A stretch of 64,000 nucleotides of DNA from an uncultured Chloroflexia bacterium (GCA_963712735.1 CAVQIZ010000007.1:282870-346869); one strand, 5' to 3'; shown: positions 1 to 64,000, counted from the first letter of the stretch. Numbers and translations: made by a program. Notes: generated by a model from the letters alone, not told the origin.

Positions 1-105
1 CAGCCCTCTGGGCGGCCTGCTCTTGCCCAATCCTTAGCGTGACGGTAGGATTTAGCCCCGCGGAGCTGTCCGCACCGTCGTCTAGATCCCGGAGGTCCTC
101 ACTCG

Positions 106-528
106 ATGCTCGAGACGCAGCCCCAGACCCCGCAGACCGTCCCGGCCGCCGAGCCCGAGGTCGCGCCCCTCGTCACCCTGTCCGATGCCGCCGTGGCCAA
201 GCTCACGGAGCTGACCAAGGACGAGGCCGATCCCAACGTGGGCCTGCGCGTGTACGTCTACAGCGGCGGCTGCAGCGGCTATCGCTACGGCATGATGCTC
301 GAAGACCAGCCGGCGGAGGAGGACGTCAAGATCACCTCCAAGGGCATCGCGGTGTACGTCGACCCGCAGTCGACGCAGCTGCTGCAGGGCTCTGAGATCG
401 ACTACGTCGACACGCTCATGGGCGCCGGTTTCACGGTCAACAACCCCAACGCCGTCTCCGGCTGCGGCTGCGGCAGCAGCTTCCGCACCGAGGAGTCGGC
501 CGGCGCTCCCGGCGCCTGCGGCCACTGA
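106..528 (+). CDS. A-type iron-sulfur cluster carrier (HesB/IscA/ErpA family)
   Basis: 140-aa ORF with GGAGG about 9 nt upstream of the ATG. Family hallmarks YVYSGGCSGYRYGM and C-terminal CGCGSSF supply the three cluster-ligating Cys. Confidence 0.9.
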   Translation: MLETQPQTPQTVPAAEPEVAPLVTLSDAAVAKLTELTKDEADPNVGLRVYVYSGGCSGYRYGMMLEDQPAEEDVKITSKGIAVYVDPQSTQLLQGSEIDYVDTLMGAGFTVNNPNAVSGCGCGSSFRTEESAGAPGACGH

Positions 529-557
529 TCGGCCGCCGACACCACTGACGCCACGAA

Positions 558-584
558 GGCGGGTCCCGTCCGGGCCCGCCTTTT
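558..584 (+). terminator. intrinsic terminator after the Fe-S carrier gene
   Basis: 9-bp GC stem GGCGGGTCC / GGGCCCGCC (one G-U pair), 5-nt loop, followed directly by TTTTCGATT. Confidence 0.6.
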
Positions 585-593
585 CGATTCTGT

Positions 594-1442
594 GTGACGA
601 TTCCCGACGTGACTGAGATCCCCATCTTCCCGCTTCGCTCGGTGCTCTGTCCGGGCGTGGCCCTGCCGCTGCACATCTTCGAGGAGCGCTACCGGCTCAT
701 GATCGGCCGCTGCATCGAGCGCGGTGAGCCCTTCGGCGTGGTCCTCCTGCGCGAGGGCGCGGAGGTGGGTGCGCTGCACGGCGAGGTCGCAGCGGTCGGC
801 ACCACGGCCGCGATCCGACGGGCCGGCGCCTACCCGGACGGCCGCCTCGACATCCTCACCGTGGGTCAGCAGCGCTTCCGCCTGGAAGGGCTCGATCGCG
901 TGTCCGAGCCGTACCTGCTGGGCCGCGTCAGCCTGCTGGATGAGCCCACCGGTCCCGAGGAGGAGCTGCGCGCCCGCGCACAGCAGGTGGGTCAGCGGTT
1001 CCTCGAATACCTCGAGCTGCTGCAGCCGGCCGGTGACCCTGACGGTCCGGAGATCGAGATCGAGTTCGAGATCGAGGTGGGCGACGCCGACGCCGACGAG
1101 ACGTCGGCAGCGGAGGCCCCGGCCGGCCCTGCGGAGGCTGGCGATGGCGGCGGCACGCCCGATGCAGCATCCGACGACGCCTCGCCCGCGCAGCGCCGGG
1201 AGCTGCTCATGGCGGCCGCCCGTCGGCTCATCGGCACCGATGACCCGACCGCGCTCTCGTACGTGCTCACGGCACTCATCCAGGTCGACCTCTCCGCCCG
1301 CCAGGAGCTGCTGGAGGCGCCCGACACCGTCGAGCGGCTGGCACGTCTCGACGGGCTGCTGGGTCGCGAGAGCTGGTTCCTCAAGCAGGGCCTGCGACCC
1401 ATCATCATCGACGCCGGCCGGGCCCGCAGTCACCGCGGCTGA
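594..1442 (+). CDS. LON peptidase N-terminal (substrate-binding) domain protein
   Basis: 282-aa ORF. N-terminus IPIFPLRSVLCPGVALPLHIFEERYRLMI matches the Lon N-domain signature. It carries an acidic insert (EIEIEFEIEVGDADADE). Confidence 0.8.
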   Translation: MTIPDVTEIPIFPLRSVLCPGVALPLHIFEERYRLMIGRCIERGEPFGVVLLREGAEVGALHGEVAAVGTTAAIRRAGAYPDGRLDILTVGQQRFRLEGLDRVSEPYLLGRVSLLDEPTGPEEELRARAQQVGQRFLEYLELLQPAGDPDGPEIEIEFEIEVGDADADETSAAEAPAGPAEAGDGGGTPDAASDDASPAQRRELLMAAARRLIGTDDPTALSYVLTALIQVDLSARQELLEAPDTVERLARLDGLLGRESWFLKQGLRPIIIDAGRARSHRG

Positions 1443-1481
1443 GCAGTCGCCTGCGCGAAGCGCCGGGCGTGCCACGAAGAA

Positions 1482-1516
1482 GCCCCGCCGCCCGGTCTCG
1501 GACCGGGCGACGGGGC
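1482..1516. terminator. bidirectional hairpin between convergent genes
   Basis: 16-bp stem GCCCCGCCGCCCGGTC / GACCGGGCGACGGGGC (1 mismatch) with a 3-nt loop. A T-rich tract TTCTTCG follows on the minus-strand side. Confidence 0.5.
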
Positions 1517-1529
1517 CGTTCGCGTCAGG

Positions 1530-2598
1530 CTATCCCTGCGGCCAGGCGCTGGGCGGCTGCCCACCCTGTGGGGGCCACTGGCCCTGCGGCGGGGGCGGAG
1601 GTGGAGCGTAGGGCGGAGGAGCGTACGGTGGCGGCGGGACCATCATCGGCTGACCCCACGGCTCGCCGTAGTAGCCCGGGGGCACGGGCGGGGCGCCACC
1701 CCCGCGCAGGACGCGCCAGCCGGCGAGGGTGACCGCACCGGTGCCGAAGATGCCGGCGAGCAGCGGCACGATGCCGGTCCACGACAGGAGCAGCAGGATC
1801 GAGCATGCCCAGGAAGGCGGCGCCGTAGGGCCGATTGGCCGTGCGTCCGCGAGGCAGGATGCGCTCGCCGATCCAGACGCCGACCACGATCTGGCCGAGG
1901 GCCACGACCACGCCCCACAGCAGGAGCAGGACGATGGCCAGCGGGATGCCCACGATGGTGATGAAGAGCAGCCCGAAGACGATGCTGGGCAGGATCAGCA
2001 TGAGCAGGCCCACGACGATGGTCTTGAGCACGTCGTTGCTGATGGTGGCCGCCGCGCGCCGCACCTGGGCGGTGCCGAAGGCGATGACCAGCAGCGTCAT
2101 CGCCAGCCAGGCGATGAAGGCGCCGATGACGAGGAAGAAGATGGCCACGATGAGGAAGGCCACCAGCGCGCCGAGTGCGCCGGCGAGCTCTTCCTCTGCG
2201 TTGGTCGTCGTGCCCACGGTGGCGGTGGCGTCGATGGACGGCTCCGTCCCGGTATACGTCAGCTCGGAGACGGTCGCGCCCGGCCCGATCTCGAGGGTGC
2301 CGCCGATGGTGAAGAGACTGTCCACGTTGGCGCTCGCGCCGCTCAGCACGACGTCGGCATCGACGGCGAACAGGCCGTCGACCGCGCCCTCGATGAGGGC
2401 CTGGCCGTTGATGACGACCACGCCGTCGGCGGTCTCGGTGGGCCCGACGGTGATGTCCCGACCAGCCGCGATCAGCACATTGTCGTCGTCGGATGAGAGT
2501 AGCCAGCCGGTCTCTTCCGCCTGGGCCATCGCCGGCAAGGCACCGACGATGAGCATGGTCATCGCGAGCAGGAATGCTCGCCACACGTTCCGTTGCAT
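1530..2598 (-). pseudogene. secreted beta-helix (bactofilin-like repeat) / multi-TM membrane protein with Pro-rich tail, one frame break
   Basis: ORF 1525-2598 gives a signal peptide, a G/V/D-rich repeat region and 4-5 TM helices, then turns to nonsense after GAAFLGML. Shifting one base at about 1800 restores ILLLLSWTGIVPLLAGIFGTGAV and the tail PPPPYAPPPYAPPPPPPQGQWPPQGG (ORF 1530-1769). Confidence 0.6.
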
Positions 2599-2918
2599 CT
2601 GATCCTCCCTATTGGAACGCCAGCGTAACCGCAGCGCGCCAGAGCTGCCAGCCGGATAGTCACAGCGGCCCGATCCTCGGGCGGGGCCGGCGGCCTCCCC
2701 GCGGCTCGAACGCTCGACGGGGGCCGAGCGACACGGCGCAGACGTGACCGCTCACCTGCCCCACGGGGGGCCTATCGGCCCTGCGCAGACCACCCTCGAC
2801 GGCGCACACTTGTCCTGACCCGCGGCCTCCCCCTTGGTCGCGGGACCTACCCGCGACACCCGTGCGCACGTCGATGTGCGCCGGTCAACCAAGCCCACAC
2901 ACCAAGGAGGCCTGACAC

Positions 2919-5900
2919 ATGGCCCAGCAATGGGAGTGTCTCGATGGGAACGAGGCCGCCGCTCGTATCGCGTATCAGCTGAGCGAGGTCATCTCGATCT
3001 ACCCCATCACGCCGGCTTCGCCGATGGCGGAACACACCGACGACTGGGCAGCACAGGGCAAGCCCAACATGTGGGGCATCGTCCCCGACGTCGTGGAGAT
3101 GCAGTCCGAGGCCGGTGCTGCCGGCGCGCTGCACGGCGCGCTGCAGAAGGGCGCCCTCGGCGCCACGTTCACCGCGTCGCAGGGCCTGCTCCTGATGATC
3201 CCCAACATGTTCAAGATCGCGGGTGAGCTGACGCCCTCGGTCATCCATGTCTCCGCCCGCACCGTCGCCACGCACGCGCTCTCCATCTTCGGCGATCACA
3301 GCGACGTGATGGCGGCCCGTTCCTGCGGCTGGGCGATGCTCGCGGCCGCCTCGGTTCAGGAGGTCCAGGACCTGGCGCTGGTGGCGCATGCGGCGACGTT
3401 GCGCTCGCGCATCCCGTTCCTGCACTTCTTCGACGGCTTCCGCACCTCGCACGAGGTCGACAAGATCGCCATGCTCGACCAGAGCGACCTGCGCGCCCTC
3501 GTGCGCGAGCAGGACGTGCTCGACTTCCGCGCCCGCGGCATGTCACCGGAGGCTCCGGTGGTGCGCGGCACGGCCCAGAACCCCGACGTCTTCTTCCAGG
3601 CACGGGAAGCGGCCAACCCCTACATGGATGCCGTCAAGGGCATCGTGGCCGAGGTCATGGCCGAGCTCAGCGAGCGCACCGGTCGGCAGTACGACCTGGT
3701 GACCTATACCGGCGCCCCCGATGCCGAGCGCGTCATCCTCGTCATGGGCTCGGGCACGGGCGCCGTCAAGGAGACCGTCGAGGTCATGGCCGCCGCCGGC
3801 GAGAAGGTCGGCATGGTGCAGGTGCGGCTCTTCCAGCCGTTCCCGTCGGAGGAGCTCGTGGCGGCACTGCCGGCCACGGTCAAGTCCATCGCCGTGCTCG
3901 ACCGGACCAAGGAGCCCGGAGCCGTCGGAGAGCCGTTCTACCTCGCCACCGTGGCTGCCATCAACGAGGCCATGGACAGCGCAGACGCCCCCTTCGCGGT
4001 CGCGCCGCGCATCATCGGCGGCCGCTACGGCCTCTCCTCCAAGGAATTCACGCCGCAGATGGTCAAGCCCGTCTATGACGAGCTGGCCAAGGAGGTGCCC
4101 AAGCGGCACTTCACGGTCGGCATCTACGACGACGTGACCAACCTCTCCCTTCCCATCGACCGCGAGTTCGTGCGACCGCGTCCGGAGGGCCAGGTGCAGG
4201 CCATGTTCTTCGGGCTCGGCTCGGATGGCACGGTTGGAGCCAACAAGGCCTCGGTGAAGATCATCGGCGAGGGCACGGACCTGTACTCGCAGGGCCACTT
4301 CGTCTACGACTCGAAGAAGTCGGGCGCGGTGACCGTGTCGCACCTGCGCTTCGGTCCCGAGCTCATCGAGTCGACCTACGAGATCCAGGCCGCCGACTTC
4401 GTGGCCTGCCACCAGTTCGGCCTGCTCCACAAGATGCCGGTGCTCGACCGGGCCAGGCAAGGCGCCACCTTCCTCCTCAACAGCCCCTACGGGCCGGACG
4501 AGGTCTGGCAGCACCTGCCCAGCAAGGTCCAGCAGCAGATCGTCGACAAGGACATCGAGCTCTACGTCATCGATGCCTTCGCCGTCGCCGGCGAGGTCGG
4601 CATGGGCAATCGCATCAACACCGTCATGCAGCCCTGCTTCTTCAAGCTCTCCGGCGTGTTGCCGGAGGACGAGGCCATCGCGGCCATCAAGAAGTTCGTG
4701 GAGAAGACCTACGGCAAGCGCGGCGAGAAGGTCGTGCAGCGCAACTACGCCGCCATCGACCTCTCGCTCGAGCGCCTGCACAAGGTGGAGGCCGGACCCG
4801 CACCGGCATCGATCGAGATCCAGGCCATCGTCCCGGAGGACGCTCCGGACTTCGTCAAGGACGTCACCGCCCGCATCATGGCCGGCGAGGGCGACCTGCT
4901 GCCGGTCAGCGCGTTCCCCGTCGACGGCACATTCATCACCGGGACGACGAAGTACGAGAAGCGCGCCATCGCCCAGGAGATCCCCATCTGGGACGAGGCC
5001 ATCTGCATCGACTGCGGCAAGTGCGCCATGGTCTGTCCGCATGCGGCCATCCGCATGAAGGTCTATCCGGAGGCACAGCTGCAGCAGCTCTCCGCTGACT
5101 TCAAGTCCAAGGACTTCCGCTCACGCGAGCTGGAGAACCACAAGCTGACCATCCAGGTCACGCCAGACGACTGCACTGGCTGCGGTGTCTGTGTCGATAT
5201 CTGCCCGGCCAGGTCCAAGTCGGAGGTCAAGCACAAGGCCATCAACATGGAGCCCTACCGGGAGCATGTGGAGGCGGAGCGCAAGCGCTGGGACGAGTTC
5301 CTCTCGATCCCCCAGCTCGACCGCTCCCTGCTGCCGCATGACACCATCAAGGGCAGCCAGGTCCTGGAGCCGCTCTTCGAGTTCTCCGGTGCCTGCTCCG
5401 GCTGCGGCGAGACGCCCTACGTCAAGCTTGTCAGCCAGCTCTTCGGCGACCGCATGATCGTGGCCAACGCCACGGGCTGCTCGTCGATCTACGGCGGCAA
5501 CCTGCCGACCACGCCATGGTCCACCAACGCCGCCGGCCGTGGTCCGGCCTGGAACAACTCGCTGTTCGAGGACAACGCCGAGTTCGGCCTGGGCATGCGC
5601 CTGGCGCTCGACGTCCAGACCAGGCATGCCAAGCAGCTGCTCAAGAAGCTGGGTCCGGTCGTCGGCGAGGCGCTCGTCGACGAGATCCTGGGGAACGCCC
5701 AGGACAGCGAGGCCAGCATCGCGCGACAGCGCGAGTCGGTCGAGAAGCTGCGTGCAGCCCTCGCCGGCATCAGCGGGGAGCAGAGGGCCGACGCCGACAC
5801 GCTGCTCTCGGTGTCGGGTGACCTCATCCGCACCGGTGTCTGGATCATGGGCGGTGACGGCTGGGCTTACGACATCGGCTTCGGCGGTGTCGACCAGGCG

Positions 5901-6560
5901 CTCAGCTCCGGGCGCGACATCAACATCCTCGTGCTCGATACACAGGTCTACTCCAACACCGGCGGGCAGGCCTCCAAGGCCACGCCGCGCGGTGCGGTCG
6001 CCAAGTTCGCGGCGGCCGGGAAGCCCAGCGGGCGCAAGGACCTGGGCGCCATCGCGCGGGCGTACGGCAACGTCTACGTGGCCCAGATCGCACTCGGCGC
6101 CAACGACGCACAGACCAACAAGGCCATGCTGGAAGCCGAGGCCTGGCCCGGCCCGTCGATCATCATCGCCTACAGCACCTGCATCGCCCACGGCATCGAC
6201 ATGTCGACGTCGATGACGCATCAGAAGGACGCGGTCAAGTCCGGCTTCTGGCCGCTCTACCGCTACACACCAAGCGAGTCGGCTGAAGGTCAGCCCTTCA
6301 AGCTCGACTCCAAGGCGCCATCGATGCCTATCAGCGAGTTCGTGGAGTCGGAGACACGCTTCGCCATCCTCAAGCGCACGCAGCCCGAGCGGGCCGCCAA
6401 GCTGGCGGCACTGGCACAGGCCGATGCCGACGAGCGCTGGCGCTACTACAGCCAGCTGGCCGATGTCCAGCGCAGCATCCCCAGCCTCGAGCACGAGCCA
6501 TCGGCGGCGTCGGCCGATGGCCCGGATGCCGGCAGCAACGGGAAGGGAGACTCCAAGTGA
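2919..6560 (+). CDS. nifJ: pyruvate:ferredoxin (flavodoxin) oxidoreductase, single-chain PFOR
   Basis: 1,213-aa uninterrupted ORF with AAGGAGG 8 nt upstream. N-terminus LDGNEAAARIAYQLSEVISIYPITPASPM. Two ferredoxin motifs CIDCGKCAMVCP and CTGCGVCVDICP. TPP motif GGDGWAYDIGFGG. Confidence 0.97.
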   Translation: MAQQWECLDGNEAAARIAYQLSEVISIYPITPASPMAEHTDDWAAQGKPNMWGIVPDVVEMQSEAGAAGALHGALQKGALGATFTASQGLLLMIPNMFKIAGELTPSVIHVSARTVATHALSIFGDHSDVMAARSCGWAMLAAASVQEVQDLALVAHAATLRSRIPFLHFFDGFRTSHEVDKIAMLDQSDLRALVREQDVLDFRARGMSPEAPVVRGTAQNPDVFFQAREAANPYMDAVKGIVAEVMAELSERTGRQYDLVTYTGAPDAERVILVMGSGTGAVKETVEVMAAAGEKVGMVQVRLFQPFPSEELVAALPATVKSIAVLDRTKEPGAVGEPFYLATVAAINEAMDSADAPFAVAPRIIGGRYGLSSKEFTPQMVKPVYDELAKEVPKRHFTVGIYDDVTNLSLPIDREFVRPRPEGQVQAMFFGLGSDGTVGANKASVKIIGEGTDLYSQGHFVYDSKKSGAVTVSHLRFGPELIESTYEIQAADFVACHQFGLLHKMPVLDRARQGATFLLNSPYGPDEVWQHLPSKVQQQIVDKDIELYVIDAFAVAGEVGMGNRINTVMQPCFFKLSGVLPEDEAIAAIKKFVEKTYGKRGEKVVQRNYAAIDLSLERLHKVEAGPAPASIEIQAIVPEDAPDFVKDVTARIMAGEGDLLPVSAFPVDGTFITGTTKYEKRAIAQEIPIWDEAICIDCGKCAMVCPHAAIRMKVYPEAQLQQLSADFKSKDFRSRELENHKLTIQVTPDDCTGCGVCVDICPARSKSEVKHKAINMEPYREHVEAERKRWDEFLSIPQLDRSLLPHDTIKGSQVLEPLFEFSGACSGCGETPYVKLVSQLFGDRMIVANATGCSSIYGGNLPTTPWSTNAAGRGPAWNNSLFEDNAEFGLGMRLALDVQTRHAKQLLKKLGPVVGEALVDEILGNAQDSEASIARQRESVEKLRAALAGISGEQRADADTLLSVSGDLIRTGVWIMGGDGWAYDIGFGGVDQALSSGRDINILVLDTQVYSNTGGQASKATPRGAVAKFAAAGKPSGRKDLGAIARAYGNVYVAQIALGANDAQTNKAMLEAEAWPGPSIIIAYSTCIAHGIDMSTSMTHQKDAVKSGFWPLYRYTPSESAEGQPFKLDSKAPSMPISEFVESETRFAILKRTQPERAAKLAALAQADADERWRYYSQLADVQRSIPSLEHEPSAASADGPDAGSNGKGDSK

Positions 6561-7585
6561 AGGTCGATCTCAGCACCCGCTACCTGGGGCTCGAGCTTCG
6601 CTCACCGATCGTGGCCTCGGCCTGCCCGCTCACCCGCGACCTCGCCGCGGTCGCCCAGATCGAGAGCGCGGGGGCCGGCGCCATCGTGATGCCCTCGCTC
6701 TTCGAGGAGGAGATCGAGAACGAGGAGATCGAGCTGGCGGCGTCGCTCGACCAGGGCACCGACCACTTCGCCGAAGCGCTCGACTACTTCCCCGAGGTGG
6801 ACACCTTCATCGGTGAAGGCGACCGCTACCTGCGCGCCCTCGAGGCCATCAAGAGGCAGGCATCGGTGCCGATCATCGGCAGCCTCAACGCCAACTCGGT
6901 CGGCGGCTGGGTCCGCTTCGCCAAGCTCATGGCTGACGCCGGTGCCGACGCGCTGGAGCTGAACCTCTACCGCGTCAGCGTCGACCGCTCTCGCACCGCC
7001 AACGACATCGAGGACGAGGACCTTGACCTCATCGCTGCCGTGCGGTCCGCGGTCGGCCTGCCACTGGCGGTCAAGCTCAGCCCCTACTACTCGTCGCTGG
7101 CGAACTTCGCCGGCCGCGTGGTGGAGGCGGGTGCCAACGGCCTCGTGCTCTTCAACCGCTTCTACCAGCCGGACATCGATCTCGACGAGCTGGCCGTGGT
7201 GCCGCGCGTGAGCCTCTCCCATCCCTCCGAGCTGCGACTACCCATGCGCTGGACCGCGATCCTGCGCCCGCAGCTGGGTCCGGAGGTGAGCATCGCCGCG
7301 ACGTCCGGCGTCCACAGCGGAGCGGACGCGGTGAAGGCGCTGATGGTGGGCGCGGACGTGGCCATGGTCGCCTCCGCCATCCTGCGCGAGGGCCCGGCCA
7401 AGATCGCCGACATCGAGTCGGAGATGCGATTGTGGCTGGAGGAGAACGAGTACAGCTCCGTCACTCAGCTGCGCGGGTCGGCCAGCCAGGGCAGCGTGGA
7501 GGACCCGGGCACGTTCGAGCGGGCCCAGTACATCCGCACGCTGCACTCCTGGGCCGCGCCCGCCGATCGCGTCGCCCGCGCGTAA
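6557..7585 (+). CDS. dihydroorotate dehydrogenase-like TIM-barrel flavoprotein (not canonical PyrD)
   Basis: 342-aa ORF. Its GTG start overlaps the nifJ TGA (GTGA). It shows a class-1 DHOD-like fold pattern (IVASACPLT, ALELNLY, AATSGV), but the catalytic-loop region reads ELNLYRVSVD with no Cys/Ser base motif. Confidence 0.85.
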   Translation: MKVDLSTRYLGLELRSPIVASACPLTRDLAAVAQIESAGAGAIVMPSLFEEEIENEEIELAASLDQGTDHFAEALDYFPEVDTFIGEGDRYLRALEAIKRQASVPIIGSLNANSVGGWVRFAKLMADAGADALELNLYRVSVDRSRTANDIEDEDLDLIAAVRSAVGLPLAVKLSPYYSSLANFAGRVVEAGANGLVLFNRFYQPDIDLDELAVVPRVSLSHPSELRLPMRWTAILRPQLGPEVSIAATSGVHSGADAVKALMVGADVAMVASAILREGPAKIADIESEMRLWLEENEYSSVTQLRGSASQGSVEDPGTFERAQYIRTLHSWAAPADRVARA

Positions 7586-7604
7586 CCGGTCCCCTCAAGC
7601 TTCC

Positions 7605-7638
7605 AACGGGCGTCCAGCCAACGGCAGGGCGCCCGTTT
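7605..7638 (+). terminator. putative terminator after the nifJ / DHOD-like operon
   Basis: AACGGGCG ... CGCCCGTT stem followed by TTCG. The loop is long (17 nt), so support is moderate. Confidence 0.4.
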
Positions 7639-7689
7639 CGCATGCGCACCATGTCCGCTGCGCAGGCGGCCCCGAGCGGCGCGTGCCTC

Positions 7690-8658
7690 TCAGGACCATC
7701 GCTGGCGAAGCCAGCGAAGCTTCGTACGGGCATGGAACCCGGCCCCGCCCTCATGGTCGTTGTAGGGGTATTCGACGATCTCCTTCGGCCCGGCGTAGAG
7801 GTTGTAGGCGGCGTACACCGTCGAGGGTGGACAGGTCTCGTCCATCAGGCCCACGGAGAACAGGGCTGGGGCGCTGGCACGGCCTCCCAGCGTGGCGGCA
7901 TCGAAGTAGCCCAGCGTGGAGAGGGCACGGTCGACGTGATCACGATGGACGCGCAGGTAGCGCACGACCTCCGCGTAGGGGTCGCTGTCGACGAGCGTCG
8001 TGGCCCGCCGAAGGTCGCAGAGGAACGGCACGTCCGGGGCGACGGCCGAGACGTCACCCACGAGGCCGGCCACGGCAAGCGTGATGCCACCTCCCTGGCT
8101 GCCGCCGGTCACGGCGACGCGACGGCCATCCACTGCCGGATGGCTGCGCACGGCCTCTACGGCGCGCACCGCATCGGTGTAGACACGTCGGTAGTAGTAG
8201 GTCGCAGGGTCGAGGATGCCCCGTGTCATGAAGCCGGGGTAGGCGGGGTTGCCCGTCGTCTCAGGATCCGGCGTGTCACCAGCCGACCACGCCGAACCCT
8301 GGCCGCGCGTGTCCATCACGAAGTGCGCGAAGCCCGCCACGGCGAACAGGATCTCCTCGTGGGCCAGACCGCGGCCCCCTCCGTAGCCCTGGTACTGCAC
8401 CACTGCCGGCAGCGGGCCATCCGCGTGGGCCGGCAGATGGAGCCATCCCCTGACCGTGGAGCCACCGAAGCCGGCGTACTCGACGTCGAAGGTCTCGATC
8501 AGTCGGAGATCGTTCGAGGTGGGCTCGAAGCTGGGTCGCAGGTCGTGCGCCCGCGCCTCTGCCAGCGTCTGCTCCCAGAAGCTGTCCAGGTCCGCCGGTT
8601 CGGGGATGTCCGGGGTGTAGACGCGCAGCTGATCCAGTGGCAGATCGTAGTGGGCCAT
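7690..8658 (-). CDS. acetylxylan esterase / cephalosporin-C deacetylase (CE7 family)
   Basis: MAHYDLPLDQLRVYTPD matches the CE7 N-terminus, so the start is moved to the internal ATG at 8658. Nucleophile elbow GGSQGGG; oxyanion region YQGYGGGRG. Confidence 0.85.
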   Translation of the reverse strand: MAHYDLPLDQLRVYTPDIPEPADLDSFWEQTLAEARAHDLRPSFEPTSNDLRLIETFDVEYAGFGGSTVRGWLHLPAHADGPLPAVVQYQGYGGGRGLAHEEILFAVAGFAHFVMDTRGQGSAWSAGDTPDPETTGNPAYPGFMTRGILDPATYYYRRVYTDAVRAVEAVRSHPAVDGRRVAVTGGSQGGGITLAVAGLVGDVSAVAPDVPFLCDLRRATTLVDSDPYAEVVRYLRVHRDHVDRALSTLGYFDAATLGGRASAPALFSVGLMDETCPPSTVYAAYNLYAGPKEIVEYPYNDHEGGAGFHARTKLRWLRQRWS

Positions 8659-8786
8659 GGGGAGCCTCGTCATACGGGGATTCCGGACTCGATCGTACCT
8701 TCCGTCGAGCCGGCCTGGCCGCACGCTGTGCTCGTGCGTCGCGCGTGCGGGGGCGCTGCGAGCGCGCGGGTCCCGACGCTGGGCTG

Positions 8787-9227
8787 CTAGCCGTCGGCGG
8801 CCAGGCCGTCGACCGAGCGCAGCACGAAGCGTGTCTCGCTCTCGGCCACGAGGCCGTGTGCCTTGAGCTCGGCGATGACGCGGTCGACCTCGGCCAGGTC
8901 GTCGAAGTGGCCCGCCAGCAGGTAATCGAAACGGCCGGTGATGTGGTGAGCCTCGGTGATGGCGTCGTGCAGCGACAGCTCCGCCTCGAAGCGCCCGGCG
9001 CGGATGCCGGGCGCGAGCTTGACGTCGACGAAGGCGTGGATGGGGCGGCCCAGGGCTGACCAGTCGCGGCGCAGCGAGAAGCCAGTGATGACACCTCGAC
9101 GCTGCAGCCGCCGCACGCGGTCTGCCACCGCGTTGGGGGAGAGGTGCACCACCGCCGCCAGGTCACCCCAGCGCATCCGTCCATCCTGCGCGAGTACCCT
9201 GAGGATATCGCGGTCGATAGCGTCCAT
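8787..9227 (-). CDS. Lrp/AsnC family transcriptional regulator
   Basis: 146 aa. HTH region DRDILRVLAQDGRMRWGDLAAVVHLSPNAVADRVRRLQRRGVI plus a C-terminal RAM-type domain. Divergent from the LysE gene. Confidence 0.9.
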   Translation of the reverse strand: MDAIDRDILRVLAQDGRMRWGDLAAVVHLSPNAVADRVRRLQRRGVITGFSLRRDWSALGRPIHAFVDVKLAPGIRAGRFEAELSLHDAITEAHHITGRFDYLLAGHFDDLAEVDRVIAELKAHGLVAESETRFVLRSVDGLAADG

Positions 9228-9236
9228 GACTGTGAT

Positions 9237-9265
9237 TATCGCAGCACCGAGAGCATATCAGCACC
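9237..9265. promoter_or_regulatory. possible Lrp operator in the Lrp/LysE divergent region
   Basis: Locally AT-richer 77-bp intergenic region with a direct repeat TATCGCAGCACC ... TATCAGCACC. Confidence 0.25.
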
Positions 9266-9304
9266 AGAGATGCGTGCCATCTGAGGCGCCGGCGAGGTCA
9301 CCAT

Positions 9305-9970
9305 GTGGGCATGGCTCCAGCCACCGTCCTCGGCTTCGCCGCGGCATCGCTCGCCCTCATCGCCGTGCCGGGTCCCAGCGTCCTCTTCGCCATCAGCCGG
9401 GCACTGGTGGGAGGTCGGCGTTACGCCCTGCTGACCGTGCTGGGGAACTCGGCTGGGCTATTCGCGCAGGTCGTTGCCGTGACGTTCGGCCTCGGCGTCA
9501 TCCTCGGACGCGATGGAGTGGCGCAGAGCGCCCTGAGCGTGGGCGGCGCGGCCTACCTGGCCTGGCTGGGCATCGGCGCCCTTCGTCGCCGCGAGGTGGT
9601 CTCGCGACCGCTCACCGCGACCCTGGAGCGTCGTTCGATCGCGCCGCTACTGGACGGCTTCATCATCGGCGCCAGCAACCCCAAGTCGCTTCTCTTCCTC
9701 GCTGTGCTGCTGCCAGGGTTCGTCGACGAGGGGGCCGGATCGGCCGCGCAGCAGATGCTGGCGCTGGGGGTGCTCTTCTGCCTCATCGCGCTGCTGTCCG
9801 ACGGCGCCTGGGCGGTCGCTGCGGCGCGTGCGCGCGATGCGCTGTCCGAGCACCCCCAGCGGCTGCGCTGGGCGTCGGTCGCCGGCGGAACGCTGATGAT
9901 CGTCCTGGCCTTGCTCGTGCTGCTCGGGGGGCCTGGCCAGGCCATCGGCGGGCGCGGCCCGGTGGGCTAG
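9305..9970 (+). CDS. LysE/RhtB family amino-acid exporter
   Basis: 221 aa, 5-6 TM helices, N-terminal AASLALIAVPGPSVLFAISRAL motif. Classic pairing with a divergent Lrp regulator. Confidence 0.85.
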   Translation: MGMAPATVLGFAAASLALIAVPGPSVLFAISRALVGGRRYALLTVLGNSAGLFAQVVAVTFGLGVILGRDGVAQSALSVGGAAYLAWLGIGALRRREVVSRPLTATLERRSIAPLLDGFIIGASNPKSLLFLAVLLPGFVDEGAGSAAQQMLALGVLFCLIALLSDGAWAVAAARARDALSEHPQRLRWASVAGGTLMIVLALLVLLGGPGQAIGGRGPVG

Positions 9971-10023
9971 CCTGCCCGACCGGCCCGGTCGGCTAGGTGC
10001 GCCGATGCCGACCGGGGCGCTGG

Positions 10024-10680
10024 CTACGGCGCCAGGCGGACGATGCGCCAGCCGTCCCCCTCGCGCAGGTAGCTGAGCCGGTCGTGCATGCGGCTCCGTC
10101 GACCCTGCCAGAACTCCAGCATCTGCGGTCGCAGGCGATAGCCGCCCCAGAACGGTGGCAACGGGATATCTGCCGGATAGCGCGCGGCGATGCGCTCGGT
10201 CGCGGCAACCAGCTCCTCTCGCTGCGTCAGCGGCCGGCCCTGCGCCGAGGCCCAGGCCGCCAGCTGGCTCTTGCGTGGCCGCGCGCTGAAGTAGGCGGCG
10301 GATTCGGCCGCGTCGATGGCGGACACGGAGCCGGTCACCCGTACCTGCCGCTCCAGCGTCTCCCAGTGGAACACCAGCGCGGCGCGCGGGTTGGCCGCCA
10401 GGTCGCGCCCCTTGAGCGACTCGCGGTTGGTGTACCAGGTGAAGCCCCGGGCATCCACGCCGCGCAGGAGCACGATCCGTGCCGAGGGCGCACCTGCGGC
10501 ATCGGCGGTCGCGAGGGTCATCGCGTTGGGCTCGCGGATCCCGGCTGCCGCGGCAGCGGCCAGCCAGGCGTCGAACTGCCGGATGGGATCGGGATCAAGG
10601 TCGGCCTCGTCGAGGCTGCCTCGCCCGTAGTCCACGCGTCGAGCGACCGGGTCCGGCATCTGCCTGGAGGGCCCGGACAC
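10024..10680 (-). CDS. pdxH: pyridoxamine 5'-phosphate oxidase
   Basis: 218 aa. RIVLLRGVDARGFTWYTNRESLKGRDL, ERQVRVTG and the C-terminal FWQGRRSRMHDRLSY signature. Confidence 0.92.
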   Translation of the reverse strand: MSGPSRQMPDPVARRVDYGRGSLDEADLDPDPIRQFDAWLAAAAAAGIREPNAMTLATADAAGAPSARIVLLRGVDARGFTWYTNRESLKGRDLAANPRAALVFHWETLERQVRVTGSVSAIDAAESAAYFSARPRKSQLAAWASAQGRPLTQREELVAATERIAARYPADIPLPPFWGGYRLRPQMLEFWQGRRSRMHDRLSYLREGDGWRIVRLAP

Positions 10681-11289
10681 CTACGCGCCGTTCCCGGAGG
10701 CCTTCTCGTGGACCTGCTGGCGCAGGCGCCACTCGGAGGCGAGGATGCCCATGGTCAGCTCGTCCCAGCGTCCCCCGTCGCGCACGATGGCCTCGCGGTG
10801 CCGCCCCTCGAGCGTGAAACCGGCCTTCTCGTAGCTGCGGATGGCGCGCGAGTTGAAGCCGAACACCGAGAGGGCCACGCGATGCAGGCCGATGCGTTCG
10901 AACGCCAGCCACAGCATCAGCTCGGTCGCCTCGGTGCCGTAGCCCGCACCCCAGGTATCGGCCTCGCCGAGGCTGATGTGGAAGAGCGTGGAGCCGTTGT
11001 CGGCGTCCAGGTTGCTGAAGGTGGTGGAGCCGATGAGGCGCCCGCTCTGGTTGATGACGATGGCGTAGGCGACCTGCTCGGGTGACAGCAGGCGGCCGTG
11101 GAAGAAGCGGTCGATCTCGTCGACGCTCATCGGCCGCTGGGAGTAGCGCGTGAGCCGCCCCAGCTCGGGATCGCGGTACCAGCGCCGCACGTCGGCCAGG
11201 TCGTCGGGGTGATGATGGCGCAGCAGCACGCGTGAGCCACGGATGGTGGCGGGATGCCAGACCTGCCGCTGCTGCTCGACCGAGACCAT
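10681..11289 (-). CDS. GNAT family N-acetyltransferase
   Basis: Only the last 202 codons of the 554-aa ORF 10681-12345 look real (MVSVEQQ...). Acetyl-CoA motif RIGLHRVALSVFGFNSRAIRSYEKAGF. The upstream part of that ORF is the antisense shadow of the ligase gene. Confidence 0.85.
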   Translation of the reverse strand: MVSVEQQRQVWHPATIRGSRVLLRHHHPDDLADVRRWYRDPELGRLTRYSQRPMSVDEIDRFFHGRLLSPEQVAYAIVINQSGRLIGSTTFSNLDADNGSTLFHISLGEADTWGAGYGTEATELMLWLAFERIGLHRVALSVFGFNSRAIRSYEKAGFTLEGRHREAIVRDGGRWDELTMGILASEWRLRQQVHEKASGNGA

Positions 11290-11352
11290 GGCCAGCGATG
11301 CTAGCGTAACGGCCGACGACGAGTCCCCGGCCAGCGGCAGCAAGGTAGATCG

Positions 11353-13104
11353 ATGAACGCGCCAGCCACCGGCTCGATGACGCGCTGGGCCCAGACGGCC
11401 GAGCGCATCCGGGCCACGCGCAAGACCTCCGAGAAGAGCGCCATCGTCGCCGAGTACCTGCGCTCGCTCGCGGGCGACGACCTCGCCATCGCTGCTGTCT
11501 TCCTCAGCGGTCGTGCCTTCCCCGAACGCGACCAGCGCACGGCAGGTCTGGGCTGGGCGGCCATCTCCGCGGTCGTGCGTGAGCTGGCCGCCGCTGACGA
11601 GGACGCGATGCGGCGAGCCTACGACCGCTCGTCGGACCTGGGCATGGCCGTGGAGGAGCTGCTGACGGAGGCCGGCCACCAGCCCACCGGTCCCGCCCTT
11701 GCCCTGTGCGACGTCGCCAGCGGCTACCAGTCGCTGGCGGCCGCGGCCGGTCGCGCCGCCAAGGCGGATGTCTTCGGCGGCCTGCTGCGTCGCGCAGACC
11801 CGCTTGTCGCGCGCTACGTCACTGCCATCCTCGGTGGCGAGCTGCGCATCGGCCTGCGCGAGGGCCACCTGGAGAAGGGCATCGCCGCGGCGTTCGGGCG
11901 GGAGGTCGCCGCGGTGCAGTGGGCGGGCATGCTCACCGGTGACATCGGCCGGACCGCGGTGCTGGCCCGCGACGACGCGCTCGCCAGCGCCCGCCTGGCC
12001 CTGTTCCATCCGCTCAAGTCGATGCTGGCCTCGCCGGTGGCCGACGAGGCGGCGGCGCTGGCCCGCCTCAGCCCGCCGGTGTGGGTGGAGGACAAGTACG
12101 ACGGCATCCGTGCCCAGCTCCACAAGCAGGCCGGCGAGGTGCGCCTCTACAGCCGTGACCTCAACGACGTCAGCGGCCAGTTCCCCGAGATCGATCGAGG
12201 CTGCCGCCGGGCTGCCCTGGGACGGCATCCTCGACGGTGAGATCCTGGCCTGGCGCGATGGACTGGTGCTGCCCTTCCTGGCGCTGCAGTCGCGCCTCGG
12301 CCGCAAGAAGCCGTCGGCTGCCATCCGCGCCGAGGTGCCCGTCATCTACGTCGCCTTCGACGTGCTTGCCGCAGGCGGGGACGGCCGGCCGCCCGAGCCA
12401 TTGCTGCGCCAGCCCCTGCGGGAGCGCCGTCGACATCTCGAGACGTTCGACCTCGCACGCACGCCGGGCTTCGGGCTGGCCGCGCTCGTGGACGCGGCGG
12501 ACGCCGCTGAGCTCGAGCGCATCTTCGACGCCGCCCAGCAGCGAGGCAACGAGGGCCTGATGCTGAAGGACCCCGAGTCCACCTACGCGCCTGGCCGGCG
12601 CGGCTATGCCTGGCTGAAGCTGAAGAAGGCGTTGACCACGCTCGACTGCGTCGTCGTCGGCGTGGAGGTCGGCCACGGCCGCCGTCACGGCGTGCTCTCG
12701 GACTACACCTTCGCGGTGCTGGACGACCGGCCCGCAGCTGCCGATGGCGCGCTGGTGCACGATCGGCAAGGCCTACAGCGGTCTGACCGATGTCGAGATC
12801 GCCGCAGATGACGCGCTGGTTCGAGGCGCACACCATCAGCCGCCACGGGCGCTACCGGGTGGTGGAGCCCCGCGTCGTGGTGGAGATCGCCTTCGACGTG
12901 GTGCAGGCGTCGAAGCGGCACGCGTCGGGGTTCGCCCTGCGGTTCCCTCGCATCGTGCGCATCCGCCACGACAAGGATCCCGCCGGCATCGACCGCTGGA
13001 GCACGGTGGCTGCGCTGCATGCGCACCTGTCGGTGGCCGGTCGCCATGGCGTGCTCACCGCCGGCCGGCTGGCGCCGACGGAGCCGGCTGCGCCTGAGCG
13101 ATGA
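11353..13104 (+). pseudogene. ATP-dependent DNA ligase (LigB/LigC type), three frame breaks
   Basis: The pieces in frames 1, 2, 0, 1 join cleanly. Adenylation motif I EDKYDGIRAQ, then EGLMLKDPESTY, WLKLKKA, TIGKAYSGLTDVEI, and the OB-domain tail RFPRIVRIRHDKD. Each break (about 12193, 12757, 12805) is removed by deleting one base. Confidence 0.85.
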
Positions 13105-13160
13105 TGTACCCATGAACCCCACCCGGGCCCGGCGATGAGCGAGCCACCCCGGCACCCGCG

Positions 13161-14322
13161 ATGAGCGAGCCACCCCGCCGCTTCGATCGCGTCCGCGGCC
13201 TGCGCGACGTGCTGACGGCCACCGGTGCCGGCATCAACCTCTCGACGCACCTGGCCGGCCCCATCCCGGCCGAGACGATGGCGGCCGTGCACGAGTCCGA
13301 CGAGATGGAGCTGCGCATCGGTCGCGCCGGACCCGATCGCGACGAGGACCTGGCCCAGCGCGAGCGCGAGGCGCGCGCGGTGGCCGCCGCCGTGCTCAAG
13401 GCGTCGCCGGAGCGCGTGGTGCTCACCCACGGTGCGCCGGAGGCCGCCCGCCTCGCTGCCCTGGAGGTGCTCGAGCGACGCGACGACGGGCCGCAGCGGG
13501 TGCTGCTGCTCACCGGCCTCGACCGCGTCATCGCCGCAGCCATCCGTGACGTGGCCGACGTCGCCGGAGCCGAGGTGGAGGTGCTCGCCGAGGCGCCGCA
13601 GGTGCTGCCTGCCGCTACGGCCCTGGTGGCGATGGCCCACGTCGATCGCGATGGGCGTCTCGCCGATGTGCCGCCGGTCGCCCGCTCGGCCCATGCTGTC
13701 GGTGCTCGCCTGCTGCTCGATGCCGGCCTGAGCGTGGGCGCGCTCCCGACCGACGTGGAGGAGCTGGGGGCGGACATCGTCATCGCCGACGGCCATCGCT
13801 GGCTGCTGGGCCCCGACGCGGTGGCCATCGCCTGGTTCACGCCTGACATGGGGGTCGAGGTGCCGCAATGGCTGCGCGAGGCGTGTGCGCCCTTCGCGCG
13901 CGGCTCGCTGCTGTCGCTCGCGCGCAGCGTGGGCTGGCTGCTGATGTACGTGGAGCTGCCCTGGGCCATCGATCGCACGCTGACCCTGGCCGACCAGCTG
14001 TACGAGGACCTCGCCGACATCGACGGCGTGGAGACTGGTGGCGTCGCCGGCGGCCCACGGCGCCATCGCTGCCTTCCGCGTCGCCGGCTGGGACGCGGAG
14101 TCGGTGGCCGATGAGCTCAGCCGCAGCGTCTTCGCCATCGTCGAGGCCGACAGCGAGAGCGACCTCGTGCGCGTCAGCGTGGCTGCCTGGAACCGTGAGC
14201 GCGAGCTGGAGCGGTTCGTGGAGCGTCTCTCCGAGATCGCCGCCCACTCGCCCGAGACACTGCCTCGCCGGCCCTCGCTGACGGTCATCAGCGGACCCAT
14301 CGATCCCGAGGAGGGCGCGTGA
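13161..14322 (+). pseudogene. aminotransferase class V-fold protein lacking the PLP lysine, one frame break
   Basis: ORF 13161-14114 plus ORF 14038-14322 join when one base near 14034 is deleted (DGVE-LVASPAAHGAIAAFRV). Cysteine-desulfurase-like layout, but the SGHK motif reads DGHRWLLGPDAVAIAW (Arg codon CGC). Confidence 0.7.
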
Positions 14323-14717
14323 GCGAGCCACCGCCGAAACGCGAGGTGCGCCAGCGCTCGGAGCTGGAGATCCGTTGGCGGCAGGCCCGCAACGCCCCGC
14401 CGCCGGTGGTGCGCGCCGTGCTGGCCAACGTGGCGGTCGCGTTCGTCGGCGGCATCGTGCTGCTGATCGGCGACTGGCTCGCCAGCGGCGGCGCGCTGCC
14501 GGCGTGGGTGCTGGACCTGGGGCCACTCGTCTACGTGGCGGTCGTCATCGTCAGCGGTACCGTCTTCACCTACCTGTGGGTCGAGCTGCCCACGGGCGTG
14601 CCCGGCGAGAAGCGGCGCTCCCCGTGGGCGGGCGTGCTGGGCTTCTTCGCCAGCATCCCCATCGTCTACCTCGCGCTGGTCATCATCTTCGAGATCCTGC
14701 GCCCGCTCTTGCCATAG
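14319..14717 (+). CDS. small integral membrane protein, unknown function
   Basis: 132 aa. The GTG start overlaps the upstream stop (GTGA). Four predicted TM helices. No family recognised. Confidence 0.5.
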   Translation: MSEPPPKREVRQRSELEIRWRQARNAPPPVVRAVLANVAVAFVGGIVLLIGDWLASGGALPAWVLDLGPLVYVAVVIVSGTVFTYLWVELPTGVPGEKRRSPWAGVLGFFASIPIVYLALVIIFEILRPLLP

Positions 14718-14743
14718 GCGCAGGGCGCATCACCACGTGCTGC

Positions 14744-14772
14744 TTCGCCCTGTCGGGGCCCAGTGCTAGCAT
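14744..14772 (+). promoter_or_regulatory. candidate promoter for the tRNA gene
   Basis: TTCGCC, 17 nt, TAGCAT, about 45 nt upstream of the tRNA 5' end. The -35 element is weak. Confidence 0.3.
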
Positions 14773-14818
14773 CGTGTCAGGTTCGACCGGTGGTCGGCCC
14801 AGCGACAGCCCTCCCGGA

Positions 14819-14894
14819 GGGGGAGTAGCTCAACGGTTAGAGCGGTCGGCTTATATCCGACTGGTTCCAGGTTCGAGTCCTGGCTCCCCTACCA
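14819..14894 (+). tRNA. tRNA-Ile with anticodon TAT (UAU)
   Basis: Hand-folded cloverleaf: acceptor GGGGGAG/CTCCCCT, D arm GCTC-AACGGTTA-GAGC, anticodon arm GTCGG-CTTATAT-CCGAC, variable TGGTT, T arm CCAGG-TTCGAGT-CCTGG, discriminator A, encoded CCA. The anticodon sits at 14852-14854. Confidence 0.85.
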
Positions 14895-14918
14895 CCCTCG
14901 CGCTGCCAGGCACACGAA

Positions 14919-14958
14919 GGCCGCGCGGCCGACCCTCCCAGGATCGACGCGCGCGGCC
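14919..14958. terminator. hairpin between the tRNA and the convergent SBP gene
   Basis: 9-bp stem GGCCGCGCG / CGCGCGGCC with a 22-nt loop and no clear U-tract. Confidence 0.35.
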
Positions 14959-14982
14959 GGTGGTTACGTGGTCAGGTCCGGT

Positions 14983-15972
14983 CTACTGGCAGTTCGCGCT
15001 CGTGCCGGCCTCGACCGGGGCGAACTGGTAGTAGTCACAGGCGTTGTCAGGGGTCAGCAGGACCATGTCGATGGACTGCTTCTCGGGGAGGTCGGTCATG
15101 CCGCCGGCCTGGATGTAGGCGTCAGCCTGGATCGCAGCCTGCAGCGCCATCTCGGCGACCGGCTGGAGCGACGTGGCCTTGAGTCCACCCTGGTTGATGG
15201 AGACGATGGCGTCATCACTGCCGTCGAAGCCGACGACGATGATCTCGGGCTTGCCGGCCGCCTCGACGGCAGCCTGTGCACCGAGCGCCATGGTGTCGTT
15301 ACCGGCGATGATGCCCTTGACGTCCGGGTTCGACTGGAGCAGCTGCTCGGTCACGTCGTAGCCCTCGGTCTGGCTCCAGTTGGCGGTCTGCTGGGCGACC
15401 ATCGTCATGCCGTCGATGGCATCGAGCACGTCGTGGTAGCCCTGCGAGCGCACCGCAGCGTTGGTATCGGTGTCCCTGCCGGTCAGCTCGATGTAGGTTC
15501 CCTCCTCGCCCATCAGCGAGGCGAACTCCTCGGCCAGGATCGTGGCGCCCTGGTAGTTGTTCGAGACGATCTGCGCGACGGCAACGCCGTCCTGCGTGAT
15601 CTCGCGGTCGACCAGGAAGCTGGGGATGCCGGCATCCTTGGCCGCCTGCACCGCCGCCACCGTGGCGTCTGCGCCGGCGTTGTCGAGGATGATGGCGACG
15701 GCGCCCTGCGAGATGCAGCTCTCGAAGAGCTCCAGCTGCTTGTTGGCATCGTCATCGTGAACGAGACGGGTAGTGCTGTAACCCAGCTCCTCGGCCTTGT
15801 CGGCCGCGATCTGCTGCATGGCGCCGAAGAAGGGGTTCTCCACCGGCGGCACGATGACGCACATCATGCCCTTGTCCTGAGCGCTGGCCACCAGCGCCTG
15901 GGAGCCGACCAGTGTTGCCACCGTGGCCACCAGGATCAGGCCACGCATACCCGGGATCTTGTTGCGGTCCAT
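14983..15972 (-). CDS. sugar ABC transporter substrate-binding protein (RbsB / periplasmic binding protein family 1)
   Basis: ORF 14983-15999. GGAGG lies 5 nt upstream of the ATG at 15972 (MDRNKIPGMRGLILVA...). Signal peptide present. Motifs VENPFFGAM, FLVDREI, IIAGNDTMALGA. Confidence 0.9.
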   Translation of the reverse strand: MDRNKIPGMRGLILVATVATLVGSQALVASAQDKGMMCVIVPPVENPFFGAMQQIAADKAEELGYSTTRLVHDDDANKQLELFESCISQGAVAIILDNAGADATVAAVQAAKDAGIPSFLVDREITQDGVAVAQIVSNNYQGATILAEEFASLMGEEGTYIELTGRDTDTNAAVRSQGYHDVLDAIDGMTMVAQQTANWSQTEGYDVTEQLLQSNPDVKGIIAGNDTMALGAQAAVEAAGKPEIIVVGFDGSDDAIVSINQGGLKATSLQPVAEMALQAAIQADAYIQAGGMTDLPEKQSIDMVLLTPDNACDYYQFAPVEAGTSANCQ

Positions 15973-16109
15973 TCGTTCCTCCATACCTACTCTCTCCACC
16001 TCGGTGGCGTGTCAGCTTGGTCGCCGACAGAGTCCTCCTCCGAGTGGTCACACAAGGATGTGGCGCTTGGTTCGGATGTCTTCGTTGGGCCTCCTTTCGT
16101 GGGCTGCGT

Positions 16110-17207
16110 CTAGGCAGCTGTGGTGGATTCGTCGGGGGCGCCGATGTGGGCGGCCTGCTGCTGCAGCGCGAGGCGCCGCTCGGCGCGCTGCTGCAGCTGA
16201 TCGATGATGAGAGCCAGCACGATGACGACGCCCTTGATGACCTGCTGCCAGAAGGACGAGACGCCCAGCTGGTTGAGCCCGACGGTGAGCACGCCGATGA
16301 CGAAGGCGCCGATCAGCGTGCCCACGATGGCGCCCCGGCCACCGGCCAGCGACGTCCCACCCAGGACCACCGCGGCGATGGCGTTGAGCTCGAAGAAGAC
16401 GCCGGTGGCGGGGTGCGCCGCCACGAGCTGGGAGGAGATGATCAGGCCGACCGTCGCGGCGCAGAAGCCGCTGACCATGTAGACCGTCATCTTGGTGCGC
16501 GTGACGCGCACACCTGACAGCTCTGCCGAGCGCTCGTTGCCACCCACCGCGTAGACGGCTCGCCCGAGGGGCGTCCGAGTGGTCACGAACCAGGCCAGGA
16601 CGGCGAAGATGATCATGATCCAGATAGCCCAGCTGATGCCGAAGAGCTCGCCGGTGCCGAGCTCCGCGTAGCCGGTGTTGCCCAGCTCCTCGCGCCCGAT
16701 GAGATTGGGGAAGGTATTGCCGTTGTTGAGCAGCCCGGCGGCACCTCGAGCCACGTACAGCATGCCCAGCGTGGCGATGAACGGAGCCACGTTGAAGCGC
16801 GTGATGATGAAGCCGTTGACGGCGCCCACGAGCGCCCCCGCCGCCAACGCCAGCACGATGACCATCCAGGTGTGCGGATAGACGATGACGTCGAGCGCGC
16901 TGATCTGGATGCCCTCGTTGATGAGGAGGCCGGCGATCATGGCCGTCAGACCCACGACCGAGCCAACGGAAAGGTCGATGCCGCCGGTGATGATCACGAA
17001 GGTCATGCCGATGGCGAGGATGGCGTTGATGGCCGTTTGCTTGGCCAGGATCTCGAAGTTGCCCAACTGCAGGAAGGTTGGCGATAGCACCCCGAAGATG
17101 ACGACGAGGACCACCAGGGCGAGCACCGCACGACCGCGAAGCAGCAGCTGCGCGACTTCGGTCCTGGTCATGCCGCCGCCCCTGATCGACCTCGCCGTTC
17201 CCGTCAC
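16110..17207 (-). CDS. sugar ABC transporter permease (RbsC family)
   Basis: 365 aa, about 10 TM helices. Motifs GGIDLSVGS and [13 protein letters not shown]. The ATG overlaps the ATPase stop (ATGA). Confidence 0.9.
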
Positions 17208-18813
17208 TGCCGGGCTCCTTCCATGATCTGCTGTCCTTGTCTCGTCAGCCGTGCCGCGGGCCCATGTCCGACCGCCGAGGCTGCGACGAGCTTCTCCTCG
17301 GTCGCCTCGTCACTGCTGAACTCGGCACTGATGGCGCCCTTGGAGAGCACCAGGACCCGGTCCGACATGGCCAGCACCTCCTTCAGCTCCGAGGAGACGA
17401 AGAGGATGGCGAGGCCCTCGCTGGCCAGCCGGCTCATGATCTGGAAGATCTCGGACTTGGCGCCGACGTCGATACCGCGCGTGGGTTCGTCGAGCAGCAG
17501 CACCTTGGGCTGTCGTCAGCAGCCCCTTGGCCACGACCACCTTCTGCTGGTTGCCACCGCTCAGCGAGGTGATGGACTGCGTTCGGCGAGGCCACGCGGA
17601 TCGACAGGTCCTCGATCATCTGGTCGACGGCGCTGCGCTCCCGCCCGCGTGAGAGGTAGAAGCCCTGGAGGTACTTGCGGAGGCTGGCGAGGACCATGTT
17701 GTGGGCCACCGAGAGGGCTTCGACAAGCCCGTCCGTCTTGCGGTCCTCCGGCACCAGCACCACGCCGGCTTCGATGCGATCGGCCACCGAGGCCCCGCCC
17801 AGGATGCGTCCATCGAGCCAGACCTCGCCGTCGGCTTCGGGGCGCACGCCTGCCAGCACCTCCATCAGCTCCGAGCGGCCGGCGCCCATGAGTCCGTAGA
17901 GGCCCAGGATCTCGCCCGCATGGACTTCCAGTGAGATGTGGTCCAGCAGGAAGCCGCCGCCCAGTCGCGGCAGGGTCACGTCGCTGACCCGCAGCAGCGT
18001 CTCGCCCTGCTCGTGCTCGGTACGGCTGAACAGCGATGCCGGCTGAGCGCCCGACCATCTGCTCGATGATCCAGGCGACGTCGACATCTGCTGCCTCCGC
18101 GCTGGCCACGATGCGGCCGTCGCGCAGGACGGTGATGCGGTCGCCGATGCTGCAGCAGCTCGTCGAGCTTGTGCGAGATGTAGACGATCGAGACACCGCG
18201 CGACTTGAGGTCGCGGATGATGCGGAAGAGGCCCTCGACCTCTGCCTGGCTCAGCGCCGAGGTCGGCTCGTCCATGATCAGCACCCGCACGTCACGCGTG
18301 AGGGCCTTGGCGATCTCCACGATCTGCTGCTGCCCGATGCGCAGGTTGCTGACCAGCTCGTCGGGGTCGATGTCCTGCTCCAGGCGCTCGAGCAGCTCGG
18401 TGGCCAGCTGCTTCTCCGCCTTCTTGTCGATGCACGCCACCGCGGACGATCTCCTGGGCCAGGAAGAGGTTGTCGAGCACGCTCAGGTTGGGGCTGAGGT
18501 TGAGCTCCTGGAAGATGATGCCGACGCCATGGTCGGCCGCGGCGGTCACGCTCGGCAGCACGACCGGCTTGCCGTCGATGAGCACTCGGCCCTCGGTGGG
18601 CTGCTCGACGCCGGCGAGGATCTTCATCAGGGTCGACTTGCCGGCACCGTTCTCGCCGACGAGGACGTTGACCCGGCCCTCGTGGACGTCGAAGCTGACG
18701 TCGTCGAGCGCGGTCGTGCCGGGGAAGACCTTGGTGATGTGTTCGGCGCGCATGGGCACAGGCAGGGACAGGGCCGTCGGGCCGTCCATGCTGGCCCCCG
18801 CGGGCGCGGTCAC
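17204..18813 (-). pseudogene. sugar ABC transporter ATP-binding protein (two NBDs), five frame breaks
   Basis: Six overlapping ORF pieces spell one RbsA-like protein. Walker A motifs GENGAGKST and GLMGAGRSE, signature LSGGNQQK, Walker B motifs [10 protein letters not shown] and [11 protein letters not shown]. Breaks lie near 18438, 18150, 18035, 17580 and 17515, and each steps the frame the same way. Confidence 0.85.
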
Positions 18814-19502
18814 TGGACCTCGACCCTGGTGGGCACGATCATCAGCTCGCTCACGTCGATGACGGGCTGGTTGAACGTGCGAATGGTGAGGGCGCCGGTC
18901 AGGGCGATGCGCTGGCCCTCCAGGGACGCGGCGTCGAGCGACTCCAGGTCGGCGACGACCTTCTTGTTGATCTCGGAAGCGACCTTGCCGTATTCGGTCT
19001 GGTCACGGAAGTCGCCGAACTGGATGAAGCCGGTGGCATCGCGGATGGACGATTCATCGCTGGGGATGCGGGTTCCCACGTAGGCCCGCACCTCGATCGG
19101 TCCGTCGTACCCGTCGACGGCAAGGCCGATGGTGCCCTTGCTGGTCTCGGTGTCTACGTCGGTCACCGTGGCGGTGGCATTGACTCGAAAGACGAGCGCC
19201 TCACCGGTGGTGATCATCCCGAGCTCCTGCGCGACGGGCGTGAGGGCCTCCGTGGTCACCTTGCCCTCTGCGTCCGGTTCGATCCGGTTCAGCACGTCGG
19301 CCAGCGAGACGGCGTTGTCCGTGATCACGGTCTGGATGTCGTCCCAGACACCGTCCACATAGGCGGCCGGGTCGAACTCGACGTTCAGGGCCGCCTCCTC
19401 CTCGGTCGAGACCACGGTGAAGCCGAACAGCGCTGCCACGACCACGAACAACGCGATGGCACCGATGGCGACGGCCATGCCCCGACTGAACTTCTCCCTC
19501 AT
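18810..19502 (-). CDS. DUF2291-type lipoprotein/anchored protein associated with sugar ABC transporters
   Basis: Internal ATG at 19502 preceded by GAAGGAG. N-terminal TM/signal segment (MAVAIGAIALFVVVAALFGF). 230 aa. The stop overlaps the ATPase start (ATGA). Confidence 0.7.
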   Translation of the reverse strand: MREKFSRGMAVAIGAIALFVVVAALFGFTVVSTEEEAALNVEFDPAAYVDGVWDDIQTVITDNAVSLADVLNRIEPDAEGKVTTEALTPVAQELGMITTGEALVFRVNATATVTDVDTETSKGTIGLAVDGYDGPIEVRAYVGTRIPSDESSIRDATGFIQFGDFRDQTEYGKVASEINKKVVADLESLDAASLEGQRIALTGALTIRTFNQPVIDVSELMIVPTRVEVQ

Positions 19503-20510
19503 GCCACCGTTGCTCCTTCTGATCTTGCGGCTGCCTGGACGTCTTCGCGGCGCGGGCCCGGTCGCCAGCAGGCGCTCGGCGGTGTAGGTGTCGGTGATGA
19601 GGCAGTTGATCCAGCCGCCCAGCAGAGCGGCCCGGATGGCCTCGGTCTTGCCCGGCCCGCCGGCCACGGCGATGGCCCGCGGCACGCGCTTGAGCTGCGC
19701 GAGTTCGATGCCGATGACGCGGTCATCGAGGGGCGTTCGCACGACCTGCCCGTCCGCACACAGGAAGCGCAGGCCGATGTCGCCGACCCCTCCGGCCGCG
19801 CGGACCGTCAGCAGCTCGGCGGGGGAGAAGACGTTGCCGCTGCTCGCGAGCAAGCCGGAGGGCTGCTGTCCGCCGATGCCCACCAGGGCCACGTCGAGCT
19901 CGTCGAAGAGGGCCATGGCGCGCTGCACGAAGGGGTCCTCGAGGAGCACGCGGCGAGCCTCCGCCGAGCCCACGCTGCTGGGTGCCGGCAGGAACGTGCC
20001 CTCGCCGTGGAGCAGGTAGGCCAGGCGGCGCACGAGATGCGTGGCGTGGCCTTCCGCGGCCGGGTCGCCGCCGCCTCCGAGGATCTGGACCACGCGCGTG
20101 TCGCGCACGCCGCTGACCGGGTGCATCGCCTCCACCATCGCCAGCAGCGAGGCGCTCCAGGAGCTGACGCCGATGACGTCCCCTGAGCGAACCGTGGATT
20201 CGAGATGGAAGGCCGCGGCGGCGCCCAGCTCGCGCACGGCGGCCGCGTCATCGTCGCGCGAGATCTCCACGATCTCCGCCTGTGCCAGGCCGTAGCGCGC
20301 CTCGAGCTCCTCCTCCAGCTCCGGCTCCGTCCCACTGGGGGCGCGCACGGAGATGCGCACGATGCCCTCCTCCTGCGCCTGCCGCAGCAGTCGCGAGACC
20401 TTGGGTTGGGAGAGGCGCAGGCGAGCGGCGATCTCCGGCTGCTTGAGGCCCACCTCGTAGTAGAGCCGCGCGACGCGGGCCATCAGACGCAGCTCGTCGG
20501 CGCGTGCCAC
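19499..20510 (-). pseudogene. SorC/DeoR-type sugar-binding transcriptional regulator, C-terminal frame break
   Basis: HTH region LYYEVGLKQPEIAARLRLSQPKVSRLLRQAQEEGIV plus a sugar-phosphate-binding domain (VALVGIGG, AIAVAGGPGKTEAIRAALLGG). As written it reads straight into DUF2291. The adjacent frame ends with a TGA overlapping the DUF2291 ATG (ATGA). Confidence 0.8.
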
Positions 20511-20511
20511 G

Positions 20512-21475
20512 TCAGCCTCCTGCCAGCTCGCGCGCGGCGGCGGCGATGCCGTCGGCGGTCAGCCCGGCGTGCTGCAGCAGGAACTCCGGGGAGCCGGTCG
20601 GGCAGAAGCCGGGGAAGCCGAGGATGCGCATCGGCACCGGGGACTCCGTGACCACCACCTCCGCCACGGCCCCACCGAGGCCGCCGCGCACGATGTGCTC
20701 CTCCGCGGTGACGATGCTGCCGGTCTCACGGGCAGCGGCCAGCACGGCCTCGCGATCGAGTGGTGCCACCGTGGCCATGTTCAGCACGCGTGCCTCGATG
20801 CCCTCTGCCGCCAGCGTCGTGGCAGCGCTGAGCGCCCGCGCCACCATGACGCCGTTGGCGATGATGGTCACGTCGGCATCCGTCGCGCAGGCGTGCGGCC
20901 ACGCCGATGCGGAAGCGATAGTCGGGCGCATGGATGATGGGCACGCCGATGCGGCTGGTGCGCACGAAGACCGGGCCTTCATGCTCGTAGGCGGCCCGGA
21001 TGGCCTGGACTGTCTCCACCGGATCAGCCGGCACGATGACGCTGAGCCGGTCGATGACGCGCAGCCAGGCGATGTCCTCGATGGAATGGTGCGTGGGACC
21101 CAGCTCACCGTAGGCCACGCCGCTGCTGACGCCAACGAACTTGATGTTGGCCGCGCTGTAGGCGGCATCCACCTTGATCTGCTCCAGCGCGCGGGCGGTG
21201 AGGAAGGGGGTGGCGCCGCAGACGAAGGGGATCTTGCCGCCGTTGGCCAGGCCAGCGCCCACGCCCACCATGTTCTGCTCGGCGATGCCGACGTTGACCA
21301 CCTGGCCCGGCAGCACCTTGTCCAGCTTGGTGACCTTGGTCGAACCCAGGGAGTCGTTCACCACGGCCACGACCCGCGGGTCTGCCTGCGCCAGCTCGAC
21401 GAGCGTATCGGCAAAGGCGTCGCGGCAGTCGTAGAGGTCGGCAGGTGCGGCGTGCGCAGCGGCCTGGGCGCTCAT
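20512..21475 (-). pseudogene. transketolase C-terminal (pyrimidine-binding) subunit, one frame break
   Basis: MSAQAAAH... GIAEQNMVGVGAGLA ... GPTHHSIEDIAWLR, then ...RLRDG / ADVTIIANG rejoin when one base near 20880 is deleted. The ATG overlaps the TGA of the N-terminal subunit (ATGA). Confidence 0.85.
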
Positions 21476-22323
21476 GCACGGCCCCCTTCCAGCTCTGCCA
21501 CGGCCCGCGCGTACTCTTCGTCGGTGGGCACGCGGTGGTGCCACTCCTTGCGGTCCTCGATGAACGAGACGCCCCGCCCCTTGGTGGTGTTGGCGATGAC
21601 GCAGTTGGGCTTGCCGGCCTCGAAGGGGAGCGCGGCGAAGGTGTCCAGCAGCGCGGCGACGTCGTTGCCATCGGTCTCGCGCACGGCCCAGCCGAAGGCT
21701 TCGAATTTGGCCGGCAGCGGGTCCAGCCCCATGGTCGTCTCCGTGCGGTCACCCTGCTGCAGCCGGTTGCGGTCGACGATGCAGACGAGCCGGTCCAGGC
21801 CGAAGTGTCCGGCTGCCATGGCTGCCTCCCACATCGAGCCTTCCTGCAGCTCGCCGTCACCGGTGAGGACGAAGGTGCGCCGCTCGGAGCCGTCCATCTG
21901 CCCTGAGAGCGCGATGCCGACCGCCACCGGGAAGCCGTGTCCCAGCGGGCCGGTGTTGGTCTCGACACCGGGGACCTTGTTGCGATCGGGATGGCCGTTG
22001 AGGCGCGAGAGCGGGGCCAGCCAGGTGTCGAGCTCGGCGACGTCGAAGTAGCCGGCCATGGCCAGCGTGGTGTACAGCGCTGCCGCCGAGTGGCCCTTGG
22101 AGAGGACGAAGCGATCGCGCTCGGGATCGGTCGGGTTCGTCGGGTCATAGCGCAGCACGCCGCCGAAGTAGAGGGTGACCAGGATGTCCATCGCGGAAAG
22201 CTCGCCACCGACGTGTCCCATGCCCGCGCTGTGGACCATGCGGATGTCTCGCAGCCGCGCCTCCGCCGCCCGCCGGCGCAGAGCACCCGCCTCGTCGCTG
22301 CTGGCTGCGTTCGCCGCCTTCAT
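21472..22323 (-). CDS. transketolase N-terminal (TPP-binding) subunit
   Basis: 283 aa from the ATG at 22323. Motifs GMGHVGGELS, SKGHSAAALY, GPLGHGFPVAVG, LTGDGELQEGSMWEA. Confidence 0.9.
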   Translation of the reverse strand: MKAANAASSDEAGALRRRAAEARLRDIRMVHSAGMGHVGGELSAMDILVTLYFGGVLRYDPTNPTDPERDRFVLSKGHSAAALYTTLAMAGYFDVAELDTWLAPLSRLNGHPDRNKVPGVETNTGPLGHGFPVAVGIALSGQMDGSERRTFVLTGDGELQEGSMWEAAMAAGHFGLDRLVCIVDRNRLQQGDRTETTMGLDPLPAKFEAFGWAVRETDGNDVAALLDTFAALPFEAGKPNCVIANTTKGRGVSFIEDRKEWHHRVPTDEEYARAVAELEGGRA

Positions 22324-22332
22324 CCGTCCCCC

Positions 22333-22396
22333 TGAATGGATATTCATGTACGTATGGCCAGTACGCAATATACCCATGCGCTACTGAATACGTCAA
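22333..22396 (-). promoter_or_regulatory. near-consensus promoter plus 5'-UTR inverted repeat for the transketolase/ABC operon
   Basis: Read on the minus strand: TTGACG (22396-22391), 18 nt, TATATT (22372-22367). The inverted repeat TGAAT-GGAT-ATTCA (22333-22346) lies between the predicted TSS and the ATG. This is the most AT-rich stretch I saw in the window. Confidence 0.5.
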
Positions 22397-22479
22397 GGCC
22401 TTCAGGATAGCAAACGATTGCGCGTGCGTCGCGGTGGTGCTTCAACCGTCATCGCGCGGACAGGAACGTGCGTGTGCGC

Positions 22480-23964
22480 CTACTCCGGCCGCAGCGTCGT
22501 GCGCGCCACGGCGGCGCGCCAGCCGTCGTGGAGCTGATCGCGTAGGGCAGCCGCCATCGTGGGCTCGAAGCGGTCGACGGAGCGAGGCAGAGCGGCGATG
22601 TCCGCGGTCGAGGCCCAGACGCCGGTGGCCAGCCCGGCCAGGTAGGCCGCGCCCATGGCCGACAGCTCGGCGGTGTTGTTGCGCTGCACGGGCACGCCCA
22701 GGATGTCGGCCTGGAACTGCATCAGCTGCTCGTTGCGCGTCACACCGCCATCGGCCAGCAGCACGCGCAGGGAGCCGGCACTCGACGCCTGCATGGCATC
22801 GAAGACGTCCCGCACCTGGTAGGCGATGGAGTCGACGGCCGCCCGTGCCAGCTGCGCCAGTCTCGAACCGCGGGTGAGGCCGCTGATGAGGCCGCGTGCC
22901 TGATCGTCCCAGTGGGGTGCGCCCAGCCCGACGAACGCCGGGACCAGGTAGACGCCATCGCTGCTCGGCGTTCGCCCGGCGAGCTCGGCGACGTCCGCTG
23001 GCCCCGACAACCCGACGAAGTCGGCCAGCCACTGGACCGCGGCACCGGTGACGTTGATGTTGCCCTCGAGGGCGTAGACGGTGCGCTCAAGGCCCCAGGC
23101 CACCGTGGCCGCCAGCCCGGCGCTGGACGTCGGCCGCGTCGGCGTGGGCATCATCAGCGAACTGCCCGTGCCGTAGGTGGCCTTGATCGAGCCCGGTTCG
23201 AAGCCCGCGTGACCGAAGAGGGCCGCGTGCGAGTCACCCACGAGGGAGCCGATGGGCACGCCGGCCGGCAGGGCGCCGAGGGCGACGGTCGTGCCGAACC
23301 GCCCGCTGGACGGCCTGATCTCTGGCAGCGCTGCGAGCGGCACGCCGAACGCCTCCGCCAGCCACGGGTCCCAGGCCACGCTGGCGAGATCCATGAGCTG
23401 CGTGCGAGAGGCATTGCTGGCGTCGGTGGCGTGGATGGCACCGCCGGTCAGGTTCCACAGCACCCACGAGTCGACCGTGCCCAGAAGGACCTCGCCGGCG
23501 GCGGCCCGTGCCGCGCCGTCGGGCGCCTCATCGAGGAGCCAGCGCCATTTGCCGGCGGTGAACCCTGGGTCCAGCGGCAGGCCGGTCCGCTTCTGGATCT
23601 CGGCAGCCCGACCAGCACCGCGCAGCCAGTCGCAGAGCTCGGCAGAGCGGCGGCACTGCCAGGTCACCGCCGGCCCCAGCGGTGCGCTCGAGCCCGCGTC
23701 CCAGGCCACACCCGACTCGCGCTGGTTCGAGATGCCGATTCCGGCAAGGGCAGGGGAGCCGGCCGACACGAGCACCTCGTCCATGCACTCGCGGACCGCT
23801 CGCCAGATGGCGGCTGCGTCCTGTTGCACCCAGCCGGGCTGTGGGTACTCGATGTCCATCGGCCTGGACGCCAGTCCAACGACCGCGCCGTCCGCGTCGA
23901 CGAGGATGGCCTTGGTGTTGGTCGTGCCCTGGTCGATGGCCAGGATGAGCTGCTCGCTGGACAT
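22480..23964 (-). CDS. FGGY-family carbohydrate kinase (glycerol-kinase-like)
   Basis: 494 aa from MSSEQLILAIDQGTTNTKAILVD. Motifs PQPGWVQQDAAAIW and the C-terminal LLADGGVTRNEQLMQFQADILG. Confidence 0.9.
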   Translation of the reverse strand: MSSEQLILAIDQGTTNTKAILVDADGAVVGLASRPMDIEYPQPGWVQQDAAAIWRAVRECMDEVLVSAGSPALAGIGISNQRESGVAWDAGSSAPLGPAVTWQCRRSAELCDWLRGAGRAAEIQKRTGLPLDPGFTAGKWRWLLDEAPDGAARAAAGEVLLGTVDSWVLWNLTGGAIHATDASNASRTQLMDLASVAWDPWLAEAFGVPLAALPEIRPSSGRFGTTVALGALPAGVPIGSLVGDSHAALFGHAGFEPGSIKATYGTGSSLMMPTPTRPTSSAGLAATVAWGLERTVYALEGNINVTGAAVQWLADFVGLSGPADVAELAGRTPSSDGVYLVPAFVGLGAPHWDDQARGLISGLTRGSRLAQLARAAVDSIAYQVRDVFDAMQASSAGSLRVLLADGGVTRNEQLMQFQADILGVPVQRNNTAELSAMGAAYLAGLATGVWASTADIAALPRSVDRFEPTMAAALRDQLHDGWRAAVARTTLRPE

Positions 23965-24044
23965 GATGATTCGAGGATACGCGCGGCCGTGCGCAGTCGT
24001 ACGGTTGGTGATGCAGGCCATGGACCGAGGAGGAGCAACGCCCG

Positions 24045-24881
24045 ATGACCACGCAGTACGTCGCCGTCTACGGTGACCCCGTCGAAGGCAACCCCACGTC
24101 GATCATGCAGAACGCCGCCTTCGAGCACGCCGGCCTCGACTGGCGCTACCTGGACATCCGCGTGCCGGCCGAGGACCTGGTCGAGGCCATCAAGGCAGCC
24201 CGGGTGCTCGGCTTCGGCGGTCTCAACCTGACGCTGCCGCACAAGGTGGCGGTGATCCCGTTGCTGGACGGCGTGGAGCCTTCAGCCGAGATCAGCGGCG
24301 CCTGCAACACCGTCGTGCGCCAGCCCGACGGGCGCCTCATCGGCTCCAACACAGACGGCTCGGGCTTCGTCTGGTCGCTGCGGGACGCCGGCGTCGACCC
24401 GGCTGGGCTGGACGTGGTGCTGCTGGGTGCGGGCGGTGCCGCGCGGGCGGTTGCGGTCGAGCTGGCGCTGGCCGGGGCCGCGCGGGTGGCCGTGGCCAAT
24501 CGCAGCGCCGCCAGGCGCGACGACCTCGTCGGCATCCTGGGCAGCCGGACGTTGGTGGAGGCGGTCTCACTGCCCTGGGAGGGCACGCTCGCGGTGCCAG
24601 CCTGTGACGTGCTCGTCGACTGCACGCCGGTGGGCATGGGCAGTGGCGAGGCAGCCGAGCAGCACGTCGACGTCGACCTGACAGCCCTCTCGCCCACCAC
24701 GGTGGTCTGCGACCTCAACCCCGAGCGGTCGGACACCGCATTCCTGCGGCTGGCCCGGTCACGTGGCCACCGCACGCTCGATGGCCTGGGTATGCTGGCC
24801 CGCCAGGGCGCCGCCGGCTTCACCGCCTGGACCGGAGAGGCGGCGCCGCTCGCGGTGATGATCGACGCCCTCGGCGGGTAG
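24045..24881 (+). CDS. aroE: shikimate dehydrogenase family protein
   Basis: 278 aa. Motifs GFGGLNLTLPHK, ACNTV, NTDGSGF and the Rossmann motif VLLGAGGAARAVA. Confidence 0.85.
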   Translation: MTTQYVAVYGDPVEGNPTSIMQNAAFEHAGLDWRYLDIRVPAEDLVEAIKAARVLGFGGLNLTLPHKVAVIPLLDGVEPSAEISGACNTVVRQPDGRLIGSNTDGSGFVWSLRDAGVDPAGLDVVLLGAGGAARAVAVELALAGAARVAVANRSAARRDDLVGILGSRTLVEAVSLPWEGTLAVPACDVLVDCTPVGMGSGEAAEQHVDVDLTALSPTTVVCDLNPERSDTAFLRLARSRGHRTLDGLGMLARQGAAGFTAWTGEAAPLAVMIDALGG

Positions 24882-24888
24882 GAACGAC

Positions 24889-24926
24889 GACGTCCGCCCG
24901 ACCCGGTTGGGTCTGCGGCGGACGTC
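24889..24926 (+). terminator. hairpin terminator after aroE
   Basis: GACGTCCGCC ... GGCGGACGTC 10-bp stem extended by GACCC-GGTT-GGGTC, followed by GCTTCGTGCTT. Confidence 0.55.
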
Positions 24927-24966
24927 GCTTCGTGCTTGCCGGGTCGACCCGGCGTCGTGGGTGCGC

Positions 24967-25477
24967 CTAGGAGGCGTCGGGCTTGCCCATGCCCGGAGCG
25001 GGCTTGGCGTTGGCAGCTGCGTTGGCCGCCTCCAGCTGCTCGATGGCGGCGATCTGCTCGGGCGTCAGCCTGGACTTCTCGTTCTCGATGAAGGCCTGCT
25101 GGACACCCGGGTAGCTGAGGTACAGGTAGATGAAGCCTGCGAGGAGCCAGGGGATCGTGGACGCCTCGACCGAGTTGCCGAACAGCAGGGCGAAGAAGCC
25201 CCAGATCAGCGTGAACAGGCTGATGAACAGGCCGAACTGGACGGCGTAGGCACGCAGGTTCCAGAAGCCCAGGGCGACCCAGATCCAGATGGCCGCGATC
25301 AGCAGGGCCCACAGCGCGGCGACCCCACTGCGGGTTCTGGAAGGACATATCCCCGAAGCGGTCGTTGTCGATGGGGAAGTTAACGATGCCCAGGTACACG
25401 ATCATCATGTATAGCTGGTACAAGCCTGCCAAGCCGGCTCCCGCTGCCAGCAGGATCACCCCGATGGGTCGTTTCAT
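24967..25477 (-). pseudogene. small membrane protein, one frame break
   Basis: GGGAG upstream of the ATG at 25477 (MKRPIGVILLAAGAGLAGLYQ...FQNPQW). Deleting one G of the TGGGG run near 25330 continues it as VAALWALLIAAIWIWVALGFWNL...IENEKSRLTPEQIAAIEQLEAANAA, with a stop at 24967. Confidence 0.55.
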
Positions 25478-25792
25478 GGAGTCCACTCCCTTGTGTGTGA
25501 TTGTCCGGCGCCAGCCAGGTTGTTGGCACGGAGCATCCCGGCTGCAGCCGCCTTGTGGTGTGAGCGTAGCAGTCCTGAGGTGCGGAACATCATCCAAAGT
25601 GGAGGATGGGCCGGCGTAGGTGGCCACGGTGCCGGGCGACTGCTCCGCCGTGGTCCCTCTGGTGCGCTGCGGGGACGTCCCGAGTACACAAGTGTGGCGT
25701 CGGCGCACCAGAAGCTCGGCCCAGCGCCGCGGCCGGCACCGGAATCGGCAGTCGTGCCGCCTACACTGGCGGTTCTACTGCCAGGAGGAACC

Positions 25793-26626
25793 ATGTTCAG
25801 TCAGTCCGCGGACGAGCCTGTGGCCGATCAGTCCCCAGCTCCGATCGGCATGCGCGAGCTGCCCCCGCAGCCGGCCAAGCCCGTGATGCCGGCCTACGCC
25901 ACCTCCACGCCCGAGTCCGCTGCCGACGACGTGGGACCCAGCTCCGACGACTCCGTCATCGCCAGGGATGACCACTTCGAGGGCACGTTCACCTCGCGCG
26001 GCACGGTCGTCGTGATGGGGTCCGTGAAGGGCCGCATCGAGGCCGTGCGACTGCGTATCGAGGACGGCGCCAGCGTCGATGCCGACGTCATCGTCGACGA
26101 GGCCATCGTCGCGGGCGAGTTCACCGGCAACCTGACCTGCCGACAGCGCCTGGAGGCCCGGGCCAGCGGCCGCATCAACGGTCGGGTCGAGACCTTCAAG
26201 CTGATGCTCCACGAGGGCGCCTCCGTCGAGGGTGAGATGCACATGCTCAGCGAGACCCCCAAGGATGCGTCGGAGACGATCCGCGGCAGCGCGCCGCTGC
26301 GTGGCGAGACCGCCGGCGAGCCGGCGGCCAAGGCCAAGCCGGAACCAGCGTCGGTCGTTCCTGCCGGCCCGGCGGCAGTGACGCCCGCTGCGACCAGGCC
26401 CGCCCCCAACGTGGCACCCGCGAGTGACAGCACTCCCAACGCGACTGCCAGCGCCGCGCCGGTGGCAGAGGCCACGAGCGTGCGCTCGTCGTTCGCGGAG
26501 ACGTTGCGCGCCGAGACGCTGCAGATGCGCGTGGCGCCGCGCGCCACGACCACCTCGCGCGGCTATGGCAGCCCTGCTCGCAGCAGCAGCGGCGTCCGGA
26601 ACGGCGGCAGCGCGACAGGCTTCTAG
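25793..26626 (+). CDS. bactofilin (polymer-forming cytoskeletal protein, DUF583)
   Basis: AGGAGG 5 nt upstream of the ATG at 25793. Core FEGTFTSRGTVVVMGSVKGRIEAVRLRIEDGASVDADVIVDEAIVAGEFTGNLTCRQRLEARASGRINGRV, flanked by Pro/Ala-rich tails. Confidence 0.8.
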   Translation: MFSQSADEPVADQSPAPIGMRELPPQPAKPVMPAYATSTPESAADDVGPSSDDSVIARDDHFEGTFTSRGTVVVMGSVKGRIEAVRLRIEDGASVDADVIVDEAIVAGEFTGNLTCRQRLEARASGRINGRVETFKLMLHEGASVEGEMHMLSETPKDASETIRGSAPLRGETAGEPAAKAKPEPASVVPAGPAAVTPAATRPAPNVAPASDSTPNATASAAPVAEATSVRSSFAETLRAETLQMRVAPRATTTSRGYGSPARSSSGVRNGGSATGF

Positions 26627-26674
26627 CCAGACCCGGGTCCACCCGCCACCATCGGGCGGGCGTAGACTCGGGCG

Positions 26675-27817
26675 ATGAGCACAGACGCATACGCTGCGGC
26701 GCGCGCCGCGCTCGAGGCTGCCCACCCCGAGCTCGTGGAGCTCTCGCACCGCATCTACCTGAACCCAGAGGTGGGCTTCGAGGAAGTCCAGGCAGCAGCC
26801 TGGCTCACCGAGTCACTGGAGCGCGCCGGGTTCGAGGTGCAGCGCGGCTACGCAGAGATGCCGACCGCGTTCGTGGCCAGCATCGGACCGGGCCCGCTGC
26901 ACATCGTCATCTGCGCCGAGTACGACGCGCTGCCCGCGGTCGGCCACGCCTGCGGCCACAACGTCATCTGCACCGCGGCCCTCGGCGCGGGCATGGCGCT
27001 GGCCCCACTGGCCGCGGAGCTGGGCCTCAAGATCACCGTCCTGGGGACGCCGGCAGAGGAGAGTGGTGGTGGCAAGCTCGGGTTCATCGAGGGCGGCTTC
27101 TTCGAGGATGTCCACGCCTCGATGATGGTGCACCCGTTCCCGCAGGACGTGGTGACGCCGGCCATCATCGCCGTGCAGCAGCTGGAGGTCACCTATCGCG
27201 GTCGTGCCGCCCACGCCTCCGGCTTCCCCTGGCTGGGTATCAACGCCGCCGACGCCATGGTCATCGCCCAGACGGCCATCGGGCTGCTCCGCCAGCAGAT
27301 CCTGCCGAGCGACCGCATCCACGGCTTCGTGACCAAGGGTGGCGATGCCTCGAACGTCATCCCCGAGCTCACCACGGCCGACTTCATGGTCCGTGCCGGC
27401 AGCAGCGAGCGTCTCGAGGAGCTGGTCGGGCTGGTGCGTAACTGCTTCGAGGCCGGTGCCCTGGCCACCGGCTGCAGCCTGGACCTGACGCCGGACGTGG
27501 CCTACAAGGAGATGCGTCACGACCCCGACCTGGCGGAGCTGTATCGCCGCCACGCCGAGTCGCTGGGCCGTTCGTTCGCGCCGGAGTCCTCGCCGGTCTC
27601 CACCGACATGGGCAACATCTCGCACGAGGTGCCATCCATCCACCCGGCACTGGGCATCGAGACGCACGGCGCAGTCAACCACCAGGCGGAGTTCGCCGAT
27701 GCCTGCGCCACGCCCTCCGCCGACCAGGCCATCTTCGACGGGGCGCTCGCCATGGCGCTGGTCTGCATCGACGCCGCCCGCGACGAGGCGCTGCGGGCAC
27801 GCCTGCTGGCGAAGTAG
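26675..27817 (+). CDS. M20 family metallo-hydrolase (AbgB / amidohydrolase-like)
   Basis: 380 aa. Motifs EYDALPAVGHACGHNV and GTPAEESGGGK, plus a dimerisation-domain pattern. Confidence 0.85.
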   Translation: MSTDAYAAARAALEAAHPELVELSHRIYLNPEVGFEEVQAAAWLTESLERAGFEVQRGYAEMPTAFVASIGPGPLHIVICAEYDALPAVGHACGHNVICTAALGAGMALAPLAAELGLKITVLGTPAEESGGGKLGFIEGGFFEDVHASMMVHPFPQDVVTPAIIAVQQLEVTYRGRAAHASGFPWLGINAADAMVIAQTAIGLLRQQILPSDRIHGFVTKGGDASNVIPELTTADFMVRAGSSERLEELVGLVRNCFEAGALATGCSLDLTPDVAYKEMRHDPDLAELYRRHAESLGRSFAPESSPVSTDMGNISHEVPSIHPALGIETHGAVNHQAEFADACATPSADQAIFDGALAMALVCIDAARDEALRARLLAK

Positions 27818-27882
27818 GGAAGAGGGGCGAGCCGAGGCCATCGCGCCTGTCCGTGCCAGGAGCGCGCCATAGCCTGCTGCGG

Positions 27883-28770
27883 CTATTCCGCGCGCAGCAC
27901 CAGGATGTGCTGGTGGACGATGTTGGGCACGAAGGCGTGTGGATAGCCGTACGGCCGCAGGCGGGTGCCGGCCTGATACCAGATGAGGTCACCCTTGGTG
28001 ACGAAGCCGTGCGGCTCGGCGCGAGCCGCCAGGTCGGACGCCACGAAGCGATAGCGTCCCTGCTGGTAGGCGTCGCGCACGATGACCACGGCATAGCGCC
28101 TGGGGCGCAGCACGCGCCGCAGCTCCCCGAAGAGTGCGCCCATGCGCTCGAGGTACTCGCCGTAGCTGGCGCTGTTGGCCAGGTCGGCCGGATCGTCGGT
28201 GACCATGGCGTAGTCGGTGCGCCGGTTGGCGAATGTCTCGGCCAGGGCACCGCCGGACATCGTCACCTTCAGCTGCGGGTTGTAGGGCGGATCGGTGGCC
28301 ACGAGATCCACGCTGGCATCGTCGAGGTCGCGTACCAGCGACATGGCGTCGCCCACCAGCAAGCGGCAGCCTGATGGGTCGAACCGGCGCGGCCCGCCGG
28401 GGTCGTTGTCTCCCAGGTCGCTGAGCAGCGGGCCAGTCCCGCCGTTCTGGGCCGCTGCCGCATCCACGACCTCCTGGTACACCGCGGCCCAGCGGGGCTC
28501 GATCTCGAAACCCACGGCCCGTCGTGGCGTCCGGCAGATGCTCGCACCCAGCAGCGTGCCGCCCACCCCGGCGAAGGGATCGAGCACCAGCTCTCCACCG
28601 CGCGTGAAGAACTCGATCAGCCGCGCCATGAGGCGTGGTGGCTTGTTGGCGCCGTGCGACTTGCGCTCGCGATGGCCCAGCTCGGAGGGGTAGGCGGTCG
28701 TCAGCAGCGACTTGGTGAAGTAGAGCCACTCGTCACCACCGAGCTCATTGAGAGTGTTGTTCGGGTGCAC
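27883..28770 (-). CDS. DNA methyltransferase (N4/N6 type, PF01555-like) with permuted motif order; start uncertain
   Basis: Motif I block HGANKPPRLMARLIEFFTRGGELVLDPFAGVGGT precedes the catalytic VDLVATDPPYN. The tail GDLIWYQAG...HQHILVLR follows. The longest ORF reaches 28962, but it overlaps the divergent regulator start, so I placed the start at the GTG at 28770. Confidence 0.8.
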   Translation of the reverse strand: MHPNNTLNELGGDEWLYFTKSLLTTAYPSELGHRERKSHGANKPPRLMARLIEFFTRGGELVLDPFAGVGGTLLGASICRTPRRAVGFEIEPRWAAVYQEVVDAAAAQNGGTGPLLSDLGDNDPGGPRRFDPSGCRLLVGDAMSLVRDLDDASVDLVATDPPYNPQLKVTMSGGALAETFANRRTDYAMVTDDPADLANSASYGEYLERMGALFGELRRVLRPRRYAVVIVRDAYQQGRYRFVASDLAARAEPHGFVTKGDLIWYQAGTRLRPYGYPHAFVPNIVHQHILVLRAE

Positions 28771-28846
28771 CGGTCTCGCGGCTGGGTTTGCCTCGCTGTC
28801 AGTCACCGGACGAAGTATGTGGCACACGGCGTCTATGCTCTGCGGC

Positions 28847-31800
28847 ATGGCGTTCTTGGGCCGGGAGCGCGAGTTGGCCCAGCTGGCCGAAGCCGTGCGG
28901 CGAGTCGCGGAGGGGCGACTCGGGCGTGTCGTGCTGACAGGACCAGCCGGGATCGGCTGCACGCGCCTCCTGGATGAGCTGGCGATACGGGTCTCGAGCG
29001 TGCCGGGCGTGCTGGCATGCCGTGGCCGTGCCTATGAGCCTGCGGCTGGCAAGCCCTACCAGGCCGTGGGCGACGCGCTGGCGTGTTCCTTCGCGCGCCT
29101 GCCCGACGAGCGCATCGCCGCGGTGGTGGCCCACGTCGGTGACGACCTCTGCGCGCTGGTGCCTGGACTGCAGGCCAGGCTCGATACGCTCGGCATCGAC
29201 CACTCCCCACCGCCGCTCTCAGCCCCCGAGCAGCTGGGCCGGCGGGTCCTGGAGTCGATCCTCGGCACACTCGAGCGCCTGGCTGCCGACGGCGTCCTGT
29301 TGCTCGTGCTGGAGAACCTGCACCATGCCGACCCGGCCACGCGCAAGCTCATCGAGGCGCTGCAGGACGTCGGTCGCTCGCTGCCGGTCTGTCTCGTGCT
29401 CACCTACCAGCCGGCCGAGGTCCATCGCCGCCATCCGATGGCCGCCTTGGCCGACAGCCTGGGCGCCGATCCTGAGGTCGTGCGCATCGAGCTGGGTCCG
29501 CTGCCGGCGGGCGACATCGAGCGGCTGGTCAGCGAAAGCCTCGGCGAGCGACCCGCGCACAACGTCCTCACCGCCGTGAGCGAGGGCGCGCGGGGCAACC
29601 CGCTCATCGCCCTGGAGCTGGCACGCAGTGCCGGGGCGCTCGAGGGCGTGCGGCTCTCCGATCCCTTCGACCAGCTGTACGGTGCGCGCGTGGAGGCACT
29701 CTCGCGTGACGGCGCCCGGCTGGTGCGGGTGCTGGCCGCGGCGCGTGTGCCGCTGCGGCGGGCGACTCTGCTAGGCGTGCACCCGCCGGAGGGACGCCTG
29801 ACGGTCCAGGGACTTGAGGAGGCGCTGGCGGGCGGCTACGTCAGCGAGACAGGCGACGACATCAGCATCAGCCACGAGCTCGGCGCGGAGGCCGTGGAAG
29901 CGATGGAGCTGACGCTCGAGCGCCAGGGCATCCACGCGGCGCTCGCGGATCAGCTCCACGCCGAGCCGGCGTTGGCCGCCTGGCACTGGTCACGCGCGGC
30001 CCGTCCGTCAGAGGCGCGCAGCGAGCACGTGCGTGCCGCGCAGCTGGCCGAGCGGCTGGATCCGGCGGAGACCGCGCTGCAACACTATGAGCAAGCGCTG
30101 GAGCTGCCCAGCCTGGAGCCGGTCAGCCCGCAGGTGCAGTCCGAGCTGCTTGCGGGCGCCGCTCGGGCCTCCGCCTCCGCCGGTTCGTTCCGGCGTGCCG
30201 CCGCGCTGATGCGCCGGGCCATCGACAGCCGCGCCATGCGCGAGGCCTCCAGCCAGCGTGGCCAGCGAGACGCTGCCACCCGTCTGGCACTCGGCGAGAT
30301 GCATGAGGAGCTGGGCCGCTACCAATGGCACGCCGGTGACCTGCCGGGCGCCATCGACAACATGGAGCGCGCCCTCGGCATCATGCCTCCCGAGCCCAGC
30401 CGCAGCCGAGCCTGGGTGCAGGCGTCGCTGGCGCAACACCTGATGATCGACGGACGCTTCAGCGAGTCGCAGGCGATCGCGCTGCAGGCGCTGGCGACCG
30501 CGGAGGCGGCCAGCCGCTCCGGCGAGGACACGCTGCAGGAGCGCGCCCACGCCATCTGCACGCAGGGCGTCGACACCGCCTACCTGGGCGACCCAGTCGG
30601 GGGCCTTCAGCTGCTCGAGGAATCGGCCGCGCTCTCACGGCAGGCAGGGCGTCTTGACCACCTCATGCGCGTGGCCGCCAACCGCACGACGCTACTGGAC
30701 CTGGACCTGCGCCGGGAGGAGGCCCTGCAGGTCGTGCAGGAGTCGCTGGCCGAGGCGGCGGCCGGCGGGCTCGAGGCGACCTACGGTGCGTTCCTGCGCG
30801 GCAACGCCGCCGATATCCTGTTCCAGCTGGGACGCTGGGAGGAAGCCGAGCGCGAGTGTCGCAGCGACCTGCGCTGGCAGACCGGACGTCGCGAGATCAC
30901 CTGGCTGTCCCTGCTGGTGCTGGGCCTGCTGCTGACCGAATCACGCGCCGATGACGAGGCTGCCAGCATCGTCGGTCGCACGCTGCTGGAGCTGCAGACC
31001 GTCTCGCCGGGTCACTGGACCGGCATGGTGATGCGCTCAGCGGTGAGCCTGGCGTTGTGGAACGGTCGCGTCGAGGAAGCGGTCAGCATCGCCGAGCGCG
31101 AGTGGCCTCGGGCGCTCGAGAGTGACGAGCTGGGCGTGGTCGCGTACGCCGCGGCGACATCGCTGGAAGCTGCTGCCGCAGCCGCCGAGCATGGTCGTGC
31201 GACCTCGTCGGCCGGGCTCATCGCGCGCGCCCGTGCGCTGGCCGAGAGCGTGCTGCCTGCGGCCGAGGCCTACGTTGCCGGGTCGTCCATCGGGCCCGAG
31301 CTGGGGGCGCGCAACGAGGCCGAGCTGCTGCTGGACGTGGCTCGCGCCCACGCGTTGCGCGTGCGGGGCACGCCCGATCCGGGGGCATGGGCCGCGCTGG
31401 CAGAGGCCTGGGGACGGCACTCCATCCCGTACCGGCGCGCCAAGGCTCGCTGGTGGCAGGCACTGGCGATCCTGGCCGAGGCACCAGAGGAGGATCGGGA
31501 GTCGGCCCGGCTGGCGGCACGCGAGCCACTCTCGGAAGCGTACCGCGTGGCGCGCGATCTGCCGGCGCTGCCGTTGCTGCGCGAAGTCATCGACCTGGGC
31601 AAGCGCGCGCGCGTGGCCTTGCCGCTCTCGGACGACGTCAGCGCCCGGCTGGTCGCCGTGGGACCCGGACCCAGGCAGCCCGTGGCCGTCGGTCCCGGTC
31701 GGCCCGCGTCCGGAGTGGGCAGCCCCGACATCGCGCAGGCGATCGAGCAGCGCGTCATCGCGGCTCTGCGCAAGGGACCGGCCGACACCTACCGGCTCAG

Positions 31801-32041
31801 CCCTCGCGAGCAGGAGGTGCTCGACATCCTCGCCGAGGGCCGCACCGACCGCGACATCGCCGCGCGCCTGTTCATCAGTGAGCGCACCGTGCATGTCCAC
31901 GTGCGGCGCATCCTGGCCAAGCTCGGCGTGTCCAGCCGGACCGAAGCTGCCGGTGTCGCCATCCGCCAGGGTCTCGTCTCCACGAGCGTGCCGGCCGCAG
32001 GCGATCCAAACGGAGCGGATGACGTAGCATCGCGCTCATGA
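28847..32041 (+). CDS. LuxR-family large ATP-binding-like regulator (LAL/MalT type: AAA_16 + TPR-like + HTH)
   Basis: 1,064 aa from MAFLGRERELAQL. The P-loop region reads VVLTGPAGIGCTRLL and the Walker B region LLLVLENLHHAD. Long helical-repeat middle. C-terminal LuxR HTH LSPREQEVLDILAEGRTDRDIAARLFISERTVHVHVRRILAKLGV. Confidence 0.9.
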   Translation: MAFLGRERELAQLAEAVRRVAEGRLGRVVLTGPAGIGCTRLLDELAIRVSSVPGVLACRGRAYEPAAGKPYQAVGDALACSFARLPDERIAAVVAHVGDDLCALVPGLQARLDTLGIDHSPPPLSAPEQLGRRVLESILGTLERLAADGVLLLVLENLHHADPATRKLIEALQDVGRSLPVCLVLTYQPAEVHRRHPMAALADSLGADPEVVRIELGPLPAGDIERLVSESLGERPAHNVLTAVSEGARGNPLIALELARSAGALEGVRLSDPFDQLYGARVEALSRDGARLVRVLAAARVPLRRATLLGVHPPEGRLTVQGLEEALAGGYVSETGDDISISHELGAEAVEAMELTLERQGIHAALADQLHAEPALAAWHWSRAARPSEARSEHVRAAQLAERLDPAETALQHYEQALELPSLEPVSPQVQSELLAGAARASASAGSFRRAAALMRRAIDSRAMREASSQRGQRDAATRLALGEMHEELGRYQWHAGDLPGAIDNMERALGIMPPEPSRSRAWVQASLAQHLMIDGRFSESQAIALQALATAEAASRSGEDTLQERAHAICTQGVDTAYLGDPVGGLQLLEESAALSRQAGRLDHLMRVAANRTTLLDLDLRREEALQVVQESLAEAAAGGLEATYGAFLRGNAADILFQLGRWEEAERECRSDLRWQTGRREITWLSLLVLGLLLTESRADDEAASIVGRTLLELQTVSPGHWTGMVMRSAVSLALWNGRVEEAVSIAEREWPRALESDELGVVAYAAATSLEAAAAAAEHGRATSSAGLIARARALAESVLPAAEAYVAGSSIGPELGARNEAELLLDVARAHALRVRGTPDPGAWAALAEAWGRHSIPYRRAKARWWQALAILAEAPEEDRESARLAAREPLSEAYRVARDLPALPLLREVIDLGKRARVALPLSDDVSARLVAVGPGPRQPVAVGPGRPASGVGSPDIAQAIEQRVIAALRKGPADTYRLSPREQEVLDILAEGRTDRDIAARLFISERTVHVHVRRILAKLGVSSRTEAAGVAIRQGLVSTSVPAAGDPNGADDVASRS

Positions 32042-33462
32042 ACCAATCGCTCTACCGGGTCGTCGCGGCCCTCTTCGCATTGACGTTCTTCGTGGCTGCC
32101 TGCGCCAGTGACACCGGCGCCGAGTGGACGTACGCGCCGGTCACCGCATCGGAGAGCCAGGCCCCCGGCCCGAGCGAACCCACGGCGGCACCGGGTGCCA
32201 CTGCCGAGCCGGGTGGCACGGCCGCGCCCGCGGACACTGCCGCGCCCGCAACGCCACCGCCGTCCAGCGGCGAGCCCCGTGTCATCCAGCTGCAGGCCGA
32301 CGCCGCACTGCGGTTCACCGACATGAATGGCCAGCCGGTGTCCGACATCCCCGTGACGCCCGGCGAGACGATCATCTTCGAGGTGGACAACACGGCCGGC
32401 TTCGAACACAACTTCTGGATCGGCACCGACGCCGAGCTCTCAGCGCCATACGCCACCACTGACGTGGGCATCGACACCTGGACCACGGGTGTGCAGTCGG
32501 TCGAGTGGGTGGTTCCGGCGGACGTCAGCGGGCTGAAGTTCGGCTGCACCGTGCCGGGCCACTACCTCACCATGCAGGGCACGTTCTCCGCGAGCGAGCC
32601 GGCCGTCGCAGCGGAGACCCCGCCGGAGCCGGAGCCGGCTGCGGCCGAGACCACGGCGGCCCCCGAGTCCCCGGCCGCGCCGGCTGCTGTCAGCGGCGAG
32701 CCCCGGGTCATCCAGCTGCAGGCCGATGCCGCGCTGCGGTTCACCGACACGAGTGGCCAGCAGGTGTCCGACATCCCCGTGACCCCAGGCGAGACGATCA
32801 TCTTCGAGGTGGACAACACGGCCGGCTTCGAGCACGACTTCTGGATCGGCACCGACGCCGAGCTCTCAGGGCCCTATGCCAAAACGGACGTGGGCATCGA
32901 ACCCTGGACCACGGGTGTCCAATCGGTCGAGTGGGTGGTACCGGCGGACGTCAGCGGGCTGAAGTTCGGATGTACCGTGCCAGGTCACTACACCACCATG
33001 CAGGGCACGTTCTCCGCGAGCGAGCCGGCGGTCGCAGCGGAGACCCCCGCGGAGCCGGCTGCGGCCGAGACCACGGCGGCGCCCGGGACCCCGGCCGAGA
33101 CCATGGCGGCGCACGAGCCGGCTGCTATGGGCGGTGAGCCACGTGTCATCGAGCTGGAGGCGGACGCCGCCATCAGGTTCCTCCAGGACGGCGAGCAGAT
33201 CCGCGAGATCCCGGTCACGCCCGGTGAGACCGTCGTCTTCCGCATCGACAACACGGCCGGCTTCGCGCACAACTTCTGGATCGGCCCCGACCAGGAGCTG
33301 CAGGTCCAAAACGGCAGCACGGACACGGGGTTGCCCGATTGGACTACCGGTGTCCAGGAGCTGGAGTGGGTCGTGCCCGATGACGTCACCGACCTGCGGT
33401 TCGCCTGCACGGTGCCCGGTCACTACTTCACCATGCAGGGCGACTTCACCATCAGCCAGTAG
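32038..33462 (+). CDS. lipoprotein with three tandem azurin-like cupredoxin (type-1 copper) domains
   Basis: The ATG overlaps the regulator TGA (ATGA). Lipobox FFVAAC. Each of the three units carries GFEH(N/D)FW ... F(G/A)CTVPGHY(L/T/F)TMQG, i.e. His...Cys-x4-His-x3-Met as in azurin. Units are joined by Pro/Ala/Glu-rich linkers. Confidence 0.8.
   Translation: MNQSLYRVVAALFALTFFVAACASDTGAEWTYAPVTASESQAPGPSEPTAAPGATAEPGGTAAPADTAAPATPPPSSGEPRVIQLQADAALRFTDMNGQPVSDIPVTPGETIIFEVDNTAGFEHNFWIGTDAELSAPYATTDVGIDTWTTGVQSVEWVVPADVSGLKFGCTVPGHYLTMQGTFSASEPAVAAETPPEPEPAAAETTAAPESPAAPAAVSGEPRVIQLQADAALRFTDTSGQQVSDIPVTPGETIIFEVDNTAGFEHDFWIGTDAELSGPYAKTDVGIEPWTTGVQSVEWVVPADVSGLKFGCTVPGHYTTMQGTFSASEPAVAAETPAEPAAAETTAAPGTPAETMAAHEPAAMGGEPRVIELEADAAIRFLQDGEQIREIPVTPGETVVFRIDNTAGFAHNFWIGPDQELQVQNGSTDTGLPDWTTGVQELEWVVPDDVTDLRFACTVPGHYFTMQGDFTISQ
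32269..33462 (+). repeat. intragenic tandem repeat (426-nt period x2 near-identical, third unit divergent)
   Basis: Units start at 32269, 32695 and 33133. Units 1 and 2 are roughly nine-tenths identical at the DNA level by eye (not computed). Confidence 0.85.
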
Positions 33463-33487
33463 CCGCAGGAGTTCTCGCCGAATCGAA

Positions 33488-33519
33488 ACGCCCCGGTGGG
33501 ATCAGACCCGCCGGGGCGT
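33488..33519. terminator. bidirectional hairpin between convergent genes
   Basis: ACGCCCCGGTGGG-ATCAG-ACCCGCCGGGGCGT, a 13-bp stem with one mismatch. Confidence 0.5.
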
Positions 33520-33542
33520 CATCGTGACCGTGGCGTCGGACG

Positions 33543-34061
33543 CTACTTGTCCTCGCCGTCGGTGATCTGCGGCTGGCCCTGTGCATCCAGCGCGTGCTGG
33601 ATCTCCTTCTCCGCATCCTCGCTGAGCGACGTGCGTAGGACCTCGCCACCGAGTGGCGCGAGGGCGGCGAGCGCCTTGTCCGGCGTGGCCTTGGAGACGA
33701 ACACCACCAGCGCGGCCGTGCCGGGCTTCAGGACGTCTGCAGCACGCTGCCTGAACTCGTCCTTGACGCCCCAGCCGCTGATCGTCCCCATCACGGCGCC
33801 CATGATGCCGCCGATGATGAGGCCGCCCACGGGGATGAGGAAGATGAGCCCAAAGAGCATGCCCCAGAAGCCGCCCATGGCAGCGCCGGCGCTGGTGGCC
33901 CCGGTCTTGGTCACCATCTCCACCTTGCCATCGGCAGTCTTCCTCACGACGGCCGCGCCGCCGGTCTGCATGATGAGGTCCTTCTCCAGCTGCTGGACCG
34001 TCTCCAGCGACTTCTGCGCGGTCTCGACGTCCGGGTAGCCGATGACCAATAGTTCTGCCAT
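33543..34061 (-). CDS. DUF1269-type membrane protein
   Basis: 172 aa. MAELLVIGYPDVETAQKSLETVQQLEKD followed by a Gly-zipper TM region GGFWGMLFGLIFLIPVGGLIIGGIMGAVMG. Confidence 0.75.
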   Translation of the reverse strand: MAELLVIGYPDVETAQKSLETVQQLEKDLIMQTGGAAVVRKTADGKVEMVTKTGATSAGAAMGGFWGMLFGLIFLIPVGGLIIGGIMGAVMGTISGWGVKDEFRQRAADVLKPGTAALVVFVSKATPDKALAALAPLGGEVLRTSLSEDAEKEIQHALDAQGQPQITDGEDK

Positions 34062-34160
34062 CCGTACTCCTCTGATAGGTGGTGGTTGAAGCAGCCGACA
34101 CGATAGCGCAGCCGGCGGCGACAGCCGTCTGGGGGCCTGGCGCGCGTAGACTGCCTACCC

Positions 34161-34886
34161 ATGCAGGATCCTGCCGCCGGCTCCTCCCGGTCCCGGCCCC
34201 GCGCGCGCTCGATGGGTGACGAGGCTCTGGTCGAGGCGCTCACCGGGCCCGGTTGCCCGCTGTGCACGCACGTCGCCCGGATCGCTCCGCGGTACCTCGA
34301 CTCGCTGCTGTACCAGCACACCACCGATCGGGCCTACCGCGATCGCTTCGTGGCTGGGGGTGGCTTCTGTGGTCGCCACGTTCGGGATGCGGTGGTAGCT
34401 GACACGGCGGGCAACGGCGACGGTGTGGGCGGTGGCATCTTCCTGCGCTCGCAGCTGGGGGCCCGACGCCGCGCGCTGGAGACCGCGACGGGATTCCGCG
34501 CGGCCAGGCGGCTGCGCGAGGCGACGCGACCGGCCTGGGACTGCCCCGTCTGTGAGCAGGAACGAACGCTGGCGGCAGCCGCGTCGAAGCGACTGCTCGA
34601 CCTGGTCGCTGCCGAGGCGGCCTGGCGAGACTGGACCACGGGCGCGCCCTGGTGCCTGACACACCTCGGGGTGCTCCTCGCGGCGGCGGCTGAGGCTGGG
34701 GGCGGGACGCTCGATGCCCTGCGAGAGCGGCAGCTCACGGCGATGCGCGACCTGGAGGCGCGACTGGACGCCTTGGCGCACGACTCCAGCCACGGGCGCC
34801 GGGACCGCCTGACCGACGCGGTCCGGTCCGCGGTCGGCGAAACGGCCGACCTGCTCGCCGGCGACGAGGGGCAGGAGCGGCGCTGA
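34161..34886 (+). CDS. Cys/His-rich hypothetical protein (two CxxC + CxxH pairs; possibly DUF6062-like)
   Basis: 241 aa. CPLC ... FCGRH ... CPVC ... WCLTH arranged as an internal duplication. The start is uncertain (alternative ATG at 34212). Confidence 0.55.
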   Translation: MQDPAAGSSRSRPRARSMGDEALVEALTGPGCPLCTHVARIAPRYLDSLLYQHTTDRAYRDRFVAGGGFCGRHVRDAVVADTAGNGDGVGGGIFLRSQLGARRRALETATGFRAARRLREATRPAWDCPVCEQERTLAAAASKRLLDLVAAEAAWRDWTTGAPWCLTHLGVLLAAAAEAGGGTLDALRERQLTAMRDLEARLDALAHDSSHGRRDRLTDAVRSAVGETADLLAGDEGQERR

Positions 34887-34910
34887 AGGCCGTCCCGGTG
34901 CCGAGAGCCC

Positions 34911-35579
34911 TCAGGCGGCGGGGATCTCCGCCATGAATTCACGCAGGGTGGGATAGACCACGTCGGCCCCGGCTTCCAGCAGCTCCGGTTCGTGGGTGGC
35001 GCCGGTAAGCACCGCGATGGCGCGCATGCCTGCTTCCCGGGAGGCGAGCATGTCCCATCGCGAATCACCCACGTACCAGGCCTCGCCCGGAGGGACATCG
35101 AGCAGATGGGCAGCCTTGAGCAGCAGGTCTGGCGCCGGCTTGGCGTGCTCCACGTCGGCGCCGTCGCAGATCAGCGGCATGGCTCGCAAGCCCAGCGACT
35201 GCACCGACTCGCGGGCGTCGTCCGGCAGGCTGGAGGTGGCCACGGCCCAGGGCAGGCCGAGGTCGGTCAGCGTCTCCAGGACGTCGCGCGCGGCCGGCAG
35301 CGCACGGGGGTGTGCGTTGAGCACGCGGAACTCGGCGCCCGCCTCGATATCGATCTGCACGTCGTCGCCGGGCTTCAGCTCCACGCCGTAGTGCTCCGCG
35401 ACCATGCGCGCGAGGAGCTTGCCGTCAGAACCCATCAGCGGTGCCAGGAATGCCGGCTCAGGGACGATGCCGAAGCGGGGGAACACCGCCATCCACGAGT
35501 CGACGCGGGTGCCGACGGTGTCGACGAGCGTACCGTCGAGATCGAAGATGATGGCGCGCGGGGCGCGGGAAGTCGTCAT
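34911..35579 (-). CDS. HAD-superfamily hydrolase (phosphoglycolate phosphatase-like)
   Basis: 222 aa. Motif I IIFDLDGTLVDT, motif IV YVGDSRWDM. Confidence 0.85.
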   Translation of the reverse strand: MTTSRAPRAIIFDLDGTLVDTVGTRVDSWMAVFPRFGIVPEPAFLAPLMGSDGKLLARMVAEHYGVELKPGDDVQIDIEAGAEFRVLNAHPRALPAARDVLETLTDLGLPWAVATSSLPDDARESVQSLGLRAMPLICDGADVEHAKPAPDLLLKAAHLLDVPPGEAWYVGDSRWDMLASREAGMRAIAVLTGATHEPELLEAGADVVYPTLREFMAEIPAA

Positions 35580-35608
35580 CGGCCGGTATCGGAGTGCATG
35601 GCCCTAGC

Positions 35609-37702
35609 CTACGATGTCGCCGCGTCCTCGAGTTGGCGTGCCAGCACGGTCGGGTCGGTGGTGGGCTGCCGGCAGGCGAAGTCACGGCAGACGTAGGCCG
35701 TGGCAGCGCCCTCGATGCGGCTGCGGCCGCGGAGCAGGGGGACCGCCGAGGCGCTGGGGTCGGTCGCGAGGGCCACGACCTGCCCGGGCCGATAGCGGGC
35801 TCGGGCGGAGGCCAGCAGAGCCCTGGTGTCGTCGGCCCCAGGGTCACCCACGATGGCGATCTCGACGATGGGCCCGCTGGCCAGCCCATAGGCCAGCAGC
35901 CACTGGGCGAGGCCGGTGGGGTACTTGGCAGCGATGGCGGGCATCGGCGCGAGGGCCCGCTCGGCGGAGCTTCGATAGCCACCCTCGCCGGTGAGCGCAG
36001 CCAGCCGCAGCAGCACCATCGTGGCCATGGCGCCGCCGGAGGGGATGGCGTTGTCGTAGAGGTTGCGAGGCCGGGCGAAGAGCACCTCGGCGTCATCGGC
36101 GGTGTCGTGGAAGCCGCCCTCGTCGGCGCTGAAGTGCTGCAGGATGAGGTCGGCCAGCTCCCGGGCGGCGACGAAGAAGCGCTCCTCGAACGTGGCCTCG
36201 TACAACGCCAGCAGCCCGTGGGCAAGGTGTGCGTGGTCCTCCAGCGTGCCGGCGTGCTGGGCGCGGCCGTCCTTCCACGAGCGCAGCAGCCGGCCGTCCT
36301 CGGTGCGCAGATTCTGCAGCACGAAGTCCGCCGCCTCCGCGGCAACCTCTACGAAGGGGCCTTCGTGGAGGGCCACGCCGGCATCGGCGAAGGCGCCGAT
36401 CATGAGGCCGTTCCAGGAGGTCAGCACCTTGTCGTCGCGCGCCGGCTGGGGGCGGTCGTCACGTGCGCGCAGCAGCGTCACGCGGGCCTCCGCCAGCGCC
36501 TCGCGGACCTCGTCTCGTGGCCGCTCCAGCTCCGCCGCGAGCTCGCTGTCCGTTCGAACACGGTGGAGGATGGTGCGCCCTTCCCAGTTGCCCGTGGGCG
36601 TGACCCCGTAGGCGGCCTCGAACAGTGGCGCGTCCGTGCCCAGCAGCTCGCGGATCTCGCTGGCGTGCCAGGTATAGGTCAGGCCTTCCTGGCCGTCGGT
36701 GTCGGCGTCGAGACTGGAGGCGAAGCCGCCACCCGGCGGGTTGCGCAGCTCGTGCACCGCGAAGTCGAGCGTCTCCCGCGCGACGTAGGCGTAGTGCTCG
36801 TCGCCGGTGACCTGAGCGGTGTGGCTGTAGACGCGTGCCAGCTGGGCGTTGTCGTAGAGCATCTTCTCGAAGTGGGGCACGAGCCACTGCTTGTCGGTCG
36901 AATACCGGGCGAAGCCGCCGCCGAGATGGTCGTAGATGCCGCCGGCGGCCATCGCGTCGAGCGTCTTCTCCAGCATCAGCAGCGGCTCGCGGTTGCTGGT
37001 CCGCAGGTGCTCGCGCAGGAGCAGTTCGAGCGTCATCGGCTGAGGGAACTTGGGGGCCGCGCCGAAGCCGCCATCGACGGCATCGAAGTTCTCGTGCAGG
37101 GTCTCCACCACGCCCCTCAGCAGCAGCGTCGGGTCGGGCGCCGGCTGACCTTCGATCTGCTCGGCCAGGCGGGTCGGTGCGTCCTGCTCGACGCGCACGT
37201 GTTCGGCGACACTGGTGGCGGTCTTCTCGATATCGTCACGCTGGCTCGCCCACAGCTCGGCGATGCGACTCAGCACCTGGCGGAACGAGGGCATGCCGTG
37301 GCGCGGCTCGTCGGGGAAGTAGGTGCCTCCGTAGAAGGGCCGGCCGTCCGGCGTCAGGAAGACGCTCATGGGCCAGCCGCCCTGGCGCGTCATCGCCTGC
37401 ACGGCCTCCATGTAGATGCTATCGAGGTCGGGACGTTCCTCGCGGTCCACCTTGATGGCCACGAACCGCGCGTTGAGGTCCTCCGCGGTCTGCTCGTCCT
37501 CGAACGACTCCCGCTCCATGACGTGACACCAGTGGCAGGCGGCATAGCCGATGCTGAGGAAGATGGGCACATCGCGCTCGCGGGCCGCGGCCAGCGCCTC
37601 CTCACCCCACGGATACCAGTCGACCGGGTTGTGGGCATGTTGCAGCAGGTAGGGGCTGGTCTCGCCGGCGAGGCGGTTGGTGTGCGATTCCGTGGTCGTC
37701 AT
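35609..37702 (-). CDS. thioredoxin-domain protein YyaL type (DUF255 + six-hairpin glycosidase-like)
   Basis: [22 protein letters not shown] and [19 protein letters not shown]. 697 aa from the ATG at 37702. Confidence 0.9.
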
Positions 37703-37829
37703 CGCCGCGAATGGTAGAGGAGGCACGTGACAGTGCCGTTTCGGAACCGTGGAGCGGTCATGGCGCCACTAACGGTGTGGAGCACGAGTGTGCTCGTCGA
37801 AGCCCACGTGGTGGCGAGAGGAGGCTCTG

Positions 37830-38801
37830 ATGTCGACGAGGAAGCGATGTGCGGGTGGCGGCATGAGCCTGGCGTGTGCTGCGCTGCTGACGGTGTCCCA
37901 GGTGGCGGTCGCCGGGGAGGCACGGACAGTGGTGACCTTCGATCCGGCTGCCGGTGAGTTTCCCGAGGGCGTGGCCGCGGCTCGCATCGGTGATGTCTAC
38001 GCCGGCCTGAGCGCTCTGGGTCGCGTCGTTCGGGTCGCGGCCGACGGCCAGGCGGACGACTTCACCCACCTCGTGCTCGGTGAGGGCGACTTCGGCCTGA
38101 CGGGGCTGGCCATCGATGGCGGTGGCACGCTCTATGCCGCTGTCAACTCGGCTGACCCCGCGCTCCACGGCGTCGTCGGCTTTGGATCTGCCGATGGCGA
38201 GCCCTTCCACCTCCCCGGCAGCGAGGCCATCACCATGCCCAATGCCATCGCGTTCGGCGATGACGGCGCCATGTACATCAGTGACTCCGTGGGCGGCTCG
38301 ATCTGGCGTGCCGAATGGGTCGGCTTCGAGGGATGGCAGCCGGCGGAGGCATGGGTCACCGATCCACTGCTGGCGGGCACCGGCGAGCTGCCGTTCCCGT
38401 TCCCCGTGGGTGCCAACGGTGTGGCTGTGGATGATGGAGTCGTGTACGTCGGTGTCACTGAACAGAGCCACATCGTCGGCATCCCCATCGGCCCGGAGGG
38501 GGAGGCGGGTGAGCCGTTTGTGCACCTCTCTCCGCCAGGTGTCGCCATCGACGGCATCGCCATCACCGACGACGGTGACTTCATCGTCGCCGACCCGCCG
38601 GCCAACACCATCTGGCGCATCGGTGGAGATGGCGTGCCCGTGGCCCTCGCCGACGCGGAGGACGGGATCTCCGGGCCCACCAGTGTCTACGTCGAGACGG
38701 CATCGGGTGAGCCGACGGTGTACGTCGCCAACATGGCCCAGGCGGTGATCGGCGAGCTGGCTCCCCATCCGCCCTCCATCGTGGCGGTCACGCTCGACTA
38801 G
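37830..38801 (+). CDS. secreted SMP-30/gluconolactonase/LRE-like beta-propeller protein
   Basis: GAGGAGG upstream of the ATG at 37830. Signal peptide present. Repeated blade-like motifs (PNAIAFGDDGAMYISDS, ANGVAVDDGVVYVG, IDGIAITDDGDFIVAD). Confidence 0.7.
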   Translation: MSTRKRCAGGGMSLACAALLTVSQVAVAGEARTVVTFDPAAGEFPEGVAAARIGDVYAGLSALGRVVRVAADGQADDFTHLVLGEGDFGLTGLAIDGGGTLYAAVNSADPALHGVVGFGSADGEPFHLPGSEAITMPNAIAFGDDGAMYISDSVGGSIWRAEWVGFEGWQPAEAWVTDPLLAGTGELPFPFPVGANGVAVDDGVVYVGVTEQSHIVGIPIGPEGEAGEPFVHLSPPGVAIDGIAITDDGDFIVADPPANTIWRIGGDGVPVALADAEDGISGPTSVYVETASGEPTVYVANMAQAVIGELAPHPPSIVAVTLD

Positions 38802-38873
38802 GCGCATGGCAGCCCTGCGCGGGCCGATCGCGACACTGGCGCCCCTGGTCCGTGCTGGGGCGCCGCGGGTTGA

Positions 38874-39009
38874 TGCCCGGCGCGCCTAGAGCGACCAGGC
38901 AGGCCGCGAGCTTGGCCATCCCATGCCCGGGGCGCCGTCGGTCTATGCCCCGCGCGCCTAGAGCGACCAGGCAGGCCGAGAGCTTCGCCATCCCATGCTC
39001 AGGGGCATC
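38874..39009. repeat. two tandem copies of a ~65-nt element, 72-nt period, intergenic
   Basis: ATGCCCGGCGCGCCTAGAGCGACCAGGCAGGCCGCGAGCTTGGCCATCCCATGCCCGGGG versus ATGCCCCGCGCGCCTAGAGCGACCAGGCAGGCCGAGAGCTTCGCCATCCCATGCTCAGGGG. Confidence 0.85.
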
Positions 39010-39222
39010 GGAGAGGCGAAGTGGGTGGTCGGCGCAGTCACGCTGGACTGAAACGACCAACACCGGGCGCTAGTTGACGCCCGACTCGGCCTTGTCCTTC
39101 TCCAGCCTGGTCCGTCTAGGCTTGGGCGGCATAAGCCGAGATGGGCAGTACCCCACCGGCTGGAGGCGGCAGGTCGCGACGTTCCACCGGCTGGAGACGC
39201 GCCACCGCTCGACGCGCCACCG

Positions 39223-39873
39223 CTAGATGATCGCGATGCCGTTGGCTGGTGGCGTCACTCCCTGACGCAGGGCACGCATGATCGCCGCAGTGTCGAGCGG
39301 CAAGGTGCTCGCCAGGGCCGAGCGGTGCTCGCGGATCACGGCTCGGTTGTGCCTGGTGCTGGCGACGACCAAGACAACCCTGGCAACCCCGCTGTCGCGC
39401 CACTTCAGCTCCGTGCGCCGTTGCAGAGCCTGCAGGTCGTGGAGCCGCGTCTCAGCATCGATGCCGATGTCCTGGTCACCCTCCAGCAGCACATCCCAGG
39501 CACGCAGGTCACCGACGCCACCGACAGGCACCTCTGTTCGCCACCGGAGCCCGGGCCCGATCTGAGACCGCAGGCGCTGCAGCAGACGCAGTTGCGCAGC
39601 GTCGCGCACCGGCAGCCCATAGGGGTAGGCCTTCAGCGAGAGACGTAGCCCGAGAGCCGCGCAGTGCTGCGCCAGTTCATCGAGCCGTGGTGCCAGGCGT
39701 TGACCACGTTCAGTACGGCTGATGCGTGACTGCGTCAGCCCTGCGACCCGGGCGACGTGACACTGGCTCACGCCGGCAGCGAGGCGTACGTCCCTGAGCT
39801 CACTGCCGAGCCCCAGCATTGCCGCATGGGCTTGCCGTCGTCCGCGGTCGCGGGCCCGTTGAAGTACTGGCAT
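39223..39873 (-). CDS. XRE-family HTH protein with uncharacterised C-terminal domain
   Basis: HTH LRDVRLAAGVSQCHVARVAGLTQSRISRTERG. The C-terminal ~130 aa contain AWDVLLEGDQDIGIDAETRLHD. The start could be 39819. Confidence 0.7.
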   Translation of the reverse strand: MPVLQRARDRGRRQAHAAMLGLGSELRDVRLAAGVSQCHVARVAGLTQSRISRTERGQRLAPRLDELAQHCAALGLRLSLKAYPYGLPVRDAAQLRLLQRLRSQIGPGLRWRTEVPVGGVGDLRAWDVLLEGDQDIGIDAETRLHDLQALQRRTELKWRDSGVARVVLVVASTRHNRAVIREHRSALASTLPLDTAAIMRALRQGVTPPANGIAII

Positions 39874-39931
39874 CAGCCAAGGATGGTGGGGCCGGCTTCA
39901 CTGCCACTTGCCTCGCGTGTACCGTCAGCAT

Positions 39932-40552
39932 ATGCAGCACAGCCCTGCGCTCGCCGTCGTCGTGCTTGCAGCGGGCGCCGGCAGCCGGTTTTCGGAGGTG
40001 CCGGGCGCCAAGCTGATGGCGCGCCTCGACGGGCGGCCGGTGTTGGCGCGCGTGCTGGATGCGGTGCACGAGTTCGGACCGAGCGCCACGGTCGTCGTGC
40101 TCGGCCATGGCGCCGACGCCATCGAGCGTGGCCTCGACTGGCGCGACGAGATCCGCGTGCGCAACCATGACCCGAGTCGCGGTCTCGCGTCCTCGCTGAA
40201 GGTCGGGATCGATCTATTGCGTGCGTTGCCCGCCGGGCTTGATGGTGCATTCATCGTGCTTGGCGACCAGCCAACCCTGGATGCTGGCGTGATGCGCCAG
40301 ATCGCGCGTGCCGCGGCCAGCCAGCGACCCGCCGACCGTCCCATCGTGGCTCCGCGCTACGAGCAGGACGGCCCGCGCAACCCGGTGCTGCTGCTGCGTC
40401 CGGCCTGGCAGCTGGTGGATGAGCTCGACGGCGACCGAGGGCTGGGCCAGCTCATCGCGGACCGACCGGAGCTGGTGCTTGACGTGCCTCTGCCCGGCTC
40501 CATGCCAGATGTCGATACGCCGGCTGACCTTGAGCAGCTGGCGACCGACTGA
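39932..40552 (+). CDS. mocA: molybdenum cofactor cytidylyltransferase-like nucleotidyltransferase (MocA/PucB type)
   Basis: LAVVVLAAGAGSRF glycine-rich NTP loop, IVLGDQP. 206 aa from the ATG at 39932. Confidence 0.75.
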   Translation: MQHSPALAVVVLAAGAGSRFSEVPGAKLMARLDGRPVLARVLDAVHEFGPSATVVVLGHGADAIERGLDWRDEIRVRNHDPSRGLASSLKVGIDLLRALPAGLDGAFIVLGDQPTLDAGVMRQIARAAASQRPADRPIVAPRYEQDGPRNPVLLLRPAWQLVDELDGDRGLGQLIADRPELVLDVPLPGSMPDVDTPADLEQLATD

Positions 40553-40654
40553 CAGTGTCTCCCCAACCAACTCCCCCAAGCAGCGTGCCATCTCCCGCAC
40601 GCAGTGTCCCTCACTCTGGCCGACCGCCGTCCACTGCCGTGCATTCCGGGTCAC

Positions 40655-41257
40655 TCACGGCAGTTCAGCCAGTACGTCCTCCATCGAGAGCCTGCCGGTG
40701 ACACCGGCCACGAACAGGACCTCACCCTTGGGGTAGAGGAACTTCCAAGACTCATCGCCCGGCTCGGACCGTGTCACGACGACGCGCCCATCGATAATCA
40801 CCGTCGGCCACTCGTAGGCCGGGGGCACATCTCGACCTACGACTTCCGCCGCCTCCCTGATCAGCAGGTCACCGACGACCTCGCCGGGCATACCGACGAT
40901 GCGAATGGCCGCCATGTCGAACGAGGCTCGACCCGTCGGGTCGTCAACGTCGGCCCATGCCACAGCCATCCGAAGGTCGTCGGGTGTCTTGCCGAGGTCA
41001 CGCAACACCTGTTCCAGCACTGGGCGGACCGGGCCCTTGGCGAGCATCAGCGAGTCCTGTCCGACATAGCCGAGGACCTTCAGTTCCACGCCGCCGAGGC
41101 GCGCTGGCAGGGCGAACTCCAAGCGGTTCGGTGCATACATCGGCGTGGCTTCTGGCGAAGGCAGTGGCGTCCCGCTGGGCGATGGCGACTGCGCCACCAC
41201 CACAGACCCCAGCGCCAAGACCAGCACTCCTGCCAGCAGTCCGACTCGCTTGCCCAT
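40655..41257 (-). CDS. secreted hypothetical protein
   Basis: Signal peptide MGKRVGLLAGVLVLALGSVVVAQS then a Pro/Ser linker. No family recognised. Last gene of the XDH operon. Confidence 0.5.
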   Translation of the reverse strand: MGKRVGLLAGVLVLALGSVVVAQSPSPSGTPLPSPEATPMYAPNRLEFALPARLGGVELKVLGYVGQDSLMLAKGPVRPVLEQVLRDLGKTPDDLRMAVAWADVDDPTGRASFDMAAIRIVGMPGEVVGDLLIREAAEVVGRDVPPAYEWPTVIIDGRVVVTRSEPGDESWKFLYPKGEVLFVAGVTGRLSMEDVLAELP

Positions 41258-41425
41258 CAGGTCCCCCACTCGGATTGTCGGCCCATCCTCCGCGCCCTGG
41301 TCAGCGGGTCAAGTGTCGGATGGCCTGCGCCACGGCCCACCACGTTCCCGTCGGCTCATCCGCACTCCGTGGCAGGGAAGTGTCAACAAGGTCTGTGGGA
41401 AGTACGACTAGCGGTCATTGACTGA

Positions 41426-42276
<851 letters not shown>

Positions 42277-42277
<1 letters not shown>

Positions 42278-42789
42278 CAGCCGTTCTCCCGCGCCACGGC
42301 GGCCGCCTCGATGGCCTGGATGATCTTGGTGTAGCCGGTGCAGCGACAGAGGTTGCCGGCGATGGCCTCGCGGATCTCGTCCTCGTCAGCCGTGCCGCCG
42401 TCATCGAGATAGACCTGTGCCGCCATCAGCATCCCCGGCGTGCAGATGCCGCATTGGGCCCCGCCGTACTCGAGGAAGGCGGTCTGGAGCGGGCTGAGCG
42501 CCGCGGTCTCCGCGTCGGAGAGGCCCTCCACGGTACGCAACTCGGAGCCGTCGACTTGGCACACGGGAACGAGGCAGCTGTCGACGACCATGCCGTCGAG
42601 GATGACCGAGCAGGCGCCACACTCGCCCTCGCCGCAGCCCTCCTTGGTACCGGTGAGGCCCAGGTCCTCACGGATGACGTCGAGGAGCCGGCGCATCCCC
42701 GGGACCGATACTTCGCGCAGCTCACCATTGAGCGTGAAGTGATACGTCGCGCCCGCCCCCACCGGCTCGCGCTCCCCGATGGCCGTCAT
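42277..42789 (-). CDS. xanthine dehydrogenase family (2Fe-2S)-binding small subunit
   Basis: CGEGECGACSV, QCGICTPGM, NLCRCTGY. The ATG at 42789 overlaps the large-subunit TGA (ATGA). Confidence 0.92.
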
Positions 42790-45092
42790 GCACCCTCCTC
42801 CAGCGCTCTCAACACCCGCTCCGACGTCGCGGGCAGCTCGGTCACCCACACCCCCACCGCATCGTGGATGGCGTCCACGATGGCCGGTGCAGCGACGTTC
42901 ATGGGTAGCTCGCCGATGCCCTTGGCACCGTGGGGTGCCCCGCTGAACGGTTTCTCCACGAGGATGGCGGTGATGCGGGGCGCGTCCATCGACGTCGGGA
43001 TGATGTAGGTCGAGAGACGGTCGTTGAGGTAGCGGCCGTCCTGCAGCTTGATCTCCTCGATGGTGCCGTAGCCGACCGACTGCAGCGTGCCGCCCTCGAT
43101 CTGCCCCTCCGCCAGCAATGGGTGGATCACGCGCCCGGCGTCATCGGCGCTGACGACGCTGCGAACGCGCACCTCGCCGGTGTCGAGGTCGACGTCCACC
43201 TTGGCAACCGCACAGGCCCAGCCAAAGGCGGGATAGGCGTCGCCGGTATACGTCTCCTCGTCGAAGTCGACCTCGGTCGCAGGCTGGTAGCGCTCGTCGA
43301 TGCGCGTGGCCCCATGCCGCCGCGCGTCCTCGCGGTAGACGTCGGCGAAGTGCCCGCCCGAGCGCTCCTCCACGATCTCGCGCAGGCGAGCGGCCGCCTT
43401 GGACACCAGCCCGCCCACGATCATCACCGTGCGCGAGGCGACGGTGGGGCCGCTGTTGGGCACGATCGAGGTGTCGATCGGCGCCAGCTCCACTTCTGAC
43501 GGCTCCACGCCCAGCACGTCGGCCACGATCATCGGCAGCACGGTGTTGGTGCCCTGGCCGATCTCCGTGTTGGCCACCAGCAGGCGCACGATGCCATCGT
43601 CGCCCAGCTCGACGCCGGCCACACTGCCCATGTTGATCTCGCCGCGGCCGGTGAAGCCGGCACCATGCCAGCCCAACGCGAGCCCGATGCCCGAGGCGAC
43701 ATGCACCCGGGTCGAGGTGACGCCCGAGCCCGCCTCCGCGGCCTGGCGCCAGCGGACCGCCCGTGTCTGGCGAGTCAGCTCGCGGACACCCTCGTAATCG
43801 GCCGACTCGACCGCCCGATCGAGGACCTCGTGGGCTGCGACGCTCTCGCGCAGCACCTGCCCGGTGGGCGTGGTGCCGCCCTCCCGGTAGGCCCAGCGCC
43901 GGCGCAGCTCGGCAGGTGAGATATCGAGCTCGTCTGCGATGCGGGCGATCTGCAGCTCGTGAGCGAAGCCGACCTGTGGCGCGCCGAACCCGCGGAATGC
44001 GCTGTTGGGCGGCGTGTTGGTGGCCATCGTGCGGCCGGCGATGTGGACGTTGGGGCACTCGTACGGGCCACCGGCGTGGAGGACGCCACGCGAGAGCACC
44101 ACCGGGGACAGCGTGCAGTAGGCGCCCGCGTCCATCACCACCTCGACGTCCTGCGCGATGAGTCGGCCATCGGCCGAGACGCCCGAGCGGTAGCGGATCA
44201 CCGCGGGGTGCCGCTTGGTGGTGGAGGCGATGTCCTCGTGGCGGTCGTAGATCATGCGTACGGGCTTGCCGATGCGCTGCGCCAGCAAGGCAGCATGGAT
44301 GGCCACGACGGAAGGGAAGTCCTCCTTTCCGCCGAAGCCACCGCCAGTCTCCGCCTGGGTGATGACAGCTTGTGTGTCACTCAGGTCGAGGGCGCGCTTC
44401 AGCGCCGTGTGCACGTAGTAGGGGCACTGCATCGAGCCGGTGATGGTGATGCCGCCGTCGGGCCGGGGCTCGGCGATCATGGCCTGGTTCTCGATGTAGA
44501 GCTGCTCCTGGTGGCCCACGCGATACTCGCCCTGCACGATGAGCGTGGCCTCGGCGAAGCCGGCCTCGGGGTCGCCGCGGGTGATCTCGTAGGCGGCGAA
44601 CTGCTGGGTCGATTCGAGCGGGTCGAAGACCGGCGGCAGGGGCTCGGTGCGCGCGCGGATGCGACGCTTGGCCTCACGCAGGGTGGCCTTGTCCGGTGCC
44701 GCGACGAGCGCGATGGGCTCCGAGTGATGACGGATGGTGTCGGTCGCCAGCGCCGGCATGTCGTCCTGGATGGAGCTGACGATGTTCTCGCCGGGGATGT
44801 CGGCCGCGGTCATGACCACGACTCGCGACCAGTCGAAGTCGGGATCGAGCTCCAGGCCGAGCAGGCGTGCGTGCGCCACCGTCGAGCGGATGGTGGCGCC
44901 GTACCAGGCGCCCGGGAAGACGAGGTCGTCGGTGTACTTGGCCTCGCCGGTGAGCTTGCCCGGACCTTCCCGGCGCAGCGGGGCGGGCGACGCCAGGCCG
45001 AGCGTGGGCGCCGCGACCTCGCCGGGGGCAGGCGGAGACAGCACGACTGGCGCCTCGGCGGTGGCGCGCTGGTCACGAGCGGAAGCACTCAC
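42786..45092 (-). CDS. xanthine dehydrogenase family molybdopterin-binding large subunit
   Basis: 768 aa uninterrupted. Motifs GGGFGGKE and NSAFRGFGAPQ (XDH/aldehyde-oxidase type rather than the CODH AYRCSFR type). Confidence 0.92.
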   Translation of the reverse strand: MSASARDQRATAEAPVVLSPPAPGEVAAPTLGLASPAPLRREGPGKLTGEAKYTDDLVFPGAWYGATIRSTVAHARLLGLELDPDFDWSRVVVMTAADIPGENIVSSIQDDMPALATDTIRHHSEPIALVAAPDKATLREAKRRIRARTEPLPPVFDPLESTQQFAAYEITRGDPEAGFAEATLIVQGEYRVGHQEQLYIENQAMIAEPRPDGGITITGSMQCPYYVHTALKRALDLSDTQAVITQAETGGGFGGKEDFPSVVAIHAALLAQRIGKPVRMIYDRHEDIASTTKRHPAVIRYRSGVSADGRLIAQDVEVVMDAGAYCTLSPVVLSRGVLHAGGPYECPNVHIAGRTMATNTPPNSAFRGFGAPQVGFAHELQIARIADELDISPAELRRRWAYREGGTTPTGQVLRESVAAHEVLDRAVESADYEGVRELTRQTRAVRWRQAAEAGSGVTSTRVHVASGIGLALGWHGAGFTGRGEINMGSVAGVELGDDGIVRLLVANTEIGQGTNTVLPMIVADVLGVEPSEVELAPIDTSIVPNSGPTVASRTVMIVGGLVSKAAARLREIVEERSGGHFADVYREDARRHGATRIDERYQPATEVDFDEETYTGDAYPAFGWACAVAKVDVDLDTGEVRVRSVVSADDAGRVIHPLLAEGQIEGGTLQSVGYGTIEEIKLQDGRYLNDRLSTYIIPTSMDAPRITAILVEKPFSGAPHGAKGIGELPMNVAAPAIVDAIHDAVGVWVTELPATSERVLRALEEGA

Positions 45093-45134
45093 GCGAGATC
45101 TCCCTCCTGAGTTGGCCTCGACGTTGCGTATCGT

Positions 45135-45794
45135 ATGCCGATGGACGCATCCGTGACGCGCGCAGCACTCCTGCAGCGTGGGTTGCGGCTCGAATACCTG
45201 ACCATCGGCTGGAACGTGCTGGAAGGCGTCGTCGCTGTCGGCGCGGGCCTGGCGAGCGGATCGATCGCCCTGGTCGCCTTCGGTGTGGACAGCGTCGTGG
45301 AGACCATCTCCGGCGTCGTCCTCGTCTGGCGCCTGCGCGCGGAGGCCAGCGGTCGCCTCGATGACGAGGCCGTCGAGCGGGTCGAACGCAGGGCCGAGCG
45401 GCTGGTCGGTGTCTCCTTCCTGCTGCTGGCGGCCTACGTCGCGTTCGAATCGGTGCGGACCCTGCTGGCGGCAGAGGCGCCGGACGCGAGCCCGCTCGGG
45501 ATCGTGCTCACCAGCGTCTCGATCGTCGTGATGCTGTGGCTGGCACGGGCCAAGCTCGCGACCGGCCGGGCGCTCGGAAGCCGCGCCCTGATCGCGGACT
45601 CACGGCAGACACGGGCGTGCTGGTATCTCTCCGCTGTCGCCCTCGTCGGGCTGGGGCTGAACGCGCTGCTGGGCTGGTGGTGGGCTGACCCGGTCGCCGC
45701 GCTCGTCATCGCCGGGCTGCTGCTGCGCGAGGCGCGGGAGGCACTGTCCGGCGAGGACGACGATGACGGCGAAGACGACGAGGACGACGACTGA
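45135..45794 (+). CDS. cation-efflux (CDF-like) transmembrane-domain protein with poly-acidic tail
   Basis: 219 aa. GSIALVAFGVDSVVETISG and ALIADSRQT motifs. C-terminus GEDDDDGEDDEDDD. No cytoplasmic CDF domain. Confidence 0.7.
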   Translation: MPMDASVTRAALLQRGLRLEYLTIGWNVLEGVVAVGAGLASGSIALVAFGVDSVVETISGVVLVWRLRAEASGRLDDEAVERVERRAERLVGVSFLLLAAYVAFESVRTLLAAEAPDASPLGIVLTSVSIVVMLWLARAKLATGRALGSRALIADSRQTRACWYLSAVALVGLGLNALLGWWWADPVAALVIAGLLLREAREALSGEDDDDGEDDEDDD

Positions 45795-45865
45795 CGGATC
45801 CGGAGCGCTAGCACGCCGGCACGCCCAGCCTGTCGAACGACCGTCGTGGCGCTACGCTATCGCCC

Positions 45866-46330
45866 ATGCTCCAACTGTGGCTGTTCCTGCACATCCTCGG
45901 GGCCATCGCGGCCTTCGGTTTCGGCTTCTACGCCCCTGTCTTCGGCATGGCCGCGGCGCGGGAGCCGCAGCACGGCAACTGGTACATGCGCGCATCCAAG
46001 CGGGTCTCCAACGCCGTCATCGTGCCGGTGGCCATCTCGATGTTCGTCACCGGGACGCTGCTGGTCATCGAGACCGGCGGCATGCGCCGGTTCGAGGAGC
46101 TGTGGCTGGCGGTCGCGCTGGTGCTGTACGTCATCTCGCTGCTGATCGTGTTCCTGCTGCAGCGCCCGGCGCTCAACAAGGTCATCGCCATGACCGAGCA
46201 GCCGCCCGGGCCGGAGGGGCCACCCGCCGAGCTGGCGGAGAACGTCCGCAAGATGCAGCTCTACGGCATGATCCTGCTGCTGCTGACCATCGCCATCGTG
46301 GCGCTCATGGTCTGGAAGCCGGTGCTCTAG
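45866..46330 (+). CDS. DUF2269-type membrane protein
   Basis: 154 aa, four TM helices, LFLHILGAIAAFGFGF N-terminus. Confidence 0.7.
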   Translation: MLQLWLFLHILGAIAAFGFGFYAPVFGMAAAREPQHGNWYMRASKRVSNAVIVPVAISMFVTGTLLVIETGGMRRFEELWLAVALVLYVISLLIVFLLQRPALNKVIAMTEQPPGPEGPPAELAENVRKMQLYGMILLLLTIAIVALMVWKPVL

Positions 46331-46345
46331 GCCCGACCGTCTGCT

Positions 46346-47824
<1,479 letters not shown>

Positions 47825-47834
47825 GCGAGGGATG

Positions 47835-49165
47835 CTAGACCGCGGGCGGCCCCTCGAGGCGGCGACCGCGCACCCAGGCGGCGCGCACCATGCCCGGCCG
47901 CTCACGGAAGATGAGCCGGCTGGCGACTTCCTCGTGGTCACGGCAGGGCTCGGCCTCCGGCGGGCGTCCCAGCTCGGGGTCGACGGCGATGAGGTCGGCT
48001 TCCTTGCCCACTTCCAGCGAACCGATGACGTCGTCGAGGCCGAGCGCCTGTGCGCCGCCGAGCGTGCCCAGTCGCAGCCACTCCAGCGGCCCCGGCAGCG
48101 CCGCCTCGTCGCCGACGACCGTGGCGCGAGCGTTGTGGACGAAGAAGCCCAGGCGCATCTGCGTGATCACCGACAGCTCCGGGGCGCCGGCCACGTCGGT
48201 GCCCAGGCCCGACGCGCAGGCCCTCGTCGAGGTAGCGCGCGATGGGCATCACGCCGCTGCGGATGAACATGTTGCTGACCGGGCAGTGGGCGATGGCCGA
48301 ATCCGTCTCCACCATGCGCGCCACCTCCCGGTCGGAGAGGTGGATGGCGTGGGCGAGGAGCGCCCTGCGCCCCAGCCCACCGGCGCGGTCGTAGACGTCG
48401 AGGTAGTCGGCGGCCTCGGGGAACTGCTCGCCGACCGTCGCGATCTCGAGCGCGTCCTCTGACAGGTGCGTCTGCCAGGTCGCGTCGTAGTGGGCTGCCA
48501 ACGACGCCGATTCACGCAGCATGTCAGCCGTGCAGGAGACGGCGAACCGCGGCGTGAAGGCGTAGCGCAGGCGTCCGTCGGCAGCACCGTGCCAGCGCTC
48601 GCACAGCTCCGCGGAGGCGCGCATGGCGTTCTCCAGGATGGCGCTGGGCGGAGTGACGATCGTCGTAGGTGACGCGGTCCATCAGGACGTTGCCGATGGT
48701 GGCGCGGATGCCGTGGTCCTCGGCCGCGCGGAAGCAGGCGTCAGTCGAATCGGGCCAGATGGCGGCGTAGGCGGCGAAGGTGGTGGTGCCGGCGGCGGCC
48801 ATGGCCCGGTACACCTGCGGCGCCAGTCGCTCGGCCGCGGCCACGTCGAAGGCGCGCTCGAGCGGGAAGACGTAGCGCTCCAGCCAGGCCAGCAGGTCCA
48901 TGCCGGCGCCGAGGCCCGCCGCCGGGACCTGCGGGATGTGCACGTGCGTGTCCACCAGGCCGGGCATCAGCACCAGCGGGCGCAGGTCGATGGCCGTCTC
49001 GGCCTCGCGAGGTGCGTCGGCAGCGGCGCGGACCGAGCGGATGCGACCCGACTCGTCCACCTCGATGACCCCGTCGGGCTGCCACAGCGTGGAGCCGTCA
49101 GCCAGGGGGCTCAGCAGTCGCGCACGCAGCGTGAAGGGCGGCTGGAGCGGGAAGGCCGTGGCCAC
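47835..49165 (-). pseudogene. guanine deaminase-like amidohydrolase, two frame breaks
   Basis: PGLVDTHVHIPQ, QTHLSED, IAHCPVSN, GLGTDVAGAPE, EVGKEADLIAVD. The pieces rejoin after deleting one base near 48662 and one G of a GGG run near 48208. Confidence 0.8.
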
Positions 49166-49182
49166 GTCAGCGAGCGTAGGAC

Positions 49183-50300
49183 TCAGCCGGCGTCAGCGTC
49201 AACGGTCGGTGCCGCATCCGTGCCGGCGGTCTGCGCCGCCCGCTGCAGCCGGATCCGCTGGTCGATGATGAGGCCGAGCAACAGCACCTGCTGCACGATG
49301 GTCGCCAGCGCTCCCACCTGTGCGGCGTAGAACCCGACCAGCCCACCCGCGACGAGCCCGAGCAGGGTGGCCGCAAGGGCCACGTCCATCGCTCGCAGCG
49401 CCCGTCTGCGCAGCAGCAGCAGGAGAGCCACGAGCGAGCCGACGCCGACCAGGGCGTTGATGCCGAAGAGCAGCAGGATCCACACGGGCTCTCGCGGGAT
49501 CTCGAGTCGGCCGCTGTCGAACGTCTGCAGTTCGGCCCAGTCGACTTCACCGCTGGCCGACACCAGCAGCACCAGCACGGACACGAGGGCCGCGGCCACG
49601 GCCAGCAGGAGGCCGATGGCGATGAGCCAGCGCTCCAGGCGCGCCGGCAGGAACCGCTCCAGCAGCCGGCGGGCGTCGCCGCGAGCGATGAAGCCGGGGG
49701 ACACCAGCCGCGACGTCCATGGCCGGAGACTCGAGCGTTGCGATCATCGACGCCGCGAGCCGCTCATCCTCGGCCGATGGCGGCGTCGCTGCCTGGGCCT
49801 CGCGCAGCTGCACCAGGACGCGCTGGCGATCGGGCTCGGTCAGGCGACCATCGACTCCCGCGGCCAGCGACTCCACGACCGCGTGCATGGCCGACTGGTT
49901 GTCCAGCCGCCGCCGGCGCACGAGCACCCACAGCAGGATGAGCAGCAGGATGCTGCCGTAGATGATGGGAGCGGCGGGGGCGAAGAAGTAGTCGTTGGTG
50001 GAGGTCAGGAACTTGCCCACCTCGTCGATGAACAGGCCCGCGCCGACGCCGGCGAGGACTGCCGACAAGAGCAGCGAGCGCTGGCCCGCGTATAGCAGGG
50101 GTAGCAGCGCTGCGATGAAGAGCGCCAGTCCGCCCCAGAGCACGTGGGCGACGTGCAGGTCCGCCGCCGCCGATGGTGGGATACCCGGCCGTGTCGAGGT
50201 ACCAGCGGACACCGGCGACCGTCACCGCGAAGGCGGCGATGGTCAGGACCAGGTAGCGCTCGGCGCCGTCGCGCCGCACACCGAGGGGCTTGAGCTGCAT
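49183..50300 (-). pseudogene. multi-TM membrane protein, unknown function, two frame breaks
   Basis: Three ORF pieces (49764-50300, 49547-50212, 49183-49704) rejoin as ...YPTIGGG-DLHVAHVLWGG... and ...MDVA-LVSPGFIARGD... after deleting one G near 50161 and one near 49712. Confidence 0.5.
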
Positions 50301-50328
50301 CGCGCGAGAGCCTATCCCACCGACGCGT

Positions 50329-50745
50329 TCAGCGTGCGCCCGGGACGGACACGGCGATGACCTGAAGGCCGTCGATCCCGTTGAAGTCGCGGGGGTTGCA
50401 GGTATAGAGCGGCAAGCCGTTGGCGAGCGCGACGGCCGCGATCATGGCGTCGTAGGCCCGGGCCGACGTCTTGCGACCCGAACGACGTAGCCCGGCAGCG
50501 ACCTGGCCGAAGGCACGCGCGGCATCGGCATCGAACGGGAGCGGGTCGAAGTCGACCTCAGCGCGCTGGAGATGGGCCTGCCTCGTCGCGCGCTCTTCGT
50601 CGGTGCCCACGAGCGGACCGACGCTGAGCTCTGCGAGCGTGATGGCGCAGATCAGCGGGTACGTCGGCAGCTGCGCGACGTCGCGGATGCGGTCGAGCAT
50701 GATGACCGTGCTCGTATCGAGCAGGCCTCGCTCTGGCCGCGTCAC
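50329..50745 (-). CDS. vapC: type II toxin VapC (PIN-domain ribonuclease)
   Basis: 138 aa. LLDTSTVI (first acidic residue), AITLAELSVG, AYDAMIAAVALANGLPLYTCNPRDF. Confidence 0.85.
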   Translation of the reverse strand: MTRPERGLLDTSTVIMLDRIRDVAQLPTYPLICAITLAELSVGPLVGTDEERATRQAHLQRAEVDFDPLPFDADAARAFGQVAAGLRRSGRKTSARAYDAMIAAVALANGLPLYTCNPRDFNGIDGLQVIAVSVPGAR

Positions 50746-50978
50746 AGCGAGGGGTCGATGAGGCGGTCGATGTCCCGCCTCAGCGTCTCGGGGTCCATCG
50801 GCGGCAGCCGTTGCCAGCGCTCGATCAGGGATTCCGCGGACAGCGTGCGCTCGGGGACCGGCACCAGGCGGGCGACGGGCATCCCGTCGCGGGTGACTGT
50901 CAGGATCTCACCCGCCGTCACGCGCTCGATGACCTCACCGCCCTTGTTCCGCAGCTCGCGGATCGTCACATCAGCCAT
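50742..50978 (-). CDS. type II antitoxin (Phd/YefM-like VapB)
   Basis: 78 aa. MADVTIRELRNKGGEVIERV. The stop overlaps the vapC start by 4 nt. Confidence 0.75.
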   Translation of the reverse strand: MADVTIRELRNKGGEVIERVTAGEILTVTRDGMPVARLVPVPERTLSAESLIERWQRLPPMDPETLRRDIDRLIDPSL

Positions 50979-50995
50979 GTATCACAGTGTATCAC
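50978..50995 (-). promoter_or_regulatory. possible antitoxin operator
   Basis: Direct repeat TGTATCAC-AG-TGTATCAC abutting the antitoxin start codon. Confidence 0.35.
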
Positions 50996-51117
50996 CGATG
51001 AGACATGCCACGCCCGATGACCATGGTTCGCGAGCATGCAGGGAACCTTTTCAGGCCTTGTGGGACGCAATAGGGTAAGAGCGCGGCGAGAAGCGTCGCG
51101 CCGAAGCGGTGGTCCAC

Positions 51118-51691
51118 ATGACACGAGAGCTCGTCCGGCGAGCGATCGAGGGGGATCACGACGCGTTTTCCAGCCTGGTGGACGCGTCGGTCGATCGCCT
51201 CTATTCAGTGGCCACACTCATCCTGCGCGATCCGGACCGTGCCCAGGACGCGGTACAGGAGGCGCTCATGTCCGCCTGGAAGGACGTGCGTGCACTGCGT
51301 GATCCCGACGCGTGGGATGCCTGGCTCCACCGCATCACGGTGTGGGCCTGCTACAAGGCGGCGAAGAAGGAGCGTCGGCGCAAGACGGTCGAGCTGAAGG
51401 TCGTTCCCGACCCCGAGCGCTCCGTCGCTCCCGACTCCGCCGCAGCTCTGGCGAGCCGCGACCTGATCGAGCGGCAGTTGAACGACCTGCCGATCGATCA
51501 CCGCGCGGTCATCGTCCTGCGCTTCTACCTCGACCTGCCTCTCGACGAGGTGGGCGACATCCTCGATATCCCCGTCGGGACCGTGAAGTCCCGGCTGCAT
51601 CGGGCCCTGGCCTCGCTCCGCGAGTCGATGGCCGAGACCCGTCTGAACCGACAACCCCCCGGTCGGCGCCCTGAAGGACGGCACGGCATGA
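51118..51691 (+). pseudogene. ECF (sigma-70 family) RNA polymerase sigma factor, frame break at the C-terminus
   Basis: Region 2 AQDAVQEALMSAWKDVRALRDPDAWDAWLHRI. Region 4 LPIDHRAVIVLRFYLDLPLDEVGDILDIPVGTVKSRLHRA. As written it fuses to the next gene. The +1 frame, open only from 51647, ends in a TGA overlapping the next ATG. Confidence 0.85.
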
Positions 51692-53048
51692 ACGACGACG
51701 CTCGCTTCGAGCGACTCTTCGCTGAGGGCCTGCACGATATCGCGCCACTGCGCGCGCCCGACCGGCTCCGCACCCAGGTCAAGGCCGAGACCAGCAGGGT
51801 GCATCCGCGCCCACGCTGGCTCGCGCTCATCAAGGAGCCCCCTATGCGAACCAACTCCCGACTCGCCGTCGGTTCGCCGACGGCACGAGTGGCGGCCATC
51901 ATGGTCGCGACCCTGCTGGCGACGCTGCTCGTCGTCAGCGCCAGCATCGCCGGAGCACGTATCCTCGCCGCCGACGGCCCCATCGTCGTCGACCAGACCG
52001 GCAACGGCACCTACACCACCATCACCGAGGCCGTCGACGCTGCCGTCGACGGCGACGAGATCCTCGTCCAGCCCGGTGTCTACATCGAGGCCGTGGTCAT
52101 CGACAAGGACATCACGCTACGCGGCGATGGACCCGTCGAGGAGATCATCATGACCGCGCCCGAGGATGGTCCGGAGGCGCTCCTGTGGGAAGTTCTCCAG
52201 CTACTACGACCCGTACGCCCTCCTGGTGTCGGGCGTGGATGCGACGATCTCTGGTCTGACCTTCACCGGCGTTGGCTCGTCGGTGGTGCTCGATGGCGGA
52301 TCGCCCTCGCTGCACGATACGCTGTTCCAGGGCGTGGGAACGTCGTACACGGTGGTACATCACCCAGCGGGAGCTCGATCGTCGTCACCAACGGCGCCGC
52401 CGCGTCCGTCAGAGAAAACTCCATCCGCGATGGTGGCCCGATCGCCGTCTTCGGCGACGCGAATGCCACGATCGATGCGAACCGACTGTCTGCCGGTGCT
52501 CACATCTTTCTGGCCGACTACGGGCCTGCCACGGTCGTCAGCGGCAACGTCATCGAGGACACGATCATGTGGGCCATCGGCGCCTTCGACGGTGAGTCTG
52601 ATGCGCACCTGGTGATCAGGAACAACGAGATCACCAACCCCGGGCAGTCCGGCATCAACCTGAGTGCGGGCTCGGCGGATATCGTCGGCAACGAGATCCG
52701 GGGCGCTAGCACGGCGGCCATCATGACCGGTCTGGGGCTAGTCAGCATCACCGGCAACACCCTCATGGACAACCGTAACGCGATCGTCGACGCATCCGGC
52801 GAGGCGACGATCTCCGACAACGTCATCCGCGGCGGGAGAATCCGGTGTTGTCGTGTCTGGAGTCCAGGCGTTCAGCGGCAATGATGTCGAAGGCGTCGAG
52901 AGGGGCGGCATCGTCGATCGCCGTAGGCTCGCCGGTCCTCCGAGACAACCGCTCGTGCGGCAATGGCACGAATCTCATCGTCGCTGATACGGCCACGCCC
53001 GACATCGACGACAGCAACGAGATCTGCGAGGACGCGCCGGCCGACTAG
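51688..53048 (+). pseudogene. anti-sigma-like single-pass membrane protein with right-handed beta-helix (NosD/pectin-lyase-fold) ectodomain, about four frame breaks
   Basis: MNDDARFERLF..., TM VAAIMVATLLATLLVVSASIA, then YTTITEAVDAAVDGDEILVQPGVY and repeated I.GN.I motifs. Pieces in three frames rejoin near 52187, 52350, 52835 and 52900. The protein ends NRSCGNGTNLIVADTATPDIDDSNEICEDAPAD. Confidence 0.6.
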
Positions 53049-53071
53049 GTCTCTCGCCTCGTATCCGAACG

Positions 53072-53100
53072 CCCGGGTCGCCCGAGTCGGTCGACCCGGG
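53072..53100. terminator. hairpin between convergent genes
   Basis: CCCGGGTCG-11 nt-CGACCCGGG followed by TCTTCG. Confidence 0.45.
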
Positions 53101-53108
53101 TCTTCGCG

Positions 53109-54035
53109 TCAGCTGAGCGGGGGAGGATACTCCCGCTCCGAGCTCGCCTCGGCCGGCTCCACGCCCGTGTCGGCTGTCTCGGCTTCGTCGCTCGGCTCGG
53201 CCGCGTCCTCGCCCGGCTCGGGCGTGACGCTGCCCTGGCCAGGTACCCAGGATGATCCCGACTCCGGCCCTTCCGGGCAGGCGCAGCGGGCGACGTAGAA
53301 CTCGTAGCCGTAGGTCTCCGGATACTCGCGCCGGATGCGGTGCTCCTCGATGGTCCCGTTGATGACCGCCAGCGCTGCCTCGTCCCCGGCGTACTTGTCC
53401 AGCAGGCCCGGGATGCGCGCCTCCAGTGGTGTCTGGTAGTGCGTCCACCACGACTCGGCAGGCAGCGTGAAGTGGCCGACGATCTCGTAACCGCTGGCCT
53501 CGATGCGCTCCAGGTTCCCGGGCACATCACGGATACCCGGGTACTGCGCGGTGAAGAAGTCGAAGACCTCCGCGGGCGGCTCGGGAACCAGCCAGCTGAG
53601 CTCGGTGACCACGATGTAGCCACCGGGTCGGAGGAACTCGCGCCAGGCGCTGAAGGCCTCGCTGATGCCCATGATGTAGGCCGCGCCCTCCGACCAGATG
53701 AGGTCGAACGAATCGGGACCGAAGGGCAGGTCCGTCATGTCGCCGCGCATGACGTGGATGCGATCGCGCACGCCGGCCGCTTGCGCGCGTTCGCGAAGCT
53801 GGTCGAGGAAGCGCTCGTGGGCATCGACCGCGGTGATGATGCCGCCGGTCGCGGCCGCCAGCGCCAGGGTCTGCATGCCGGGACCACAGCCCACGTCGAG
53901 CACGTCGGGCCGCTCGGGCAGCTCGGTGCACAGGGACAGGGCACGCAGGGTCGACTCGTCGTCACCGGGGCCTTCGCGGGGCAGGTCGCGATGCAGCTCG
54001 AAGAAGACGTCGCTCAGCTCGCTGATGTCACCCAT
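53109..54035 (-). CDS. class I SAM-dependent methyltransferase with acidic C-terminal tail
   Basis: 308 aa from MGDISELSD. Motif I VLDVGCGPGMQT, then FDLIWSEGAAY and LRPGGYIVV. The upstream part of ORF 53109-54485 is not coding. Confidence 0.85.
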   Translation of the reverse strand: MGDISELSDVFFELHRDLPREGPGDDESTLRALSLCTELPERPDVLDVGCGPGMQTLALAAATGGIITAVDAHERFLDQLRERAQAAGVRDRIHVMRGDMTDLPFGPDSFDLIWSEGAAYIMGISEAFSAWREFLRPGGYIVVTELSWLVPEPPAEVFDFFTAQYPGIRDVPGNLERIEASGYEIVGHFTLPAESWWTHYQTPLEARIPGLLDKYAGDEAALAVINGTIEEHRIRREYPETYGYEFYVARCACPEGPESGSSWVPGQGSVTPEPGEDAAEPSDEAETADTGVEPAEASSEREYPPPLS

Positions 54036-54138
54036 CGTGGGGGAGAGGGTAGCGACAGGTCCGCCGGCTGACGCAGGCGATTCGGCCCCATGTCCGGCGT
54101 CCTTGTGCCCTTCTGCGGCGGTGAAGGCGTCGTCGCGT

Positions 54139-54802
54139 CTAGTCGAGGCCCCAGAACGGGCCGGTGAGCCCGACCGAGCGGAAGTACTCCCGGGCGTGGG
54201 CCGGCTCGCGTCGCTCGTAGCCCATCTCCAGGCGCCCCTCGTACCAGCGAGAGGCCAGGCGCCACAGCGTGGCCAGGTCCATGACGTAACCGGGTTCCTC
54301 GATCCGTCGACTGGGCCCAGCGTTGGACGCACTCGACGCTGCAGAAGAGGCGCTGGTTGGAGCAGGTGTTTACGACGTCGTCCCAGCACTGGGCCATCGG
54401 CACCAGGAAGTGCGCGACCTCGTCGCCGAGCGGCGGGGCCTCCCGGTTGACGACCCACGCCAGCGGCTTGCCACAGCCGGGGCACTGCGTGGCCACCAGC
54501 ACCTCGGGATCGTCAGTGACAAGCTGTGGGATGGCGAACGAATCCCAGGCGCAGCCGCCCCACCAGAGGGTCTCGCGGCCCATCACGCTGAAGCCGAGCG
54601 GGATGGAGGCGAACGGGTGCGCCATCACGACCTGATCATCACGCAGGACGAGATGACGCGCGACCGACAGCGAGTGCAGCGACTCGCGGACCGCGTCGGC
54701 GCTCAGGGCCAGCCCGACGGCCATCTCCTCAACGCTCGGTGGCCGGCCTTCGGACACGTAGCCCCGGTAGACCGCGAGGCGAACGGCTTCATCGTGGTTC
54801 AT
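54139..54802 (-). pseudogene. alkylmercury lyase (MerB)-family protein, one frame break
   Basis: LWWGGCAWDSFAIP (Cys-x2-Asp as in the MerB active site), QCPGCGK. After a one-base shift near 54300 it continues IEEPGYVMDLATLWRLASRWYEGRLEMGYERREPAHAREYFRSVGLTGPFWGLD, with a stop at 54139. Confidence 0.7.
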
Positions 54803-54816
54803 GGGGCACTCCTCGG

Positions 54817-55188
54817 TCAGTCGTCAGCGGGGGAGGCGGCCAGTGGCTTGGAGGTCTGGGTCTCGCGTCCTGATGATGCCGTAACCGTCGGCCGCTGTGA
54901 TGGGTGCTTGCACCCGGGCCGGCGGAACTCGATCACCAGCTCGGTGCCGGTCGCCGCCGCGATGCGCTTGAGCATCTTCACGCTCGGGTTCTGCCGGCCG
55001 GATTCGAGCCGCGCCACCGTCGACTGTGGCATCCCGACCAGCTCACCGAACTCGGCCTGGGTCAGGTCGAGATCGGCTCGGAGACCTCCGATCTGGAGCG
55101 AGAGATCGCGAAACGGGAACTCGCGTTCCAGGGCCTCACGGAACCCGGGGTGGGCGAGCCACTCCTCCCGGATCTCTGTCCACCTCAT
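54817..55188 (-). CDS. XRE-family HTH antitoxin (HigA-like)
   Basis: LTQAEFGELVGMPQSTVARLESGRQNPSVKMLKRIA. The ATG at 55188 overlaps the toxin TGA (ATGA). Confidence 0.75.
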   Translation of the reverse strand: MRWTEIREEWLAHPGFREALEREFPFRDLSLQIGGLRADLDLTQAEFGELVGMPQSTVARLESGRQNPSVKMLKRIAAATGTELVIEFRRPGCKHPSQRPTVTASSGRETQTSKPLAASPADD

Positions 55189-55526
55189 CCTGTCGCCTCC
55201 AATCTCCGGCGCCATCGATGCACCGACCGCTCCGCTGCTCGCAGCCGTGACATCCTCAGCTTGCGGGACCTCTTGACCAGCACGGCCCCCACCGCGAGCA
55301 TCGTCGTGCCCGGAACAAGACAGAAGAACGCGCGCCGGTCCCCGTACCTGACCTCCCAGAGGTCGAGTGACTCAAGCTTCTTGGCGCTTGGTGCGCGTGT
55401 GCCCTGTCTTGATAACCGATCGAGCGCGTCGAAGAACCTCACCAGTTCACGCGGGTCGCGGCTTCGCTCGATCTGTTCGAGCACCTCGGGTGCCACGCGG
55501 ACGTCGTAGGCGTCGTGTCGGGTCAT
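55185..55526 (-). CDS. RelE/ParE-superfamily toxin (HigB / Gp49-like), toxin-first order
   Basis: 113 aa. LWEVRYGDRRAFFCLVPG pattern. Located upstream of the HTH antitoxin, as in HigBA modules. Confidence 0.65.
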   Translation of the reverse strand: MTRHDAYDVRVAPEVLEQIERSRDPRELVRFFDALDRLSRQGTRAPSAKKLESLDLWEVRYGDRRAFFCLVPGTTMLAVGAVLVKRSRKLRMSRLRAAERSVHRWRRRLEATG

Positions 55527-55541
55527 GCCGACGGCGAGGAA

Positions 55542-55559
55542 TATAGCACCGATGCTATA
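55542..55559 (-). promoter_or_regulatory. palindromic operator overlapping a -10-like box of the HigBA-like operon
   Basis: TATAGCA-CCGA-TGCTATA perfect 7-bp arms 16 nt upstream of the toxin ATG. On the minus strand it reads ...GCTATATTC..., giving a TATATT box. Confidence 0.45.
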
Positions 55560-55565
55560 GCGCGA

Positions 55566-56222
55566 CTAGCTGACGGGAGTGCGCCTCTGCAGGGACCGGG
55601 GCACGCCGACGGCGTGGCTGAGGTGGCCGTCGACGAGGGCGAAGGGCGGCAGGTCGAGCGCGTTCATGTCGACCGCGGCGAACTCCTCGAGCAGGTAGCG
55701 GGCGAACTCGCGCTCCACGTCAAGGGGCAGGCAGATGAGGATGTCCCGCATCGGCGCCAGCACCAGGCCGTTGCGCTCGCCCAGCACGCGTACCAGCTCG
55801 TCGGGCAGCAGCAGGAGCGAGGAGGCCCAGCCCTCGCGCGATTGGAAGGCCACAGTGGGCACGTCGGCGATGCGCTCACAGATGAGAGCGAACTGCCTGC
55901 GGGCGGCGACACGGGCACGGACGTTGTCCAGCGCCTGCTCGAAGGCATCGTCGAGCGTGACGCCCCACGCCGCGAGCTGCTCGTGCGCCACGAAGAGCAT
56001 GGCGGGGCCGATGTCCAGGCCCAGGACGACGCGGATGCCGGGGCTGAACTCGCGTGCCGGCAGCTCCGCCGCATCGACCGGCAGGGGGCGACGGCGGGGG
56101 AGGGCCAGCCGCAGCCTGGGGGCCACGTCGGGCCAGGGGGCGGCGAGATCGACCGCTTCGATGGCGGCCACCACCTCCTCGACGGACGCGGTGGTGACGG
56201 CCGGTTCATCCATGCTGCTCAT
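55566..56222 (-). CDS. hypothetical protein
   Basis: 218-aa ORF with coding-like composition. No motif recognised. Confidence 0.45.
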   Translation of the reverse strand: MSSMDEPAVTTASVEEVVAAIEAVDLAAPWPDVAPRLRLALPRRRPLPVDAAELPAREFSPGIRVVLGLDIGPAMLFVAHEQLAAWGVTLDDAFEQALDNVRARVAARRQFALICERIADVPTVAFQSREGWASSLLLLPDELVRVLGERNGLVLAPMRDILICLPLDVEREFARYLLEEFAAVDMNALDLPPFALVDGHLSHAVGVPRSLQRRTPVS

Positions 56223-56321
56223 GGCCCCACGATGACGAGCGCGCCTTGGTGCGGGATGGCTGCCGGCTTATCGAGGCGTTTCGGCCCGCGGCGTGACCGT
56301 GGATGGGCCTAGCATCTTCCT

Positions 56322-57476
56322 GTGAGGTCCATCCATGCCCCGACGGACGAGGTTCGACGCGCCTACGTCAACCAGTCGGCCATCAGCTACAGCTTCTACG
56401 TCGTGGGCGCCACGACCGCGTTCGTAGCGCTCGCGCTGGGCCTGTCCGATACGCAGGCGGGATTGCACTCGTCGGCGATGGCGGTGGGCATGATCGTGAC
56501 GGGCCTGGCGGGGGAGCGGTTCGACCGCAGGGTCGGTGTGCGCCGCGCGCACCTCGCCGCGATGGGCCTGCTGGTGGCTGCGCTGCTGGTGTTGGCCTGG
56601 GCGCCGACGTTGCCGGCCACGCTGGCGGCGTCGCTCGGGGTGGGCCTGGGAGCGGGGACGATGTTCGGCCATGTCAACCAGACGCTTGGCGCCGGCGGCG
56701 GTGCGCTCGCGAGGGTGCAGCTGACGCGGGGAGCGCTGGTGGCGAAGGCCTCGCAGCTGCTGGTGCCGCTGGCCATCGGGGTCGGCATCGCGGTCGGGCT
56801 CGAGTGGCGCTTCGTGGTGGTCCCGGTGCTCGCGTTCCTGGCGGTGCTCTTCGTCTGGACGCGGTCGGGCCGTGATGGGATGGCGGCGCATATCGATGCG
56901 GCGCGGTTGCCGTGGGCCTACTGGCTGCCGTGGATCCTGACGGTGTCGGTCATCGCCATGGAGTTCTTCGTCATCGTCTGGGGCGGCACGCTGGTGGAGC
57001 GCCAGACCGGCGTGTCCCTGGCCGATGCGACCCTGACGATCTCCGCCTTCATCGCCGGCATGATCGCGGGACGGGCAGTGATGTCAGTGCGGGCGATGGC
57101 GCGCTTCGATCCGATGCTCGTCATCCGCGTGGGCGTCATGCTGACCTTCGTGGCGCTGCTGCTGCCGTGGCTCTCCGGGAGCTACGAGCTGAGCGTGGGG
57201 GGACTGGCGGTGGCTGGCTTCGGCATCGGCATCCTCTATCCGCCGGCCGCCTCGATCGCGCTCGCCGCGGTGCCCAACCAGGCGGCGGCGGCTTCGTCGC
57301 GGCTGACCTTGGCGGCAGGCTTGGCCATCCTGGTGGCGCCGCTGATCCTGGGCGTCATCGCGGATATCTCCAGCATCTCCACGGCGTGGTTGCTGGTGCC
57401 CGGGGTGTGCGTCGCGGTGCTGCTACTGACGGTGCCGGTGGAACGGGCGAGACGCGGACGGGCGGTCGTCCTCTAG
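56322..57476 (+). CDS. MFS transporter
   Basis: 384 aa, about 12 TM helices, loop motif GERFDRRVGVRRA between TM2 and TM3. Confidence 0.85.
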   Translation: MRSIHAPTDEVRRAYVNQSAISYSFYVVGATTAFVALALGLSDTQAGLHSSAMAVGMIVTGLAGERFDRRVGVRRAHLAAMGLLVAALLVLAWAPTLPATLAASLGVGLGAGTMFGHVNQTLGAGGGALARVQLTRGALVAKASQLLVPLAIGVGIAVGLEWRFVVVPVLAFLAVLFVWTRSGRDGMAAHIDAARLPWAYWLPWILTVSVIAMEFFVIVWGGTLVERQTGVSLADATLTISAFIAGMIAGRAVMSVRAMARFDPMLVIRVGVMLTFVALLLPWLSGSYELSVGGLAVAGFGIGILYPPAASIALAAVPNQAAAASSRLTLAAGLAILVAPLILGVIADISSISTAWLLVPGVCVAVLLLTVPVERARRGRAVVL

Positions 57477-57910
57477 CGCGCGTCGTCCAGCGTGGTCGAG
57501 ATCTCCGCCACGATGCCGCCGAGTCGGTCGCGGATGTCACACTCCCAGACCTCGAAGACCCGCCAGTCGGCCTCCTCCAGCTGACGCCTCTTGCGGGCGT
57601 CCCGTTCCCGATTGAGCTCGAACTTGCGCGCCCAGAACTCGGGGTTGGACTTGGGCAGGTTCGGGTGGCAGCGCGGGCAGTGGTGCCAGTAGCAACCGTG
57701 CACGAAGATGGCCACATGGCGACCGGGGTACGAGATGTCCGGCCGACCCGGCGCTCGCTTCCAGTTCAGCCGATACCCGGGGTGGCCCGCCGCCCGTAGC
57801 GCGTGCCGAAGCGTTCGCTCAGGCTTGGTGTTCTTGGCCCGGTTGGCCTGCATGACGGCCCGAACGGCTTGCGACGAGGGTGGTGGGTTGGGTAGTTGCA
57901 GACCGGGCAT
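57473..57910 (-). CDS. vsr: very-short-patch repair endonuclease
   Basis: 145 aa from MPGLQ. NTKPERTLRHAL, RPDISYPGRHVAIFVHGCYWHHCPRC, WRVFEVWEC. Confidence 0.92.
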   Translation of the reverse strand: MPGLQLPNPPPSSQAVRAVMQANRAKNTKPERTLRHALRAAGHPGYRLNWKRAPGRPDISYPGRHVAIFVHGCYWHHCPRCHPNLPKSNPEFWARKFELNRERDARKRRQLEEADWRVFEVWECDIRDRLGGIVAEISTTLDDAR

Positions 57911-57958
57911 GGCTCTGAGTATCGAGCAAGCGGCTCGTCGCATACTGGGACCGTGCGC

Positions 57959-58630
57959 ATGATCGTCGAGAGCCATCAGTACGCCGAGACCGTCCTGGAA
58001 GGGCAGTTTCGCGATGAATGGGAGGAGCTGCTGGACGTGATCGGCACGCTGGATGTGCCGTTGCGACCTGTCGGTCCCTATACACAAACTGGCCGCCCGA
58101 AGTCGCCTAAGCGCCAGGCGCGCGTCATCGGTGGGCGACGAGCCAGTGCGCTCATGCCGGTGGACCAAGGCGAGATGAACCGGCAGATCCGGCTGGCATT
58201 GTCGGGTCGAGGCTGGAACTCCGAGCCGTACATCCTCATCGACCGAGAAGGTCGACCGATCGACACACGGCTCCGAGGGGACTTCGAAAAGTCGGGCGTG
58301 TTCGTGGAGGTCGAGTTCGGCAACGTCGCCTCCTACTACCGGGACCTGTTCAAGTTCCACATCGCTGGCACGACCGGCGCGGCGAAGGTGGGCATCATCG
58401 TCGTGGCAACCGATGCGCTCGCGCGACTATTCGACCAAGGTCAGGCTCGGTTCGAGCAGGCTGTGGCGCTGCTCCCGTACATGCGCGCAGGCGTTCAGCT
58501 GCCGACCGCGATCATCGGGATCGATGTGAACGACTGGCAGCCGGTCCGCGATCGATACGAGGCCATGCGAGCGCTCGTGGAGGAGAACGGGGAGGCGTGC
58601 CACCCGTTCGCAGCGGTGGTAGCGAGCTAG
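57959..58630 (+). CDS. type II restriction endonuclease, BamHI/BglII-like fold (specificity unknown)
   Basis: 223 aa from MIVESHQY. Candidate catalytic block DFEKSGVFVEVEFGNVASYYRDLFKF (D-x8-E-x-E). Convergent with the m5C MTase, with a 4-nt overlap. Confidence 0.6.
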   Translation: MIVESHQYAETVLEGQFRDEWEELLDVIGTLDVPLRPVGPYTQTGRPKSPKRQARVIGGRRASALMPVDQGEMNRQIRLALSGRGWNSEPYILIDREGRPIDTRLRGDFEKSGVFVEVEFGNVASYYRDLFKFHIAGTTGAAKVGIIVVATDALARLFDQGQARFEQAVALLPYMRAGVQLPTAIIGIDVNDWQPVRDRYEAMRALVEENGEACHPFAAVVAS

Positions 58631-59907
58631 GAAGCGGCCTGGGACCGAACCTCGGACCGGGAAGGATCGCCCTGGTCGCGTATCTCGGCCATCAGCTCAG
58701 CACCGACGCGCTCGATGAGCCCGACCACGAGGGCGTTGCCCATCATGAATGCGCGCCGACCCTCGGGCATGCCGGTGTCGGTCCAGTCGTCGGGGAACCC
58801 GTTCAGGCGCTCAAGCTCTCGAGGAGTGAGACGGCGATAGCGCCCATCGGCGACCTGGATGAGGTGCTTGAAGCGCGATGGCGTGCGTCCGCCTTCGCCC
58901 GTCAGGATGGTCCTGGCCGGCCAGTCGGTCCGGTCGGGGTAGGGGATGGGGCCTTCGACATAGAAGTACGGCGTGCCCGAGCCCTTGTGGTATCGCTGCT
59001 CTCGCTTGGAGCCCTTCAGGTATATCCATCGCCCGAGCTCATCGGCCGGGATGAAGTACTGCTCGGGCACCTCATCGGCTGGCTCCAGGATGTCACCGAG
59101 CGTCAGGGACTCGCCGTCCCAGGCGGGCTCGAGATCCAGCGTCCAGACGCGTCGTTGTGACATGTAGCCGGCGTTGCGGAAGGGAGACACGCCCTTGGTC
59201 GCGCCGAACGCCTCCGATACGTCTGCTGGAGTCCCTTCGATGACGAACGTTGGCGACGAGGACAGCACCGGTCCCTCGACCACCGGCAGGGCACGGGCAA
59301 GTGGGCCGCCGTAGACCACATCGTTAGGGTCGCGCTCGACGGCACCGACATGGCGCCCTAGCAGCAGCACACGTCGGCGCTTCTGCGGGAAGCCATAGTC
59401 GGCGGCGTTGACGACTCGCCACTCGACCTCGTAGCCGAGGTTCGCGAGCGCCGCGAGCATCACCCCGAAATCGCGCCCACGCTGGGCCGTGGGGGACTTC
59501 AGCAGGCGATCGACGTTCTCCAGGAACAGGTATGGCGGCCGCTTCATCATCAGCAGCCGGTAGATCTCCCACCACAGCACGCCCTTCTTGCCCACGATGC
59601 CTGTGGCCTGGTTGAGCGTCTTGGCGACTGAGTAGTCCTGGCAGGGGAACCCACCGACCAGCAGCTCGTGATCGGGGATGAGGCGCGCCCCGGCCTCGGC
59701 CTCGTTCATCACCTCGTGGATGTCCTCGCACACGGCGCCATCGGGCCCGAAGCGCTGGACGTAGCAGTCGTACGCGTGCTGGGTCTTGGTGCTGGGTTCC
59801 CACTGGTTCGCCCAGACCGTTCGCCAACCGGAACGTTCGAGCCCGATGCGGAAGCCACCGACACCAGCGAATAGCTCGACGACGCGGGGCCCGGATGCCT
59901 TGCTCAC
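58627..59907 (-). CDS. DNA (cytosine-5)-methyltransferase
   Basis: Motif I ELFAGVGGF, motif IV GGFPCQDYS, motif VI LFLENV, motif VIII FPQKRRRVLLLG, motif X MGNALVVGL. GTG at 59907 with GGAGG 11 nt upstream. The longer ORF to 59988 would overlap the upstream gene. Confidence 0.92.
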   Translation of the reverse strand: MSKASGPRVVELFAGVGGFRIGLERSGWRTVWANQWEPSTKTQHAYDCYVQRFGPDGAVCEDIHEVMNEAEAGARLIPDHELLVGGFPCQDYSVAKTLNQATGIVGKKGVLWWEIYRLLMMKRPPYLFLENVDRLLKSPTAQRGRDFGVMLAALANLGYEVEWRVVNAADYGFPQKRRRVLLLGRHVGAVERDPNDVVYGGPLARALPVVEGPVLSSSPTFVIEGTPADVSEAFGATKGVSPFRNAGYMSQRRVWTLDLEPAWDGESLTLGDILEPADEVPEQYFIPADELGRWIYLKGSKREQRYHKGSGTPYFYVEGPIPYPDRTDWPARTILTGEGGRTPSRFKHLIQVADGRYRRLTPRELERLNGFPDDWTDTGMPEGRRAFMMGNALVVGLIERVGAELMAEIRDQGDPSRSEVRSQAAS

Positions 59908-59926
59908 CGGTTCAAGACCTCCGTCG

Positions 59927-60796
59927 TCACTGTGGCAGCCCAAGGAACACGCTGGGTTCGAGTCGAGCGGCTTCGTCCATCGCGCCATCGAGGATGTAGA
60001 TGCGGGGGTCTCGTGCGAAGCCGTGCACGCGGTACAGCGAGTACGAGTCGCGGTGCGTCTGAGAGACCTCTACCTCCCACCTCGTGATACAGAACGGGGT
60101 CAGCGGCCCGTAGTTGGTCGTCTTGACCTCGATCAGCCGCTGTGCGCCCGACTCGGTGAAGCTGAGGATGTCGTATCCGGCTCCGTCTCCATCGTCGCGC
60201 GCGACCCAGCGCACCAGATTCGCTAGGTCCGGCCGCCCTGCCCTTGAGAGCTGCTCCCTCTCGAGCTCCGTCACCCATTCCTCTCCCGCCGTGCCGAGCT
60301 CGTGTCGCCGGAGATCGCGAATGGCGTCATGCGCGGTTCCCGTGATCGAAACGGAGGTGCGGCGGCCCCGACTCTGGGTGGAAACGCTCGGCGGCGGCAC
60401 AAGGACATCCGACGTCGAGCGGGGGAGGCCCTGTGCGCCGACGACCGGAGCCTCGCCGAACTGGGCGACGGCCTCGTTGATTCGTTCCCGCGGGTTCGCG
60501 CGGCCGACCACGGCGTCCCGTAGCGAGCTCTGGTAGTGCGCCATCGGTTTGTATCCGTCGATCCACGGCAATCCCAACTCAGCTCGGATGGCCGAGATGT
60601 TCTGAAGCTTCAGCTCGACCGCGCCCCGTGTTCGCGCAGGCATGAGCCTCATCAGGTCGCTGACTACATCGGACTTCGTGTAGCGCACGCCGCGGAGTTC
60701 CTTGCGGAGCATGTCTTCGTACGCGGCAACCGTCGCCTCGATCTCAAGGTTGGTCCACGCCGCCCCACGTGTTCCCTGGAGTCGTTGCTCGGTCAT
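59927..60796 (-). CDS. DUF3883-type PD-(D/E)xK nuclease-fold protein with uncharacterised N-terminal domain
   Basis: C-terminus GAGYDILSFTESGAQRLIEVKTTNYGPLTPFCITRWEVEVS (D ... E-V-K). N-terminus WTNLEIEATVAAYEDMLRKEL ... RTRGAVELKLQNISAIRAELGLPWIDGYKPMAHYQ. Start taken at MTEQRLQ. Confidence 0.65.
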   Translation of the reverse strand: MTEQRLQGTRGAAWTNLEIEATVAAYEDMLRKELRGVRYTKSDVVSDLMRLMPARTRGAVELKLQNISAIRAELGLPWIDGYKPMAHYQSSLRDAVVGRANPRERINEAVAQFGEAPVVGAQGLPRSTSDVLVPPPSVSTQSRGRRTSVSITGTAHDAIRDLRRHELGTAGEEWVTELEREQLSRAGRPDLANLVRWVARDDGDGAGYDILSFTESGAQRLIEVKTTNYGPLTPFCITRWEVEVSQTHRDSYSLYRVHGFARDPRIYILDGAMDEAARLEPSVFLGLPQ

Positions 60797-60830
60797 CTGC
60801 GCATCGTCGCCATTCTCGCGTATCGCGAGA

Positions 60831-63800
60831 CTACCCGGCACCCACCTGCTCATCGGCCACCTCGCTCAGCCGGCAGAGCGCGTTGGCCAGCAGCATCTGC
60901 CGTGGCGAGCGGGCCTGGACGCGGATGAGCTCCGGTGAGGCCACCACCAGCGTCAGGCAGCGCGCACGCGACGTGGCCACGTTGAGTCGGTTGAGCGAGT
61001 AGAGGAACTCCATCCCGCGCGGCGCATCCTCCGGCCGCGACGTGGCCATCGAGTAGATCGACACCGGCGCCTGCTGGCCCTGGAACTTGTCCACCGTGCC
61101 CACCGGCACCCGCGCGCAGGCTTCGCCGCGCTTCCGCAGCTCCGTCCCGATGAGCGTCCGCTGCGCGTTGTAGGGCGTGATGACGAGGATGTCATCCGGC
61201 CGGATCGCCGCCTTCGCCAGCTCGCGGTCCAGCCATGTCGCGCGACCATCGAGCAGCGCACACACGAGGTCGGCGATGACCCGCGCCTCCTCGATGGAGC
61301 GGTTGTCATTGCGCGCATCCGCGTGATCGACGGCGATGAAGCGGATGCCCTCGCCGTCGGCCAGACCCGCGCCGGACAGCGCCTGCTGCTCGTTGCCGCT
61401 CTCCGGCAGCAGCGCGCTCTCGTAGAAGACCTCAGAGGTGTAGCTGCAGATGTCAGGGTGGAGCCGCCAGGTCTTGTCCATGAAGAGGCCCAGCGTCGGC
61501 GGCATGACCGCGGTGTCCCGACCCAGCAGGTGTGCCAGCGCGCTCCGTTCCGCACCGACCGGGTGCGAGCCCTTCAAGGGCTGGTCGAGCTGCTGCGGGT
61601 CACCCAGCAGCACGATGGACTTGGCCACTGCGGACACCGCCAACGCGTTGGCCAGCGAGAACTGGCCGGCCTCGTCGATGAACAGCACATCGACGGCTTC
61701 GGTCGGGATCTTCGCACTCGACCAGAGCCAGGCCGTGCCGCCGATGACATCGGCTGCGCCGTCTGCCAGCACGGCCGCCACGTCCGCCGCCGACTCGATG
61801 CCCTCCGCATGGGCGCAGGTCAGCTCGCCCGAGTCGCCCGGCTTCTGGCGGATGACGACCTCACGATCGGCGAACGCGGGATGCTCGTCCTGCGCCGCCC
61901 AGACGTTGTCCAGCAGGTTGCCGATGACCTTGTGGCTGCCGGCGGTCACGCCCACGGTCTTGCCCTGGGCGACGAGGTCCAGGATCATGCGCCCGCCGAT
62001 CCAGGTCTTGCCGCTGCCGGGCGGTCCCTGGATGGCCAGGCACGTGCGATCGAGCCGCTTGACCAGTCGTCGTGCGGCGTCCGCGGCCGACTCGCCCTCT
62101 GTGCGCAGGGGCTGACCGTCCACGTGGCCATCGATGCGTGGCGTCCGGCACAGGACCAGGTCGCGGGCCGCGCGGTACGGTCCGTCGCCCGATCATGCCG
62201 TGGTCCACGACGGACTGGCCGATGTCCAGCAGCCGCTGCTCCTGCGCGGGGCAGGGCACCACGGTCTTGGCCACGAGTGCCCGTGGATGCTCGATGACCC
62301 GGCCGCGTGGGAAGCGCAGCACGATCTCGTGGCGGTCGAGGTCCGTCTCCACCACCGGCAGGTCCTTCAGGGTGGCGGGGTCGGTCGGCGCCTTGCCCAC
62401 GTCGAAGTCCTGCTCCGGGAAGCGGTAGCGATACGTCCGCCTGGCCTCGTCCTCGACACCGACCAGCTCCAGGCCGGCAAGCGGCTCGCGTGCCTCCAGC
62501 AGCTCCTCCTCGGTCGCCTCCAGCTGGCTGAACCAGCGCCACCAGTCGGGCTTCTGCTCGCGGCGATGCCAGCCAAGCAGGTTCGCCAGCAGCACCCGGC
62601 CTCGCTCATCGTGAGGTCCACTCGCGCTCGCTCTCGTCGACCGGGATGCCCGCGACCAGCGGCTCGGCCACCGCGCTCACGCGCTGCAGCCAGGCGGACA
62701 GGCCCTCCTCCGCCTCGCCGTCGCGAACCTGCGGCCGCGGCAGCTCGAAGCCCAGCGTGGAGGCCAGCACGCCGCGCTGCTCCTCCAGCCAGCGATGCAG
62801 CTCCAGCGTGGAGACCACGTCATCACGGTTGTAGGCGGTGATCTGGTCGAGGATCTCCTCGCCCACGCCGCCGTGACCGCCGAGCTGCAGCCAGTGCTCG
62901 AACTCGACGATGGACGAGCCCGCATCACGCAGCTCGATGTCGCGACGGAACCCGTAGAAGGGCTCCAGGCGCTTGATGGAGTAGCTCTCCACCGAGGCGC
63001 GCAGGCCCTGCCGCACGACCCGGTAGAGGTCCACCAGCACGTCGCCGCGGAACAGGCGGTCCACCTCGTCCTGGCGGGTGTTGTAGCGGCCCATGAGCTT
63101 GCCCAGGTGGCTGGGCTCGTACGGCGCGTAGTGGTAGACGTGGAGCGTCGGGATCCGCGTCGAGGGCCTCGATGATGGTGTCGATGGTGCGTTCGAAGGC
63201 GGCCTTCTCCGCGGCCTCGGTTACCCGTCCCTCCCGTCGCGGCTCCAGAAGGCGTGGAAGCGTGGATCGCCGTTGGCATCGCGCTCACCCGGCTGCAGCA
63301 GGCCGAAGAGGTAGTCGATGCCGTCCTCGCCGGCGAACGGATCGCCCTCCAGGTCGAGGTAGAGGTCCCCGGGGCTGGGTGCCGGCAGCGCCAGCAGTCC
63401 CTTGGTCGTATCGAGCTCGTCGTCCGGCGTGCGGTGCGGCTCCAGCAGCTCGTGGATGTAGCGGCGCTCGTCCTCACCCTGGACCTGGATGCGCGCCTGC
63501 TCGCGGACGCGCTCCAGCGCCTCCGGGCTGGTGCCCTCCAGCCGTGGCTGTAGCGGCAGCTCCACGACCGCCAGCGAGCGGCGCGTGCCGATATCGCGCT
63601 CGACCAGCGCGGCCCGGGTGCGCGCGCTGATGTTGGCCACCAGCGAGAGGTGGTCGTCTGCCCGGCGTCGCTTGCTGCAGATCTCATCCCAGCTGCAGAC
63701 GCCACAGTGTTCCGTGGGCTCCGGGTAGGACGGCGGCGGGGGAGGGTAGATCGCTCGGCAGTGGGCGCCCGACGGCATCGAGGAAGCGGGCCTGCACCGA

Positions 63801-64000
63801 GCGGAAGTAGGCCCGGAAATCGGCCGTGCGGAAGCCCTGGGTCTCCCTGTCCTTTCCCCCGAGGGCCACGTACATGCGCTCGGGATAGCGGCCCTGGATG
63901 GCCGCGAGCAGCTCGTTGTAGACGCAGATCTGCAGCAGCGCGGAGGCCTTGACCTTGTGCGCGAGCTTGGTGTCCGCGACCTCGTACGACCAGCCCAGCG
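60831..64000 (-). pseudogene. TM0106-type RecB-like nuclease + RNase H-like exonuclease + SF1 (DNA2/NAM7-like) helicase; 5' end outside the window, about five frame breaks
   Basis: Read from 64000 downward: EVADTKLAHKVKASALLQICVYNELL (nuclease core), HCGVCSWDEIC (Cys cluster), DLYLDLEGDPF...IDYLFG and HVYHYAPYEPSHL (exonuclease), then GPPGSGKTW, LFIDEAGQ, LLGDPQQL, VDKFQGQQAPV, RLNVATSRAR (helicase). Breaks lie near 63769, 63225, 63150, 62615 and 62189. Confidence 0.85.

Follow-up and report, generated by a model that had tools for sequence, protein, structure and literature searches.

A TM0106-family helicase-nuclease, a PDC-S36 (DUF3883) nuclease and a type II restriction-modification system in a variable chromosomal slot of an uncultured Chloroflexia bacterium: probably three independent units

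The helicase-nuclease, DUF3883 nuclease and cytosine-5 DNA methyltransferase (MTase) genes that end the window, the 64,000-nucleotide stretch of DNA of an uncultured Chloroflexia bacterium analysed here, do not form a three-gene system and leave nothing new to name. We favour, with a probability of about 0.6, the interpretation that the locus brings together three independent units: a type II restriction-modification (R-M) system with its Vsr endonuclease, a stand-alone PDC-S36 nuclease and, upstream, a TM0106 helicase. These units would be neighbours within a chromosomal slot of variable content instead of acting as one system. The features of the locus are the following.

60831..64000, minus strand: gene of a TM0106-family RecB-like nuclease with RNase_H_2 and SF1 (AAA_11/AAA_12) helicase domains (TIGR03491 and AAA_11/AAA_12 pieces)
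59927..60796, minus strand: DUF3883/NOV_C PD-(D/E)xK nuclease, 289 aa (PDC-S36 and NOV_C matches)
58627..59907, minus strand: cytosine-5 DNA methyltransferase of type II, 426 aa (PF00145, TIGR00675, PADLOC MTase_II)
57959..58630, plus strand: BglII/BamHI-fold type II restriction endonuclease (REase), 223 aa (PF09195 Endonuc-BglII)
57473..57853, minus strand: Vsr very-short-patch repair endonuclease, 126 aa (TIGR00632, PF03852)
56322..57476, plus strand: MFS transporter gene, conserved right-hand boundary of the slot, outside the system
55566-56222: gene for a 218-aa protein, next after the MFS gene, right flank of the slot
54817-55526: toxin-antitoxin pair, HTH gene and 113-aa gene
50332-50978: Phd/PIN toxin-antitoxin pair

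ORFs and domain calls confirm the order and coordinates of the three head-to-tail genes, all on the minus strand, as the sequence-only reading had given them. The helicase reading frame stops at a TAG codon (60831-60833), 34 nt from the DUF3883 ORF, which runs from an ATG at 60796 to a TGA ending at 59927; the PDC-S36 profile and the start of the orthologue in the relative L083 both support this ATG. A gap of 19 nt leads to the MTase start, a GTG at 59907 with a GGAGG 9 nt ahead of it. This spacing suggests that helicase, DUF3883 and MTase genes are co-transcribed. The REase gene, on the plus strand, is convergent with the MTase gene, their 3' ends overlapping by 4 nt, and the Vsr gene can therefore not be on the MTase transcript; REase and Vsr do lie directly beyond the MTase, as described earlier. 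A promoter and terminator scan of positions 57300-61200 found no sites and is thus uninformative on transcription units, either way. The GC content of the islet is 65-67% versus 70-72% in its flanks, from which the islet looks acquired. The two toxin-antitoxin modules reported within 10 kb are real, and the view of the region as an accessory restriction or defence neighbourhood is supported.

In this Chloroflexota lineage the helicase has a fixed position on the chromosome and the genes downstream of it differ between relatives. The left flank kept in relatives comprises cNMP-binding, HypC, DUF6390 and MFS genes with the same helicase, and the right flank, the MFS gene followed by the 218-aa gene, is kept in L081, L083, L164, L165, L168 and L001. 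The cargo between them is variable. The slot of L164 holds a TM0106-like nuclease paralogue and a PLD type IV enzyme; that of L165 also has the paralogue, here together with an AspBHI-like methyl-directed enzyme and with an m5C MTase, a MutH-like REase and Vsr. Both have the helicase without DUF3883. L168 is 95.8% identical to the window over the helicase, DUF3883 and MTase genes and carries a MutH-like REase where the window has the BglII-like one, making the locus a clean natural example of an REase swap (BglII fold versus MutH/Sau3AI-like) beside an MTase that has hardly changed. The synteny of the helicase in relatives tells against its membership in an accessory defence module.

Helicase and DUF3883 genes show no general co-occurrence across genomes. 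A DUF3883 gene lies within 7 kb of the TM0106 helicase in none of 69 informative metagenome helicase loci, and the helicase is present in only 4/80 DUF3883 loci, two of the four coming from the window's lineage; the 84 helicase loci have no conserved neighbour. Together with the differing downstream genes of relatives, these counts contradict the proposal that helicase, DUF3883 gene and MTase constitute one unnamed module. The two genes are co-directional and 13-34 nt apart in the window, L081, L083 and L168; they keep their order with larger gaps in L001 and L002. Farther relatives, L001, L002, L166 and L167, have them within 4.3 kb of each other (0.3-4.3 kb in the last two), and two proteobacteria (L041, L074) have them in looser association, within ~2.5 kb. 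This recurrence is beyond chance expectation, and the close pairing occurs only at a single syntenic locus in a single lineage. An m5C MTase or Vsr is found within 6 kb in 16 of the 80 diverse DUF3883 loci, and any other neighbour cluster in at most 7. The recurrent neighbours are m5C MTase, Vsr, Z1-domain, PLD-helicase and AAA_15/AAA_21 ATPase with DUF3226. The DUF3883 family appears from these neighbourhoods to work without an obligate partner gene.

The window contains codons ~133-1193 of a helicase gene of ~1190 codons whose 5' end lies outside. Domain calls give AAA_11/AAA_12, RNase_H_2 and pieces that match consecutive parts of the TIGR03491 profile (positions 109-179, 184-330 and 368-462). 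The intact L083 orthologue is a 1193-aa protein with a TIGR03491 score of 224.7 bits (cut-off 97.45); it has RNase_H_2 and AAA_11/AAA_12 domains, found also in more than 7,400 homologues of ~1,170-1,200 aa. A tblastn comparison with this protein resolves the window gene into four frame segments, and DNA alignment places five single-base indels at ~63750 (+1), ~63233 (-1), ~63146 (+1), ~62612 (+1) and ~62192 (+1). The RecB-like helicase-nuclease of at least 1,050 aa described from the sequence has an uninterrupted frame only after five frame corrections. The shift at 63750 is common to the window and the independent assembly L168, while the remaining four occur only in the window and may be consensus or assembly errors. 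L168 carries private indels of similar kind in its DUF3883 and MTase genes and other genes of the window are also frameshifted, so the helicase may be less decayed than its frameshifts imply. Relative L081 has a nonsense mutation at helicase codon 503 (CAG>TAG) that is independent of the window frameshifts.

Decay of the whole gene was rejected, since four of the five frameshifts are private, similar indels occur elsewhere and the window branch shows no rise in helicase dN/dS. The opposite view, that all frameshifts are artefacts, was rejected as well because one is present in two assemblies and the L081 nonsense codon is separate. The helicase gene is disrupted here, a state that, like its synteny in relatives, the earlier reading had listed as counting against the module. 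A link between indels and GATC (3/7 indels at GATC, a motif found every ~182 nt) was discarded as post hoc and too weak. The shared 63750 shift, the L081 TAG and the low dN/dS of the cassette genes (0.06-0.13) indicate that retention of the cassette does not require the helicase. In the literature, no paper was found that uses TM0106 as a family name in a biological setting. This nuclease-helicase is a chromosomal gene conserved in the lineage and stands at the left border of the slot; we propose that it encodes a probable Dna2/AddAB-like processor of DNA ends, with a putative role in repair, and that it is being lost in the window's sub-lineage.

MTase, REase and Vsr form an ordinary type II system, as had been recognised from the sequence: the three ORFs are intact, score above curated cut-offs and are under purifying selection (dN/dS at most 0.13). 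The MTase reaches 204 bits with PF00145 (DNA_methylase), 221 bits with TIGR00675 and 476 bits with PADLOC MTase_II. The REase (dN/dS 0.08) matches PF09195 Endonuc-BglII with 50.6 bits (cut-off 26), and its orthologues in L081 and L083 also match PF02923 BamHI. Vsr has 114 bits with TIGR00632 (cut-off 97.85), matches PF03852 too and is 88.6% identical to its L081 orthologue. L001 and L165 have MTases 80% and 64% identical to that of the window, paired with Sau3AI/MutH-like REases, and the L168 MTase, ~95% identical at the nucleotide level, pairs with a MutH-like REase. Since a BglII/BamHI-fold REase stands here and MutH/Sau3AI-like REases beside homologous MTases, the MTase target is probably a GATC-core site. 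GATC is mildly under-represented in the window (352 observed versus 476 expected). The MTase would protect host DNA, probably at such sites, the convergent BglII-fold REase would cut incoming unmethylated DNA and Vsr would repair the T:G mismatches arising from deamination of 5-methylcytosine.

The DUF3883 gene stands as a defence candidate through its full-length match to PDC-S36 (E 2.8e-86, 287.7 bits, residues 29-305 of the 308-aa ORF, profile positions 3-277 of 280). The PADLOC check thus supplies an existing candidate name for it; the 'S' series groups single-gene candidates. No paper naming PDC-S36 was found in the literature, hence no published experiment or mechanism. The NOV_C/DUF3883 domain (PF13020) scores 76.1 bits against a gathering score of 22.1, and 964 homologues of the protein were found. 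Its nuclease domain spans residues ~155-289 (59930-60334); D209, E223 and T226-T227-N228 are invariant, and K225 nearly so, in 103 sequences. The AlphaFold model (pLDDT 91) gives this domain an alpha-beta-beta-beta core. Neither the full model, compared by fold with PDB and BFVD, nor the isolated N-domain, compared with PDB, has a match at E<=0.001; weaker matches are to Cas4, MGME1, AdnAB and RecE nucleases, generic for PD-(D/E)xK folds, and to small helical DNA-binding domains. PDB sequences searched by profile gave no match either.

Residues 1-125 (60422-60796) build an unassigned helical N-domain. Pfam gives no match over residues 1-155 even at E<=10, no EVE, PUA or DUF3427 domain is detected in the protein, and the domain is modelled as all-helical, not as a beta pseudobarrel. 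It is strongly conserved across phyla, where partner MTases differ, and at E<=0.001 has hits in 3,204 protein clusters of the 50% identity level. Elsewhere it occurs in the fusions EVE + N-domain + DUF3883 and N-domain + EVE + HNH. These partners suggest that the N-domain could be a sensor of DNA or of its modifications and lead us to privilege the hypothesis that the DUF3883 protein most likely stands alone as a modification-dependent nuclease of type IV-like kind. Its N-domain would dock on foreign or modified DNA and its C-domain would cut, the protein acting alone. DUF3883 is the catalytic domain of YenY4I, a proven modification-dependent enzyme (PMC6765204). It counts against this reading that a 5mC-dependent nuclease residing beside an m5C MTase needs specificities that do not overlap. 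In L165 a methyl-directed enzyme is found at the position that the DUF3883 gene has in the window, as would suit a type IV-like enzyme; the MTase or Vsr near 16 of the 80 DUF3883 loci would suit one too. The DUF3883 gene is under strong purifying selection (dN/dS 0.06-0.11); it is 99.2% identical to that of L168 and only 73% to that of L083, and its tree conflicts with the trees of neighbouring genes. Judged from these comparisons, the gene has a history of its own.

Other organisations of the locus can be imagined. Helicase-nuclease and DUF3883 protein could be a two-gene, NTP-driven restriction machine to which the MTase operon is merely attached, the helicase translocating on or unwinding foreign DNA and the DUF3883 protein sensing and cutting it. 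The tight co-directional pairs, the order conserved in L001 and L002 and the looser pairs of L166, L167 and the two proteobacteria speak for this machine, as does the proposal of Lutz et al. that some DUF3883 restriction enzymes couple to NTPases or helicases encoded next to them (PMC6765204). We nevertheless hold it to be improbable: DUF3883 is absent from all 69 helicase loci and the helicase from 76 of the 80 DUF3883 loci, L164 and L165 have the helicase without DUF3883, and the close cases belong to one syntenic locus of one lineage and are therefore not independent. Moreover, the DUF3883 gene tree disagrees with that of the helicase and the gene remains under strong purifying selection despite the shared frameshift or nonsense codon of the helicase. 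Still less probable, in our opinion, is that the TM0106 helicase serves as the invariable motor in a modular restriction system whose downstream genes are exchangeable sensor and cutter modules, DUF3883 here and the helicase-less TM0106-like nuclease with a PLD or AspBHI-like enzyme in relatives; the variable slot would then reflect effector swapping instead of a passive hotspot.

The DUF3883 protein could also belong to the methylation system, as a second nuclease restrained by the MTase or as a Vsr-type repair helper acting at methylated or deaminated cytosines. In L081 and L083 its stop codon and the MTase start codon overlap (GTGA), the gene precedes unrelated m5C MTases with gaps of 16-78 nt in L017, L079, L167 and L001, an m5C MTase or Vsr accompanies 16 of the 80 loci, and L166 has a UDG-family gene where Vsr would be. 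This role is unlikely, however, with 64/80 loci lacking both MTase and Vsr within 6 kb and a complete REase/MTase pair already in the window. The N-domain is conserved beside differing MTases, unexpected for a sequence-specific cognate REase, and its fusions with EVE and HNH suggest modification-dependent enzymes; on the preferred reading, the translational link between DUF3883 and MTase would come only from their sharing one small operon. There is, finally, a slim chance that the protein is no defence factor but a housekeeping or mobile-element nuclease, for instance in recombination or plasmid maintenance, hitch-hiking in variable regions. No experimental evidence was found for PDC-S36, most DUF3883 loci have no recognisable defence-typical neighbour and full-length homologues are present on more than 1,100 plasmids, mostly of Enterobacteriaceae, one of them inside an antibiotic-resistance region beside IS elements. 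Against this stand the restriction-type genes among the recurrent neighbours, the methyl-directed restriction enzymes in the same slot of relatives, the EVE/HNH fusions of the N-domain and a deep allelic divergence with recent exchange that is typical of defence genes.

Under the preferred reading of three independent units, the lead that emerges from the locus is PDC-S36, a large nuclease family of predicted function whose loci are accompanied by cytosine methyltransferases or Vsr in about one case out of five. If the family is indeed a type IV restriction enzyme, its helical N-domain would represent a novel type of module for reading DNA or DNA modifications.

Among known systems, the m5C MTase, convergent REase and Vsr of the window resemble R-M systems of the Sau3AI/dcm-vsr type, from which the window differs by the BglII/BamHI fold of its REase, that of close relatives being MutH/Sau3AI-like. 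Within the TIGR03491 family the window copy is distinguished by its five frameshifts and its truncation at the window edge. It has in common with Nhi/Hna and Mokosh MkoA/MkoC the general idea of a nuclease and an SF1 helicase in one chain; its helicase core resembles those of MkoA/MkoC, DpdJ and Hhe, but only the C-terminal helicase region matches (positions 891-1086 of 1112 in the MkoA profile). No model named Nhi or Hna matched it in a profile library that may hold no such models, and its context is one of conserved synteny, not a mobile island. The DUF3883 protein has the length and domain order of PDC-S36, usually likewise without conserved partner, and no difference at the sequence level. 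With the modification-dependent endonucleases of the YenY4I/McaZI group (PUA-DUF3427-DUF3883 and DUF3427-DUF3883) it shares the C-terminal DUF3883 PD-(D/E)xK catalytic domain (Lutz et al. 2019, PMC6765204). DUF3427-DUF3883 enzymes adjoin GATC-specific C5 MTases with Sau3AI/MutH-like REases (PMC6765204); like the window protein, members of the YenY4I/McaZI group are found alone or beside a GATC-type C5 MTase with a GATC-family REase and tend to sit in defence islands. The window protein has, in place of DUF3427 and PUA, a helical domain of ~125 residues in the sensor position, and by analogy with these enzymes it is predicted to cleave modified DNA.

The locus is a restriction neighbourhood, as the sequence-only reading had it, but not the new three-gene defence module (helicase-nuclease, DUF3883 nuclease and cytosine-5 methyltransferase, MTase) that this reading also proposed; nothing new is found at the module level. 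The helicase gene, a conserved neighbour, is disrupted in the window, the restriction-modification system is ordinary and the DUF3883 gene, judged by its profile match, is a new member of PDC-S36, an already catalogued phage-defence candidate family of PADLOC. The coordinates proposed for the helicase, DUF3883 and MTase genes proved correct when checked on the sequence and on domain calls.

Genes of the locus (window positions)
60831-60833, minus strand: TAG stop of the helicase frame carrying the AAA_11/AAA_12 motifs
60796 (ATG) to 59927 (TGA), minus strand: DUF3883/NOV_C gene
59907 (GTG) to 58627, minus strand: cytosine-5 MTase gene, with GGAGG 9 nt before the start
57959-58630, plus strand: restriction endonuclease (REase) gene of BglII/BamHI fold, convergent with the MTase gene and overlapping its end by 4 nt
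57473-57853, minus strand: Vsr gene, beyond the REase gene

The window DNA is high-GC, and the lower GC content of the islet (65-67% vs 70-72% in the surroundings) fits acquisition. A promoter and terminator scan of the locus returned no sites, so that it is the gene spacing which suggests that helicase, DUF3883 and MTase genes may share a transcript. Vsr cannot be part of it because the opposite-strand REase gene separates Vsr from the MTase gene. The two toxin-antitoxin modules noticed near the array were seen again as small toxin-antitoxin-like pairs, both on the minus strand and both kept in the close relatives L081 and L083: a Phd-type antitoxin with a PIN toxin (50332-50978), and an HTH_3/HTH_31 gene that overlaps a gene for 113 aa (54817-55526).

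MTase, REase and Vsr each score above curated cut-offs, upholding their reading as an ordinary type II system. Homologous MTases are paired with MutH/Sau3AI-like REases in loci L168 (~95% nucleotide identity), L001 and L165 (80% and 64% protein identity, respectively). This pairing and the BglII/BamHI fold of the window REase make m5C in a GATC core the likely specificity of the MTase. The REase is swapped between the near-identical cassettes of the window (57911-58684) and L168 (13924-15355), the BglII/BamHI-fold enzyme being found in the window, L081 and L083 and the MutH/Sau3AI-like one at the same place in L168, L001 and L165.

Window positions 60831-64000 correspond to codons ~133-1193 of a TM0106-family protein composed of a RecB-like nuclease, RNase_H_2 and an SF1 helicase. 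Its intact L083 orthologue, 1193 aa long, scores 224.7 bits with TIGR03491 (cut-off 97.45). The family has more than 7,400 matches, nearly all of 1,170-1,200 aa and of identical architecture; in PADLOC, MkoA, MkoC, DpdJ and Hhe are matched only in part, over the helicase core. Five single-base indels change the frame of the window gene, at ~63750 (+1), ~63233 (-1), ~63146 (+1), ~62612 (+1) and ~62192 (+1). The independent assembly L168, 95.8% identical across window positions 64000-58684, has just the 63750 shift in common with the window, where the remaining four are private, and carries private +1/+2 insertions of its own in the helicase, DUF3883 (otherwise 99.2% identical) and MTase genes. 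The 63750 frameshift is thus real, while the remaining ones are indistinguishable from long-read consensus errors. In L081, a single C>T change converts CAG to TAG at codon 503 (positions 7935-7937, inside CTGCAGCTG) and truncates the helicase, an inactivation independent of the window frameshift. Since the gene is interrupted by these two separate events, the helicase is dispensable in at least two sub-lineages.

Frame disruptions are also found elsewhere in the window. In the amidohydrolase gene (47853-49087, minus strand), single-base insertions at ~48656 and ~48210 distribute the coding sequence over three frames, as comparison with the intact 417-aa L081 orthologue shows. A single 591-aa ORF at 51094-53039, on the plus strand, joins a sigma-70 gene to the beta-helix (anti-sigma-like) gene that follows it, and the end of the beta-helix gene (52.77-52.93 kb) runs over three frames compared with L083, through more frameshifts or genuine divergence. 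GATC, spaced ~182 nt, was seen post hoc at 3 of the 7 located single-base indels (~63750, ~62192 and ~48656); as it is the probable core of the host m5C site, the coincidence may stem from base-calling error linked to methylation in a long-read assembly, or from chance.

L081, L083, L164, L165 and L168 have in common a left-hand context of cNMP-binding, HypC, DUF6390, MFS and helicase genes; on the right, they share with L001 an MFS gene and a 218-aa gene. What lies between these flanks varies.

Slot content, from the helicase gene up to the MFS gene on the right
Window, L081, L083: DUF3883, MTase, BglII-like REase, Vsr
L168, L001: DUF3883, MTase, MutH/Sau3AI-like REase, Vsr
L164: 613-aa TM0106-like nuclease paralogue, then a PLD enzyme (PADLOC type IV methyl-directed class)
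L165: TM0106-like paralogue, AspBHI-like methyl-directed enzyme (E 1.9e-86), m5C MTase, MutH-like REase, Vsr

The helicase gene thus occupies a syntenic chromosomal position at the edge of a variable restriction slot, and slot variation in close relatives explains why it adjoins DUF3883 in the window. The 613-aa protein, encoded directly downstream of the helicase in L164 (10555-12396) and L165 (10595-12410, split into 465 and 152 aa), has no match in Pfam; by hhalign it is distantly paralogous to the TM0106 nuclease/RNase_H_2 module but lacks the helicase (probability 86.5%, E 4.5e-6). We consider it very improbable that the helicase is a constant motor serving swappable downstream nucleases.

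Among 80 diverse genome loci with DUF3883 proteins (35-60% identity, many phyla), the helicase adjoins DUF3883 in L001 and L002, both from Chloroflexota, lies 2.3 kb away on the opposite strand in L041, with an AAA_15/AAA_21 ATPase and a DUF3226 gene between, and 2.7 kb away in L074; it was not found near DUF3883 in the other 76. From the helicase side, 80 metagenome loci (42-60% identity) were surveyed, and none of the 69 informative ones, with at least 900 nt downstream, has a DUF3883 gene. General co-occurrence is thus absent when checked for both families, and the proposed module, whose pair is seen in 4/80 DUF3883 loci and 0/69 helicase loci, is not borne out. The more distant L166 and L167 have DUF3883 0.3 kb and 4.2 kb downstream of the helicase, respectively, among toxin-antitoxin and other genes. 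Across 84 helicase loci no conserved neighbour was found; the sole recurrent one, a LigD-like gene with phosphoesterase/ligase motifs at 0.6-3.3 kb in six loci (L118, L125, L127, L145, L151 and L156), hints at a role of the TM0106 helicase family in DNA-end repair.

Among the window, L081 and L083, dN/dS ranges from 0.06 to 0.13 in the DUF3883, MTase, REase and Vsr genes and from 0.12 to 0.22 in the helicase pieces. The DUF3883 gene is kept regardless of helicase intactness. Its synonymous divergence (1.06-1.6) is much above that of neighbouring genes and its tree is in conflict with theirs, yet it is 99.2% identical between the window and L168, where the right flank has only 85% identity. The gene accordingly behaves like an allele that is exchanged separately.

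The DUF3883 protein gives an end-to-end match to the profile of PDC-S36 (E 2.8e-86) and has 964 homologues in a word-indexed search; no NCBIfam model covers it and no paper on the PDC-S36 family was found. An identical protein is encoded in the data of run ERR12037369. Its AlphaFold model (pLDDT 91) has a helical N-domain (residues ~1-125) that a linker connects to a PD-(D/E)xK domain; invariant in the latter among aligned homologues are D209, E223 and the TTN motif (226-228), and K225 is nearly so. Searches of PDB and BFVD with the full model and with the N-domain gave no significant match, and Pfam recognises no family in the N-domain. A profile search with the latter yielded 3,204 clusters formed at 50% identity (E<=0.001), the best 150 of which include 47 of the classic ~280-aa architecture and 26 with an additional N-terminal extension. 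Ten atypical matches scanned with Pfam include one EVE, N-domain and DUF3883 fusion, one N-domain, EVE and HNH fusion, and one EVE followed by the N-domain.

In four Acidobacteriota loci (L025, L050, L055 and L062, ~10850-11700 in each) DUF3883 precedes a cysteine-rich ORF of ~137-160 aa with no Pfam match, followed by Vsr in 3/4, a recurrent trio with no MTase nearby. A 378-aa homologue with 38% identity and an N-terminal extension is encoded on the Klebsiella oxytoca IncFIB plasmid NZ_CP115681.1 (L169, 7710-8846), flanked by the aac(3)-IId region and by ISCfr1. Homologues occur in 1,217 plasmid records, most of them of conjugative plasmids from Enterobacteriaceae; the family is thus carried along with a common resistance module.

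An m5C MTase and/or Vsr lies within 6 kb of DUF3883 in 16/80 loci, in several within 50 nt; other neighbours are a Z1-domain protein (7 loci) and a PLD-helicase protein (6 loci). EVE-HNH and PUA-nuclease fusions are architectures that led to modification-dependent restriction enzymes, and DUF3427-DUF3883 enzymes are reported beside GATC-type C5 MTases with Sau3AI/MutH-like REases (PMC6765204). The window protein lacks DUF3427 and PUA, the defining domains of the modification-dependent group, but has the DUF3883 domain that is catalytic in the characterised enzyme YenY4I (PMC6765204). From this shared domain, the EVE and HNH fusions and the MTase, Vsr, Z1 and PLD neighbours, we infer that it is probably a stand-alone, type IV-like nuclease.
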